A DNA stretch of 63,057 bases, counting the filler, from Aduncisulcus paluster (Eukaryota), in NCBI GenBank assembly GCA_024181965.1. It is 6 parts of 6 records of this genome, joined end to end, with 100 filler letters (N's around TTAATTAATTAA, not from the genome) between each part and the next. Parts side by side here need not be neighbours in the genome. Positions count along the whole stretch, not along the records: positions 16,816 to 23,338 come from BQXS01010043.1; 5 more parts are not named here. One strand, 5' to 3'. The notes under the pieces were generated by a model. That model was given only the letters and a program-made list of their open reading frames with translations, did not search any database and was not told where the DNA came from. This document shows positions 1-63,057 of this stretch, piece after piece. The position numbers and the translations under genes are program-made. Numbering within the stretch: the stretch's first letter is position 1; each line of letters begins with the position of its first letter.

Positions 1-573
1 TTTGGTGGAATATTTTTGACTGATAATGCCGTGACTTTCGCTGATCATATAATAAACTCATGACAGTCATAAAACAACCAAAATTTATTGAACAACCATA
101 ACAAACAAAAAATAGACAACAAAAAGATTAACATGTTGCCGAAACACAGACAAGAAGTTGAAAAGTTAGATTCAAAATAGAGATAGAAGAGTTCAAATTT
201 TCGAGAGCAAAGAAATATAGCAAGACAAAATTATAACGGAATATATTGGCAATATCCGGATGAAATACCTCAACTAAGGAAAGTTGGGTGGTCAATATCT
301 TGTAAAATACTGACTCAAAATTCATAAAAATCATAAAAAAGGAAAAGAAAGAATAACACAATATTAACGAAGTAAACAAGATGCTATGAAAAGCATATCA
401 AAACAAAATACACCTGGAAACAACGATTGATGCTTAACAACAGCAAAAGATTCCACGTTAAATAAACAAACAAAAACTTCTTAAAAAGCAATAGATAAAG
501 AAGAAAAAAGGAAGAAATGATCTAATATGCAAGAGAACAAACAAAGATACAGTCAAAAACACCAGGAAGACAA

Positions 574-780
574 CTAATCCTCAGTAGACATAGCATCAAA
601 GAAATTTGAGAAAGAAGAACCGTATGAAATTGGATATTCAAAAAAACAGTCAGACTTTGGAGGAGGAGTGTAAGGCCTATCGTCCATTTGAGAAGGGCGT
701 TTTCTATCCAACCGAAGGAAAATAGATGATAATTCATCCATAAAAGATGAAACACATGATGGTTGATATTCAAAGCTCAT
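574..780 (-). CDS. Possible 68-aa small protein (MSFEYQPSCVSSFMDEL...AMSTED) followed by a long U-rich 3' region
   Basis: ATG at 780 to TAG at 574; higher GC than the T-rich flanks; no recognisable domain. Confidence 0.3.
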   Translation of the reverse strand: MSFEYQPSCVSSFMDELSSIFLRLDRKRPSQMDDRPYTPPPKSDCFFEYPISYGSSFSNFFDAMSTED

Positions 781-1057
781 GATAAAACAAATAGTAGAAA
801 AAAATACTAAAACAACCGAGAAAAACCAATCTGATGACCGATTTTGAACAAACAAAGATTTGGGATTCTAAATATCGACGATAGGGGAAAATTCCACATA
901 TTGTAGTTACAAAAGAATTTATTTTTTGGTCATTTCTTGTGTACGTCTTAGAAGCCGAGATATATTTAAAACATCTGAAATACTAGAATTATGCTAAACT
1001 CAAACAACATTACGGATGGAGTAAAGAATTTACTAATAAAAATATTACATTAGAAGG

Positions 1058-4000
1058 TTATTCCGGCTTTGGTGGTTTTGCAGAAACAATGGATGATCCG
1101 AAATCTTTGTGAACTACCAGTAAACTGAACTCACTGACACTTTCAAGAGGAATTGCACTAACTGTGGCATAATCAAACACACCACGTCTATCGGTATAAC
1201 CGTCTTTGTAGAATTTGACTTGGCCATCGATCATTTTGGAGAAGCATTTCACATAACAACACTCCACACACTTCCCATTCATCTGATGGACACTCACCTG
1301 CCCATACCGTTCCTTTGTTGTGCAAATAAGGCCAGACGAGGAAACAATCTTCACCTGAGGGGATGAATTGGGAGAAGAAACCTCAACAATTACACTTTGG
1401 TACCTCATAGATTCTGGAAGATAAACTTCCCTTTCAAAGTAAGCCTCATCTTCTTCAATAAATGGAACTTCGCTGTTTTGTTCCTCTGAAATATCGGAGA
1501 ACACAAACCCGTCGACATGACGAGAATCATGGACTTGCTTCCGACGAATATTCAGATAAGGATACGGGGAGGACAAGAACTGGACAGGGAGGGAAGAAAC
1601 ACTGGAAACACATTCAAATGGTTTGAGAGAGAAAAGGGTTTCAATACTGACAGGGAATACACGAAGTTTCACGACTTCAACGTTGTTTGCAGCAATACAA
1701 ACCATATTCCCGAGAGGGGTCTTTTTGACGCTAAATGTGACACGTTCTTCCTTTTCGGCTGCCATTCGCATCGCTTTGTTCCTTTGCACATCTCTTGCGG
1801 CATCTCCATCCACAATGGCATCATCTCCATTATCTTCCATTTCGTCAAGATCTTCCTTGTCAAGTGAATGAGAATACATTTCAGAGAAGAAAGAGAACCA
1901 AGAATCCTCAACCAAGACACCAGTTCTATCCTTCTCAGTCATCATGGTTCTATAACAAGAGGCGACACACTGGGATATTTTAGGAACATTTTCACTCGTA
2001 CATAAATCTAGGAATCCAACCATGGCATCAAACTGGACATTGAACACAGAGGCGTTTGAAGCTGGTAAACTCAAGTCACCAAGAGAGATTTCCGAAAGAT
2101 CATCATACTTGGAGGACATTTCCTTCCACTCTTCGAAACGGTCATGAGCCCAGCCAAGTGTCTGAAGATAAGCATACGCTTCTTTGTATCTTTCGTAGGC
2201 TATCATACAATAAGTTCGGCTCAATTGCAGGGCTTGAGGTAGGTTGTCAGAGTTCAGATGCAAGACATTAACAAGAATTGACTTGTAAAACTCAGCAAGA
2301 CGGGGAATATTAATCCTGTTGAAACCTTTTCTGAGGATATGAGCACGTGAGCCAACAATTGGCTTGAAATCACTGTGATGAAGTGAAGTCTGGGTTGAAT
2401 TTGGCTCAAGAATGACTCCATGTTCCTCGCATACAAATGCGCACCCGAATAAGTTGAGGGCAGTCTGAGGATCAAGTAATACCGGAATTAGAGTATATTT
2501 AGCTTCATTATTCAGGGCAAATGTCAGTGTCTTGGGACAGAAGTGCCCACATGAGTGAAGGAAGGCTAGGATCACATCAACATTTGAGGGGGAAGGATTT
2601 CTACCCAAATGATGAATAAACAGATCATCAAGAGACATAGAAGATTCTTTTTCCATCTTCTTAATGTTCCTTCCCTTGAGAAGCTTCAAGGCTGTTTTCA
2701 AGGGAGTTTTAAGGAGATCTTGGAGGAGTAATACGCCTGAATCTTTGACACGATCTGTGATACTGCGCTCTTTCTTAACCTTAAGGATTGTAGCTCCACT
2801 AGCCTTGCCCACGAACACTCCATTAGATGAGATCTGAGCAGGAACATGAGTGTATCGGCCAACCTTAGGGAAAAAGAAACGATAAGTTCGTGTCAATACG
2901 CTATATGGTCCAGAAACAATGGTCACAAATTCACATTTGGTAGGAAGGTCGGCAGCAACAGTCACTGCTCGATGAGGAATCTGATACAATATATCAACGT
3001 CCATCTCAGAGGTCGAGGGATTAACAATATTCAATTCGCATTGATATATTTGCCCTGGACGGAGCTTATTAGAATTAACAGAGACACATCTGCCATCAAC
3101 TTTCCTCAAAGGATCGACAATACGCTGTTGGATGATCAAATCATTGTCCAAATCTTTCGGTTTCTCTTCNNNNNNNNNNNNNNNNNNNNAATGGTCACAA
3201 ATTCACATTTGGTAGGAAGGTCGGCAGCAACAGTCACTGCTCGATGAGGAATCTGATACAATATATCAACGTCCATCTCAGAGGTCGAGGGATTAACAAT
3301 ATTCAATTCGCATTGATATATTTGCCCTGGACGGAGCTTATTAGAATTAACAGAGACACATCTGCCATCAACTTTCCTCAAAGGATCGACAATACGCTGT
3401 TGGATGATCAAATCATTGTCCAAATCTTTCGGTTTCTCTTCACTTTCCTCTTCTCTCTCTTCGGTTCCCTTTGAATTCATGATCTCTTCCTTGACAAGGA
3501 GTCCTGAATGTCTTCCACTGTGGAACCGCACACCTCTTTCCAGTCTTTCCTGGATGATATCACCTGAACCACAATGGAACCCACAGAAAGCAAGGCCAAG
3601 CATGTGGACATACCATCTGCTATCGATGAAAAGGCTCAGAATATCTTCAGACGGGTGTTGATAATAGATCCAAGTTCCCTTGGAAGTGAACGAACGATTA
3701 ATGAGATCAAACCAGAAAGGAGTACATTCAAACGGTCTCTTCTGGAAAGAAGCGGCCATGGAACCTGACTCGAACCAACGAACCTCACTGTACATTTTTG
3801 TGACACCAAGGCTCTTGTAGTGTTTCTCTGGGACTGCTCTTGAGGAAGAACGTGAAGAACTTGGGGAGAAGTCAACTCCAATGGTTGAAATCGACTTCAT
3901 ACTCATTGGCTTAGCTCTCATCGCTCTTTTTCTTGACATCAGTGAAGCTTTCTTCTTCGGTCTCTCGACACACATTTCCATTTCCATCATACATTCCTCT

Positions 4001-7000
4001 TCATCTTCAACAGAAACTATTGAACGCTGACATTCTTTTTCACTGATTGGCATACCCCTCATTGCCCCAACATTGCCCGGCAATCCTCCAAATCCAGATT
4101 CGTCATCAGAACTATCACTGCTGCTATAGTCACTGCACTCGTCAGAACTATGGTAACGTCCAGATTCCTCTGCAGGGGGCGGAGAAGGAGGATGCAACTC
4201 AAATTCTGCACCCTTAAGAACAGTATCATAGAGATCAGCAACACGTCTGGCGATTTCCTCACGCTTCAGGAACATTTTGTGCTTCTGATTAATGACAAGA
4301 TTGGGCATCAGAGTGGCCATGGTCTGAGTAGCATATCCGGCACAGATTCGATAACGAGAACCAAGCTCTTTGGCAGCCATTGCAGGGCCGAGATGGGACA
4401 AGAAAGCATGTGACCAGTCGGCAATCAAGAATCTCTCAAAGAATGGGAGTCTATTGAAGACAAGAGGAGACAAATATGGAGCAAACCAGGCCGCAGAACC
4501 CTGAAGAGAAGACTTCATTGCATTCTGGACCTTACTTTCCAATTCTTCCCTTTCATCATCGCTAGTACCCTCTCCACAAGGAATCAAGAAAAGAGGTGCA
4601 CGAGAACATAACCACATATCAACAATATCCTTGTCTAATTTGGTTCGTAGAATAGGAATGATGTATTTCTGGGCAAATTCAGGGCAGTGCATTGAAATGA
4701 ATAAATTAACCTCATGGCAAGGGTAACGACGGTATAATTTCAACTGTTGAGTTTCATCCATATCACAAAATCCTGCAAACTCAGCGAATTTCAACAGTTT
4801 ATGATCTTGGTCAGAACATGTTCGAGTTGCCAAATCCCACATATCTTTCACAGATTGTGCGCAGAATATCCTTGCTGACAAGATGTCTGTCAGCTCACAC
4901 GAGTTATCCTTATCAAGAAGAGCGATACTCCGATGTTGAACAAGCTCTGAATCTGGGGGGTATGCATATTTAAGAGATACGTCCCTCAATACCTTTGGTT
5001 CACTTTTAAGAGACAAGGGAACTACTCTCCGGATTGTTTTGTTCCCGGCAAAGCAGACAATGGAACAGAATCCGCATGCATCATGAGCAAGAACATGGGC
5101 TGGGATCGTGATTGTAGATGTCACAGAGCCATTCCTACACGATTCTGGGTCAAATGTGACGACACAACAGTGAGTTTTGGGCTCGATATATCTGAAAGAC
5201 ATGACAGAATCAATAGATCCTGATCCACATGGTGCGGGTTCATCTGCATCTGCAAAATAATATTCTTCTTCTTCACATTCATACTCATCAGCCATTTCAA
5301 ACATGATGTCTTGTTTTGCACACATAATATCCTTGGTCTTGAAAGATCTTTTACCTCTCAACCTTGCTCCCGAAGTTGGCATGGCAGATGATGAGAACGA
5401 ATCGAAAGCCTGACCCTCCTTGGCACCAATATAGGTAGCCTTTGCCTCTCCCTCATTGAAAGGACGCATAACAAGTCCAGGCTTTGACATGGACACTGTC
5501 ATTTGCTTATCCTTGGATTCAATCAAGGCACGTTTATGCACATAAGCAACTTCCTCTGGAATATCAAGGATATCCTGCTCTAAAGGTAGTTTAATTGGGA
5601 GATTGATTATAGCACAATCATGAATAGGATTGACTTGAATGATCTCTCTCGAACGATCATAGAAGGGGGCAAATGAGGAGAACGCGCAAAGACACTTCAC
5701 ATTGCCGGAAGAGAGGATAAATGGTGAGAGATATTCACTCTCAAGTGTAACATCAACAAGCAAATCACCATTCTCCTTCTTATCGGTGATCTCAGCCATG
5801 ATATGAGGAGCAATAGGAGGTTGATAAGTGAGTTCAGTGAGTTGACGGCCCATAGAAGCCAAGTATCTCTTCTCTATCTCACCTTCCTCACACGAACGTT
5901 CAGTGGCGATCATGAGCCGTCCAAGATCAATCTCACCTGCTCTGATAGTGACAGATCCTTCGTGCAAAGCCTCAAAGATCGCATGGGGTACTCCACCAAT
6001 GATTTCAACTGGAACATCCTGGACTTGGAAAGGAAGAGGACTGTCCCCATGTCGGTAAAAGGCAGTCACTCGGGGGTGAGGAAGTGCTGGAGTCTCTTCC
6101 TTCAAAGGAATACTTGCACAAGAAGGGGGCATAGGAATAGAGGTGATACTGCCAATGGAAACAATGTCACGATTAGTGGGCGAAGAAGAGTGGAATTGAC
6201 CATCCATATGCAGATCAGCAACGTCGACAGAGAAACGATACTTTGTACCTGGCACCAACTCAAGTTCAAACGAAAGTTGGTTTGTCACTCCAATACTCTG
6301 AGAGATGTCAATCCTGCCAGAATCATCCGTTTCAAGAATTGAGGTGAGATCATGATGGGAAAAGTGGGAGGAACTACATGAAACAATAACAGGAAGCTCT
6401 GGACATGGCTCACCAGATACATCAACAACTCGCAGATACAACTCCTTGCCTTCAGGGCCACGTTCAAACCGGACAGTCCTGTTGGCACCAGAACGAAGAA
6501 CATCATTCATACAAAAACAGTCGGTCCATGAAAGATGCTGTCTCTTGCCTTGGTTGGATGAGAATGATGAGTAAGATACTTCTCCAGTGACTGCAAAGGA
6601 TATCTTGGAGATGGTTGTTGGAAGCTTAAGGTTAAGGGTCTGTTGACCATCAAGAACCTTTCTTGCCTCGTCGTTCTTGATTGAACAGGCAGTGGATTCA
6701 TCTCCCTGGAAATCTGTGATCGTACAACGAATCGACAAGTCAGCCACATCAGCTAGAGGAATAGCATCTCCTCCATTCAAAACGACATGACCCAAGAGGA
6801 CAATGGGGACCTTCTCTCCACTTCCTCCAATACTCTCTCGGGGCACTGTAGCATGGCACCAGAGGCTGTATGTCTCCTTTGGGACATCAAGGGTTACGAA
6901 CTCTCCAAACTCAGAGGAGACACTATCCTTGATGACAGCTGATAACATGCTGGATTCAGTTACAAAGGGTATGAAACGAGGGAGGGAAGGCTCAACGCAT

Positions 7001-9015
7001 CCAACACATCCAAAGGTTTGTTTGTCACAAATAATACAAGCAGAGTCAATGGCGATCCCATCTTCATCAACAACACACACGTGATAACCATCACGATTAG
7101 TGGAGATGGCAGCGGATAACCACCCTCGTTGAAGACGCACACGACTCCTGTAGCCTCCTCCAGAGACCTCAACCACATACAGGGCACGTTCAGACCGTTC
7201 TTTATCGGTTTCAGGTAGAGTATAGGAAAGTGTATGCAAGGAAAAGGGAGAAACATTGGGGAAAACATACTTCTCTGAGAATTTTGCCGGAAGACCATCA
7301 AGAGAGATTGAAAGGGGGACTTCATGTAGGTTTTCTTGACAATATGTTGCAGAACGAATGTGAAAAGCCTTGATTGACAATTCTGTAATTCCCTTAATAC
7401 GCATACTGATTGTCAATGGTTGCTTTGGACGTTTGATTGTGTGAGAATTCGGAATCAAATGTAAGAGTTTGACATCTTTATACTCTTGAGACAGGTCAGC
7501 AGCTAAATTGCTGGGAAGATGGGACAAGAAGGATGAAATGGCATTAGCTCCTGCAGAAGTGGGGGGTCTTGTCATGGAATACCAAGCATTGAAATAGCGT
7601 CTAACATTTACATGCTCAACATCGATGAGGTAGTCTTTCACATTTCCAACAATTTCCTCCACGTTATCGGTTGTAATCTGTTCTGTTTTAGCACAATAGG
7701 CATCAATCAAGAGCAAAGTGCACCATTTCTCCACACTCAGGGCACTATAACCAATGATATCACTCACTGACCTATCACCACTTCCTTTGGCACGACTTGG
7801 ACGGTTAAAAGTTGTCCATAGAGTCGGGAAAGGGATAATAGGGGAGTCAAGAGGATCAAGGTAGAGAGTAGAATCTTCATTCTTAGTATGGGATCTGAGC
7901 AAATACTGTCGAGATATTGGAAGAGATAAGTATTCCTTGAAAAGCTCGAGAATCTTTGACCTAAGTTCAGAAAGATCCATTTCATCAAATCCATACCAAT
8001 GGAATTCCTTCGATTCGGCTAGTTTTGGTACATATAAAGGTATCATATGAGCATCTTTCATAGCCTCAGAACGGATAATATACACATCACGAAGAGCGAG
8101 AATAGTTCCAGTTAAAATAGAATGGTAGACTTGGGCAGGGGCATTGGAATAATGTGACCTGAGGAACTGAAGAGAACCCATATAACTATTCAAAGCAACA
8201 AAACAAGGGGAAGGATGAACATAGTAATTAGCTGGAACAAACTTACTCAAAATGTACTCAAAGAAAAAGAGATTTTTGGCGAGCTTGGGATGTTTCTGTG
8301 CAAGAGAATCGAGGACTTCAGGAGAAAAGGTTGAGAGAGATTTAATCTGCTTATAATTGGAATCATCAATATCATAATTATTGAGAACAAGATCAAATAA
8401 TTCCATCGTTCCAGGAGTTGTGTGGGAAGTGATTTTTTGACTAAGTAGATTCAAAGCAACCAGGTAATCCTTTTCCTCAAGCACTTTTTGGATAACCATT
8501 TCAAGGGCTTGGGAAGATTTAACCTTTCTGTAAGCACTGGATACAGAAGCAGTTCTTGCAATTTGGCCAGGATTGATGCGAGAACAGTCAAATTCACTAG
8601 AAGCTCTTCGAACAGAATCAGTTTCATCTTCTCTCTTTGAATCTGTTGTAATAGTTGCGGATTGAGTAATTGAAATTGAAGAACCCAACGCAGAACGTTT
8701 ACAAAGCTCAAGAAACTCTTTCAAGGTGTCTTTAGGAATTTCACCACTAGAATCTCGTTTCAAGAGTGGAAGAAGTTTTCTTCTCATCATAACATTGGCA
8801 ACTTCCTTATTATAAGTTGACAAATACTTATATGAAGATTCAAGAAGATCCTTTTGTTCAGGTGTCAAAGAGGAAATTGGATTGAGAATAAGACATCTTA
8901 AAAGGGCAATTTCCGATGCATCTTTTCCATGCAATTCTAAAATAGAAAGTTTGGCATCAATGGTTGTGGCGTCCACAAGTTGTTCGAGAATTGGAATTGG
9001 AAGCGTAATATTCAT
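1058..9015 (-). CDS. Giant conserved hypothetical protein (~2561 aa after removing the gap overlap), possibly alpha-2-macroglobulin-like / Dictyostelium AbpF-like; split into two ORFs by an assembly gap
   Basis: ORFs 3136-9015 and 1058-3151 share an identical 252-bp overlap (2918-3169 = 3190-3441) around a 20-N gap; removing 272 bp gives one 7686-bp frame. The C-terminal motif VKFYKDGYTDRRGVFDYA recalls a family of very large bacterial/protist proteins; family name is from memory, not searched. Confidence 0.7.
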
Positions 9016-9306
9016 GTAATTTAAACAAGAGATTCTTATTTATAGATATAAATAAACAAAAATAAAACACTCCGTTGTTTTTAAATGTTGTCAAATCAAC
9101 TGCTGTTCAAAGTTCTTGCTTGTGTCTATTTTTCAAAGGACAAATCGCCATCAAGGAAATCAAAATATTCGAAATACAACTATTTTATTTTTGCTGGATA
9201 AATATAACGATATTAGCGCATGGAATAAGATCAGAAAACAAAAATATTATTCATCCATGATTATCGGGAGAAACTGAAAAATAATTAAAGGAAAATATAT
9301 ACAAAC

Positions 9307-10446
9307 TCAAAACTTTGAACTTGTAAGAACAATGAATTGAACACGGGTCACAGCATTCGGAAGTGAAGCGATCAAGTTCTTGACTTGTCGAAGAACAATA
9401 GGATTGCCCTGGAATGCACTGTAATCGATTGAATCCTTCTGAAGAATTCCAGTACCTGTTGAGTCAAGGAGGTCAAATAGACTCCCAGCCTTGCGTTCAC
9501 TGCGAGAAGGAGGACACTTCTCAGCAACATCATCAGCATTGACCACATGATCTTTCTGCGATATTGTAGCCTCTTGCAAGGCGGCATCACGAAGCTTTTC
9601 CACACTTTTCCTATTGGAAAGAGCAATATCAGTTGCTGATAATCCTCTCACTTTTCTCACAGGAGAGCTCGACTCTTTGGAGGAACTTTGGGGAGTTATT
9701 TGATTTGTTGATTTGTTTTGATAGCCAGGTTTACCTGTGGAATATGGAGAAGATGTGCTGGATGGAGAGTGGCTTTTCAAGAAGGAAGAGGTAGCAACAC
9801 CTTTCATGCGAGCTTGACTGCTTCTCGTGGCAGCAGCGGAGCGAGGTCTTCCACTCGACACCCGAAAGGATTCATTCGGGGGTCTTTCTTTTTCAACAGA
9901 GGACGCCCGAAGTTGACTTGCCGATAAATCCGGCTGAAATGTGTAGTCTTCTGGGAACCATTTGTGATATTCAGCTTTTCTTATTTGTCTTCTTGTAGCA
10001 TCATCATATAGTACTTCAAATGTTGACATCGATTGACGTCCTTCGGAGACTGATTTCCTTCTTTTCTCTTCAATTACTCTTGAGGCTTTTGAAGTCTTTG
10101 AATAAGACAAATCCGGTTGGAATGTGCATTTTACCTTCTCTAAATCTCGTTGAATATCTATTTTTTTCCGTTTTTCTATTTCTTTTTTCTTATGATCTTC
10201 TAATAATCTTCTTTCAACAGGCAGGCGAGATTGAGGACACATACCGATAGATTTCTTATTAATTTTAGGAGTATAACTATATTTTTTCCAATTCTCGCTC
10301 CGTTCTTTCATAGCTTCTTCATGAGTTTCTATTTTGGCTCGCATCGTTTCTAATCCTCTTTTATAAAGATGCTCACCTTTTTTAATTGTATTTCCAGGTC
10401 TAAAACTGCCTAAAAAGGATAACTCGGGCTCATATAAATAACTCAT
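9307..10446 (-). CDS. 379-aa hypothetical protein with repeated (Y/C)TFxP motifs and a C-terminal EF-hand-like segment; possibly cytoskeletal/flagellar
   Basis: Intact ORF; motifs YSYTPKIN, CTFQPDL, YTFQPDL; LFDLLDSTGTGIL is EF-hand-like. Confidence 0.6.
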   Translation of the reverse strand: MSYLYEPELSFLGSFRPGNTIKKGEHLYKRGLETMRAKIETHEEAMKERSENWKKYSYTPKINKKSIGMCPQSRLPVERRLLEDHKKKEIEKRKKIDIQRDLEKVKCTFQPDLSYSKTSKASRVIEEKRRKSVSEGRQSMSTFEVLYDDATRRQIRKAEYHKWFPEDYTFQPDLSASQLRASSVEKERPPNESFRVSSGRPRSAAATRSSQARMKGVATSSFLKSHSPSSTSSPYSTGKPGYQNKSTNQITPQSSSKESSSPVRKVRGLSATDIALSNRKSVEKLRDAALQEATISQKDHVVNADDVAEKCPPSRSERKAGSLFDLLDSTGTGILQKDSIDYSAFQGNPIVLRQVKNLIASLPNAVTRVQFIVLTSSKF

Positions 10447-10776
10447 ATGTGTGAATCTCCAAATTCGTTGGGATTTGGAAATTTTTCGGTTGTGAAATCA
10501 AATCAAAATCTCTTTTTTTGTATCTATACAACTGAATGAATTATAATGGTGCAAAAATATTAGAAATAATCTCATGTTTTACTTTCAAACGACCCCAGAA
10601 AACCAATGCTGTGCTTCTGGGTAGTTATAGACACATTGCAAAATATGGAAGGTAAAATTTTTTTTAAAATGGAAAATAAATCCTAATTTTGGTTGTCAAA
10701 TTAATCTAGAAGATGTCAATATTTTGGATCACATTTTCTCGTTTTCCTGTCGCATCACAAAGAACATATTTTAAAT

Positions 10777-13335
10777 ATGTTTAGTGTCAATGCATGGTTA
10801 AGTCGTATGTTTATGTTTCCCCTGTTATTTGTTTATATTTGTTCTCATAACGTAAAATCGTAATTTCTTACTTTTGTGTTTTGTTAAAAGATGAAATACT
10901 TGCCCATGAAGGAAACATTAACGCCACATCTATTGGTCAAGCAACTGCAAGTATATTTGCAACTGCGGGAGAGGATAAAATTGTAAAAGTATTCAAATTG
11001 ACTGGTACGAATTCTGCCAAGCCAATATATGTATGTTTTCACTTTATTTTGATTAATTTTGTTTTATTTCTTGTTTCTGATTCTCTTTTTTTTCATCTAG
11101 ACGCTTCATAATTTCCCTGCTCAAATCACATGTCTTGAATTTAATAATGACGAGTCACAACTGGCAGTTGGACTTCAGGATGGTGGTTTGTGTCTTTTTG
11201 ATCTTAAACCACCAAGTCCGCCCTGTACATCGTTCCCTTCTGATATCGCTCACCCTGTTTCGTGTATTTCTTTTTCTAAAGATGATTCGTATTTAGTTGT
11301 AGGAACTCGCAACGGTATGATTAAAATATATTCAAAATTCAAATCTGAAGTGTCTGAAAGTTCAACTCACCACCCTCAACTCCAACAGCTCCTTTTACCA
11401 GCACATATAGGCCATACTATTACACATATTATATTTACTCCACATGGAACAACCTTTATCAGTGGTGACGATCACGGGAAAGGGGTCTTTTTCAGTATTC
11501 GTCGAAGTAAGGAGATTCAGACACTTATTCACACCGCTCCTACCCTCTCCATGGCAATATCTCCTCTCGAACAACTTATGGCACTCTGTAGTGGGAGCAA
11601 AGCAATTCGATTGTGGTCCCTTCAATCAGATCTGCAGAGTCCCGGTAGATCTCAACGTTCGAAGGGAAATGGGTTCCGGCATTCTTTATTTCTCAGCAAA
11701 ATGTACGGAGCTCCTCTTCTTGCCATTGATGACAAAGGTGCATGTGTATTTCGTTATTATACCCATATTGATCATGAAGAGTGTTCCAAGCTTGGCCACT
11801 GTGTCTCCACAGATGAAGTTGTCTGTGGCTGTGAACAGGAGATTGGGTGGGATAGCTGTCCTGACTCAATCGCATCCCTCTCTCTCCCCAAACCCTCAGT
11901 ATCTGCTCCAGGGGAGCCAGAATGTCCTGATGCTACTGATGTTGACAAGAAGGATAAACCACGTGGTCTGAATCAGCAGTGTGTCTGTGTGTGTATAAGT
12001 GGAGGGAGAGCGTGTGTCTGGGTGCTGACAATATCTGTGAGGGAGAAGAAAGGGGAAGATGTTGCAAAAGAAGACGTCACAGTGTCCAAACTGATTACCA
12101 AAGAAACTGATAAAACAACGCTACAAGGTGTGTCGAAGCTTGCCAAAGGTATCCGAGCAATGCAACCACCGTCAGATGACGATATTCATCGTGAGAGAGC
12201 CGACACTGGTGATATTATTATGGATCGGTCTGAACTAAAAATAGAGGAAGAGATTAAAGCAAGAGAGGTAGAACTTCGGGCTCTTGAGAAAATTGAAACT
12301 GAAGTCAAAGAAAAAAATAGAATTGCCAAAGAAAAAAAGATTCAAGAAAAGAAAGAGAAAGAAAAAGAAGAGAGAGAGAAGCGAGAAAGGGAAAGAAAAA
12401 GAATATTAGAACTCGAAGCTGAACGATTACAACGAGAAAAAGAACAGGAAGAGAAAGAGAAAGAACGAATTGCTCGACAATCTTTACGTTCAATTCCTAC
12501 ATTTATACCTGTCCCCGACTCTGTCCCTTCTTTCTCTCCTGCAATAGTGTCTTCCCTCCTCGCATCTTCCTCCTCTCCTGTCGCCTCTAGTGGCTTCTCT
12601 ACCTCCCCTCTCCGTCCTTCCTCGTCTTCTTCACCGACTCCCTTGGTTTCATTCACCAATGCTCTCTCTCTGACTAGGTCCTGTGTGTCTCAGTGGAGCA
12701 AAGGGGGGAAGCATGCGTGTGTGAGGACATTATGTCAGCATCTATGTAGCATCATGGACGAGGAGAAGGGTGATGTCGTCGATCGTGTGTCATGTGTGTG
12801 TGAGTCCCTTGCAAGGATGAACAGGAGAAGCATCAGTCTCCGTGACGTGTCCTTCATATGTGAATGTATCATCCGAGTATTGAAGATACGGCCAAGCGAA
12901 GTCTTTGATGGTCTTGATCGGAGTGGATTAGGGCATACTCAATCAATCGGTCTCCCTGATGCTCGGGTTCGACAGGATGCTCTGAGCCATTTAGCCTCAG
13001 ACAGAGAGCTTGACAAGGCCACGATGAATAATATTAAAGAATTGGATGGGAGAATGGTGGATAATGCCGTGTCAGTGTTCTTGGCCAGATCTCAAGATCG
13101 AGTCATGTCACTTCTGTGTGATATTTTGATCAAACTAGGGGACTATATGATGGAGAAACTGAGACAAGGGGAGGGTGATGATACTTATCCATCTGATGCG
13201 GATAGATATAGGAGATGTAAAACAGCCTGGAACAGTTGTGTGGAAGTGTGGAAATATGCTCAAGCAGCTTGCATTTGTAAAGGAGCAGCATCATATAAAA
13301 AACTCAGTGATTTAATGAAAAAGATGGAATTATGA
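10777..13335 (+). CDS. KATNB1: Katanin p80 WD40 regulatory subunit-like; exons 10777-10804, 10891-11030, 11101-13335
   Basis: Two GTATGT...AG introns (10805-10890, 11031-11100) restore the frame MFSVNAWLSHEILAHEGNINATSIG...FATAGEDKIVKVF, matching the p80 N-terminus; WD40 repeats; C-terminal con80-like helices (ADRYRRCKTAW). Confidence 0.75.
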
Positions 13336-13745
13336 TTATAAATATATATTTGAAATATAAGCAAATAATTCATCGAAGAAGAGCCCGCCAACGCTGCTGT
13401 TAAGTTACTAAAATATCATTTTAGTACAGTATCGAAGAAGAGCTGATCAAATTGTTGAATCTATGAATGTAAATAGTTTTACATCATTCAGTATTCTTAT
13501 TTTGGGTTAAAATTGTGATTATAACTGAAATTAATACCCTTTTATATGAGATTATCAGTGCTTCTACCTATTCTATTTGGTTATTTTATATCTCATGATT
13601 TCTAGTAAATTTGTCGGAATATATTTTCCTTTTTACAATATAATTATGATTTATTTGTGGTTTACAAGTTAAAATCCCTCTGATAATTTCAAATTTTTGG
13701 ATTTTTGAAAACTCCCTCATTTTCTGACTGTACAACAAATTTAAC

Positions 13746-15485
13746 ATGCCGGAACCTAAGGTTTCTACTTCAACAAAATCCAAAAAGGTGAAATTGTCGG
13801 TATTACAACCGGAAACCCTCATCTCAAATCCCCCGCCTCGTTTTTCATCCTTCGACCCTACTAAAAACATTCATCTTGTAGAAAGAAAGCGTGCTCAAGC
13901 TAAATGTGATACAATTACACAATCTTTGTGGAGAGCTAGTGAAAAACATCCTGAATCTCGTGAAGCCGTGTCAGAACATGAGCCATCAACTGAACGCGAA
14001 GTTTCCACAGGTCATGAAGCTTCATTTGAACGGGAAGGAGTGGAAGAACATGAAAGTTTACCTAAGCCTGAAGAAATTGATGATTCAATTCCCCCAGAAG
14101 TTCCTTCTGAATTAGCCCCTGTAAGAAAGCCTCAAACACAAAAAAATCGTACAATTCAATCAAAGAAAACTCGTAAAATTGGTGTTTATAACCCTTCACA
14201 AGCAGCCTTACACTCTCCCCTTGCTGCATCATCTATCGTTGATTCTGCCCATCTCGCTGCCAGTGATGAGGAAATAGAACGTGCCAGACAACAATATTCA
14301 CGTATTAAAAGTCTGATTCATGAGGCCAAGAAGGAGCATAAGGCTAAGAGGGATGCTGTTGAGCGAATGGATCGTCAGATGGCTGAGGAGCTGGAGAAAG
14401 AGAGAGAAAATGCTCGTATGGAGGCTCTCAAGAGACAGAAAAAGCTCAAACAACAACGGAGAGCGAAGGCATCTGAAGGACTTGCTGCTCTTGAACAGCA
14501 GACATCTAATCGGCAAACTCAAATGAAGAAGCTTCGTCGAGAGAGCAAACAACTTAAGGAGAAGTTTGGAAAAGTTCCTCGTTTCTTAAAGATGGAACAA
14601 GATTTTGACCGTCGTGAACAGAACCATGTTACAAATAAGCATAAGGAATTCCTCGGACGTTTCAAGATGGCAGAAGGTGAGGAAGAATTTGGTCGTCCTT
14701 CAAGATCCAGCAGCACGCAAGCTAGATACAGTAAGATTGGAAAGAACGTGTGGCAATCTGAACAACAGATTATTTATGGAATGACAAAGAAAGGCCATCT
14801 CGAGGCAAAGAAGAAAGAAAAGGAAAGGCTTAAGAAATACGCTGAATTGGTGCATAAAAGAAACCAAAGGAAATATTCTTCGCCCATCCGTCAAGTCCTC
14901 GGGAAAGCTGGTCTCATTGACTCAAAAGGTCCTGATGCTCATTGGGAGAGGAGTCACATTTTCGAAGAGGAGCTCCATCTCCGTGAACTTGAGCTTGAGC
15001 GTCAGTTAAAACAGGGCAAAAGAAGTGCTTCCTATTCCTCTGGCACCACTCAGAAGTCCCCGTACACAAGTTCCTCCCCGAGTCTCATCGGAAAGGGAGT
15101 CTCAGCGGCTGGAAGTGCTGCTCCTACTACAACCATCAGTCGTCTCTCCGGAGCGTCGAGAAAGACCCCTACCGGGATTCCCGGGGTGTCATCCATGTAT
15201 CGCAGTGCCTCCAGTGCACCCGCAGACATTGATACTCTCGCTGGAGAAGCATCTGTCCTTGCCATCGAGAGCAGTAAGGCTAAATTGGCTGCGTTGAAGG
15301 ATCTTGGACTGTTTGGGGCTTCTAGTGAGCCAAAAATAGATGAGACTGAGAAGGAAGAAGAAGTTGTGGTTAAGCCTGAAGAGAAGAAAACCGAGATTAA
15401 GAAACCATCTGAGGAAAAGAAGCCTGTTGATGAGAAAGAGGAGGAGGATTTCGATGAGGATTTTGACGATGATTTTGATGAATAA
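13746..15485 (+). CDS. 579-aa coiled-coil hypothetical protein with acidic C-terminus
   Basis: Long intact ORF with E/K/R-rich helical centre; no family recognised. Confidence 0.75.
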   Translation: MPEPKVSTSTKSKKVKLSVLQPETLISNPPPRFSSFDPTKNIHLVERKRAQAKCDTITQSLWRASEKHPESREAVSEHEPSTEREVSTGHEASFEREGVEEHESLPKPEEIDDSIPPEVPSELAPVRKPQTQKNRTIQSKKTRKIGVYNPSQAALHSPLAASSIVDSAHLAASDEEIERARQQYSRIKSLIHEAKKEHKAKRDAVERMDRQMAEELEKERENARMEALKRQKKLKQQRRAKASEGLAALEQQTSNRQTQMKKLRRESKQLKEKFGKVPRFLKMEQDFDRREQNHVTNKHKEFLGRFKMAEGEEEFGRPSRSSSTQARYSKIGKNVWQSEQQIIYGMTKKGHLEAKKKEKERLKKYAELVHKRNQRKYSSPIRQVLGKAGLIDSKGPDAHWERSHIFEEELHLRELELERQLKQGKRSASYSSGTTQKSPYTSSSPSLIGKGVSAAGSAAPTTTISRLSGASRKTPTGIPGVSSMYRSASSAPADIDTLAGEASVLAIESSKAKLAALKDLGLFGASSEPKIDETEKEEEVVVKPEEKKTEIKKPSEEKKPVDEKEEEDFDEDFDDDFDE

Positions 15486-15971
15486 TACTAGAATTTAAAT
15501 TGATAATGGTGGCTTATTTATCTCAATATTTCAAGATAATTCTGATTGTTGGGATTTATTCGTTGTAATTTAGTCATTTTTACATTTTTTATGTCTTTCC
15601 CGTTTCTTATTCCTATTTTGAATTTCACTGCATTTATTGGTGTAATTTGCTGCAAATTGGGGATAATTTAGTTCTAGTGTTTATTCTTTATCATTATTAT
15701 TATTTTAGTTTTATGATATTTCAATCATTTTGTGCCAAGGAAGGCCCTTATTTGAGGAGAACAAGTTGGTGATGATCTTGTAATAGAATCGTGCTCTAGT
15801 TTGTATTTTCTTAATATATCAATCGACAAAATAATCCCATGATATTAGGAAAATAAATATTATCGTAGTTTAGCGTTTCTCAGTGCAACATTTTTTTCTT
15901 GTAATATTAGGGGAATTTCCGAATAGGGGGGGTATTTCGAAATAAAAGGGTAATAAACTTTATTAGTTAGG

Positions 15972-16081
15972 AATAAACTTTATTGCCGACCAATTTCGAA
16001 ATTGACCCCCAATTTCGAAATAGCTAGGGAATTAATGAAATTGCGCAGCAATTTTGAAATTGGTCGGCAATAAAGTTTATT
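15972..16081. repeat. 33-bp subterminal inverted repeat (1 mismatch, 44-bp spacer)
   Basis: AATAAACTTTATTGCCGACCAATTTCGAAATTG (15972-16004) vs CAATTTTGAAATTGGTCGGCAATAAAGTTTATT (16049-16081). Confidence 0.9.
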
Positions 16082-16102
16082 GGTGGTTTGTACAGCAAAT
16101 CG

Positions 16103-16715
16103 ATGTCATTTAGAGCATCATTGGATTTAGAAAGGGCTTCTCAAGCGATACAAGATGCTGAGATTGTTGATCATATGGATCATTTGATGACACATCCCTT
16201 AGAACCCCAAAGCCGACGCAGCCAACATGGATGTAAGTGTATATACATTCGAGAAGCTTATATGGAAGCAAATGATGAAGATTTTAAGTTCTTTTTTGGC
16301 GTTAACCGTGCAGAATACGGGTACATTGAAGGTAACTGTTCCGATTGCTTTATGCCTTCAAGACGAGGCAGAAGAGCCAAATTGACACCACGAGATTCTC
16401 TGTTATGGTCATTAAGGTGGCTGAGAAGCGGAATTAATATGAAAGAGCTTGCTAAACTAAGCTATGTAAGCTATGTAACGTTTCATCGGGCTATCTGGCA
16501 GGCCTTAGTAATTATGGAGGAACAAATTGTTCCAAAATTATTATTTAAGCCACCAATCGACGAATTACCAGTTGCCTTACATTTTCCAGACGCCAAACTC
16601 GTAGTAGATGGCACCATCCAGCAATTTACCTGTGGAGCAACTTTACAATTCAAGGATAGACAGACATTCTTCTCTCACAAGCATAAGGCATATGGGATCA
16701 AGAGTGAGGTTATTG
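16103..16715 (+). CDS. Harbinger/IS5-like DDE transposase, N-terminal part (HTH plus first catalytic Asp), 3' truncated
   Basis: RGRRAKLTPRDSLLWSLRWLR HTH region; FPDAKLVVDGT (first D); FFSHKHKAYGIK motif typical of DDE_Tnp_4 transposases. Confidence 0.8.
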
Positions 16716-16815
16716 NNNNNNNNNNNNNNNNNNNNNNNNNNNNNNNNNNNNNNNNNNNNTTAATTAATTAANNNNNNNNNNNNNNNNNNNNNNNNNNNNN
16801 NNNNNNNNNNNNNNN
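16716..16815. other. Artificial contig-join spacer
   Basis: N44-TTAATTAATTAA-N44, stops in all six frames; identical spacers elsewhere in the window. Confidence 0.97.
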
Positions 16816-16905
16816 CAGGTCAAGGACTTGGAAGCAATGGACAAATTTCTAGAAGCGAATATTAGGTTAAAAAACAAAATAGAAGATGGAACCATGAATC
16901 TATAG
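16816..16905 (+). mobile_element. 3' end of the polyprotein (chromodomain C-terminal helix) of a second, related chromovirus
   Basis: Translates QVKDLEAMDKFLEANIRLKNKI...*, aligning with TVKDLEALDEYFAKHPNLKKKF at the end of the 17547-21599 polyprotein. Confidence 0.7.
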
Positions 16906-17453
16906 CATTGAAAAATGATTATTACTATATTCATTACGACTGATTCAGTTCACTTAAAGTTTTAACGGTATCCAACATTTTTTGTCGACAATATTCATTT
17001 CATATCCATTTAATTTCCAATGAATCTATCATGGAAAACTCGTTTTATGAAACGAGTAAACATGCATATTGCCATTATTCTACTGTTTGAGCCGTTTTCG
17101 AAATTTGTTGTAAAGAACGAGTCAACAGACTAAAATTGGAAAAAATAAGATTTTAGTATGTAAACACTATATATTATTTTATTATATTGATTAATTGTGC
17201 TAGATTATCCGTCGTTGACGATTTTTAAAAATTTTTCATTTCTGATGATTTCAACTTTTCATAAAAGGAAAAGTGCAGAAATTTTTATTTTAGTACATAT
17301 TATATTCGAATTCAACGTTTTTATTACGCTAAATGAGGGTTTTCTGCGGAAAACAAGAAAGGAGGACATCCTCCAGAACAATGAAAAATTTCAGTATGTT
17401 ATGTTAATTATAAACATTTTATATATTTTTATAATCAATTTCGATGAGTTATG

Positions 17454-17531
17454 TGTTGGGGTTTCTCACCACTCTATTTATAGATCCCGGTTAGCCGGTT
17501 GTTTATTCAATAAATTTGCTAAGCCATAACA
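17454..17531 (+). repeat. 5' LTR (78 bp)
   Basis: TGTT...AACA ends; TATTTATA at 17475; AATAAA at 17509; identical to 22702-22779. Confidence 0.97.
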
Positions 17532-17546
17532 GTATTAATACTGAAT

Positions 17547-20500
17547 ATGACAAAGACCCCGAATAACAAGACCATTATTACCACGGAAAAAGGTCCAGAC
17601 CCTCCATTTCTAAAGGGATTGTCCACTGAGAATTGGTCCCATTTTGTTCGCGAGTACAAACATTATCAGAGCCTTGGAGGTGTTAAACCTTGGCCAGAAT
17701 TGGTAGACTCCGTAATCTTAACGGTCATTTCCGACTTGAGTAAGATAAAGGACTTCAAAAACAAGCAAGCTCGCAAAGAGGCCTTCGAAAAGGTAGATGC
17801 TGTGTTCGCATCCACAAGCGTGATCAATCTGTACGATCGCCTTCGTAAGGTCGCTATGGACAAGAAGTTGAATATCGATTCACTTCTGGCGTACACTGAG
17901 AAGTTTCGGGCCATCCGAGACAGATCTCCCAGCTTAGGTTCTGTAGAAGATGTCACGGACATATTTATTGATGGTCTGCATAAGAAGAGATTAAGAGACT
18001 GTGTTAGAGCCAAGTGTGATGAAAAGACTACCCTTTCCGAAGTCATATCTATTGCAACGAGTGAAACTACTCGCTTGCACGCACTGAAGCTCGAGAATGC
18101 TGCTTTAGATGAAGATGAGTCATCTTCTGGGGAAAAGACAGCTTCGTCCGAAACCCATTGTCAATATTGTGGAAAAAAAGGACACACGGCGAAGGAATGT
18201 CGGTTTATTGGAGGAAAACGACGTTATTCCTCTTCGTCTGCTCATACTCCACAGAAGCTCTTTAAGAAGAAACAAAGATGGATAAAGAGTAGAGACCCCA
18301 AGTACTCCCGCTTTTATCCAGACGTAATCTGCCGAAAGTGCGATAAAAAGGGACATTATGCGAAATTCTGTAAAGAACCTATCTCCAGTAAAGGTTCAGG
18401 TAAGTATTTTATAAAAGTTTTTTCGACATCAGGATTTTCTCCTTTTCGTAGGTCGATAGAAGTAATGAACACATTATCTGGGAAGGTTGTCCCTACCACT
18501 TGCCTTTTAGACTCGGGAACGTCGTCCTCGACTATCTCCAGACGTTTGTCAACCGAATTGGGATTGGTCATCAACTCGGAAGACATCCATTCGTTTGAAA
18601 TGGCAGATGGATCAGTTGGAACAACATTAGGTTCGACAAGTGCGACTATTATCGTGCAGGGTCCTGAAAAAAAGAAATTGGAGGTAGAAGAGAACTTTAT
18701 TGTCATTGAGATGAGAGAAAACTGCTCTCATGAAGTTCTTTTGTCTGGGAATTGTATTCGAAAACATGAGTTAATATCGTGGGACCAGATCAGCCAAGGT
18801 GAAGATGAGTCATCAACACTTGATGCAGATTTGGAAGATAACGTTATGGGATTTCCTCAGATGCGTTACCAACCCATCGAAATACATTGTGATATTGACG
18901 AACTAAAAGCCCCAATTGAAAAAATATTGGAAGATTATGAAAAGGAAATTGACAGGAATATGCCTGCCAATGTTCCTGATTACTCAATCAAACTAAAAGA
19001 AAACACACCGGTAAGAAGAAAATTAAGACCGCCACCTTTTGGCCTTGAAGAAGAACTGGGTGAAAAGATTGAGGACTTATTGAAAGATGGGTTTATCGTG
19101 GAGTCAAAAAGTTCGTATGCTGCCCCAATTGTCGTGGTGGAAAAGCCAGACAAATCAATCCGGATGTGCATAGATTATACGGGATTGAATTCTAAGATTG
19201 TTGATGATGTATATCCCATTCCCCTCCGTAGTGTTCTTTTCAGATCGCTACAAGGGATGAAATTGTTCGCCACGCTCGACTTAAAGAATGGATATTACCA
19301 TGTTCGCGTTGATAAAGACTCCAGACATCTCACTGCTTTTATCTCTCACAAAGGTTTATTTGAGTGGGTAAGAATGCCCTTTGGGCTGAAAACGGCCCCG
19401 AGCCACTTCCAAAGATGTGTAAATAGTCTGTTTCACGATATCATAGGTTCAAAAATTCTGATTTATTTAGATGACATTTTGGTGTTCGGAAAATCGGAAG
19501 AGGAATTCATTTCGAACCTATCAGAAGTGTTACGACGATTAGCAGAGTCCAACCTGTGTTTAAATTACGACAAGTGTAAATTTTGCTTAAAAGAAGTCAA
19601 ATACCTAGGGTTTACCATAAACGGGGAGGGCCGAAGGGTTACCGAGAAAAGGATTGAAGACATGAGGGAAATTCCCCCTCCGAAGAATAAGAAAGGCGTC
19701 CAGAAGTTATTAGGAGCCATAAATTTTGTCAGCGAGTTTATTGTCGATTATTCAAGAATTACAGAGCCTATTTCCCGATTACTACGACAAAAAACTGCAA
19801 AAATCGAATGGGGAATTGAACAACAGGAGGCTTGGGAGAAGATAGTATTAAGCCTCGAAAGTAGAATAACACTGGAACATCCAGTCAAAGATAAACAATT
19901 CATCCTCAGGACTGACGCTTCTACTACGGGAATTGGCGGAATTTTATTACAAAACATAGATGGTAAAGAAAAAGTAATCTCTCTGTTTTCCAAAAAATTC
20001 ACTCCGGCTGAGTCCGCATGGAGCACAATTGAACAGGAGGGATTTGGTGTCGTCTATGGAATCCTAAAAAACAAAGAATTCCTATTGGGCTCAGAATTTG
20101 TTGTAGAAACCGATCACAAGAATTTACTATATATATTTAAATCAGAAGTTCCCAAGCTTGTGAGGTGGAGACTTATCCTCGCCCCTTTCTCATTTTCAAT
20201 ACGCCACATAAAAGGAGTTGATAATGCGACAGCGGACTTCCTAAGTCGTATTCCTTCAGGGAATTTACAGCTTAAAGCTCTGCAAGTATCAGAAACGGAA
20301 CCACAAACTCAAGATTCAGAGCACCCAGAAGTACCTGTTAAAAGGATTTTAGAAGTTCATGAGAGACTGGGACATGCCTCTGCAAGAGCCACAACAAAGG
20401 AATTAAAAAGAATTGGATTTACAGAAAAGAATTTATTTAAACGTGTGAACAAAGAAATCATGGCCTGCATATCCTGTCAAAAGAACAGGGTAAGTAAGAA

Positions 20501-21599
20501 GAAAAAATTTTTTGGACGATTAAAATCATCCCAGGCTTGGTCGACGCTGTCAATAGATACAGTAGGACCTGTTGAGACCGATGAGGATGGATTCAAGTAT
20601 TTCATTGTGATTATCGACGATTTTACTCGTTTTGCGATAATCTCTCCAACAAAAACTGCATCAAAAGAAGAGTCAGTAAGGGAAATAAGGAGGTTAGTAA
20701 GCCTCTTCGGTTGTCCCAAAAGTATAAGGACCGACGGAGGAGGTCAGTTTATAGCTTCAGAGTTTGAGGATTTATTAAAGTCTTTTGGTATCTCACACAT
20801 AAAAACAATACCTGGAGACCACGAAGCTAATGGAAAAGTGGAGCGATTAAATCGCGAGGTCAGGAGATTGCTCAGAATTTATTCGTTAGAAAACGATTTT
20901 TTGAATTATCATGAATTCTGCGATTGGTGTTGCCTTGCTATAAATAGCAGAGAACATTCTGTGACAAAACAAAGTCCATTTGCTGCTTTGTTCGCAAGAG
21001 AATCATTTTTTACTTCATCAGATAAAGAAATAGATGGAGAGTCAGAGGTAGTAGAAGTATCGACATATGTAAAAGATCTAAAAGAACGAATGCATGGGTT
21101 ACATAAAGAAATTACTGACATTGATGCTCCCCAAACAGAGGAAGCACTTGCTGTTGATGAATTTAAAATAGGAGATTTAGTCTTATGGAAAAAAGAAACC
21201 ATAAAGTCAAAACAGAAATCTTTATTAGCCGGCCCATTTGTTGTGAAAGAAAAACAATCTGATTTTCGGTACGTTCTGAAAAAACTTGATGGAGATGAGA
21301 CCTTTTTGGTCCCTTTAAAAAGAATTATTCCTTTTATACCGGGAAATCACGACCATGACAGTCTTATTAAGGCTGCGGCTAAAGACGATGAAGAATTCCA
21401 AGTAGAATGCATTCTCAGACACAAGTTTGGCACAAAAAAGCCAATTAAATTTAAGATAAGGTGGAAACATTATGGCGAAGAAGAAGATTCCTGGGAAGAC
21501 TATACTACTGTAAAAGATTTAGAGGCTCTGGATGAATATTTCGCCAAACACCCAAATCTCAAGAAAAAGTTTATTAGAAAAGAGGTAAACGCTATTTAA
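17547..21599 (+). CDS. Gag-Pol polyprotein: two CCHC knuckles, aspartic protease, reverse transcriptase, RNase H, integrase, chromodomain
   Basis: CQYCGKKGHTAKEC and CRKCDKKGHYAKFC; LLDSGT; MPFGL...YLDD; TDAS; HERLGH..CISC; D-D-E (IDTVGP, RTDGG, VERLNR); GPF; EEFQVECILRHK...IRWKHYGEEEDSWE. Confidence 0.97.
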   Translation: MTKTPNNKTIITTEKGPDPPFLKGLSTENWSHFVREYKHYQSLGGVKPWPELVDSVILTVISDLSKIKDFKNKQARKEAFEKVDAVFASTSVINLYDRLRKVAMDKKLNIDSLLAYTEKFRAIRDRSPSLGSVEDVTDIFIDGLHKKRLRDCVRAKCDEKTTLSEVISIATSETTRLHALKLENAALDEDESSSGEKTASSETHCQYCGKKGHTAKECRFIGGKRRYSSSSAHTPQKLFKKKQRWIKSRDPKYSRFYPDVICRKCDKKGHYAKFCKEPISSKGSGKYFIKVFSTSGFSPFRRSIEVMNTLSGKVVPTTCLLDSGTSSSTISRRLSTELGLVINSEDIHSFEMADGSVGTTLGSTSATIIVQGPEKKKLEVEENFIVIEMRENCSHEVLLSGNCIRKHELISWDQISQGEDESSTLDADLEDNVMGFPQMRYQPIEIHCDIDELKAPIEKILEDYEKEIDRNMPANVPDYSIKLKENTPVRRKLRPPPFGLEEELGEKIEDLLKDGFIVESKSSYAAPIVVVEKPDKSIRMCIDYTGLNSKIVDDVYPIPLRSVLFRSLQGMKLFATLDLKNGYYHVRVDKDSRHLTAFISHKGLFEWVRMPFGLKTAPSHFQRCVNSLFHDIIGSKILIYLDDILVFGKSEEEFISNLSEVLRRLAESNLCLNYDKCKFCLKEVKYLGFTINGEGRRVTEKRIEDMREIPPPKNKKGVQKLLGAINFVSEFIVDYSRITEPISRLLRQKTAKIEWGIEQQEAWEKIVLSLESRITLEHPVKDKQFILRTDASTTGIGGILLQNIDGKEKVISLFSKKFTPAESAWSTIEQEGFGVVYGILKNKEFLLGSEFVVETDHKNLLYIFKSEVPKLVRWRLILAPFSFSIRHIKGVDNATADFLSRIPSGNLQLKALQVSETEPQTQDSEHPEVPVKRILEVHERLGHASARATTKELKRIGFTEKNLFKRVNKEIMACISCQKNRVSKKKKFFGRLKSSQAWSTLSIDTVGPVETDEDGFKYFIVIIDDFTRFAIISPTKTASKEESVREIRRLVSLFGCPKSIRTDGGGQFIASEFEDLLKSFGISHIKTIPGDHEANGKVERLNREVRRLLRIYSLENDFLNYHEFCDWCCLAINSREHSVTKQSPFAALFARESFFTSSDKEIDGESEVVEVSTYVKDLKERMHGLHKEITDIDAPQTEEALAVDEFKIGDLVLWKKETIKSKQKSLLAGPFVVKEKQSDFRYVLKKLDGDETFLVPLKRIIPFIPGNHDHDSLIKAAAKDDEEFQVECILRHKFGTKKPIKFKIRWKHYGEEEDSWEDYTTVKDLEALDEYFAKHPNLKKKFIRKEVNAI

Positions 21600-22493
21600 A
21601 TTCAGTTGAGGAAAATAAACTGAATAAAATGTCATAAAACAACTTTAGTCAAAGAGATTTGAGAATTTTTGAAAACTTGTTTTTGTGAACTTCACATACC
21701 CTTGAAGAATACAATATAATATAATTTAATTTAAAAAGGCATTAAAATGATATATATAAACGATATTTTATTATTATATCGTGAATTAAAAGGGTTTCAA
21801 GGACATTTTCGATTGTATTTACAAATTAGTGAATGAACCACATGGGCAAATTAATTTGCAAATTAATCTGTTGTGAATCATAAATTAATACGGGTTTCAC
21901 GTATACGCAATTCACAAGGGCTTGGACCCCACAAGAGTTACAAATGTTGTCTTTCGGCGATATCTTAAATTATTTCGCGTTATTATGAACAAAAAAGTTG
22001 ATTCAGTTATTATAAGAAATCTTTTACGCCATTTTATAGTTAATGCTAATAGTAATGAATATTTTTGGGAAAAATGTTCGGAACCGTTGTGTTTGTTAAA
22101 TAATTCAAAAAGAAAACACCCAAAAAACAGATTTTATTGGTAAACGATCATAACATAAGTCGAAACTTGATCAGAAATTGGTTGAAAAAAAGTTTAAGGG
22201 AAATCACCAAAAAACTTCATCCTATCTTAAAAATAAGAGGGGGAAGAGAGGAATTACAATTATTTTAAAGATAATATTCAGGTTAAAAACAAGATATATT
22301 GGAAAGAATGATTAGAAATTAAAAGTTTGATCGTTGTTAATTCAGACAGGTTTCAAACAAGTTTTAAAAGTATGATACCTGATGATTGGCTGCATTCATT
22401 AAGGTTTTGTTTGTCATAGGAGTTAAAGAAGGTATTTTGAACATTTTCATAAAATTAGATTCCACTGAGAAGCAAGGGTGCCTCAGGGTAAAA

Positions 22494-22567
22494 TAGTGAT
22501 GACGGGAATCGAACCCGCGACTTGAAGGTTCTTAACGAAGAGGCCTTACCAACTGAACTAGATTATG
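22494..22567 (-). ncRNA. tRNA-like Pol III cassette (degenerate cloverleaf) inside the retrotransposon 3' non-coding region
   Basis: Minus strand: A box TAGTTCAGTTGG, B box GGTTCGATTCC in an intact T-arm (GCGGG-TTCGATT-CCCGT), tRNA-like spacing (~74 nt), then TTTT. Acceptor and anticodon stems do not pair. Confidence 0.65.
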
Positions 22568-22685
22568 AATTTAAAAGAAAATAATAATTTATATTAATAA
22601 GAGAAAAACTGTATAAAGATCAACCACGATAGAGAGTGTTCCTTTATCATGGTATCGAGAAAGATTAAGCGCTTAACCGGTTCCT

Positions 22686-22701
22686 AGAAATAGGGGGGAA
22701 G
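22686..22701 (+). other. Polypurine tract (plus-strand primer)
   Basis: AGAAATAGGGGGGAAG immediately upstream of the 3' LTR. Confidence 0.9.
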
Positions 22702-22779
22702 TGTTGGGGTTTCTCACCACTCTATTTATAGATCCCGGTTAGCCGGTTGTTTATTCAATAAATTTGCTAAGCCATAACA
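22702..22779 (+). repeat. 3' LTR (78 bp)
   Basis: Identical to the 5' LTR; followed by TTATG. Confidence 0.97.
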
Positions 22780-23338
22780 TTATGATACTTTTTTAAAGTA
22801 GTTTATTGTCTTGATCTTTTTCTTGACGATTATAAAGAATTTTATAAAATCGAAGGACGGAAAATTAACTTATAGGTTAATTCTAAGTCACTGATAACCG
22901 GTAAAATACCGATTCACTCCTTCAAAAGGTTTTTTCGAAAAATCTTGTTTTTCGTTCGGTTTTGTAATTATTTTAGACAAAAGCAAAGAAATTTATGATT
23001 TTAGAGATTAAGAAGAAAGATTTATTTATTAAATCCTTTTTAATTTTGCTAATTCAAATTTTTCGACTTTTTGCTTTTTTCACACACGAACCGAGTCGCG
23101 ATTCGGTTAACAATTATCAATTACACTAGTGATAAGCGTTATACTTTAAAGATATTACATCTTTTTCATTGAAATATCTTTCTATTTCAGATCGTATTTT
23201 TCCCTTTCCTTCCATCGAGCCTTCGCTCTGAGAGGGGTAGAAGTGGGGAAAATACACTCTATCTATGTTAATTATATGTTGTTCTTTTATTTCACTTCTT
23301 AATTTTAAATAAGAAGAAGGAACAAGAAGTATTTTTCA

Positions 23339-23438
23339 NNNNNNNNNNNNNNNNNNNNNNNNNNNNNNNNNNNNNNNNNNNNTTAATTAATTAANNNNNN
23401 NNNNNNNNNNNNNNNNNNNNNNNNNNNNNNNNNNNNNN
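23339..23438. other. Artificial contig-join spacer
   Basis: N44-TTAATTAATTAA-N44. Confidence 0.97.
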
Positions 23439-26400
23439 AAGAAAAGAGGAAGAAAGAAAACTATTTTTGCTTGAAAAATCCAAATTCCAAGATGAAAGAT
23501 CTAAATTATTAGAATTGCAGGCCAAATTGGAAGAGAAAGAGCAGTTATTGATCAAAATGCAAGAAGAGGAAAAATTAAAATTAGAACAATTAAAAATTGA
23601 AGAAATTGAAAGAGAAGAGAGAAGGAAACAAGAGGAAGATGAAAGGAAAAGAAGAGAAGAAGAAGAGGAGGAAGAAAGGAGAAAAGAAATAGAGAAAAGA
23701 AAGAAAGAGGAAGAGGAAGAAGAGAAGTGGAGAAAAGAAGAGGAAGAAAAAAGGCAAAGAAAGGAAGAAGAAGAGCGAAGAAAGCGTGAAGAAGAGGAGA
23801 AGAAAAGAATAGAAATTGAAGAAAAAAGGAGAGAAGAAGAGCGACTTTTGCTTGAGAAAGAACGTGATAGTTTACAAAAACAGAAAGAGTTGTTAGAATT
23901 GGAATGGGAAAAGAAACAAGAATGGTTGAAAAACGAACAGATTAAGTTTGAACAAGAAAGAAGAAGAAGAGAAGAGAAGGAAAGAAGAGGAAGAGGAATT
24001 GAAAAGAAAGAAGGAAGAAGAAGAAAAACTACGAGAAGAAGAAGAAGAGAGGAGAAAAGCGGAAGAAGAGAAAAGAATTACACTTCGTTTGCAGAAAGAA
24101 GAGGAAGAAGAGAAAGAAAGGGAAACACAAAAGGAAATCCAAAGAAAAGCATGGGAAAAGGAGGAACAGGAATGGCTTGAAAAACTTGAGAAACTTCGTA
24201 TTCGACGTGAAAAGGAGGAAAAGGAGCTTCAAAAATGGGCAGAGATGAGGAAAGCTTGGAAGATTGAAGAAGAGGAATATACAAAGCGTAAGGTGAGTTC
24301 AGAGGCTCAAAAAGAAGCAGGAGAGGCTCAAAAAGAAGCAGGAACAGACAATGTTGAGACCGATCTATTTTTAGGAGCAACATTTGCAGAAGAGGATATT
24401 GTTGAGGAATTGGTGGGGAAAACTGAAGAAGAGGAAGAGGAGGAAGAAGAGGAAGTGGGAGGAAAAGAAGATGCAAAAGAAGATATAGAAATTGAAGAGG
24501 AAGATTCTGAGGAAGAACAAGATCTCTCCCCAGCTCAAAAGAAGCTTCGAGCAGCTGAGGATGAACTGTTACATACAGAGACTGGATATTTATCTTCCCT
24601 CTCCTCTCTCTGTGATATAGTCGAACGGCTTGAGTCCAAACATGGTTTCACTGAATTATCAGAGATTGGTGCCATTGCAAAGATGATGAAGGCCAATTCA
24701 CAGCATTTGGTCGATGATCTGACATGTATTCTGCCGCCATTCAAATCGTTATATCTGACCCTTGCGAGAGATGGTGAGGAATCGTTATCAATAGAGGAGA
24801 GAGAAAAGAAGAGAAGGGAAGAACGGAGAGCAAAAAAGAAGGATGCTAATCAGCGTCGATTGAATAGAATTCAGAAAGCTGGACCATCACATTCAATATC
24901 TATAATACATGGTTTACCACTCGCAGAACGTGCTAGTGAGGCCCTTGTGATGGCTGTGCGGTCGTTCACTCTCTCTTATCTCTATTTATGTAGATATGAT
25001 CAAGTTGCTGCCTCTCTTAAGCTTGCTCCGAAACATATTAAAGATGAGATCATGAATTTTGAGATGAAAATGCAGTCCCCGATGGAAGTTTTCCTTATTC
25101 GACCAGTGAGAAGGTACCCTGAGTATGAGTTAATCATGAAGGAGCTTGTCAAACAATCTGGACGTGTGTATGGTGTTGATCATCCCATCCATAAGGAATA
25201 TATTTGTGCCCAACAAAGTATAGTCGCAGTTAATGAATTTGCCAATGATTGCAAAAGTAAGGTCGATTTCTGTCGAGCTAGTATGCTGATTCCACACATC
25301 ACGACCCATGTTCCTGTGTCCGTTCGAGCTATTCTTGGGAGTGGCAGGAATGGTGTGTTTCCGACAGATATGATGCTCCCTCAGAGACCCAAGAGTAAGA
25401 AAGGAGACAAAAGGAGCAGAGTTGATACGCCCCTATGTTCAGACATGTGGGATAGATGCACATCCATGTATGAGAAATATGTGAATAATGAGCAACATTC
25501 TCACGTGGCCTTAAAATATATATTAAATAATTCTACCGTGGATATTCCTCCTCTCCTCTCTTCTCTCGAAGTTTCTAATGATCAAAATGATACATCGGGT
25601 GTTCCAAATTCTGCAATGATTCCACAATATGTAGTGGACTCGACCCCTGAATATAGTCATCATACAACTCCACTTGCTAGAACTTTGCTCTGGGAAGGAA
25701 TAATGAAGGTTCTCGTGCAGAATTATGGCGATTTCACTGATCCTCCGAGCTCTCCATTTGAGTTTCCAAAGAGAAACCCACACGATGATACAATGACCCT
25801 TGGAGATCCTCGCTTGGGCCTACGATTCTCCAAAGGTGGAAGGAAAGGTGCTCTCGAATATAAAGAGCGGCTTGTATTATTGTTCACTGATTGTGTTGTC
25901 ATTCTTAAACAACGTGATCGCCGTGAATTTGTCCAATGTCTCGCTCATGCTGATAAACTTGAGGAAAATGATACATCGGGTGTTCCAAATTCTGCAATGA
26001 TTCCACAATATGTAGTGGACTCGACCCCTGAATATAGTCATCATACAACTCCACTTGCTAGAACTTTGCTCTGGGAAGGAATAATGAAGGTTCTCGTGCA
26101 GAATTATGGCGATTTCACTGATCCTCCGAGCTCTCCATTTGAGTTTCCAAAGAGAAACCCACACGATGATACAATGACCCTTGGAGATCCTCGCTTGGGC
26201 CTACGATTCTCCAAAGGTGGAAGGAAAGGTGCTCTCGAATATAAAGAGCGGCTTGTATTATTGTTCACTGATTGTGTTGTCATTCTTAAACAACGTGATC
26301 GCCGTGAATTTGTCCAATGTCTCGCTCATGCTGATAAACTTGAGGAAAAGGATACAATCGGGCACTTTGTTGGATCTCCAAGTGAAGTGGCTGGTGGTCT

Positions 26401-27745
26401 GAGACGCATTTGGGATGAACAAGAGAAATCATACCCCATGGATCCCCTTCCTGCATTTGTTTTGGCTGGAGTAGAAGAAAAGGATCGGCGAGAAGCGTCT
26501 CGAGGAACTCTTTCCCCTTCAAAAGAAACTACCACCGACTCTGGTGAACTTTCAAGAAATCCAATTTCTGTGAATATAAATAATCTCTCTACTGATGATG
26601 GTGCGAGTATCACTGATAGCATTGGTTCAACAGATACATTTTCTACTGCTGCCTCTGTAACAACCAGACAATTGCCTGATTATGATGAATTGGAGAGGAA
26701 AGACATTACTCTATTCTCAACAGATTTTCATGAAAAGAATCATTCTGCTATTTGTAAAGATCGTAAACAAATTTTGTCTGAAAATAGTGTATTACAGAGC
26801 CAATCAGTGTGGAATAATGTTGCTCCTAAAAATAGATCCAGTGCTGTTTATTCTTTGAAACATTTTTCTCCCACTGGTGGATTGTTCCTCTGTGTGTCAG
26901 AATCTCTCCTTCAATGGTGGAGTATCGGGGGTTCTGAGGAGAAGGAAGACAAAGAACTTGTCAATATTAAAGGGAACAATTTTGAAACACTTGCGACTGC
27001 CATGCTCGAGTGTGGTTGTGTGAAGTATGATGCCAAGGAGAGCGAGCCATTGGTATCTGAGAGTGTTACCACTGCTTCCAATGAGTCTCTCTCAAGTGCC
27101 ATGAGTCCATCTCTCTCAACCTCAACAACTTCTTCCACTCCTGTTGGGAAAAACAATAACAAATTCAATGCATTCGATGATTATTATGATGAATCTCCAT
27201 CTATTTCAACCCCTATTCGGGATGTGACATCATCTATTGACTCATTGGTCCCAACTCCCTCGGATTGGCTTGATAAATTGACTGATGCACTCAGTGTTGC
27301 AAAGGAATCAGATGCTTCACATTCAAGACTTCAATCCGAAATGAACGATGGACAAAAACAAGGAGAAGAAGAAAAAGAAGAGAGAGAAGAAGAGTGCGAT
27401 GACGTTTTTGAAACTCCTCAAGTTGAAAGGGAGAAAATTCACGAACAAACGGAAGTACCATCGAATGAGCCGTTAAGACCACGCAATATGCTCTCTTTTG
27501 ATGAGAATATTGAAGGAGAGGAGGACAGAGAAGAAGAGGAAGAAGAAGAGGAAGAAGAGGAAGAAGAGGATGCTGAATCTGGAATGGAGGCTGTTATTCT
27601 TGGAAACGTTCCATCCTTTACTCTTGATTCTGTTTCCCATTTTGACATTCAAAAAGAACCAACGATAACCCCAATTGTTAAAGAAGAGCCTGAAGTGAAG
27701 AAATTGAAAAAATTCGTTCCTCCTCCTCCTCCTCCAAAGAAATAA
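23439..27745 (+). CDS. Dbl-homology (DH-PH) Rho GEF with long E/K/R charged helix and C-terminal polyproline; 5' partial, apparent frameshift near 23950-24000
   Basis: ELLHTETGYLSSL and FLIRPVRRYPEYELIMKELVK are DH signatures; LLWEG...ERLVLLFTDCVVI is PH-like; the charged helix moves from ORF 23467 into ORF 23948 by a frame change in a GAA-rich tract. Confidence 0.8.
25584..26349 (+). repeat. In-frame 381-bp tandem duplication inside the RhoGEF
   Basis: 25584-25964 repeated from 25965; 127-aa block NDTSGVPNS...HADKLEE appears twice. Confidence 0.9.
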
Positions 27746-27945
27746 AACTTTATATCATTTGTTCAAAAAAAAAAAAAAAAAAAAAAAAAAGAAGAAGAAA
27801 GGAAACAGTGATATTTCACTGAAATAGATCAAGACTTGATCAACAAAAAAGTTCATGAATCATGAAGGAATTCTTCATTGATATTTTGAATCAAAATTTG
27901 AATATTTCTATTTCTTTCAATGAAAAATTGAGATAAATCTGAGAT

Positions 27946-29379
27946 CTATTTTTCACATGAACATTTCTTCTTCTCCCATTTATCTTGAAGTATAGGGCAT
28001 CCAAAGAATGGGTTGACTCGGTTCATTCTCTCATCGCCAAGAGAGGCCAATCCGACCACACTTGCCCACGTATGCAATGGATCAGGTTTACATCCATATC
28101 TCCTTCCAACAGCCATCATTCCAAGCTGACTCACTGAGGATACACATACAAACGAATGGAGTACGTGATAATCAACAAGCATTGTGTATGGAAAATCTAA
28201 CATTTTGAGAGACTCACAATCGTCTTTCAATGATTCCAATGAAACGACATTCGGACTCTGATCTATATGCTCAACTCCCTTCATCTCTCCTCCTTCCTGT
28301 TCTTCTTGATCAAATTTTTCAGTCTTTTCTTCATGTTCCCTTCCATCTGAACAATAATCACTATCATCATTTCCACAACATCTTCTCCCATCCACCCAAA
28401 GAGATCCTTCACCCATGAGCACTCTAGCTCCACTCCCTTCCCCTCTTTCCTCTTTCTCTCCTTCCTTTGTCCTCAAGCAAACACATACACTCGACCTATC
28501 AAGCATGCTCTCAAGACATGCCAATGTTGACCCACACCAGAATGTATAACATGTACATTCATTCTTGTGGGCCCTTCCTTGAAATCCAAGACGATGCCGA
28601 GCCACAAGCCAGGATATCAAACGAAGAAGCTGGAATGAAGGTGTTATGCCATCGGAGGATAAGAGAGAAGATGAGATAACTCTTTCGACACCGGAGATTC
28701 CAGCTAATAAGAATGCTGCAGATATGGCACAATATGTGGGACCTCCCTGGGATTCTCCTTCGGGATATACAGAAAATGCGCCGTCGTATGTTCTACAGCT
28801 CGCTATATATGATAGGATACGTGAGATTTCCGAGGATAAGTTTGGTTGTAGTTGTAAAATATTTGTAATGACAGCAAACGAATAAACAAATCGAATATCA
28901 GATTCTCCACCAGATGAACATGAACCGTTGGAGTGAAGAGTTTGCTTTAAAAAGTTTAAAACCTTGTTTCTGGGAATACGAGAGAGAGCTTTCTCACCTC
29001 CAAGAATATAAAGCGATAGAAGAGATGACTGAGTCATGGTCAAATGTGGAGCAACAATTGATGACATAAAATCATCTTTTGAAGAGATTCCAACGGGAGA
29101 ATAATGAGACAATGAAGAAAACCCATAAAGGTGATCATTCTCAACAGAGTGGCTATAAATGAAATTTATGAGATCTTTACGCGATAATTTTACCCTTTTT
29201 AATGAAATATCAAGAGATTTACATGTATCAAGAGCAGAAATGGCAAAGAATAGAATTGTCAGTTTTTCTCCCTCATAATGTTGTTTTAGTTTCTTTTTAA
29301 CACCCCCATCACGTCCCAGGAATAATTCAAAAAATTTTGAAATTCCTTTTATATCAAAAGTCATATCAGTAAAGCCCAT
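27946..29379 (-). CDS. PGGT1B: Geranylgeranyltransferase type I beta subunit
   Basis: LTILFFAISALD, GESDIRFVYS, ESQGGPTYCA, GFQGRxxK..TCYTFW, PDPLHT prenyltransferase motifs. Confidence 0.85.
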   Translation of the reverse strand: MGFTDMTFDIKGISKFFELFLGRDGGVKKKLKQHYEGEKLTILFFAISALDTCKSLDISLKRVKLSRKDLINFIYSHSVENDHLYGFSSLSHYSPVGISSKDDFMSSIVAPHLTMTQSSLLSLYILGGEKALSRIPRNKVLNFLKQTLHSNGSCSSGGESDIRFVYSFAVITNILQLQPNLSSEISRILSYIASCRTYDGAFSVYPEGESQGGPTYCAISAAFLLAGISGVERVISSSLLSSDGITPSFQLLRLISWLVARHRLGFQGRAHKNECTCYTFWCGSTLACLESMLDRSSVCVCLRTKEGEKEERGEGSGARVLMGEGSLWVDGRRCCGNDDSDYCSDGREHEEKTEKFDQEEQEGGEMKGVEHIDQSPNVVSLESLKDDCESLKMLDFPYTMLVDYHVLHSFVCVSSVSQLGMMAVGRRYGCKPDPLHTWASVVGLASLGDERMNRVNPFFGCPILQDKWEKKKCSCEK

Positions 29380-29628
29380 GGCGACAAAACTTTTGTTTAT
29401 AATGATTATCGATCCGATCGCGACCTAAAAAAACTTGAAAAAAGACCAATACACACTGAAATATCTCAAAAACCTACAATTTGAAAGCAAATTAATATAG
29501 TTTAGTGACCTTGATTTGTTCCGATCATAGATCCGCCTAAAACCTTAATTTTTTTATTGTTAATTCTGCTCAACAAGGATCTCTAATCATTTTATTTTCC
29601 TTTCTTTCTGTGGTATTACAACATTTAC

Positions 29629-30268
29629 ATGAGTTTTGTCCGGTGGAACTATAACTTGCCCCCCACTTTCCTGGACACTCGATGCATACTGTTGCGAGAA
29701 CATATATCATCTCAGATCGTGGCTCAAGTCATATCTGAATTGAACTCGTTGAAACCACCTCAATTCTCGACTGCTCGCGAATTTCTTTCGTATTCACCGT
29801 TTTGGTCACTTGATTCTGGTCAGTCAAGGCGGATATGTGGCATTTTGCAATCCGTCCCTGCTACAATTGCAGCCCATGTTGCTGTAGCGCTGAATCCTTT
29901 ATTTGACCGTGCAGTGACTACAACCTCAGTACGTGCTAAGTCTCGTGCTCTTAAATGCGTGTCAGCTCGAATGACCGTGGCTCAAGATGTTCTTTTTTCC
30001 AGTGACATACCCATCGATCCCCCCCTTGATGTTCAATCTGGTGATCCTCCAACTACACCAGTCGATGTCCCTCAGGCATCAACTACTACCACACAACAAG
30101 AACCTCCTTCCTCCTCTACTGTTCCGCCTCCCTCAGTCCCTCAACCAACCTCACATCGTCATTGTATGTACCTTCCTGATCACAATCGCTCTGGAGCCAT
30201 CACAACCCTTATCTCCACTTTTGCTGACATTGATCGTAGGATTCGTACTCATGGTCACAGTGAAATCA
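29629..30268 (+). CDS. Hypothetical protein, 3' truncated at contig end
   Basis: Open frame from ATG 29629 into the spacer; Pro/Thr-rich linker; no family recognised. Confidence 0.5.
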
Positions 30269-30368
30269 NNNNNNNNNNNNNNNNNNNNNNNNNNNNNNNN
30301 NNNNNNNNNNNNTTAATTAATTAANNNNNNNNNNNNNNNNNNNNNNNNNNNNNNNNNNNNNNNNNNNN
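30269..30368. other. Artificial contig-join spacer
   Basis: N44-TTAATTAATTAA-N44. Confidence 0.97.
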
Positions 30369-33300
30369 GCCTGAGTAGGTGAGATAAATGATCTTGAGGT
30401 GGATGTTTTGGTATCTTCGTCATATGAGGACTGGTTGTGGGAATATGAATTCTCAGAGATGTCAGACATTCTGTACTGTTTAGAATAGCCTTTCCTCTTC
30501 ATGAATGACTCTGATCCAATTGATTGCTTTTCATTGAGCACTACTTGACGCACTCTAACATGCCCATACACTTCAATGGACTTGATCAGACCCGTTTGAG
30601 CGGTGGAAGTGACTTCTTTGAGAGATTGGCAGCATCTTTCAAGTGTTGTATGGGCTTGAAGACGTTCCTTGACGCAAGCAATTGCGTGCATCATTGGGTC
30701 AAGGGAAGCCTCGACTTGTGTGAGAAGAGAAACGACTGGAAGAGAAGGAGACCATGATGCCGAGGCAGTGGTTGGATGCTGAGATCCAAAATATGAATTG
30801 AAAGCTTGTTGATCAGCTCCAAGCACAGTAGTGTATCCGTTTGGTCTTTGTTTCTCAAATTCTTCAAAATCAAGCCGTTTATCCTCAACAATTTTGACAA
30901 CATTATCAACCTTCTGACAAAGAGCAAAAGATGATGAAATGGCCTTGTTCACCAAGGTACCAACGGGATCATTCTCTTCACAGAGGGACAAGAGAGCCAT
31001 AGGAGGTGTCAATGCAGAAGGAGAAGTGAAAGGAGGAGAGAGAGGGTGAGCAACACAGTGACGATTGTAAGTGTCTTGATGACCTTGCAGACACTGTTCG
31101 ACAAAAGGGATGAGAGGAAATCCAAGCTCATTGTTGATGGATGTCATGTCCAACGAGGAAGGCTTAGATTTCTTCCCAGAACCACGATGAGCCCTTGAGG
31201 AAGAAAAACGTTGTCTGCTTGGGGAGGCTTCAGAGAAAAGAGCGAAAGATTGTTGGGGAAGGGTCTTGGTAAGGTCGGGCTCACACCAGAACAATGGGAA
31301 TGAACCTACAATGGAACCCAATTCAGCCTCAACAACTTCAACAGAATGGGAAGCATTCAGGAATGGTTTGCTACCTCCGACTTTCTCTAGTTTCTCAAAG
31401 TATAAAATTAGATCGTGGTTGATCTTCCTCTGAGAACGATGTGATGAAGAATGATGTCTTTTACCGTCTCGAGTCTTTTGTTTGATGTTTCCTTTCCCAT
31501 CTTTGTCATTTGAAGAAGACAAGGATAATTTATCTCCAATTGAGGCTTTTCTTTTGCTCGGTGAATAATGATATTTCGAAGATTGTGCCTTATCAAAATC
31601 ATGCTGGGATCTGGAATGTTCTAAAAATAGATTCTCAGTGTGGATATATTTAGACACCATTCCTGTTAACCATAGCATATCACTAACACTCGTGCACCAC
31701 ATTCCCCCAGTGAGTGGAAGGATTGAGTGAGCGTGTTTTGAAGAAGGTCCATGGATATGAGTCAATTCTGAGAGAGGAATATCGTAATATCCTCCATGTT
31801 GAGTATTGATGATCTTTTCAGTCTTAATATCAGAAGAAGAGGAGGAGGATGAGGAGGAGGAGGAGGAGGAAGAAGGCATGTCAAGGTCTGAATGTAATGG
31901 GGTTGCACACATCTCTATCAACAAATCACGGAGAGCTGGGGAGAGTATTTTTCGGGCAATGGGGAGCACTGAGAACATCCAACCGCTCCTTACAGAGCCC
32001 ATAGAGGGAGACATGGGTGCGGAAGCAGACATTGAGGATGGGAAATAAGAAGAATAGGAGTCGCCATAACCGACTTTAAGAATTAGCTTACAAATTCTCA
32101 AAAGGGCGATTCGAACACGACTTGAGAAAGAATATTTGTGCGAAAATCTATAAATGGAATTGAGAAGAAAATCATTTGTGAATTTTCTTTCGAATGAAGA
32201 TATTCCATTCGATATCTCTTGTTTTGAATCATAAGGAAAAGATGACGACTTGCTCTTCTTTCCATCTTGTCCTGAAGGAGATGCAACGGTACCACTGATG
32301 ATTTGATTGAATCTATGATCACTGGGGCTCCTGATACCAAATGGGAGGGCTTTTGTATAAGGATTCAGGCCGCCAAGAGAAAACTTTCTGGGAGAAGATT
32401 GATGGCCAGATATGTGGCTGGCACGTTTATCTTTCTCGCTTTCGACTCCATCGCTACTCACATGAACTTGTGAAGAATGAATATTGTCACTCTCGGTATT
32501 GATTTCTGAACTCTGTTTTGAGACCTCAAGAATACATCGAACAACACAATGCTCAAGAATCAGTTTGACACAGAGAGATCTAAAAATAGAAAATGGAAGA
32601 GCAGAACGAGAAGAAGCTGGGAAGAAGAGAGGAGAGGACGATCCTTTATCTCTTGAGAAAGGGGAGGAAACTTGTTCAAACTCCTCTTTGGACAAATAGA
32701 GAGGTGATGAGGAGTTTTGATTTGCCAACACTGATCTAAAAATATATGAATAAGCAATCAAAAAGGGAGTAAGAGACTGAGAAAGTGTTGAAATGAGCTC
32801 GGCGACAGAGGGCAGGAGAGCAACCACCAAATCTGTAACACTGATCGGTCCAGAAGAGGACGTCTTTGGAGTTCCAAGACCTTTATATAGAGGTGACTTT
32901 TGACCAGTAAACTTGGGAGATCTCATAGAAAAAGGAGAATGAGAACCAGGAGACACTAAATCGTCAGACAAATCTTGACCATTAGAGCTCTCCAATTGAA
33001 CGGCAGAGATAATAAGTTTGTGGACAAGTTTCTCAATAACTTCAGTAGTGGGACCATCTAAAAATAGACTTGATTTGAGAAACAGGTCAAGAGGGGAATG
33101 TGGAACTGGAAACACTGGAGGTATGAACAGTCTTGAAGGGATCATATCAAACTGTGAGACTGGAGATGATAGGTGTGAAGATTCAAGCTTTGTCACAAAC
33201 TCTGCTTTCTTCATCGATTTTCCTTGTTTGGTCGGAGACTTCTTGTATGAATGCAACTCAGTGACAACCTCAGGAGAAAGAATTCCTTTGTTATCCTTCT

Positions 33301-35943
33301 TGAATTGTTGACTCGACTCTTTTGCAGCGATTCGAAGACAGTTGATTTCTGATTCGCACAGAGAGAGAACAGTAAGGAAGAACGGATGGGTGTTTCTATT
33401 AATAAATCCACGGTGAGAAGAAAAGTAAGAAGGGAAAGGGAAGATTGAATTCAGAGAGTTGGAAATTGAAGGGAAAGAGAAACACAAGAGATCGAGAAGC
33501 AAAGAAACGAATCGTTCACGATCACTTCCGTAAGAAGAATGTTTATGTTTGTGTTTCCTTTTTTGACTGAGTTCAACAGGTTGACTATCATGCGGAAACT
33601 TTGAGAATGCCGGAAAATCTGTAAGACCAACGGATGAAGACATGCCTTGATCATCATCAAATGATAATTTCTCAGAATCTAAAAATAGAATCATCTTTGG
33701 GAGAATATGGGGATATGTCACCAAGATAGACCCACATTTGGCAGCAACTTTGATCAATTGGAGTGCATCATCAGGCAGGGAAGGAGTCTCTTCAAGGAGT
33801 ACGGACCCCTTGGCAAGGTCAGCAAGAGAAGGGTTGAGAGACAACTGGATTGGTAATGTAAGATCGATTCTCCGTGATTGTTGTTCCAGATGGGAAGGTG
33901 TTTTCCAATGAGAGGTTGGAGAAGATCTCTTGGGAGGAGGAGGACGAGAGAGTAAAGAGAGAGTTTTGTCGGAAGGAACAGTCGATAAAGAAGAAGTTGA
34001 AGAAGTTTTGACGAGGATAGTATTCCCTTTGGAATTACAATGAATCACCCATCCATTGCTCTCTTGGCGTTGTGCGAATTCAAGGATCTGGCGTGTGGAT
34101 GCTACATGGAAGAATGTACGATAGAATGCCGGAAGAGGCGGATGTAAATGAGACGTAGATGACACGTGAGATTTGAATTGTTTGAAGAGCATTGGAGAAG
34201 GAACCAAGAGAGATTGAGAGGAAGACGGGATCACATGCGTGGAGGGGGAACCAGGATGTACAGGACCGTGGGAAAGGGAGAGATCATGGGAAGCAAGGAA
34301 GGGCGAATAGTGTGTTCGACGGGAGGAAGTTCTAACAAACTCTCCAGCTTGACCATCAGTTTTGGGGGAAGATTGCAAAATGTGATGATAAGNNNNNNNN
34401 NNNNNNNNNNNNTAGATGACACGTGAGATTTGAATTGTTTGAAGAGCATTGGAGAAGGAACCAAGAGAGATTGAGAGGAAGACGGGATCACATGCGTGGA
34501 GGGGGAACCAGGATGTACAGGACCGTGGGAAAGGGAGAGATCATGGGAAGCAAGGAAGGGCGAATAGTGTGTTCGACGGGAGGAAGTTCTAACAAACTCT
34601 CCAGCTTGACCATCAGTTTTGGGGGAAGATTGCAAAATGTGATGATAAGAAAGAGGATCAGCTTCATGGGATTGGTGAGTCGTGCTGGATGTGCCAGGGC
34701 GTTTTGACATTTCTTTCTCTTTCTCTCTCTCTTTCAAGAGCATAATGTGATAGTTTCGAAGTAAAATCTTACGTTTCAATTGTATCTTCTTCCATTGAGA
34801 ATGTTCTAAAAATAGAGACAGTGCAACTGCATTCAATTGATTGAGTGAGGGCAGAGTGTACGGGGAATAAAGAGCCGTCGAGTGAGTAGATCCGTATGAT
34901 TCTGAGGCTTCAATGCCGAGGCCAGTTTCACGAAGACTTTGAGAAGGACCATCCATCATTGGATTTGGGGAAGCCGAGGAGAGGAAGAGGAGGAGACGAG
35001 AGGAAAGAGCAGAGAGAGAAGGAAGGAAATCTAACTGTTGTTGGAGAATGGCTCTCAGTTCAGGAGTAAGGGCACGTGACTCGGGGTCATGAGAAAACGT
35101 TGGAGTCAAATCCTTTGAAAACACACTCCCAAGCTGTGAGATCCACCCAAACTCAGACTCCGTAACATTACCTTGATGCTCTTTCCTTTTCCCCTTTGAA
35201 GGTGAACTTGAACCGGCAGTCTCAATTCCAGGTTTAAGCTCAGAGCCAATGTTTGTCTCACCTGCATGACTGCTTGTTTGACCTTCATCTACTATCGAAT
35301 CAGAGGTGTGACCATATTGTACTTGATGTTGAAGTAACTCGATATTGGATGTTATCTCCCCCTGAATGTCCTCTGCTTTGGCTTTGGCTCCAGCAGCTTC
35401 TCTCTTGCCATCAGGACTAGATGTAGCGTTATAAGAGACACCTGGGGACATATCAAGGAGATCTGAGGGTTTACGGACAACTGGGGTTTGTTCTTCACCT
35501 TCTTCCTTCTCAATTGAACCTGAGAATATATCCCCATTGAATAAGGTAGAAGACATAAATAGATCGGTGCTATGTTGAACTCCTTTCATGTATTCATGGT
35601 TTTCTTTCTCAATCTCAGCCTGGAATATACGTTCTTCCTGCTCTTTCCGCTCTTTTTCTCTCTGAACAAGAGCTTCTTTGGCAATTTTTTCTTTCTTTTC
35701 GCGATCTTTCCGTTCTCTATCTCTAATTTCACGATTTAGTTTTTCTTTCTGAACCTTCTGTCGTTTTTTATCCCTTGCTTTCTTATTTTCATACATATGG
35801 AACTGTTTCAACTTTCTAGTTCTATTTTTAGACCTGGGTGAGAGAGTTCGTGCCAAATGAGAAGAAGATTCTCCAGAAGCGAGTGTCTGTTGACGATACG
35901 ATGATTGATCTTTCCTTGGTTTAGACACGCTAATCATTCGATG
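30369..35943 (-). CDS. Large Ser-rich hypothetical protein, 3' truncated and possibly 5' partial, split by a gap overlap at 34393-34412
   Basis: ORFs 34231-35937 and 30317-34378 share a 237-bp duplicated overlap (34156-34392 = 34413-34649); the frame fills the contig. Confidence 0.7.
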
Positions 35944-36043
35944 NNNNNNNNNNNNNNNNNNNNNNNNNNNNNNNNNNNNNNNNNNNNTTAATTAATTAAN
36001 NNNNNNNNNNNNNNNNNNNNNNNNNNNNNNNNNNNNNNNNNNN
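35944..36043. other. Artificial contig-join spacer
   Basis: N44-TTAATTAATTAA-N44. Confidence 0.97.
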
Positions 36044-36619
36044 TATATAGAGCCATGTGATATAAAAAACCTGCATGTTGGTGGAATTGTCACAGGGTTT
36101 TCTCAACTCATCGCAAAGTCGCCATTTGGAGCGCCCACTGCCATATCCCTTGTGATTGAATGGGATAAAAATACACTTTCTATCCGCTGCTAGAGCATTT
36201 TATTCCTTGTACTGCACAGAGATTTGCAAGAAGGCTTCTTAATTGAATGAATGGATGTTTCGTGTCAAACGCCTTGAGCTTCTTTTCTAAAGACCATCCC
36301 TCGGAGCACAGGTCTATTTCCAATGTGAGATCTTCCCTTTTTTTATTATTATTTTTTGGTGTCGTGGAATTCACAGATACCGTTTCTAATCGATTCAATC
36401 GACCAACGATGAAGCTTTGAAAGATGTCTTGTTGAGTTGGCCCACATCCAATTCATGATTAATATCAAAAGTGATTGGAGGATGATTCCATTAATCCAGG
36501 AATCTCCAGCTCTCCATGACAAAATACTGGTTATGAACCTATGACTTCGTATCATCAGAATAACCTGTGATCACTGATCACTCATATTTTCAATTAAATT
36601 CCTATTAAATTTTCACAAT

Positions 36620-39600
36620 TTATTCTTCTTTTAAGTCATCAACAAGTCCTTGCAAACTGTTCTTCTTCAACTTGATGACAGGTCCAAATCCACGAATGTT
36701 TTCATAGTAAGTAAAAACATCTTCGCGAGTGAGCCATTTAAGATCGAGGTAAACACGACAGATATCACTCATATACGTCTCTTTAATTTCTCCAAACATG
36801 GTTTCGGCAACGTTCCACATAATTTTCTTGTCATTGTCGGATATGGGCAAGTCGAATATTCCCTCGGTGAGACTCTTAATCTTTTCAGCATTTGGGTGTT
36901 TCTGCATTGAGCCAACAACACTCTTCAAAACAAGTTGTTTGTGCTCTCCAATGAGGCTGGCAATACTCTCCATCTTTTGAGTCAGGTACATCACCATCGA
37001 ATCGCCCTCTTCGATCTCAGCTGACGACATTATTGTCTTCAGGAGACCCTCAAGAATAACGGATGTGATTTGTTTGATGACCTTGCACACATGCTCATCT
37101 GTCTCCTTCTTCTCATCACCTTCTTTGGACTGTGAGACATATTCGACCTTGATGGCACTGATAACATCAGCGAGAGGGTCTTTGGAAATAGAACGGTCTT
37201 GAAGTTCGATCAAGGTACTTCCAGTGTTCGCAGCAGGATTGAGGAAAGAATCGACCAATATTGTGTTCTGTTCAGAATCGAGGGACATACGGCCGAATAA
37301 CGGACACAGGACCTTTTGCCAGGACCATGAAGCAAGAGCATTTGCATCAGAATCAACAATTTTAATGCAAGAATGCTGGAACATACTTAAAGAGAACAGT
37401 GAAGGGTGCGACAATACGCACGGATAAATATAGAGATTCAAATATTCGAGGGGATCTGACGACTTTTCTGATTCCTTCGATTCTGATTCCTTCGATTCTG
37501 ATTCTTCCCGAGTTTTAATTATATTGCACATTTTGGCTATGGATCCGGTAAATACTTCCTTCACATCACTCTCTGGAAGCCATTTGTTTCTTTTGAACAT
37601 GAAACAGATACCAGAAATAATACTCCTGATCCAGAACTGGATGCTTCCTTTGCCAAACTTAGATTCGGCAACAGGAGCAGTCAAGATACCTCCAAGAAGT
37701 TTCTTAAAGTCATTGTTTGTCATACCAGATTCCTTATACATTTTAGTTTCAAGATCCTCAATTTCCTCTTCAACTTCTTTCACACGATCACCATTGGCAG
37801 AAGAAGTCTTTAAGCTGGCGAGATCATCCTTGAGAGCTGTCCACTCCTTAATGAGGTCCTTGTCAAAGAATGAGAAAGAGATGCAGGCCTCAATATCCAT
37901 TTCACGAATATCTCCTCCGAGAACAAAGTCAGAGATATCCTTGTCGGTCAGTCTATCAGCAACAACTTTAGCAGGGGCAGCCGGGGAGGACATGGACATG
38001 GTGGCTCCCATTGGAACAGTGAAGGAACCAAAGGAACCGAATGATGGTTTTGGTCCGCCACGAACAATGGTGTGCTTGCGTGAAGTCCTGTCTTTGCTTC
38101 TGCTCCTCCTCTCTCCTCTTCCTTTCTGAGAACTCCACCCATCATCGCTCTTGTTTTCACTGGAGGAGCTGCGGGACGAAGAGAACTGACTCCGGCTACT
38201 GTGGCGACTTCCTGATGAACGCTTGGAATCACGAGACCTTCCTCCCCTTCCGCCGCTACGCATATGTGGGCTTGTCTCCCTGGAGCTACGTCTTCTATCT
38301 CTCTTCTCTTTCTCTTCCTCACGCAACTCTTTGGTAACCTCGGCCTTGCTCTTTGCCTTTGAGCTGAACTTATCCTTGAAACCTTGCTTCTGCAAATCAT
38401 TCAAATCCTCGGCAAAACATTGCAGACGAACAGTGATGGAAGAATTGGGAATGGAAGTGTCATAATCAGTGATATATGGAATAAAACTATCGTAGAAAAA
38501 GTTAGTGAGATCACTGACTTTCTGCATACCTTGCCATTTCTGACCCATTTCTCTCATCAATATAATAATCAATTCTAAATTGAAGCAATCGAATTGAGGA
38601 TGGAAGAAGAAATCGAAACCTTTCAAATCCTTCTTGGAGAGCTCTTCAAACCTTTGCTTCACGGCTTCTTCCTCAAGGTTGTATTCAACAAGCTCGTTCT
38701 TGGAGAAGGCAAGAGCAACGGTGAACTTCTCAATATCTTTCCGAATCTTGACTAGAGCCGGACTGGGAACATGCTCAGGCTTCTTGGGAGCAAACGAGAG
38801 ACCAGATAGCAACGAGGATGGCTCAGCAGGAGTCTCCTGAACAGCAGTGGATGATATATTGGTTTCTTCGGCTTCTTTCTCGCCTTCTTGGACCTCAGTA
38901 GGGTGTTCCTCTTTGGTTGCTTCTACTTCTTCTTCTTTCTTTTCCTGATCTTTCTTAAAATCTTCTTCTTTTTTAATCCACTCGGCATCCTCTTCTTCAA
39001 TCTTCTTTTTATCTTCTTCAAGCAAACGTTCAAGCTCCTTTTGAGCTGTTTCCAAGTCATACTCAGCAATTTCCACATTCTTTGTATAGTATTTCAGCTC
39101 GTCACTCTTCATTTTCTGCACGGCCAAGAGTTCTTTCTGGAAAGCCGCCATACTGTTACCAAATAGATCCTTCCTTTTGGGAACGAGATCCTCTTCACCG
39201 GATTCTTCATCGAGTACTCGGTCCACCTGAAGGAAATCGAGAGAGAAATTAGGGACAATATCAGCGAGGAAGGATTTCATCTCACAGCGCTTAAGGATAG
39301 TACGTAGAACGGCATAGTGAACAGTGGTGAGCTTATTCTTAAGACAGAACCCAAACATGAGCAAAAACANNNNNNNNNNNNNNNNNNNNCCAAGAGTTCT
39401 TTCTGGAAAGCCGCCATACTGTTACCAAATAGATCCTTCCTTTTGGGAACGAGATCCTCTTCACCGGATTCTTCATCGAGTACTCGGTCCACCTGAAGGA
39501 AATCGAGAGAGAAATTAGGGACAATATCAGCGAGGAAGGATTTCATCTCACAGCGCTTAAGGATAGTACGTAGAACGGCATAGTGAACAGTGGTGAGCTT

Positions 39601-42457
39601 ATTCTTAAGACAGAACCCAAACATGAGCAAAAACAAAATATTACGAATGAAAGGTGGACGCTTAATAAATTCTTGGCAGGCCAATTGACTGAAAAAGATT
39701 ACACTTCCTTTCCTGAACAATCTCTTAAGATCATTCTTGTATTCGACAGTGTCCTCATCATCATCCGGCTTGACAAAACACCCTTTAGGATACACGACAT
39801 TACTGAATCTCTCGGTAATAATTGTAATAAACCGCTTCTTGTTGGCTCTGCTGTGAACTCTCTTATAGAGCAGTTCGTCTCCTTTGATAATTTTCATGAC
39901 TTCCTCGGGATTCGTGATCTGTTCATCGATGATAAATGGGGCGAGTTTCTCACGGTTGGCGGTTGAAAGCTCTGTCCTGATGCCCTTGGACTTGCCTTCC
40001 TTTCCTTTCGGCTTCATTTGGTACAAAGTCAACACTTCAACGAGAACTTTGTCCATGCCATACTCAGAGTCAGTCGGACCATGCCAGATGTCAAAGAGCA
40101 AGCCATTGTAGGTGGAGAACATTTCCTTGATGAGCTTGGAGTATAACTCAACGAAAGGAGGCTCGAGACAAGCTTTTTCCCATACATTGAGTGTAAACTT
40201 TTCAAAGAGTTTTGATCTTAGTTCGTAACAACAGATTCCACCGGCTCCTTCAAGAGTTCCAGCAGCATTGTCTTCACCAAAATTGGGGTGGATCTCTGTG
40301 AGGCGGTCAGGGTGGAAAAGATCAAATAATTCTCCGATCAATGTCTTATAATTCTCATGACTAAGCTTATTCAAAATAGAAACAAGCTTTGCGTAGGCCT
40401 GATCGAGGGCAGAGTCACGGATCAGAGACTTAGATGATGGACGGCACTTCTTCAACTTCTCAACACGTTCTTCACGACGACGGCTTCCAGAACGGGATCT
40501 GTCGCCACGACTACGAGACGAACCACGTCCTCCTTTCCCTCCCTTCCTTTTGTGATGTCCAGAATCAGGGGGGGCAATACGAATAGTATCAACAATCTTC
40601 TTGAGCAATTCGGCGGACAAATTACCACATGGTGGCATGGTCATACGTGGAGCTTGCTGTGGAACTGTGGTCGAGGGTGTAGAAGAAAATGATGTGGTAC
40701 CTGTAATTCCACCGGTGGCTGGAGCAGGGGTGGCAGGCTCAGCAGGCTCGATACCAGCTGATTTGAGAAGATTCTCTCTTATCTGCAAAAGCTCTTCACG
40801 GGTGTATTTCAAGGTAACTGATTGATTGGGATCATACTGGGTCACACGATCGGATTCTTTATCGAAATGTTGACGTTTAGTTTTGGAAGAAACAGGAGTT
40901 TTGGGCTCTTTTTTGGGCTGTTTTTTGACAGGAGGTATTGGCTCTGGCTTCTTGATTGGTTCCTCTTTTTTGATTGGTTCTTCCTTTTTGATTGGTTCTT
41001 CCTTTTTGATTGGTTCTTCCTTTTTGATTGGTCCAGAATCAGGGGGGGCAATACGAATAGTATCAACAATCTTCTTGAGCAATTCGGCGGACAAATTACC
41101 ACATGGTGGCATGGTCATACGTGGAGCTTGCTGTGGAACTGTGGTCGAGGGTGTAGAAGAAAATGATGTGGTACCTGTAATTCCACCGGTGGCTGGAGCA
41201 GGGGTGGCAGGCTCAGCAGGCTCGATACCAGCTGATTTGAGAAGATTCTCTCTTATCTGCAAAAGCTCTTCACGGGTGTATTTCAAGGTAACTGATTGAT
41301 TGGGATCATACTGGGTCACACGATTGGATTCTTTATCGAAATGTTGACGTTTAGTTTTGGAAGAAACAGGAGTTTTGGGCTCTTTTTTGGGCTGTTTTTT
41401 GACAGGAGGTATTGGCTCTGGCTTCTTGATTGGTTCCTCTTTTTTGATTGGTTCTTCCTTTTTGATTGGTTCTTCCTTTTTGACTACGAGACGAACCACG
41501 TCCTCCTTTCCCTCCCTTCCTTTTGTGATGTCCAGAATCAGGGGGGGCAATACGAATAGTATCAACAATCTTCTTGAGCAATTCGGCGGACAAATTACCA
41601 CATGGTGGCATGGTCATACGTGGAGCTTGCTGTGGAACTGTGGTCGAGGGTGTAGAAGAAAATGATGTGGTACCTGTAATTCCACCGGTGGCTGGAGCAG
41701 GGGTGGCAGGCTCAGCAGGCTCGATACCAGCTGATTTGAGAAGATTCTCTCTTATCTGCAAAAGCTCTTCACGGGTGTATTTCAAGGTAACTGATTGATT
41801 GGGATCATACTGGGTCACACGATCGGATTCTTTATCGAAATGTTGACGTTTAGTTTTGGAAGAAACAGGAGTTTTGGGCTCTTTTTTGGGCTGTTTTTTG
41901 ACAGGAGGTATTGGCTCTGGCTTCTTGATTGGTTCCTCTTTTTTGATTGGTTCTTCCTTTTTGATTGGTTCTTCCTTTTTGATTGGTTCTTCCTTTTTGA
42001 TTGGTTCTTCCTTTTTGAGTTCTTTCTTAGGAGAAGCAGGAGTTTCTATTTCTTTTTCGACAGGAGCAGGAGCTTCGGGTTCTTTCTTAACGATAGGAGT
42101 TTCTGGTTCTTTTTTAACTGAAATGCTTTCTATTTTAGATTTAGGAGGTGGAATAGTCGGAGTAGCAGGTTCTACTTTAACGGGTTCCTCTTCTTTCCTA
42201 ACCTTTTTAACCGATAAGGTTGTAGAAGCTGGCTTCTTAATAATAAAAGACTTTTTCTCGCGAGTTTGCCTTGTAATAGTCGATGAAGATTTTGGAGTTG
42301 GCTGATTTAACTTGAGAGAAGGTTTCGGAGTTTTGTGAGTGACTACAACGATTCTCCTCACAGGAGCACCTTTTTCTTTTTTTTCAGATCCCCCGCCCTT
42401 TGAAAGGATAAGGGTACTATCCGTACTCGTGGTAGTTTCTCTCGGAGTACTACTCAT
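36620..42457 (-). CDS. EIF4G: Translation initiation factor eIF4G (eIF4E-binding motif, MIF4G, C-terminal W2-like domain); fragmented by assembly duplications
   Basis: YTREELLQ fits YxxxxL-phi; LVSILNKLSHENY and KACLEPPFVELYSKL are MIF4G motifs; WLTREDVFTYY...LVDDLKEE is W2-like; overlap at gap 39370-39389 (offset 266). Confidence 0.85.
40515..42015 (-). repeat. Three near-identical ~0.45-0.5-kb copies of the eIF4G 4E-binding segment, bounded by 18-bp KKEEPI tandem repeats
   Basis: Block KKEEPI(n)...YTREELL...APPDSG occurs three times; one junction is out of frame; boundaries approximate. Confidence 0.85.
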
Positions 42458-42821
42458 TCGATTACAAAACAACTGATAATCACGATTGAATTTCCAATCT
42501 TGTAGAAAGCCGTAAAATTGATTGAATATGATAAAAAGTTCATTTATTGCATAATATATAAATATTTATACTTGCTAATGGTGCTTTAAACCAAGTACCC
42601 TTGATTGGATCGCTGCTCTATAAATAGATCTCCAACAATGAAAATTTTTTCCAATTAAATCTGTCATACAGTTTGAGAAAAGACATTTTTTGTCTATTGT
42701 TGAATTTCTATTCGATTTCACCTTTTTTCAGTGTCTAAAATTTCAAAATAAATGATCTGAGATCAATCGAGGTTTTCCTTGAGCTTGTTTAATCACTTCT
42801 GTATTATAGTATATAAATATT

Positions 42822-44264
42822 ATGCTTAAATCGCTCCCTCATTATACTCGCAAAACTGGGAAAACATCATGGACAAGTAGTGTTGTGGATGAATTCGAAG
42901 CTCAACAAGATGGTGATAGCATTGTCTTGAGGCGTTTATTTGTTAAAAATATTCCAAAAAATGAAACAAATGATAATATTAGCAACTTTTTTGAGAGAAA
43001 ATTAAGACAGTTTCAACTAATACCCCCACCTCCCTCAATGGCACGTGAAGCTTTAGAAGATAGGGTACTCTGGGAATATTTATATGGTCCAGCAGCAAAT
43101 TTAGTTCAAAGTGTTGAGAGGAAACCTGCAGATGCTGATTATGTGTTTGTCACATTTCGAACTCCTCAACTTGCAACTTCTGCTATGTTATTTCATCTTT
43201 GTTGGTATAATTCTCGTCAATTAATTATAAATAGACCTCGTACATTTGCTCCAAGGTCACCCAGAATCAATTTTTATCATGTAGAACAGTTTTATTCTCC
43301 AGTCGACAAAATTGTTAATGGCTCTGATAAATTATTTGTCAGTGGTATTCCAAAAGCTTGGTCAAGTATGATGGTTCGCATATTTCTCTCAAGGGCTGGA
43401 AAACTGAAGTCCCTTCACGTTCAAATGAATAAGGATAAACGATATACAGAAAATCTTGGATACTGCTTTTGTACGTTCCAAGGTGGAAATCTTGGGGCCC
43501 GTAGAGCCATTGCTCTACTCCATGATACCAGTACAGCTCCCTTTCTCGAACGTTGGGAAGGTTTACCCAAGCGCATGACTGTTAAGATGGCACAACTCAC
43601 TGATTACCATCGTGGACATGGATATACGACTTCTAAAATACCAATTAAAGTACCATTCATATCAAAACTTCTCGAAGAAACAAAGTCTTCTTCAAGTTCA
43701 GTATCCAGCACTTCCCTGAGAGAAGGTGACGGGTTCGATGTGACATCTAAATCGGATGAAAACCCCCGTTTTGTGCTTTTTGTTGGTAATATTTTGACTA
43801 GTATTGATATTGAAACATTTCCTGAACGGGCCCAATCAATTGCTGCCCTTTTCGCTGGATTAGAGGGTGTTAATGATGTTAGTGTTTGGAAACGCAAAGG
43901 ATCAAAGGGTTTATTGGCGTATCTTGGCATTACCTTCTCTGAAGAGCATATGTGTGAGCATTATTGTAAACAACTCTCGGGAACAAGTCTAAATCATAGA
44001 GTTATGGTATTTATGAGGATATCTCAGAAAGACTATTTAAAAATGCAAAATGAAGACCTTGAAAAGGTTGAATTCAAGGAAATTAAAAAACCAATTATCG
44101 AAGAAACCAAAAAGGAGACAATCGAATCAAACCCTGTTATTGATCCAGGACAGGAAAGTGAGCAAGCAATTGATATCATTGCTTCTAGTCCGCCTTTGGA
44201 TAAGAAATCGGTAGAGTTCACAGCAGATATGCCCGTTTTAGCTGAAGATGATGATAATTGGTAA
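42822..44264 (+). CDS. U2AF2: U2AF large subunit (U2AF65)-like splicing factor: two RRMs plus a UHM
   Basis: RRLFVKNIP...YVFVTFRTPQLATSAM...LIINRPR; DKLFVSGIP...GYCFCTF; third UHM-like domain VLFVGNIL. Confidence 0.8.
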   Translation: MLKSLPHYTRKTGKTSWTSSVVDEFEAQQDGDSIVLRRLFVKNIPKNETNDNISNFFERKLRQFQLIPPPPSMAREALEDRVLWEYLYGPAANLVQSVERKPADADYVFVTFRTPQLATSAMLFHLCWYNSRQLIINRPRTFAPRSPRINFYHVEQFYSPVDKIVNGSDKLFVSGIPKAWSSMMVRIFLSRAGKLKSLHVQMNKDKRYTENLGYCFCTFQGGNLGARRAIALLHDTSTAPFLERWEGLPKRMTVKMAQLTDYHRGHGYTTSKIPIKVPFISKLLEETKSSSSSVSSTSLREGDGFDVTSKSDENPRFVLFVGNILTSIDIETFPERAQSIAALFAGLEGVNDVSVWKRKGSKGLLAYLGITFSEEHMCEHYCKQLSGTSLNHRVMVFMRISQKDYLKMQNEDLEKVEFKEIKKPIIEETKKETIESNPVIDPGQESEQAIDIIASSPPLDKKSVEFTADMPVLAEDDDNW

Positions 44265-44424
44265 ATAAAAAAAAAATGTTTCAATAAACAGATCATATTG
44301 TAAATTGTATTTGAAAACATCTCTCTTTGTTCTCTATTATGAAAGTAATATGAAAAAATTGTCCAGGAGCCTTTATTTAAATATTAGAGCGGAAATTTTG
44401 GAAACAGTGTCATCAGGAGCTCAT

Positions 44425-44902
44425 TTATTTGATTTCTTTCTTCACGGTTTTAAGACCAGAGAAATCAATAACGGGAACGTAGAAAACGTTAGCATAACTA
44501 CGGTCCTTCTCAACTCTGTGTTCAACACGGATACGTACACACTTAGGAGGAGTACGAATTCCCTTGTCCCAGATGAATTGGTTAAGGGAACCGTCGATAC
44601 GGATGTTCTTGCAGTGAGTCAACCTGTTAACGGCCTTCTTGATCTCAGAGATGGCACGTGGTGCCTTCTTCTTCAGCTTACTATAAAATTAAAATAAAAA
44701 TAACAGTAGTAGATGTAATAATGAAATTAAATGAAAGACAAATCATAAAACATAAAAATATCAATCATATAATAAGAGATTAGGGACTGAAACATGAAAT
44801 ATCAAAGAAAACCACAATTGGGAAATAATATAAAAGAAAAATAACATACACGGATCCAACCGCGCGCTTAATATTGATGGTGAGCTCGTACTGAGAGGAC
44901 AT
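44425..44902 (-). CDS. RPL31: 60S ribosomal protein eL31; exons 44902-44850 and 44680-44425 (102 aa)
   Basis: Spliced product MSSQYELTINIKRAVGSVKLKKKAPRAISEIKK...IRIDGSLNQFIWDKGIRTPPKCVRIRV; GTATGT...TAG intron 44849-44681. Confidence 0.93.
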
Positions 44903-45535
44903 GTGAGGCTAAGGGCACAAACAGGAAGGAAGGAAGAGTTAGAGTGGATAATCACTCAAGAATCTATTTTGGGATATAGGACGAAATAAAGAAATAGAAT
45001 ATATGATTGGAATGGAATTATAAATAATATGAAACAATAAAAAGAGTTTCGGCTTCTTCTTTCTTTAAATTATCCCCATTTAAACGCTGTTGGTTATTAG
45101 CTCAAAGAAAATAGAAAGGCGATTAAATAGTTCTTTTATTAAATATATTCTTGTTGTTATTATTGGATTCTCATTTAAATTTTCTGGTGTTAGCTGAACT
45201 AGCTTTCTGTCAATCAAAACAAATTATCTCTTCTGTTTGAAACTGTTTCAAAATGTTATCTTGAAGATAACATTTATAATATCGCAAATAAATTGAATAA
45301 ACTGATCAACTTCCATTTTTAAAAAGCAATCTCGAGATAGAAATGCAGGGAAATGTTTGTCGTTAGTCCATTTTAATTTTCACAATAAATGCAATAAAAT
45401 AATGGTAATAATTTGAATTAATGCATTTAATTCCAAAATATTGCAAAATTTAGGTAAAATTTCGAACTATATTTTTTTTTGATTGTCGAGAGCTCTTTTT
45501 GACGTTCCTTCAATAAGAAAAAGATCATATTTGGT

Positions 45536-46588
45536 ATGAATAAGCCTAAACATGGAACTTCGATTGGTATGTCTTTGAATTTTATTGTTTTATTTGCCTT
45601 TGTCATATTGTCTCATTAACCCATGTGTTTAGAATTGAAAGGAAAGGAAAAGGACTCAGAAATCCATGGTCTTCTGCAAATATTAGATGAAACTCGAAAC
45701 TTAAAGCGTAGGAAGCTCGATGTTACGCTAGAAAGTTTGACTCAAGAAAGTCAAATTCCCCAAGGCAAGAAAAATTTCCCTCATATTTTAGAAAACTATT
45801 TGTCTCTAGGGAAAATTATTGATTCGATATTTACTCATTCTGAAGATGTTTCAATTCAATTTTCAATGATTCAGCACCAAATTCGATACGATTACAAATT
45901 TGATGGTATCTTTGATCTCAAGACATTTCGGAAACTTTTGTTTTTGATTCCTAATGCCTGGAATATTTATTATGGCTCCTCAAAAACATATTCTCGTTCT
46001 GATGAATCAAATGGCCTTCTTGTTGAGCAGATAAAGATTAGAGGTTATGATTCAAATTCAAAGCGAGTTGAATATTTTAAAAACAATATTAATTCATTTT
46101 TAGAGGATAAGAAAAAGATTTATGGAATGAAAATTCAAGCTAAAGAAGGTCCAGAAAGTATGAGTCAAAAAATTGCCAATCATCTCTTATTTGTATTGAG
46201 ATTTGATAGGGGAGATTACGATGAAGGATTTATTCTTTATCTTGATTCTCGAATTGAAAAAGTTGCTCTTCCTCCATATCCTCGAGAAAGTCCTTTTTCA
46301 AAAATTAAACCCAAGAAGATATCAAAGAAAGGGGCTTCAAGTTTTTCTCGTCTTTATTCTTCTCAATCAGGAGCTGCTGCATTATCTTTTTTAGCTAAGA
46401 AATCCTCCAAGAACACAGCACCTTCAATATTGGGTAAAATCCGCCATTCTTCTCAAAAGGAACCTCTGACCCAAGAAATTCCGTTTGAAAGAGAAAGGAA
46501 AGCGAAACGTCTGTGTAGTATTCTTGATAGCGACTTAATCAAAGAAATAGATAGAGATATCCAATCTTCAAATCTCTCAATAAAATAA
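45536..46588 (+). CDS. Cdt1-like replication licensing factor (divergent); exons 45536-45566 and 45633-46588
   Basis: 66-nt GTATGT...TAG intron restores the frame; FPHILENY..IIDSI...FSMIQHQI...LLFLIPNAW...RVEYFKNNI...RFD...IEKVALPPYP parallels the Cdt1 middle winged-helix domain (by eye). Confidence 0.5.
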
Positions 46589-48325
46589 TATATAGATCTA
46601 TTATTCAACGGCTCCATATATACTTGACCTTCCTTTGCAAATAAAATGCTATCCATTCCAATGGCATCTCCAAAGATCCATTCAACATTTGCTCCAAGAT
46701 TTACAGTGCTTTTTGGCACAACACAAAACTTTGACCGAGCCTTTTGATATGACGTTGACTGGTCTCCATCAATGATACTCACTCGTTTTGCATTGTTTAA
46801 GTATTTAAATGCCTTGATTATTCGGGAATAAGGTGTGAATGTGGCTGTCTGAGTGAAAGAAGAGTAGTGAACAAACATTGAATTCTGTTTATCGATGTTA
46901 AAATGGGACTTTCTCACCGGTTGAGAAGATTGTAGTCCTCCCAACTCAGCCAGAAGCAACCGAGAGCATGAATGAGATGAGAAAGGGAAAGACAAGGAGG
47001 ATCGATAGAGCTTGATAATGACATGATATCAGACACATTGTCTCTCCGATAGAATATCTTTGAGAATTGTGGAGTAGTGAACGAAGGAATGCCGGAATAA
47101 GAAGGAATGCCGGAATAAGAAGGAATTGATGATTGAATAGCAGTTTGGACTGAGGACGATGTAATATGTGTCTTATCTTGGCTCTGAGATCCATGAATCT
47201 TGGTACTACTTCTGTCAGTGGCAGTGGATCCTTCAATACTTTCCTTGACATCTTTGATTGTAGACACATATTGCTTGCAAAATAATGGCAACGGTGTCAT
47301 TGATATTCCTTTCATCATACAATATGTCTTATTCTGGGAACAATACTTCGGTGGAAGGGATGAAACTGGTTGATCAGTGAGAGATAAGATATCACACGAT
47401 TGTACGATCGGGTGGGAAGAGGTACGAACGTCACAGATGATAATGGACGAGGAAAACTTGGAAGGATTGACGACAGCTCCAAAATGCTTCGAAGATAGTG
47501 GGCAAAGAGACGTTATGCTTCGAAGGGGAGTGGATAAAGAGGATGAAGGGTTGATTATCGAGTAAATTGGCTTTGAAAGGGATGAGCGAGAGAGATGTCT
47601 AGAATAGGAAGATCGAGAAGTTGTTTGNNNNNNNNNNNNNNNNNNNNGAGATAAGATATCACACGATTGTACGATCGGGTGGGAAGAGGTACGAACGTCA
47701 CAGATGATAATGGACGAGGAAAACTTGGAAGGATTGACGACAGCTCCAAAATGCTTCGAAGATAGTGGGCAAAGAGACGTTATGCTTCGAAGGGGAGTGG
47801 ATGAAGAGGATGAAGGGTTGATTATCGAGTAAATTGGCTTTGAAAGGGATGAGCGAGAGAGATGTCTAGAATAGGAAGATCGAGAAGTTGTTTGGTGAAA
47901 TCCGATCGAAGAACTGGACTTGAGTCTCCAAACCGCGGTATTAGTCCTTGAGTCACATAGAGATACACCGTGTGAAGGGGATGATAGATAAAATAAGGGA
48001 GATGAGAGAGAAAAAGGAGTGGATTCATTATCGTGATATCCGCTACGACCATGTTCGAGGGTTGTTGGGGATGATGGAGTTGTTAAGGGGAAAGGAGTTC
48101 ATGTCGAAGAAGTTTAAACCGATTAGAATGGCCAGATAAAAAAGAAGAAAATGGATAAAGCTTATTTTTAATTTCTGAAAGTGGAATAAATCCAAAGCTA
48201 TTTTGATAATTGAAAAATAATGATTGAGCTCTAGTCCAAGAATAAATGGGGGTTGAATGGAAGTTTTCATAAAGAGAAGACAAAGAAAATAATGGTTTTG
48301 GCCATGTGATGAGAGGATGAAACAT
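46453..48325 (-). pseudogene. Disrupted coding-like region (in-frame TAA stops and a frame change); possible pseudogene
   Basis: ORFs 48083-48325, 47822-48052 and 46914-47318 read as one frame broken by three TAA codons once the gap overlap is removed; 46453-46995 lies in another frame. Confidence 0.3.
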
Positions 48326-48446
48326 CCATTCGGCGAGAAAATGCCGTTTTTCAATTTGGATCTGTCAAGATCCCAATTTGAGCTGGAAGGGTAATAATAA
48401 AGAAATTTCATGGAATGTTTGAATTAGTTTAAATTTTACTTACTTA

Positions 48447-49166
48447 TCATTTTAAGTCCTCTGGAGGGGATGTTAGAGCTTTAGAAAGAAGGTCTATTTG
48501 GAGTCGCATGGATCTTATATCTCTTTCTAACCTTTCCTTTTCTCTTTTAAACTCGGTTTTATCAACAATTCGAAGGAGTTTCTCTCCAGCTAATGCTGAT
48601 CGAAGATTTGAAATTTCTTTTTTGAACTCAATAAGTTGCTTTTCCGCTTTTTCTTTAGCTCTAATTTCCTCTTTTTCTTCTTGTTCTTTGTCGATCACAA
48701 ATCTAATGCCAAACAAATGAATGTTATCACATTTGCCATCCCACGAAGATAAAATACGGATATCACAAGAGATAACATTATGAACACAAATTGGAAATTC
48801 TTGCCAAAATAATTGATTTGGGGGCAATTCGGCCATTTGGTATTCTTTTGTTGTCTTCTTTCCATCAGATGTGAAGAAAGTAACATTGAAATCTTTGATT
48901 CCCCATGGTGAACTATGATGACTAACGACAAACTTACAAAGATAATGTGGAGATGTGAATGGAAGGTGGAGAATCGGATTGAAAAGAATGGAACTTTCAC
49001 CCTTTAGAAACTTTAATAATTCAGAGTGGGCATTGCCATATGAATAGACACCATATGCTTCAGATTCATCTATTTCGGATAGATCCACGTGATGAATAGG
49101 ATATGGACCTTTGTAACGGTTTGAAGGATCCGTTCCATGATCAAGAATTTTTCCGATAATTCTCAT
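48447..49166 (-). CDS. 239-aa protein with a beta-rich domain of a lineage-expanded family plus C-terminal coiled coil
   Basis: LHLPFTSP...FFTSDGKKTTKEY...FPICVHNVISCDI..SSWDG resembles, from memory, the repeated domain of Aduncisulcus paluster hypothetical proteins. Confidence 0.65.
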   Translation of the reverse strand: MRIIGKILDHGTDPSNRYKGPYPIHHVDLSEIDESEAYGVYSYGNAHSELLKFLKGESSILFNPILHLPFTSPHYLCKFVVSHHSSPWGIKDFNVTFFTSDGKKTTKEYQMAELPPNQLFWQEFPICVHNVISCDIRILSSWDGKCDNIHLFGIRFVIDKEQEEKEEIRAKEKAEKQLIEFKKEISNLRSALAGEKLLRIVDKTEFKREKERLERDIRSMRLQIDLLSKALTSPPEDLK

Positions 49167-49652
49167 TCTAGATCAACAAATAACAATAGGATGGGAAGAA
49201 AATAGAAATAGAATAAAATATCCAAGTTAATACAATATTAATTTGTATATGTGGACAAAAGGGAAACTTGGTTGGGACCCAAACTTTGGGTGTCCGATAG
49301 ACGTCGTAAAGAATAAATTATTCAAGATATATTCTTCGCATCATCAAGAATAGATTCATATAATATTGAAAGTTTGTCAATTTTTAACATCAATTAATCC
49401 TATATTCTTGTGTGATCAAAACTTTTGATCAGAGATTGGCAATCTCTATTCCGAATCAAAATCAGATCAAATATATATTATAACAGACAAAATCATCATC
49501 AATTTCGATAGGTAATTATTTTTAATTATAGTTGTTATATACTATTATCTCACATCAACTCAATGATTTCTTCTTGGTTCAGAGTTCGGATTTTTGATCA
49601 CAACTTTTTCTTTCGAATTCCCAACTAAAACACCACATATTTTTCAATTAGT

Positions 49653-51361
49653 ATGGCATCCCGTACTGCTGAACAAGAGTTACGAATCTTATTAGGGCAA
49701 ATGCCAGTTTATGAGAATGCAGTTGTTCTGACTCAACAGATTCATTATGCAATTGGAAAATATCCATCTCTTACAAGAGTTATGCAATTACAGTTAACTA
49801 GGCCAGGTACACAGGCTATGACCGGTGTTATTTGTCTCATTGGAATGCTTCCTATTAAATATCAAGGAAATGCCTTCAATTTCCCAGTTCGAATCTTCTT
49901 TGATTATGACTATCCCAATAGTCCTCCTCTTGTCTATGTTTATCCTTCTCCAGGCCTTCATATTCGACCTACTGCTGAAGTTAGTCTTCTGGGTTATGTA
50001 AAAACTCCAATTCTTATAACATGGCGTAATAACAGAAAAGCTCCTCCAGGACAACATCTTTTATCGGCCCTCGAAGATATAGTTGCCAGATTTTCTCAGA
50101 CTCCACCACTTTCAACAGTGTCTCCCTATGGAAGACAAGATAAGGAAAATGAACGCCTTCGTGCGGATATTCAGCGCGATGGAACTCAGCCTTTCGCTCA
50201 ACGTTGTGGATATTATGGTAGACCGGTATATTTATCAGCTCGACAACAAACTGGTTTGCCTGGAAGAGGAACAACTTATGGTGTCAGGACCACTCCTTCC
50301 ACTTCACTTTTGAGTACAACAAGCCACCCACCTGCAACAACTATGCCCTCTGTCTCCACGAGTGATCTTCATGCCCTTCGTTATCTTCTTGCAAACAAAT
50401 TGGCTCAAGATGTTGTAATGATGAGACAAAACCTCAAGAGCGCGAAGCAATATCTCGATAAACATCGCTCCGAAGTCGTTGGAATGAGTGGTCAGATGAC
50501 GAGGAGTGTTGAACGGTTGACAGAGAAGAAATCTGTTATGATTAAGGCAATTGAGGATGCTAAGAAAGAGAAGGAGATTGCCCTTGCCGAAAAGGCTGCC
50601 AAAGAAGCCACTGACCTGANNNNNNNNNNNNNNNNNNNNGCGCGAAGCAATATCTCGATAAACATCGCTCCGAAGTCGTTGGAATGAGTGGTCAGATGAC
50701 GAGGAGTGTTGAACGGTTGACAGAGAAGAAATCTGTTATGATTAAGGCAATTGAGGATGCTAAGAAAGAGAAGGAGATTGCCCTTGCCGAAAAGGCTGCC
50801 AAAGAAGCCACTGACCTGAGTCTAAGTGCAACATCGACCCATGATAATCCCCGAGAAGCTCTCTTCCATGAACTTGAAAAGATACTGTCTTCTTCTTATG
50901 ATATTGATGATAAAAGTAAGCAGATCCTCCATTACTCGGCCACTGTCCATGCATGCAATGATACATTGACTCGTCTTCAGGGTGCCATTGCCAACCGTTG
51001 TTTGTTGTTGGATGAGGAAGGAGCTTCAGCAGAGAAACGTGATCAGTGCATTATGGGTGGCCTTGGCTGTGTGTCAAGGGTTTCAAACTCCATGTATGAG
51101 TGTACCATGGCTGTCCGTGAGCTTGTTGGTAAGAAAATGCAACAACATTTGTCAAGTCCACCTGTTCCAGGGAGAAGAGCAGGAACAGGCGGTGCTGCGG
51201 CAAGATCTGGGTCATATTACACTCCTCCTGGGATGTCTGGTCCATCTTCGTCTCACTTTGTAAACCCATTGATATCTGGGGGAAGCACTGCTCTTCCCCC
51301 TCAAGCTAAGACACAGCCTGTCCGAGACAAGCCTTTGATTGGCTGGGATTTTGGATTCTAA
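49653..51361 (+). CDS. TSG101: ESCRT-I subunit TSG101/Vps23 (~502 aa after removing a 200-bp gap overlap)
   Basis: UEV domain GMLPIKYQGNAFNFPVRIFFDYDYPNSPPLVYVYP, coiled coil, SB-like region; 50440-50619 repeated from 50640. Confidence 0.88.
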
Positions 51362-52576
51362 TCTCAGTTAATATTCTTATTCGGCATGAGGGGAACAAAC
51401 TTGTATCTCGCTGTACGACAATATATTATTCATAATATTACGTTTAAGAGGGGAGTATCCACTAGCTTTTCTCGAACGAATGTGGGCTAGTGGCATCATC
51501 TTTTCTCTTGTTTTGTAAAATCTTTGCCTTATTTTTATCTCTATTTTTTTAGAATTATTTACACTTTTACAATCATACACATTCATTATATACATTTTAT
51601 ATACTTACTTTGTCTTTATATTTTCAGTCCATGTCAGAACAATCTCAATGATATTGTTTATTTAGTAATGTAAATGATATTCATGTTTTTGACCTACTGA
51701 GACCGCATTTCTAAAAATATTGTTCTATTTTTGGCCTGTGTCTTTCCAACTCAAACAGAATCTCATATCAGTTCGGAAAGAGCAATTTGACCTCATAAAA
51801 TATATTAATATATATTTATCCGATNNNNNNNNNNNNNNNNNNNNACTTGTATCTCGCTGTACGACAATATATTATTCATAATATTACGTTTAAGAGGGGA
51901 GTATCCACTAGCTTTTCTCGAACGAATGTGGGCTAGTGGCATCATCTTTTCTCTTGTTTTGTAAAATCTTTGCCTTATTTTTATCTCTATTTTTTTTAGA
52001 ATTATTTACACTTTTACAATCATACACATTCATTATATACATTTTATATACTTACTTTGTCTTTATATTTTCAGTCCATGTCAGAACAATCTCAATGATA
52101 TTGTTTATTTAGTAATGTAAATGATATTCATGTTTTTGACCTACTGAGACCGCATTTCTAAAAATATTGTTCTATTTTTGGCCTGTGTCTTTCCAACTCA
52201 AACAGAATCTCATATCAGTTCGGAAAGAGCAATTTGACCTCATAAAATATATTAATATATATTTATCCGATTGAATTGACCAATAAATAATATTTCTATA
52301 AATAGAATCAATCGAAGGAGTTCAATTCCAACGTCAAAAAGATGAAAAATTGCCAAGAAATAACGGAAAAGAATTTTAAAAATATTGAAAATGTAAAATA
52401 GAATTGAAGAAAATGAAATTATTATTATTGGGGCACACTTAAATATGCCGAACAATATTATCACGAATATTAATAAATAGAAAATAAGTGATTGTCATTT
52501 TTTAGTCTCGACTAAAAATAGGACTATATACTCAAGAAGAAACAAAAGATACAATACTGTAGATTATACAATATTG

Positions 52577-52620
52577 CACTGCACTGTAGTGTTAGCTCAC
52601 TGCACTGTAGTGTTAGCTCA
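52577..52620. repeat. 21-bp tandem direct repeat in the SCAMP 3' flank
   Basis: CACTGCACTGTAGTGTTAGCT x2. Confidence 0.85.
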
Positions 52621-52647
52621 TAGGGAAATACAGACAAGTATAAGGGC

Positions 52648-53904
52648 TCAAGCGAAGGTCTTTCGTGCTCTGGAGAGTATGGAACCTTTGGTCTTCTTCT
52701 CTTCTGCTGCCTGCTCTTTCAAGAATTTCCTGTAAGATAGGAGATCTTTGAGGACAAAGAAAGTAAAGAGAAGAACGGGAAGCAAAAGAGCAAAGCAAAT
52801 AATGCAAATGACACCAATCAACCCATTGCCACTCTTGAAGGCACTTAGCATCATGAGGAACCCACAGTACTTGAGTCCAACGGCATCCATTCCAAGGATG
52901 ACAAAGAATACAATTTGGAACAGGATGGCGACATTATTGGCAGCTCGACTTCCCTTCTTGAAAGCAGTGTAAGTCCCAAGGAAAGCTGCAATAATGTACA
53001 AGGGAATGGCAAGTAAAATATTAGAGAAATTTTTCATGAAACCCTCGATAATAGACAGTTCTTCGAAGGAGGAGAAGATAGTCAAAATGTATCCGATAAG
53101 ATTACCAAGGAAGGAGAGACACACAAGCCATACACACCAATATGCAAACTTAACGGTGCCTTGGAACTGCTCAGGAATATCACGGGCAATGTCCACACGT
53201 GTCATGGGACAACAGGGGGGGAAATTAGGAGCATCGGGGCCCATAGAATCATACTTCTCACGAACGGATGCAGGCATGAAACGAGTCTCATTTGGATTGA
53301 GTTGATCGCCCCATGAAGTCATTTTGCCGGCAAAAGATGATCCGACTGACGGTGGGATGAACTTTTGATCCCGTCTGGGACCTGTAGGAGCAACTGTCTC
53401 ACGAATATGGCTCTTGACTGCAGATACTGCAGCATCAGTTATTTGGTCTTCTACATATTGCTTGTATCTGTCAAGGCCCTTCTTAGAGGGCGGAGGAGGA
53501 GGAACTCTGTCATCAACATACCCTGCATCATGAGCTGGATGAGCTCTATTTGAGGGGGGAAACTCAGAACGAGGAATTGGGGGAGGCGAGGATGGAGTAT
53601 GCGAATATGATGCATGAGGAACAGGAGTGGTTGAACGTGTCCGGGAAGCCGATGGGGGGATAGATCTGGGGATGGGAGGTGGAGATGAATGTGGGACGGG
53701 GGGAGGCAATGATAGAGAACCTTCTAAAGGTGGCAATGGATTGGGCGCTGTATGACTAGTAGAACCAATCTATTTTGAACGATTAAATAATCATGAAAAA
53801 AGGTGAAAATAAGTGAAATTCAGAAAATCACATGAAATGGATAAAAATAAAAAATTACATACATTTCTTTTTGGTGGAGGAGGAGGTGGAGGTTGTGGAG
53901 TCAT
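52648..53904 (-). CDS. SCAMP: Secretory carrier membrane protein (SCAMP) with Pro-rich N-terminus; exons 53904-53863 and 53769-52648
   Basis: PNFPPCCPMTRVDIARDIP matches the SCAMP N-terminal motif, followed by four TM helices; GTATGT...TAG intron 53862-53770 keeps the frame. Confidence 0.8.
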
Positions 53905-54316
53905 AAATATGTCGTAAATATAAAAGAATTGTCGAGAAAAACGCCAAATACTCACTCTGACCGGTGGGCAATATAAATTCACACTATTAATGGATAGAAT
54001 AACAATTATATTCATAAATATTTAGAATAGCCATATTTATATCTCAAAACACCTTTCATAACTTGGAGCAGGGGTTGAACCGGGAATATTGGATTGAGAT
54101 GTCAGTAAATTGAACTTATAATATTCTTCTTAAATAATCATATGAATATAAAATTTAAATCTTTTGAGAAAATCCCTTTTAGGTTTGTTCTTCAATCAGT
54201 AGACCGAAAAATTGTTGTTGTCGACATTCTGATTATTATTCCATTTTTATCTTCAGGAAAATTGTAATATAATATAAGGTTGATTCATTTTAATCATATC
54301 ATACTCCGTAGACCAA

Positions 54317-57300
54317 ATGGAAGATTCAATATTGAAAGACGTTTCTCATCTTGATGATATTCGATGTCAGAAAGATGATAATTTTGATAAATTGCTGCAA
54401 TTAGTGGAATATTTTGAAGACAATTGTTCCACATATCTGTCAGCCTATGAGACATACAAGGCATATGGAAAAGACTTCAAAGAGTTGGATAGGAAGGTTG
54501 GAGTTCTTCTCAATCAAATCAACAAGATTACGGCAACCGTGAAAATAGCAACTGATAAGCCAAAAAGGTTACAAGACCAGATGACAAACCGTAAGCGTGT
54601 AATTGCACCAATCGCCAAGTTTCTTGATCACGTTCCACCCAAGAGTATTATTGGTGCAATTCAAAGTAATCCTCCCGATTCTCCCGAATTTATTGGAATT
54701 ATTAATGATATTGCTAAGAAACTGAAATTCTTTGAAGGATATCCCTCTGGCAAGGCAGTGGATGAAGCTAAAGCGAGATTGAACGAATGTAAAAAACTAA
54801 TAGCGAGTATTATTATTTCAACCATCCTCAAATCAAGCTCTTCATCCGTTTCAAGCATTTCCTCCAAACTTCAATCTCCTTCAGACTATTCTAATTCAGT
54901 TTTTACCGAATTAATACCCAAAACAACATTTTTTCCTCCTTATGTTCGCTTCTTGACAGATATTCACGCGGATACTCAAGTTATCATGCTCGAGAATCTT
55001 ATTACTCCGTTATTGAGTTATTTTAAATCTAAACTACAAGAATTTTCAGCATTTATTGTTAACTATTTATCAACCTATCTATTGTCATCACCTTCGAGCT
55101 CTATTCAAGGTTTTCCCATCCAACTTCTTGGCGGGCCCGATAGATGGGGAATTACATCCCAACAAATCATTAAACACGGATACATTCCAGATATTTACGG
55201 GAAAGTCGGTGTAATATACCGTAATAGCGATGAACTAAAGCATGGTGATGAGAAAGGGGGCTTTTTCAAAAGAAAACGTAAGATGACAACATCTGGGCCA
55301 CCTCTAAGTCTTTTGGCTGAGACTGACATGTTTAAAGTGGTTCATTGCTCTCAGAATTTCTATGAAAGATGTATTCTTGTGGGTTTGTGTTCAATGTGTA
55401 TTTATAACAAGAAAACAGCCCTGAAGCGGGCCTCCTCGTTCTCTGGAGGCGATTTCCTTCGAGGTAGTAAGCATTCTTCGCCCATTGAATCCCAATTATC
55501 TCCCATACTAAGTGCGTCGATGTCCTCTCCGTCCTTCAGATCTCCTGCTTCTGGTGATGCTTATCTCCCGGCTCATCTTCTCCCAAGTCCTCGAATTTCA
55601 AAGTTTCTCAATCTAATTATAGCTGATTGTGCCTTATCCCCATTTTGTTCATCATCGCCAAATGTTACCATGCATCCCCGCCTTGAAAATGCCGAGATGT
55701 TTGTTGCTGACTGTGCCGAAAGCGTTGCTATCACCAGGAGGAGAACAATGGAATTGATTCTGTCGGTTATAGACAGTAACTCGCTTTTGGCCGTTCTTCC
55801 GGTTCCGGCCGGTATGGGTGACCATTCACATGGGATGTATGTTGATATTGCTGATCTCGCATGTGTTCTTGAGTTTTGTGAGGAACAAGGTGTTGCTATT
55901 CCCTCTGTAATCAAGATAAAAGAACATGAGCATGTTTCCCTTAAACTTAATGAATTTTATGAATCCAAGAAACGCTGGAAATTATCCAAAAAACAATCAC
56001 CCTTTTTGATTCCTTCTGCTTCCGGTTCCTCCAAAAGCTCCCAAGGTGCTGCTCGGATCCTTAGCTCACGGCCTCACACGCTATTCTCCACTTCCCTGGG
56101 TGTCCTTTCACCTCCGATGTGTGTCATGGCCATTGTTCGTGGTGCTCTGACGCAACTCGATGGTTCAAGGATGCTATGTGGCTGTGCGTGTGGGCGGGAG
56201 GTTGCGTTGAGTCACTATTTGCACATTGAGCTGAGCAAAGCAATTCAGGATGGAACCTTGGATATNNNNNNNNNNNNNNNNNNNNAACATGAGCATGTTT
56301 CCCTTAAACTTAATGAATTTTATGAATCCAAGAAACGCTGGAAATTATCCAAAAAACAATCACCCTTTTTGATTCCTTCTGCTTCCGGTTCCTCCAAAAG
56401 CTCCCAAGGTGCTGCTCGGATCCTTAGCTCACGGCCTCACACGCTATTCTCCACTTCCCTGGGTGTCCTTTCACCTCCGATGTGTGTCATGGCCATTGTT
56501 CGTGGTGCTCTGACGCAACTCGATGGTTCAAGGATGCTATGTGGCTGTGCGTGTGGGCGAGAGGTTGCGTTGAGTCACTATTTGCACATTGAGCTGAGCA
56601 AAGCAATTCAGGATGGAACCTTGGATATCCTTGAGAAGTATGTCCGTCACATTGACATAAATGATTGTCTGTTATCGTTACGGGTCGTTGAGAAAAAGAA
56701 AGAGGAGGAAGAGGAGAAGAGGAGAGAGGAGAGGGAGAGAGAAAAGAAGAGAGAAGAGGAAGAGGAGAGGAGAATTGATGGTGAGAAAGTTGGAAGATCG
56801 TGTGCGTATTTCTCACCTTCTCTTCTATTTTTATCTTCGGTGACTGATTCTATTTATGGACTTGCTCAAGAGAAACTCAGCCACCTCAAGAAAGTATTTG
56901 CTAAATCTATTCCCCCAATGCTCGTCAAGAGCACAAAACGATCCCCCCATAAACTGGGGGACTTGACCTTATCTCCGTTCTATTCGTCTCCGAGAGGAAT
57001 GAGAATGCTGGCAAACGGCATAACTGCGGATGTTTTGAAGCTTGCCAGTCTGCTTGGGTGTGCAATCAGTTCTTCCCAACTTGAGATTATCAGAAACCCT
57101 TCAAGGAATGGAAGAGAAAGTGGTGAAAATAAGAGATCGTCAAGTTCATCCACAACTGCAAAGAAGAGTTCCTCTGATAGCTCGGCCATTCATTCATCAG
57201 ATTCTGTGTCTGATGGATTATCTGATTCCATCTCTTCTTCTCACATCTCTTCTTCTCACATCTCTTCTTCTTCTTCTCCCACTCCAACACATACTATTAC

Positions 57301-57717
57301 TCTCCCTCTCACTCTGTCCATTGGGCATATGATAGTGCATAGGATATTTGAACGATGTAATAGTCTCTGCCTGACCATGGAAACATGGAATAGGGCAAAA
57401 CAACACTCAAAACCTGCTGTCTATGTTATTCATGAGAATGGGAAAGAAGGGAGGAGAAAGGATGCAAAGTTAGTCCATGTAACACTTTTATTCGGAATGG
57501 GATTAGCCTCTTCGTCAAGACTAACTGTGGGGGCGGCGGAAGGGTCGATTAATCCTCGGTCAGGTGACAACAGTTCAATTGTTCAATTTTCTCCATTGTT
57601 GCTTGCCCATATTATTCAGATAACCGCTCTTTCGGCCTGCATGGGTGTCTTTGGATGTGAGAAAGGGAACGAAATTCATCACGGAATTCATAACAAATTC
57701 TCTCGGCGACTAGAAGA
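54317..57717 (+). CDS. VPS52: GARP complex subunit Vps52-like, divergent with insertions, 3' truncated; contains a 363-bp gap overlap
   Basis: RLQDQMTNRKRVIAPIAKFLDHVPPKSIIGAI...PEFI...KAVDEAKARL resembles the Vps52 N-terminal region; 55923-56265 repeated from 56286. Confidence 0.6.
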
Positions 57718-57817
57718 NNNNNNNNNNNNNNNNNNNNNNNNNNNNNNNNNNNNNNNNNNNNTTAATTAATTAANNNNNNNNNNNNNNNNNNNNNNNNNNN
57801 NNNNNNNNNNNNNNNNN
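57718..57817. other. Artificial contig-join spacer
   Basis: N44-TTAATTAATTAA-N44. Confidence 0.97.
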
Positions 57818-58704
57818 GATTCAATCGAAGGGAGTCTAGAGAGGCTGGATATAGCATTTGTCCGGGATGAACTGATATGGGAAAGGGAAAGGCCAAAAGA
57901 AGGGATGGATTGTGTGTGTTTATCATCATCAGAACTATTTACAGAATCTTTATCGGAAGATTGGAAGGAAATACCCGACCCGAAACCTTTAAGAGGTCTA
58001 TCAGGTTTCTTTGACACCTTTTGCATTTTTGAATGAGATGACTTTGATTTCTTTGATTTAATTTTTTTCTTGCCCTTTTTTAGTTGCGCCATTTCAGAGC
58101 TGCTTGCCAAGGTTGTGATAGGTGTTGAAGAAATACGCTGTGACATCATGAGAGGTTGTGACAGTAATAAAGGAGTATGTTGAGTCGATGGATCAATTCC
58201 GCTGGCCATGGCACTATCTGCTTTATCAGTAGTTGACGGAACTGCTATTTGTGGGGAGGCTGACACCGTTTGATAAAGCTGCATGAAAGGAGATCGAGCA
58301 TCAGTTTCATTTTCAGGCTTATCAGAGTTGGAGACTTTCTTCAGAAAAGGGGATGATGGTGGAGGCATTTCTTCCTTTGAAGCAGGAAATTTTAATTCGG
58401 TAGGTTTTGGAGGTTGTTCAGAAATAGGAGAGGAAGGTACACCACTGCCAAATGAAAATGAAAACGCCGAATCTTGTTTCTTACTCCTTGAAGCATGACC
58501 AAAATGTGTACTGTCTGACAAATTAAAAGAAAAAGAATCATTACCCCCATCTAAATTATGACTTAAAGAATATGTTGATGATTGTAAGGGGAAATCAGAT
58601 TTTTCACCGGATTTTGAACTAGAATCAGAACAAAAAGCAGATCCTTGAAAGGGAAAAGCGGTTGAAACATCATCATCCTTGGAGAAAGAAAATTTTTGCG
58701 ACAT
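57818..58704 (-). CDS. Ser-rich disordered protein N-terminus with FSF/FG-like motifs, 3' truncated
   Basis: ATG 58704 open to the spacer; KFSFS, SFSFN, FSFSFGSG, GFGSG motifs. Confidence 0.6.
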
Positions 58705-59385
58705 TATCTTCCCAAAATATAAATAACTATCTTTTTACGGGCACAATTTGTTATTTTTGCGACAAAACAAAAGGATCATCTTTGGAATGCTTTCAAATTC
58801 CACCATTCTTTTTCAATATTGATTGGAAAGATCTAGCCAATATATGTCGTTCAAAAATTTATATATGAACATATTTTATTAAAAATTCATTTTCATATAT
58901 TAAAAATTGTCCTTTTGCAAGCATATAGCACCAATCACAATTACAAATTGTAGTACAGTATAATAAATCAATTTATTTGAATTGAACTAAAAGAATTGGG
59001 CAATAATAATAATAAGTCAGATGTTTATAAGGGTGAAAATAAAGTAAGATAGGTGATAATGAGGGTAGCATTGTGGAAGGTTACAGTAACAGTATTAACG
59101 ACCAAAATTTGAAGAAAATGGAAAAAAAAAGAAAGATCTTGATGGTTTCATCAGAAACAACTAAAAAACATTATAAATAATTCAATTCTTGACAACCAAC
59201 TAAACTATTAATATTAATCACGAATTTCGTATATTATACATATCTAGGAAATAAATTCAGGAAGATATTGAAATCATTACTATTCTGTTTAAAATAAAGA
59301 CCTTATTCAACATGATATTGAAGGAAACGACCATCGAAAGCTCACTTGAATATGATTCGTGTCTTTCTTAATTATTATTAATACA

Positions 59386-62300
59386 TCACACAATGCTTCC
59401 CATCCACTCTGTTCGGCCCCTGTGGTACAAAAGCTCGAAGAGTTTCCATTTTTCCCACGTTCCACTTTTCGTTTTCTTCACACCATCAAGACCCTCTCCT
59501 CTTCTCTCTCTTTCGATCATCCAACGCTCCCTTACAAGAATCCAACGTTGTCTTTCAACAATATTGAATTTACGAGAAGATTTAGATCCATTCTTTCCTG
59601 TCCTTGATGATGATCTATTTCGGGAATATCTTGAGAAAGATCCACTCCCATAGTCTCTTCCTATCTTATATAAGACGTTCTTCCATGAAGATGTGCATAG
59701 TCTTCCCATGAAAGAAGGGGAAGCTAGAGACAGTCTCCACAACATCTCTGCAATTTCATGTACAGGAGGCAATGGAAGACTGGTCATGAAAGCAGAGGAT
59801 AAATGCACTCGTGAAGAGGATGAACACAGGGGAAGCGATGACGAGATGTTGGTAAGGCTAGATCTCAAGGGATTAGTGCTCATGGATGGAGTTATAGGAA
59901 TCTGATGGTGCAAGGATGATGGCAATCTTGGTGATTGATAACCATAGGAAGACGGATGGCCACTGGGTTGTCTCCATTCATATTGTTGCGGGATCATGGA
60001 GGCATCAGTTGAACCACAGGAACTGCATTGTTTCTGGTGAAGATCAGCTTGTTTAGAGGCTATCGAACGTCGCATTTTCTTCTCTTCCTTAAGTCTATCC
60101 CATATTCCAAGCATCATTCCACCTCCTCGTAACTTAGTGACAACACTGGATAGTGAGATAAGAGAGGCTTGGGTGGAGGAAGGGCTTTTCGTCGGCGACA
60201 AGGAAATGGCACGTTCCTCGAGCTTTGGCATGGAGCTTTCATGTTGTGTTTCTTTTTCTTTAGTCGTATGGTCGTCTTTTGCTGCAACAAATGAAGAAGA
60301 TTGGCTAATGTTGACTTTATCTTTGCTTGAACTTTTATCAGGAGATCTAGGAATAAACGGTGAAGGTGAAGGACTGTTTTGAATGTCAACAGCCTCAAAG
60401 GATTTCTCAATGGAGGGTGTTTCCACTTCCTGCTCTCTCTCCTTCTGTCTTTCCCACTCCCTCTCCTTCTCCATTTGCCACTCTTCTCTCTCTCTCTCAA
60501 GTCTCTCCCTCTCACGCACACTCGTCACACACTCGTTGACATAGTCACAAGTGAGAGAAGACGGGGCGTAGGAAGAGAGCGGGAGGAGAGACGCAAATGC
60601 AGGGAGACGTGAAGTTGACGGCGCACTAGTAACACCTCCATAGATGAACTCATCGCTCTTCCTTGGAATTATGGAAGAACTGCCTGAATAGGAGGTATTG
60701 GATGACACACCGCCACATTGTTGTTGGGATCGGTGAGACTTATGTTCCTTTGAGAATTTAGACCCACTTATAAGGGCGTCTGGCATGGATCCAAATTGTA
60801 CGTATCGAAATACATCCATTGTTCCTTGTTTCGATCTGCGAAGACTGAGTTTGAGCATTTTGAAGAGCACGAGGCCAAACATATCGATATATTGAACGTT
60901 ACTATGAATGTGTTGCACCAATCGAGTACAAATATCCATCCAAAGTGGAGAATGGCCAAAAGAACGTGGAAGTGCAGGCAACGAGGTATCTTGAGATGAA
61001 TAATATTCACATGACATCTCCTCTGTCATCGATTTATAATATGATTTGCGCATTTGAGAGGCCTCCTCTTTCCATTTATCATCCATATCGACAAGGCTAT
61101 TACCTATCATCAAAATAGAACAGATCAACTCCAGTAAACACACACAATCTTCCTTTCTCAGGCTGTCGAGAATATCTGGCATAGTAACAACATCGATCAG
61201 CAACCACACGAAAGAGCAAGCAGATGGTACTTGGATGAGATGGTGTGGGTGAACACTTAGAAGATCTCGAACAAGACCAGCGGCATATCTCTCCCGGATA
61301 AATATCTTCAGTGCAAATGAATGTCCCAACAATGTATGAATACAAAGTGATAGTGCAGACCAGAGATCAGTGTTGTCAGTCGGGTGATGATACAACCCAT
61401 TGCCTCGACACGCAGCGAATAACATGTTAATAATATCATGCTTCATTATCAAAACTTTAGCGAAATCTTTATATCTTAACACTCTAGATAACAATAAAAG
61501 AGGGGCAAAATTACGATAATGAAGCATGGCATTAAAGGGGGCATCTTCAACCGTACACATGGCATGCAAATAAGACAAAAGGACGGTAAACAAGGGCGAA
61601 AGAGGTGAGAGAAGTGTAAGCAGATTCTTTTTGCTGAGGAAAACACCTTCAAAAACAGAAACAAACTTGAGAGTTTCTAGATTCTGACCTTTCCCCACAA
61701 CACACCTACAACAACTCAGCAAACCATTCTTCAACACTTCATCCACACTCGCTCCACATAGCAAAAGACTTCTCAGGGCATTTAAAGCCTGAATTAGACA
61801 ATCCTTGGCTTGTCTATGCGAGGAAAGGGCACAACATATCGACGCAACAGTGTTTGCTACAGAGTTGAGACCACCAGCGGCAATTAAAGCTGGTTCCATA
61901 AGTGTCAATAAAGTCATTGGGGAGTAGAATGAAACAATGTCGGACACTCTTTGACTTGTGACTGATGAGTGCTTGCTTGACTTCGATGATGGCAAGTATG
62001 AGGACGAGTTCAGAACAGAGTCAACACTTTTCTTGATATGTTCATACTCTGTTTGATTGTTCCAACTACTACTATGGCCATGAGATCTGTGAGATTGAGA
62101 CATTAATCTCTTTCGTCTCCCCACAATACCTTCCTGTACGCCTCCCATCCCAAACAGTCGGCTGAGGAGATGGAGGGTATATAACAACATTCCTCGATCA
62201 CGTGGAAGACGGACAGCATCACTTACACTGAGGGTACACACCTGCAGGATATACAAACAGAGCGAAAGAGCGTTGGAGAACACATTGGAGGGTACCTTGG

Positions 62301-63057
62301 GTGGAGATGTGAATAGGGGAACAACACAGGGAACATCATCTCTCGTCACAATTGCATGACTCACGGTCGCAACACTGCCATCGTGATCTTCTTTCTCTTT
62401 GGGTGGAATTGAAGTGACCTGGACAAGGGAGGACAAAGCGTTGCAAGAACTTGAGGGAGTGGTGAAGGGAGAATTCGTCGGAGATATCTTAATGGGCTCA
62501 AGAGAGTCTCTCAGAACAAGATCATCAGGAAGGAGTTCAATGGAAGGTGGGATTGGGGAAGAGAAGGGGGAGGGACCAACAGAGCTATTATCGGGAGAGA
62601 ATGGGGTGAGATCAAGGCCAGGTGTCCCAGGAGAAACTGGTGAGTCTACCCTGATATCCATAGTAGTACAGCGTCTATCGCCTTGGGGAGAGCTGAAATC
62701 AATCGATTCAGCAGCAAGAACCCGAGAAGCGCCAGTAAAGGCATCATAAGTCGGTGAAGGTGGATAATCATGTTTGTTGTTACTTGATCTCCTTGATTTT
62801 GACTTACTTTTAGAGCCAGCGGTTGAGGAAGAGGAGGACTTTACACGATCACTTCTTCTTCGCCGTTTTTTAAGCAGAATCTTTCCATCTCTTTCAACCA
62901 TTATTTCATGCTGACTCCCTCTGTATAGTGATGGCTGATGAATCTGAGGGTTCGAGAGTGTTGTTGATGAAGTTAATGATGTTGTTAAAGTATGATCTAT
63001 TTGTTGGTGAGAATCCTTTGAGATAATATCTTTTTCTTTCGTTGGAGATTTCTTCTT
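59386..63057 (-). CDS. Large hypothetical protein with central helical (ARM/HEAT-like) region and Ser-rich flanks, 5' partial
   Basis: 1171-aa ORF whose frame stays open for 52 more codons to the window end. Confidence 0.75.
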   Translation of the reverse strand, partial: KKKSPTKEKDIISKDSHQQIDHTLTTSLTSSTTLSNPQIHQPSLYRGSQHEIMVERDGKILLKKRRRRSDRVKSSSSSTAGSKSKSKSRRSSNNKHDYPPSPTYDAFTGASRVLAAESIDFSSPQGDRRCTTMDIRVDSPVSPGTPGLDLTPFSPDNSSVGPSPFSSPIPPSIELLPDDLVLRDSLEPIKISPTNSPFTTPSSSCNALSSLVQVTSIPPKEKEDHDGSVATVSHAIVTRDDVPCVVPLFTSPPKVPSNVFSNALSLCLYILQVCTLSVSDAVRLPRDRGMLLYTLHLLSRLFGMGGVQEGIVGRRKRLMSQSHRSHGHSSSWNNQTEYEHIKKSVDSVLNSSSYLPSSKSSKHSSVTSQRVSDIVSFYSPMTLLTLMEPALIAAGGLNSVANTVASICCALSSHRQAKDCLIQALNALRSLLLCGASVDEVLKNGLLSCCRCVVGKGQNLETLKFVSVFEGVFLSKKNLLTLLSPLSPLFTVLLSYLHAMCTVEDAPFNAMLHYRNFAPLLLLSRVLRYKDFAKVLIMKHDIINMLFAACRGNGLYHHPTDNTDLWSALSLCIHTLLGHSFALKIFIRERYAAGLVRDLLSVHPHHLIQVPSACSFVWLLIDVVTMPDILDSLRKEDCVCLLELICSILMIGNSLVDMDDKWKEEASQMRKSYYKSMTEEMSCEYYSSQDTSLPALPRSFGHSPLWMDICTRLVQHIHSNVQYIDMFGLVLFKMLKLSLRRSKQGTMDVFRYVQFGSMPDALISGSKFSKEHKSHRSQQQCGGVSSNTSYSGSSSIIPRKSDEFIYGGVTSAPSTSRLPAFASLLPLSSYAPSSLTCDYVNECVTSVRERERLEREREEWQMEKEREWERQKEREQEVETPSIEKSFEAVDIQNSPSPSPFIPRSPDKSSSKDKVNISQSSSFVAAKDDHTTKEKETQHESSMPKLEERAISLSPTKSPSSTQASLISLSSVVTKLRGGGMMLGIWDRLKEEKKMRRSIASKQADLHQKQCSSCGSTDASMIPQQYEWRQPSGHPSSYGYQSPRLPSSLHHQIPITPSMSTNPLRSSLTNISSSLPLCSSSSRVHLSSAFMTSLPLPPVHEIAEMLWRLSLASPSFMGRLCTSSWKNVLYKIGRDYGSGSFSRYSRNRSSSRTGKNGSKSSRKFNIVERQRWILVRERWMIERERRGEGLDGVKKTKSGTWEKWKLFELLYHRGRTEWMGSIV

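Follow-up and report, generated by a model that had tools for sequence, protein, structure and literature searches.

We found that a retrotransposon of Aduncisulcus paluster, a free-living relative of Giardia among the fornicates (metamonad protists), carries a perfect 14-nt palindrome where a tRNA primer-binding site (PBS) would be expected. This even palindrome, CAGTATTAATACTG (17530-17543, + strand), has 7-nt arms and is made up of the last 2 nucleotides of the 5′ LTR and the first 12 of the 15 nucleotides of the leader, and we propose that it is a substitute for the PBS. The reading that we tentatively lean towards is that the palindrome is the initiation site of the minus strand, replacing the tRNA PBS, and that RNA of the element itself most likely acts as the primer.

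Structure and insertion of the element

The window, by which we mean the whole stretch of DNA that was analysed (63,057 nucleotides, filler included), consists of contigs joined by N44-TTAATTAATTAA-N44 spacers at 16716-16815, 23339-23438, 30269-30368, 35944-36043 and 57718-57817. As the window is not one molecule, adjacency across these spacers is meaningless. Seven 20-N gaps lie inside contigs, and one of these is flanked by a 237-nt exact direct repeat (34156-34392 and 34413-34649) which is probably an assembly artefact. Another repeat, of 300 nt and 99% identity (25579-25878 and 25960-26259), was found within a RhoGEF-like ORF.

The contig at 16816-23338 (6523 bp) contains one complete LTR retrotransposon at 17454-22779 (5326 bp), and Pfam searches of 15 other large ORFs of the window gave no further retroelement. 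The element has the following features, all on the + strand: a target site duplication (TSD) of TTATG at 17449-17453 and 22780-22784; two identical 78-bp LTRs, TGTTGG...ATAACA, at 17454-17531 and 22702-22779; a single gag-pol ORF of 1350 aa at 17547-21599, which encodes a CCHC knuckle, RT, RNase H, integrase and a chromodomain; and a polypurine tract (PPT), AGGGGGGAAG, at 22692-22701, which adjoins the 3′ LTR. LTRs beginning with TG and ending with CA, together with a PPT and a TSD, are features of the Metaviridae, and the LTR length of 78 bp is unusually short. In the polyprotein, Pfam identified RVT_1 at residues 531-691, RNase H at 755-881 and rve at 1000-1091, giving the order RT - RNase H - integrase, and chromodomain PF00385 was present at the integrase C-terminus (residues 1284-1333, E 3e-8, 33.8 bits with a cut-off of 25.1). 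The best solved relative of the polyprotein was Ty3 Gag-Pol (E 4e-83). Based on its pol domain order, its chromodomain and this best solved relative, the element is a Ty3/gypsy chromovirus (Metaviridae).

Three small features were noted inside the LTR, again on the + strand. The TATA-like TATTTATA (17475-17482) is a putative promoter motif, and it is followed by a small inverted repeat, CCGG-TTAG-CCGG (17487-17498), and by an odd palindrome, TTTATT-C-AATAAA (17502-17514). The right part of this palindrome is an AATAAA (17509-17514) which may be the 3′-end signal, while its left part is the Tf1-like candidate at 17504-17512 that is considered below. The putative transcript start and R region were placed only from TATTTATA and this AATAAA.

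The 1.1-kb 3′ tail of the element includes a decayed tRNA-like unit in antisense (22490-22572, - strand), 120-210 nt upstream of the PPT. This comprises an A-box-like TAGTTCAGTTGG (22549-22560), a B-box/T-arm GGTTCGATTCC (22505-22515) and a T4 run (22490-22493), without an acceptor 5′ strand. ARAGORN called 0 tRNA genes in the window, the tRNA-like unit being left uncalled, and Rfam gave no match in the window at gathering score. When Rfam matches with E ≤ 1 were considered within 17300-22900, only an 18-nt T-arm match (E 0.015) was found, and this lay in the tRNA-like unit.

We compared the window to run X1, a DNA run (Logan contigs) which contains 0.96 of the stretch's words and may be the window's own assembly data. 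Over 17000-23000, two X1 contigs join 17448 straight to 22780, skipping 5331 bases and keeping a single TTATG, the 5 letters of which fit on either side of the joint; this is the empty site. The filled site is also present in X1, where the pieces displayed list no letters that differ from it, and at 17454-17710 no variant or indel is listed. In this sample the site is polymorphic for the insertion, which is carried either by a subpopulation or by one of several chromosome copies. Word depth reached 7221 at the empty joint and 6068 in a flank contig compared to 1208 in the element contig, suggesting that the filled form is a minority in the sample, although it should be noted that word depths are not copy numbers.

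The ends of the LTRs are known exactly, as they are fixed by the identity of the 78-bp LTRs, by the TSD and by an empty-site contig which likewise comes from X1. Because the empty and filled sites coexist, the LTRs are identical and the frame is open, the transposition was a recent one, and judging by its sequence the element looks active. It follows from this recent movement that whatever sequence stands at the primer position should be functional.

Other X1 contigs also overlap the element. One contig of 4753 nt runs through 18206-22700 and then 17453-17710, i.e. PPT-LTR-leader-gag, and could be a one-LTR circle or a tandem copy, or else an artefact in which the k-mer graph was followed across the shared 78-bp LTR. 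In a short contig, at approximately 2x the element depth, LTR positions 17454-17518 (65 nt) are joined to diverged pieces of the RT region (19320-19414 and 19689-~19757). An LTR variant in X1 has one base missing at each of 22746 and 22749 (equivalent to 17498 and 17501 in the 5′ LTR), and another variant has only the PPT and the first 15 LTR bases in common with the element. From these variant LTR contigs it can be concluded that related families or deletion derivatives exist in the genome. Among the runs listed as containing the element there was no RNA run, and run X2, whose identification as RNA is no more than a guess, contained no contig on the LTR or leader.

The proteins nearest to the polyprotein were P0002 and P0003, which are full-length A. 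paluster polyproteins with 40% and 39% identity, respectively, aligned from the first methionine. No relatives were found in the metagenome scan with the polyprotein or in the viral_contigs scan. A scan with a 3-sequence alignment returned 80 loci, all distant gypsy elements; among these, gag identity to P0001 was never greater than 27%, and the gag of P0002 and P0003 was unmatched beyond one 26-residue stretch. Seven contigs were treated as circular, and 3 of them (L080, L055 and L057) had ordinary TGG sites, as judged by eye.

The palindrome at the primer position

An earlier note on this DNA had drawn attention to the short distance between the 5′ LTR and gag, to the lack of a PBS initiated by TGG and to a palindrome straddling the LTR end, and we found all three as described. 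Between A17531, the final base of the LTR, and the gag ATG at 17547 there is a 15-nt leader, GTATTAATACTGAAT, which contains no TGG and so does not have the canonical site for a tRNA 3′ end. The palindrome is perfect and crosses an LTR end which is fixed independently, by the TSD and the empty-site contig. Because this end is fixed, the 3′ end of the primer must pair at 17532-17534, and inside the palindrome G17532 is opposite C17541, which is the correct geometry for the pairing that the note had proposed. The palindrome is extended by its flanks into an imperfect inverted repeat, CATA.CAGTATTAATACTG..TATG (17525-17549, + strand), which appears in the MFE fold, includes the ATG and has one small asymmetry.

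A site lacking TGG might instead be used by a host small RNA, such as an internal tRNA fragment or half or some other abundant RNA, with a 3′ end complementary to GTATTAATAC(TGAAT), in which case the palindromy would be incidental. Certain copia lineages are known to be primed by half-tRNAs (PMC6317226), but a mature tRNA 3′ end needs the TGG which this leader does not contain. Furthermore, the required primer would be AU-rich and itself a gapless palindrome, which on inspection misfits a 5+7+5 anticodon arm. The element's own tRNA-like unit, considered as a primer, is missing from the 8 best antisense partners that were listed by the duplex scan described below, and in GalEa palindromy itself appears to be the conserved feature (PMC5445492). 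We consider priming by a host small RNA unlikely.

It should also be asked whether the palindrome has any role, as it may have arisen by chance or be a mutational scar of a palindrome-making process acting across the genome's non-coding DNA. Palindromes are dense in this DNA: we observed 8 even palindromes with arms of at least 7 nt in the whole window, compared to 4.46 ± 2.4 expected from 50 Markov simulations, and all 8 of them lay in the window's 14,340 non-coding bases. Odd palindromes in this size class numbered 17 in the window, of which 15 were non-coding. Within the element, further palindromes are present in the LTR (17502-17514) and the 3′ tail (21846-21867). The chance of an even palindrome spanning one given boundary is ~0.007, and that of any palindrome doing so ~0.02. 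Since the non-coding DNA here is palindrome-rich, a palindrome on the LTR boundary of a single copy is suggestive, and constitutes weak rather than compelling evidence. However, an origin without function does not sit easily with the fact that the palindrome occupies the only place for primer binding in an element whose transposition is evidently very recent, nor with the lack of any variant or indel listed across that region in X1, nor with the published parallel of GalEa (PMC5445492). We therefore see this explanation, too, as having only a small probability.

The palindromes in the 3′ tail at 21846-21867 are two overlapping even palindromes, GCAAATTAATTTGC and ATTAATTTGCAAATTAAT. Elsewhere in the window, an 86-nt stretch (27812-27897) just 3′ of the stop (27745) of a RhoGEF/BUD3-like ORF contains four perfect odd palindromes whose arms measure 7 nt, and more odd palindromes are present at 45236-45275 and 49413-49447.

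To examine which sequences could pair with the site, we took all 30-nt windows along the element RNA and tested each for pairing with 17528-17552. The site itself ranked first as a partner (-20.7 kcal/mol), followed by a discontinuous match at -12.6 kcal/mol, and the R region was not among the 12 best partners. On the antisense strand of the element, the trivial full complement aside, no partner went beyond -12.6 kcal/mol. Apart from the site itself, no sequence within the element's RNA pairs with it strongly. The energies of the 14-mer were -2.2 kcal/mol as a hairpin versus -16.6 kcal/mol as a homodimer, and those of the extended repeat (17525-17549) were -3.7 and -19.6 kcal/mol, respectively. 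In the MFE fold the palindrome is the stem itself, and the extended stem sequesters the AUG. The 181-nt leader folded no better than shuffled sequences (z 0.42).

A strong predicted homodimer (-16.6 to -19.6 kcal/mol) and a sequestered AUG are also what would be expected if the palindrome were a dimerisation, packaging or translation-control signal and priming took place by some other route. Retroviral dimer initiation is driven by palindromes, as discussed in PMC5445492, but there the palindrome of the DIS lies in a hairpin loop beside a separate PBS, whereas here it is a stem and there is no PBS. In addition, the 15-nt leader offers nothing else that could be a candidate site for a primer, the hairpin formed by the monomer is weak and, as noted above, the 181-nt leader is not distinguished from its shuffles. 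A role restricted to such signalling seems to us rather doubtful.

The earlier note had described complementarity to the RNA 5′ end, of the kind used by Tf1, as only partial, and our comparison bears this out. We compared every LTR word to leader positions anchored at 17532-17539, making 560 comparisons. The best match was TATTCAATA at 17504 against 17539-17547, with 8/9 positions matching, 6 contiguous pairs and a distance of 7 nt from the LTR end; we estimate that ~1 such match would be expected by chance over the 560 comparisons. For Tf1-type self-priming in cis, the start of the mRNA (~17504, UAUUCAAUA) would have to fold onto 17539-17547 and be cut to give the primer, and integrase would have to trim 7 extra bases. 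The match starts 29 nt 3′ of the first base of TATTTATA (17475), and about 29 nt from TATA is a typical distance for a TATA-directed start. Like the members of the Tf1/sushi group, the element is a chromovirus. In Tf1, about half of the cDNA keeps a full copy of the PBS as a single-stranded 3′ tail (PMC11042837), from which it may be supposed that a tail beyond CA is tolerable. Against this, there are only 6 contiguous pairs, with ~0.2 such chance matches estimated within the likely start zone alone, the match does not figure among the 12 best duplex partners, and besides lying away from the LTR end it would have to compete for pairing with the palindrome's 3′ arm. We judge priming of the Tf1 type to be very unlikely here.

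A possible course of initiation

We return to our preferred reading, in which the element's own RNA is the primer. Pairing in vivo, the nick, the nuclease that makes it and the use of a dimer are all steps which we infer. Two co-packaged genomic RNAs would pair via CAGUAUUAAUACUG, and the fold-back of a single RNA is less likely. The earlier note had put forward fold-back or dimer self-priming; the dimer holds up, as the two-RNA duplex is strong (-16.6 kcal/mol), while the fold-back loses ground, its hairpin being weak (-2.2 kcal/mol). The two-RNA duplex is also favoured because a hairpin, once cut, would keep just 3 pairs round a 4-nt loop, whereas the duplex would keep 10-12.

One strand would then be nicked inside the duplex, either after C17541 or, if integrase trims two bases (GT), after U17539, and the candidate nuclease is the RNase H of the RT, by the precedent of Tf1. 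The nicked element RNA would end in ...GUAUUAAUAC or ...GUAUUAAU. Its new 3′-OH would face G17532, the first base past the LTR, and its extension through the very short U5 and R would produce the strong-stop DNA.

The uncut partner RNA would retain the site for the second strand transfer, and plus-strand synthesis into the attached primer would rewrite GTATTAATAC. As the site is its own complement, this copying of the primer would regenerate the same sequence. Because the second jump needs an intact site, either only one of the two RNAs would be cut or the first jump would go to an uncut genome. An asymmetric cut must be assumed, since cutting both RNAs would lose the site for the second jump. 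A different source of the 3′-OH, which we offer as speculation, would be the premature 3′-end cleavage of a short transcript ~26 nt past AATAAA, at ~17541.

It is conceivable, though doubtful, that such elements represent a third route of initiation, in which two packaged genomes pair via a palindrome spanning the LTR end, one of them is nicked within the duplex and sacrificed as primer, and the site is rebuilt owing to its palindromy. This route would have arisen independently in fornicate chromoviruses and in fungal GalEa copia elements, and would accompany LTRs of ~80 bp.

Comparison with known priming systems

The priming mode of reverse transcription is a defining trait of retroelements and, to our knowledge, only two routes have been shown experimentally: priming by a host tRNA and the self-primer of Tf1. 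A palindrome in place of the PBS is a known but unexplained arrangement, previously published only for fungal copia elements. The earlier note had therefore rated its novelty too highly, as a palindrome which includes the last LTR base and stands in place of the PBS is already described for the fungal GalEa copia elements (PMC5445492). In our literature search, judged by titles and abstract openings, there was no paper on a chromovirus with a palindrome at the primer-binding site and none linking Aduncisulcus with transposable elements, and only one further paper besides PMC5445492 named the Conserved Hairpin Site in retrotransposons.

The A. paluster element adds a tractable example, which belongs to another superfamily and to a distantly related eukaryote and which bears signs of very recent movement, as there is a complete copy with both LTRs, a TSD and an empty-site allele, the leader is 15 bases long and the palindrome can be placed exactly in relation to the LTR end. 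If the palindrome does prime, this would explain how the element copes with 78-bp LTRs and almost no U5, and it would constitute a convergent loss of dependence on host tRNA.

The palindrome resembles the DIS of HIV-1 and HIV-2 in being a 5′-leader palindrome able to join two genomic RNAs, but it forms a stem at the position of the PBS, whereas that of the DIS lies in a hairpin loop beside a tRNA PBS (PMC5445492). Copia elements primed by half-tRNAs (1/2tRNA-Met and 1/2tRNA-Ile; PMC6317226) likewise have a PBS which does not start with TGG. Their sites match internal tRNA sequence, in contrast to the site described here, which is AU-rich and self-complementary and by inspection misfits the anticodon arm.

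In Tf1, the mRNA's initial 11 bases pair with the PBS and the RNase H of the RT cuts the RNA duplex at its end, creating the self-primer (PMC7175516); Tj1 and plant chromoviruses of the Tcn1 clade are predicted to self-prime in the same way (PMC4600332, PMC6317226). Our element is similar to the Tf1/sushi group (Tf1, Tf2 and Tj1) in that it is a chromovirus, encodes gag-pol in a single frame and lacks a tRNA PBS, and its primer is probably its own RNA; the cutting of an RNA duplex by RNase H in that group is a precedent for the creation of a 3′-OH. Unlike in Tf1, the complement within the LTR is not beyond chance and the site pairs with itself, and the nick that we propose would lie within a continuous duplex, compared to the cut at the duplex end in Tf1.

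GalEa is a group of fungal Ty1/copia elements (Donnart et al. 2017, PMC5445492) which has no PBS and carries a conserved 9-bp box, CHSeq1, that is palindromic together with the final A of the 5′ LTR, and a second box, CHSeq2, 12-41 bp downstream of CHSeq1. The same authors state that GalEa fits no known priming model. The main variants of CHSeq1, CTGATCAGT and CTAATTAGT, differ at positions 3 and 6, and in our reading of these sequences the two changes appear to preserve the palindrome. We scanned 17542-17680 (139 nt) for a second box of the CHSeq2 type, and the best candidate matched at 8/10 with a G-U at 17630, followed by 7/10, which is chance level. The A. paluster element is like the Conserved Hairpin Site of GalEa in having no tRNA PBS and no LTR complementarity of the Tf1 kind, and in having a short AT-cored palindrome right after the 5′ LTR which is complete only with the terminal LTR base or bases, in this case CA. 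It is unlike GalEa in being a Ty3/gypsy chromovirus, with the gypsy domain order and a chromodomain, rather than a Ty1/copia element, and in its host, which is a metamonad protist rather than a member of the Pezizomycotina. The palindrome itself is also longer, at 14 nt with 2 LTR bases compared to 10 nt with 1 in GalEa, and in place of a second box 12-41 bp downstream, its flanks extend the same inverted repeat as far as the ATG.

Follow-up and report, generated by a model that had tools for sequence, protein, structure and literature searches.

LTR retrotransposons and retroviruses capture host sequence by read-through or template switching, and the tRNA-derived SINEs typically start with a tRNA-like head in which only the promoter boxes are kept. 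TFIIIC sites are known to act as chromatin barriers. Cassandra TRIMs are LTR retrotransposons of plants whose LTRs contain a Pol III promoter that derives from 5S rRNA; they are non-autonomous, carry this module in sense orientation within both LTRs, and have a tRNA-Met PBS (bioRxiv 10.1101/2023.07.14.548913, a preprint that cites Kalendar 2008).

Other described elements differ in how reverse transcription is primed. The fungal GalEa elements, which are Ty1/copia retrotransposons of Pezizomycotina, have a Conserved Hairpin Site of unexplained role instead of a PBS; this short site directly behind the 5' LTR becomes a palindrome when read together with the last A of the LTR, a second complementary box follows 12-41 bp downstream, and the authors reported finding no complementary segment in the LTR and no described priming model that fits (PMC5445492). 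A TGG PBS is also missing from the self-priming chromoviruses Tf1, Tj1 and sushi, as well as from Dictyostelium Skipper, which has a polypyrimidine stretch (PPy) in its place (PMC4600332, PMC5006619, PMC6317226). Two of these articles state that Tf1-type priming depends on complementarity between the PBS and part of the 5' LTR (PMC4600332, PMC5006619).

Here we analyze an element from Aduncisulcus paluster (assembly GCA_024181965.1) that touches on both of these themes. The window, that is, the whole stretch of 63,057 nt that was analyzed, consists of contigs joined by 100-nt linkers of the form N-TTAATTAATTAA-N (16716-16815, 23339-23438, 30269-30368, 35944-36043, and 57718-57817), in addition to seven 20-N gaps, and the element resides on the part at 16816-23338 (6523 nt, BQXS01010043.1). 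Because the contigs are joined only by linkers, the RhoGEF-domain ORF at 23948-27745 has no physical link to the element. The preceding contig contains two ORFs on the plus strand, at 13746-15485 (579 aa) and 16088-16715 (227 aa), the latter running into the linker; neither has a Pfam match.

The element extends from LTR to LTR over positions 17454-22779 on the plus strand and is flanked by the target site duplication (TSD) TTATG, which can be read directly at 17449-17453 and 22780-22784. The 5' LTR (17454-17531) is only 78 nt long, has TG...CA ends, a TATA-like motif and AATAAA, and is identical in all 78 of 78 positions to the 3' LTR (22702-22779); the element inserted recently. A single ORF of 1350 aa (17547-21599) encodes gag-pol with zinc knuckles, RT, RNase H, integrase, and chromodomain. 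It is followed by a 3' UTR of 1102 nt (21600-22701), at the end of which the polypurine tract AGAAATAGGGGGGAAG (22686-22701, read directly) adjoins the 3' LTR. The traits of a Ty3/gypsy chromovirus that were examined are all present, namely the RT-RNase H-integrase order, the C-terminal chromodomain, the TG..CA LTRs, the polypurine tract, and the short TSD. The nearest named relatives of the polyprotein, with 41-44% identity, are from the metamonad Aduncisulcus paluster as well.

An empty site was found in run X1, which may be the assembly's own source: its contigs join position 17448 to position 22780 with five ambiguous bases, and this joint confirms the boundaries of the element. The summed depth of the two empty-site contigs is 7221, compared to 1208 for the interior of the element, which could reflect either a polymorphic insertion or a flanking repeat of about five copies with one copy occupied; several unrelated contigs with a depth of about 1200 favor the repeat. 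A 4753-nt contig of X1 leads from 22700 to 17453, that is, from the 3' UTR through one LTR directly into the 5' end of the ORF; a circle with a single LTR, a tandem arrangement, or just an assembler crossing the repeat could each account for it. In addition, short X1 contigs at 18101-18224, 19320-19414, and 19689-19724, which overlap conserved parts of gag-pol, show several mismatches and one to two times the unit depth, which suggests that this genome contains one or two families of related chromoviruses.

The cassette at issue lies at 22490-22567 on the minus strand, and the sequence quoted for it in an earlier, sequence-only reading of this DNA agrees exactly with the window. It comprises positions 8-73 of the class-I tRNA frame followed by TTTT, with the 5' acceptor strand replaced. 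The A box TAGTTCAGTTGG (22549-22560) and the B box GGTTCGATTCC (22505-22515) both fit the consensus patterns that we used, and their start-to-start distance of 45 nt fits the 30-60 nt of type-2 Pol III units. The B box is part of the T-arm GCGGGTTCGATTCCCGT (22502-22518), the stem of which has five of five pairs; the 3' acceptor strand (22501-22495) and tRNA position 73 (22494) follow, and directly adjoining is a T4 run (22493-22490) that resembles a Pol III terminator. The whole cassette, on the minus strand, is antisense to the element, and on the element strand the 3' LTR begins 134 nt downstream.

The B box by itself is not significant, with one match compared to 0.28 expected and at least one match in 23 of 100 shuffles. 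The window contains a single instance of the composite signal, defined as an A box, a spacing of 40-62 nt, a fully paired T-arm, and T4 within at most 20 nt, and none appeared in 1000 first-order Markov simulations of the window; even the strict pair of A and B boxes alone occurred only once in total over 1000 such simulations. As the composite is absent from the simulations, the sequence of the cassette derives from a tRNA-type gene. Hence, what the sequence-only reading had reported about the anatomy, namely A and B boxes at tRNA spacing on the minus strand, an intact T-arm with an immediate T4, and a location inside the TSD-bounded element about 135 bp before the 3' LTR, was confirmed by these measurements.

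Laid on the class-I tRNA frame, the cassette fits exactly in length, with a 5-nt variable loop and one extra base in the D-loop, and it has kept 16 of the 16 universally conserved positions. The stems have fared very differently: the T stem is paired at 5/5 and the D stem at 3/4 positions, the anticodon stem at only 1/5, and the acceptor stem at 3/7, a value at chance level that bears out the previously noted loss of the acceptor stem. ARAGORN detected no tRNA in the window, neither with default nor with seven relaxed settings, and Rfam gave no gathering-level match, so that the expected failure of tRNA finders indeed occurred; at E<=10 the T-arm alone matched, to the tmRNA model with 13.9 bits. 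Together with the two broken stems, these results rule out a functional tRNA gene. The 3' half of the cassette may resemble a eukaryotic isoleucine-type tRNA, and the 26-nt string of T-arm and acceptor strand had no exact match among prokaryotic genome contigs.

The damage is not evenly distributed. The four broken anticodon pairs all fall within one contiguous block of 4 nt (positions 40-43), and the 5' acceptor strand is replaced precisely ahead of position 8, a pattern suggestive of one truncation and one change of a block and not of prolonged neutral decay. A central hairpin, which had been proposed as an alternative fold, is indeed present in the minimum free energy structure of the 85-nt cassette RNA; the stability of this RNA, in contrast, equals that of shuffled sequences (-10.9 compared to a mean of -10.95 kcal/mol, z = 0.02, 100 of 200 shuffles at least as stable). 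Contigs of run X2, which is presumed to be RNA, were found near the cassette at 22573-22608; they are 46-49 nt long, A-rich (36 nt aligned) and carry five to six mismatches, and we regard them as low-complexity noise.

The reading that we favor, and that we hold to be moderately probable, sees in the cassette a piece of a class-I tRNA gene that is truncated at its 5' end, was acquired together with about 0.6-1 kb of host-like DNA, and has been carried passively since then. A chromovirus lineage would have taken up a mutated tRNA-gene fragment (positions 8-73 plus the T-run) together with AT-rich non-coding DNA, and this DNA would have been placed between pol and the polypurine tract, by read-through transduction or template switching. 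In sense orientation, a copy in the genomic RNA would be prone to cuts by tRNA-processing enzymes, which may be why the antisense orientation was tolerated. Since its capture, the cassette would have been copied passively along with the element. Its A and B boxes, being intact, would recruit TFIIIC and perhaps Pol III, and the product would be a short, unstable minus-strand RNA of about 80 nt without a required role in replication. Judged by its boxes, the cassette has probably retained the ability to bind TFIIIC or Pol III.

Several features of the 3' UTR bear on such an acquisition. In the window, the distance from the pol stop codon to the end of the LTR is 1180 nt. For relatives (described below), we used a palindrome starting at CA as a marker of the LTR end; in 29 relatives, the contig that carries the pol stop also has this palindrome further on, 80-567 nt beyond the stop in 26 of the 29 and at 1056, 2117, and 3074 nt in the remaining three. 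The GC content of the 3' UTR (0.298) is close to that of the flanks (0.276 and 0.281), compared to 0.396 for the ORF and 0.385 for the LTR, and no ORF in the 3' UTR is longer than 52 aa. A further X1 contig, with a depth of about 1193, matches from 22682 at the polypurine tract through the LTR to 22779 with 1-nt deletions at 22746 and 22749, and carries 164 nt of unlike sequence upstream; thus, a sister 3' end exists that does not have the 3' UTR of the window. Neither the 3' UTR nor the cassette has a similar sequence elsewhere in the window or in 93 related loci, and no remnant of an older LTR or polypurine tract was found within the 3' UTR. A donor tRNA gene or donor locus was not found in the window or in the 93 related loci, and prokaryotic contigs contained no exact match. 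From these features of the sequence, about 0.6-1 kb of the 3' UTR is probably acquired. The identical LTRs, the TSD, and the empty-site contigs imply that the cassette moved with the element.

The locus therefore resembles host-sequence transduction in having host-like non-coding DNA of flank-like composition between pol and the polypurine tract that was carried through transposition. It differs from it in that neither a donor locus nor an older LTR or polypurine tract remnant in the UTR was found, and both the acquisition and its mechanism are what we infer from the sequence features listed above.

Could a misassembly instead have linked the cassette or the UTR to the element? Short contigs make up the window, and the sequence on either side of the element is fragmented and rich in repeats. 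However, the single 4753-nt contig of X1, a run that may be the assembly's own source, covers 18206-22700 without a mismatch, through the UTR and the cassette into the LTR, and the polypurine tract, LTR, and TSD are all in register, so that we regard a chimera of the cassette or the UTR with the element as exceedingly improbable. The same run, with the same reservation that it may be the source of the assembly, shows a flat depth over this whole interval, with no variant and no second contig of at least 80% likeness.

A nested insertion of a tRNA-derived SINE or of a retroposed tRNA copy in the 3' UTR is very unlikely as well. The cassette does consist of a boxes-only tRNA-like head, as do the heads of SINEs, and like a tRNA pseudogene or SINE head it has kept the A and B boxes and the elbow of D- and T-loop while the acceptor and anticodon stems were lost. 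However, a search of the 3' UTR revealed neither a convincing flanking TSD nor a tail that is A-rich or made up of simple repeats, and the terminator follows directly after position 73, leaving no SINE body. There is no CCA, which excludes a retroposed mature tRNA. Moreover, only a single X1 contig covers 22426-22626 at a likeness of at least 80% and no further copy occurs in the window; thus, the cassette is single-copy in X1 and does not belong to a multi-copy family there. By our own rough estimate, chance alone would yield something like the 10-nt inverted pair at 21595/22566 in AT-rich sequence.

Two stems of the cassette are broken, but its two boxes, with all 23 nucleotides, and its T-arm in full length have stayed intact; this pattern would also fit selection on the boxes. 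The cassette may be a selected Pol III/TFIIIC module, the boxes of which attract TFIIIC, whether or not Pol III transcribes it, to the benefit of the element. Such a module could be a chromatin barrier for a chromodomain element that lands in silent chromatin, it could provide a platform free of nucleosomes next to the tiny LTR, or it could give rise to an antisense small RNA with a regulatory function. We consider this possible but rather doubtful. It is in line with boxes that fit the consensus patterns and with the 16 of 16 conserved positions kept beside two broken stems, as well as with the T4 directly after position 73 and with an integrase that has a chromodomain. However, the RNA of the cassette has no extra fold stability, and the cassette lies outside of the LTR, so that after integration it is present upstream of the 3' LTR only and does not shield the 5' promoter.

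The sequence-only reading had proposed to check whether sister families keep the boxes at the same position. Relatives were analyzed at 93 loci, comprising 80 of 221 confirmed metagenome relatives and 13 contigs from viral collections, with 24-36% identity in the best tblastn segment. The C-terminus of pol is present in 75 of the 93 loci, and at least 200 nt follow the pol stop in 60. Scans for boxes and T-arms revealed an antisense A/B-box or T-arm cassette after pol in none of these 60 relatives, which does not support a design shared by the family. ARAGORN called two tRNAs in the 93 loci, both on the sense strand and one of them within pol; the call in L002 needs a 65-nt intron, begins in pol, and ends in the 3' LTR, where the T-arm lies. 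Rfam gave no match at E<=1 for ten related loci.

Three distant relatives contain box relics at other places, all of them in sense orientation within LTRs. In L020, both the A and the B box as well as T4 (about 349-415, plus strand) are located at the start of the LTR, just past the polypurine tract; Infernal with Rfam models on 320-440 of this locus returned only weak T-loop matches. In L002, a perfect T-arm (5064-5080 and 9198-9214, plus strand) lies 11 nt into each of the 241-nt LTRs, and in L001 a pair of A and B boxes (about 3749-3805, plus strand) ends about 10 nt before the LTR end. Altogether, two strict A+B pairs were found in 507 kb compared to 0.03 expected, and none of 300 simulations reached two. 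When the three relics are aligned with the window cassette, the boxes are all that they have in common, and sharing only the boxes indicates that the four modules are independent captures.

These relics above chance level suggest convergent retention and hint that such modules are kept for a reason, and the idea of a TFIIIC site or insulator gains some weight from them. However, the four cases agree neither in position nor in strand, and no cassette is found at the position of the window cassette in the 60 relatives. In addition, the statement that the boxes were kept in L001, L002, and L020 is in part a matter of ascertainment, because the relics were found by searching for boxes.

The comparison with Cassandra is similarly two-sided. 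In both cases, a fragment of a Pol III gene that includes the promoter has become a sequence module of an LTR retrotransposon. In contrast to Cassandra, the element in the window is autonomous with a full gag-pol, its module is tRNA-derived, antisense, and placed in the 3' UTR 134 nt outside of a 78-nt LTR, and it has no TGG PBS. The relics of L001, L002, and L020, being in sense orientation and inside LTRs, are nearer to that layout than the window cassette. Of the known kinds, the cassette is thus closest to Pol III promoter co-option of the Cassandra type and to host-sequence transduction, although the defining features of Cassandra are lacking.

The second peculiarity of the element concerns its PBS. 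The 5' LTR is followed by GTATTAATACTG, which, together with the LTR-terminal CA, forms the perfect 14-nt palindrome CAGTATTAATACTG (17530-17543, plus strand) at the position of the PBS, and no TGG is present. In relatives with LTRs defined by two copies, the LTRs end with ...ACA, mostly with ...CACA. A perfect palindrome of 10-14 nt that starts from the last A of the LTR is found in L002, L003, L004, L029, L030, L032, L045, L059, and L080, with the ends set by the two LTR copies; in L006, it begins one base before the last A. L020 has the same pattern, at an LTR end that was deduced from the layout pol C-terminus-PPT-LTR-gag with a single LTR copy. The palindromes are located, among others, at position 5275 in L002, 298 in L003, 107 in L004, 54 in L006, 545 in L020, 237 in L029, 60 in L045, 78 in L059, 91 in L080, and 1860 in L077. 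Across the clade they are 10-16 nt long, often of the form A|GT...AC|T, and without TGG, and the AGTATTAATACT of the window itself also occurs in L049, L069, and L077. Of 750 palindromes of at least 10 nt in all 94 sequences, 82 have this ACA junction, distributed over 60 sequences, compared to about 32 expected from a crude trinucleotide estimate, and some of the 82 are surely due to chance.

Many relatives thus have the palindrome without having a cassette, which makes the PBS-less state a trait of the clade that is independent of the cassette. The sequence-only reading had suggested that the cassette and the missing PBS together may define an undescribed retroelement design. This suggestion is not supported: the PBS is absent clade-wide without the cassette, none of the 60 relatives has the cassette, the UTR is unusually long with a flank-like GC content, and the sister 3' end in X1 is devoid of this UTR. 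The more general proposal of a captured and repurposed tRNA gene survives in part: the cassette is tRNA-derived, has retained promoter and T4 without the cloverleaf, is antisense, and moved with the element, but neither a design formed with the missing PBS nor a role as a primer helper is supported.

The latter role deserves a closer look, as the cassette might encode a primer, primer helper, or decoy for reverse transcription that replaces the missing PBS system. The element does lack a TGG-type PBS, and a segment of the D-loop of the cassette RNA can pair weakly with the 16 nt after the LTR (-8.2 kcal/mol). However, this pairing is not significant, as 83 of 1000 shuffles were as good, and the palindromic site after the LTR is found in many relatives without the cassette. 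Furthermore, a transcript that anneals to the locus it was made from would act as a primer 210 nt inward from the 3' end, and the two LTRs seen in the TSD-flanked copy could not be regenerated. We therefore hold this to be highly improbable.

Tf1-type self-priming was also considered and rejected for the window element, since 737 of 1000 LTR shuffles equaled the best duplex between the LTR and the post-LTR site (-4.4 kcal/mol); it was not significant in L002 (98 of 1000 shuffles) or in L045 (789 of 1000) either. Tf1, Tj1, sushi, and Skipper share with the window element the state of a chromovirus without a TGG PBS. In contrast to Tf1, the LTR of the window element has no significant complementary segment, and unlike in Skipper, no polypyrimidine stretch follows the LTR. 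From the sequences compared, the priming of the minus strand appears as a separate, clade-wide peculiarity, with a palindrome replacing the tRNA-type PBS. One might speculate that two packaged RNAs pair via the palindrome and are then cut into a primer.

The nearest description that we found of a palindromic PBS substitute is the Conserved Hairpin Site of GalEa. The window element shares with GalEa the absence of a tRNA-type PBS and a palindrome that includes the last bases of the LTR, but its clade consists of Ty3/gypsy chromoviruses from protist-like and metagenomic sources, with palindromes of 10-16 nt that commonly read A|GT...AC|T. In a literature search that covered few subscription journals, we found neither a publication on a chromovirus that carries an A/B-box module of tRNA origin or a palindrome as a PBS substitute nor one linking Aduncisulcus with a retrotransposon.

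The boldest interpretation would join the box modules with this clade: a PBS-less clade of protist and environmental chromoviruses would repeatedly domesticate promoter fragments of tRNA genes, in the LTRs or beside the polypurine tract, as platforms for TFIIIC or Pol III, and the window cassette would be live, bound, perhaps transcribed, and selected for protecting or regulating a chromodomain-targeted element. We regard this interpretation as unlikely at present and prefer the passively carried tRNA-gene fragment.

If the cassette is indeed such a passenger, it represents a clean and datable case of a retrotransposon picking up a fragment of a Pol III gene, but one that is otherwise ordinary. 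It is of use for genome annotation, where such a cassette might be taken for a SINE or for a tRNA pseudogene. If, instead, selection maintains the box modules, Cassandra would no longer be alone in co-opting pieces of Pol III promoters; autonomous chromoviruses would do so as well, the pieces in this case stemming from tRNA genes and having been taken up at least four times independently. Independently of the cassette, the clade-wide palindrome matters because it points to an unexplained start of reverse transcription, for which the fungal GalEa Copia elements are the one earlier parallel that we found.
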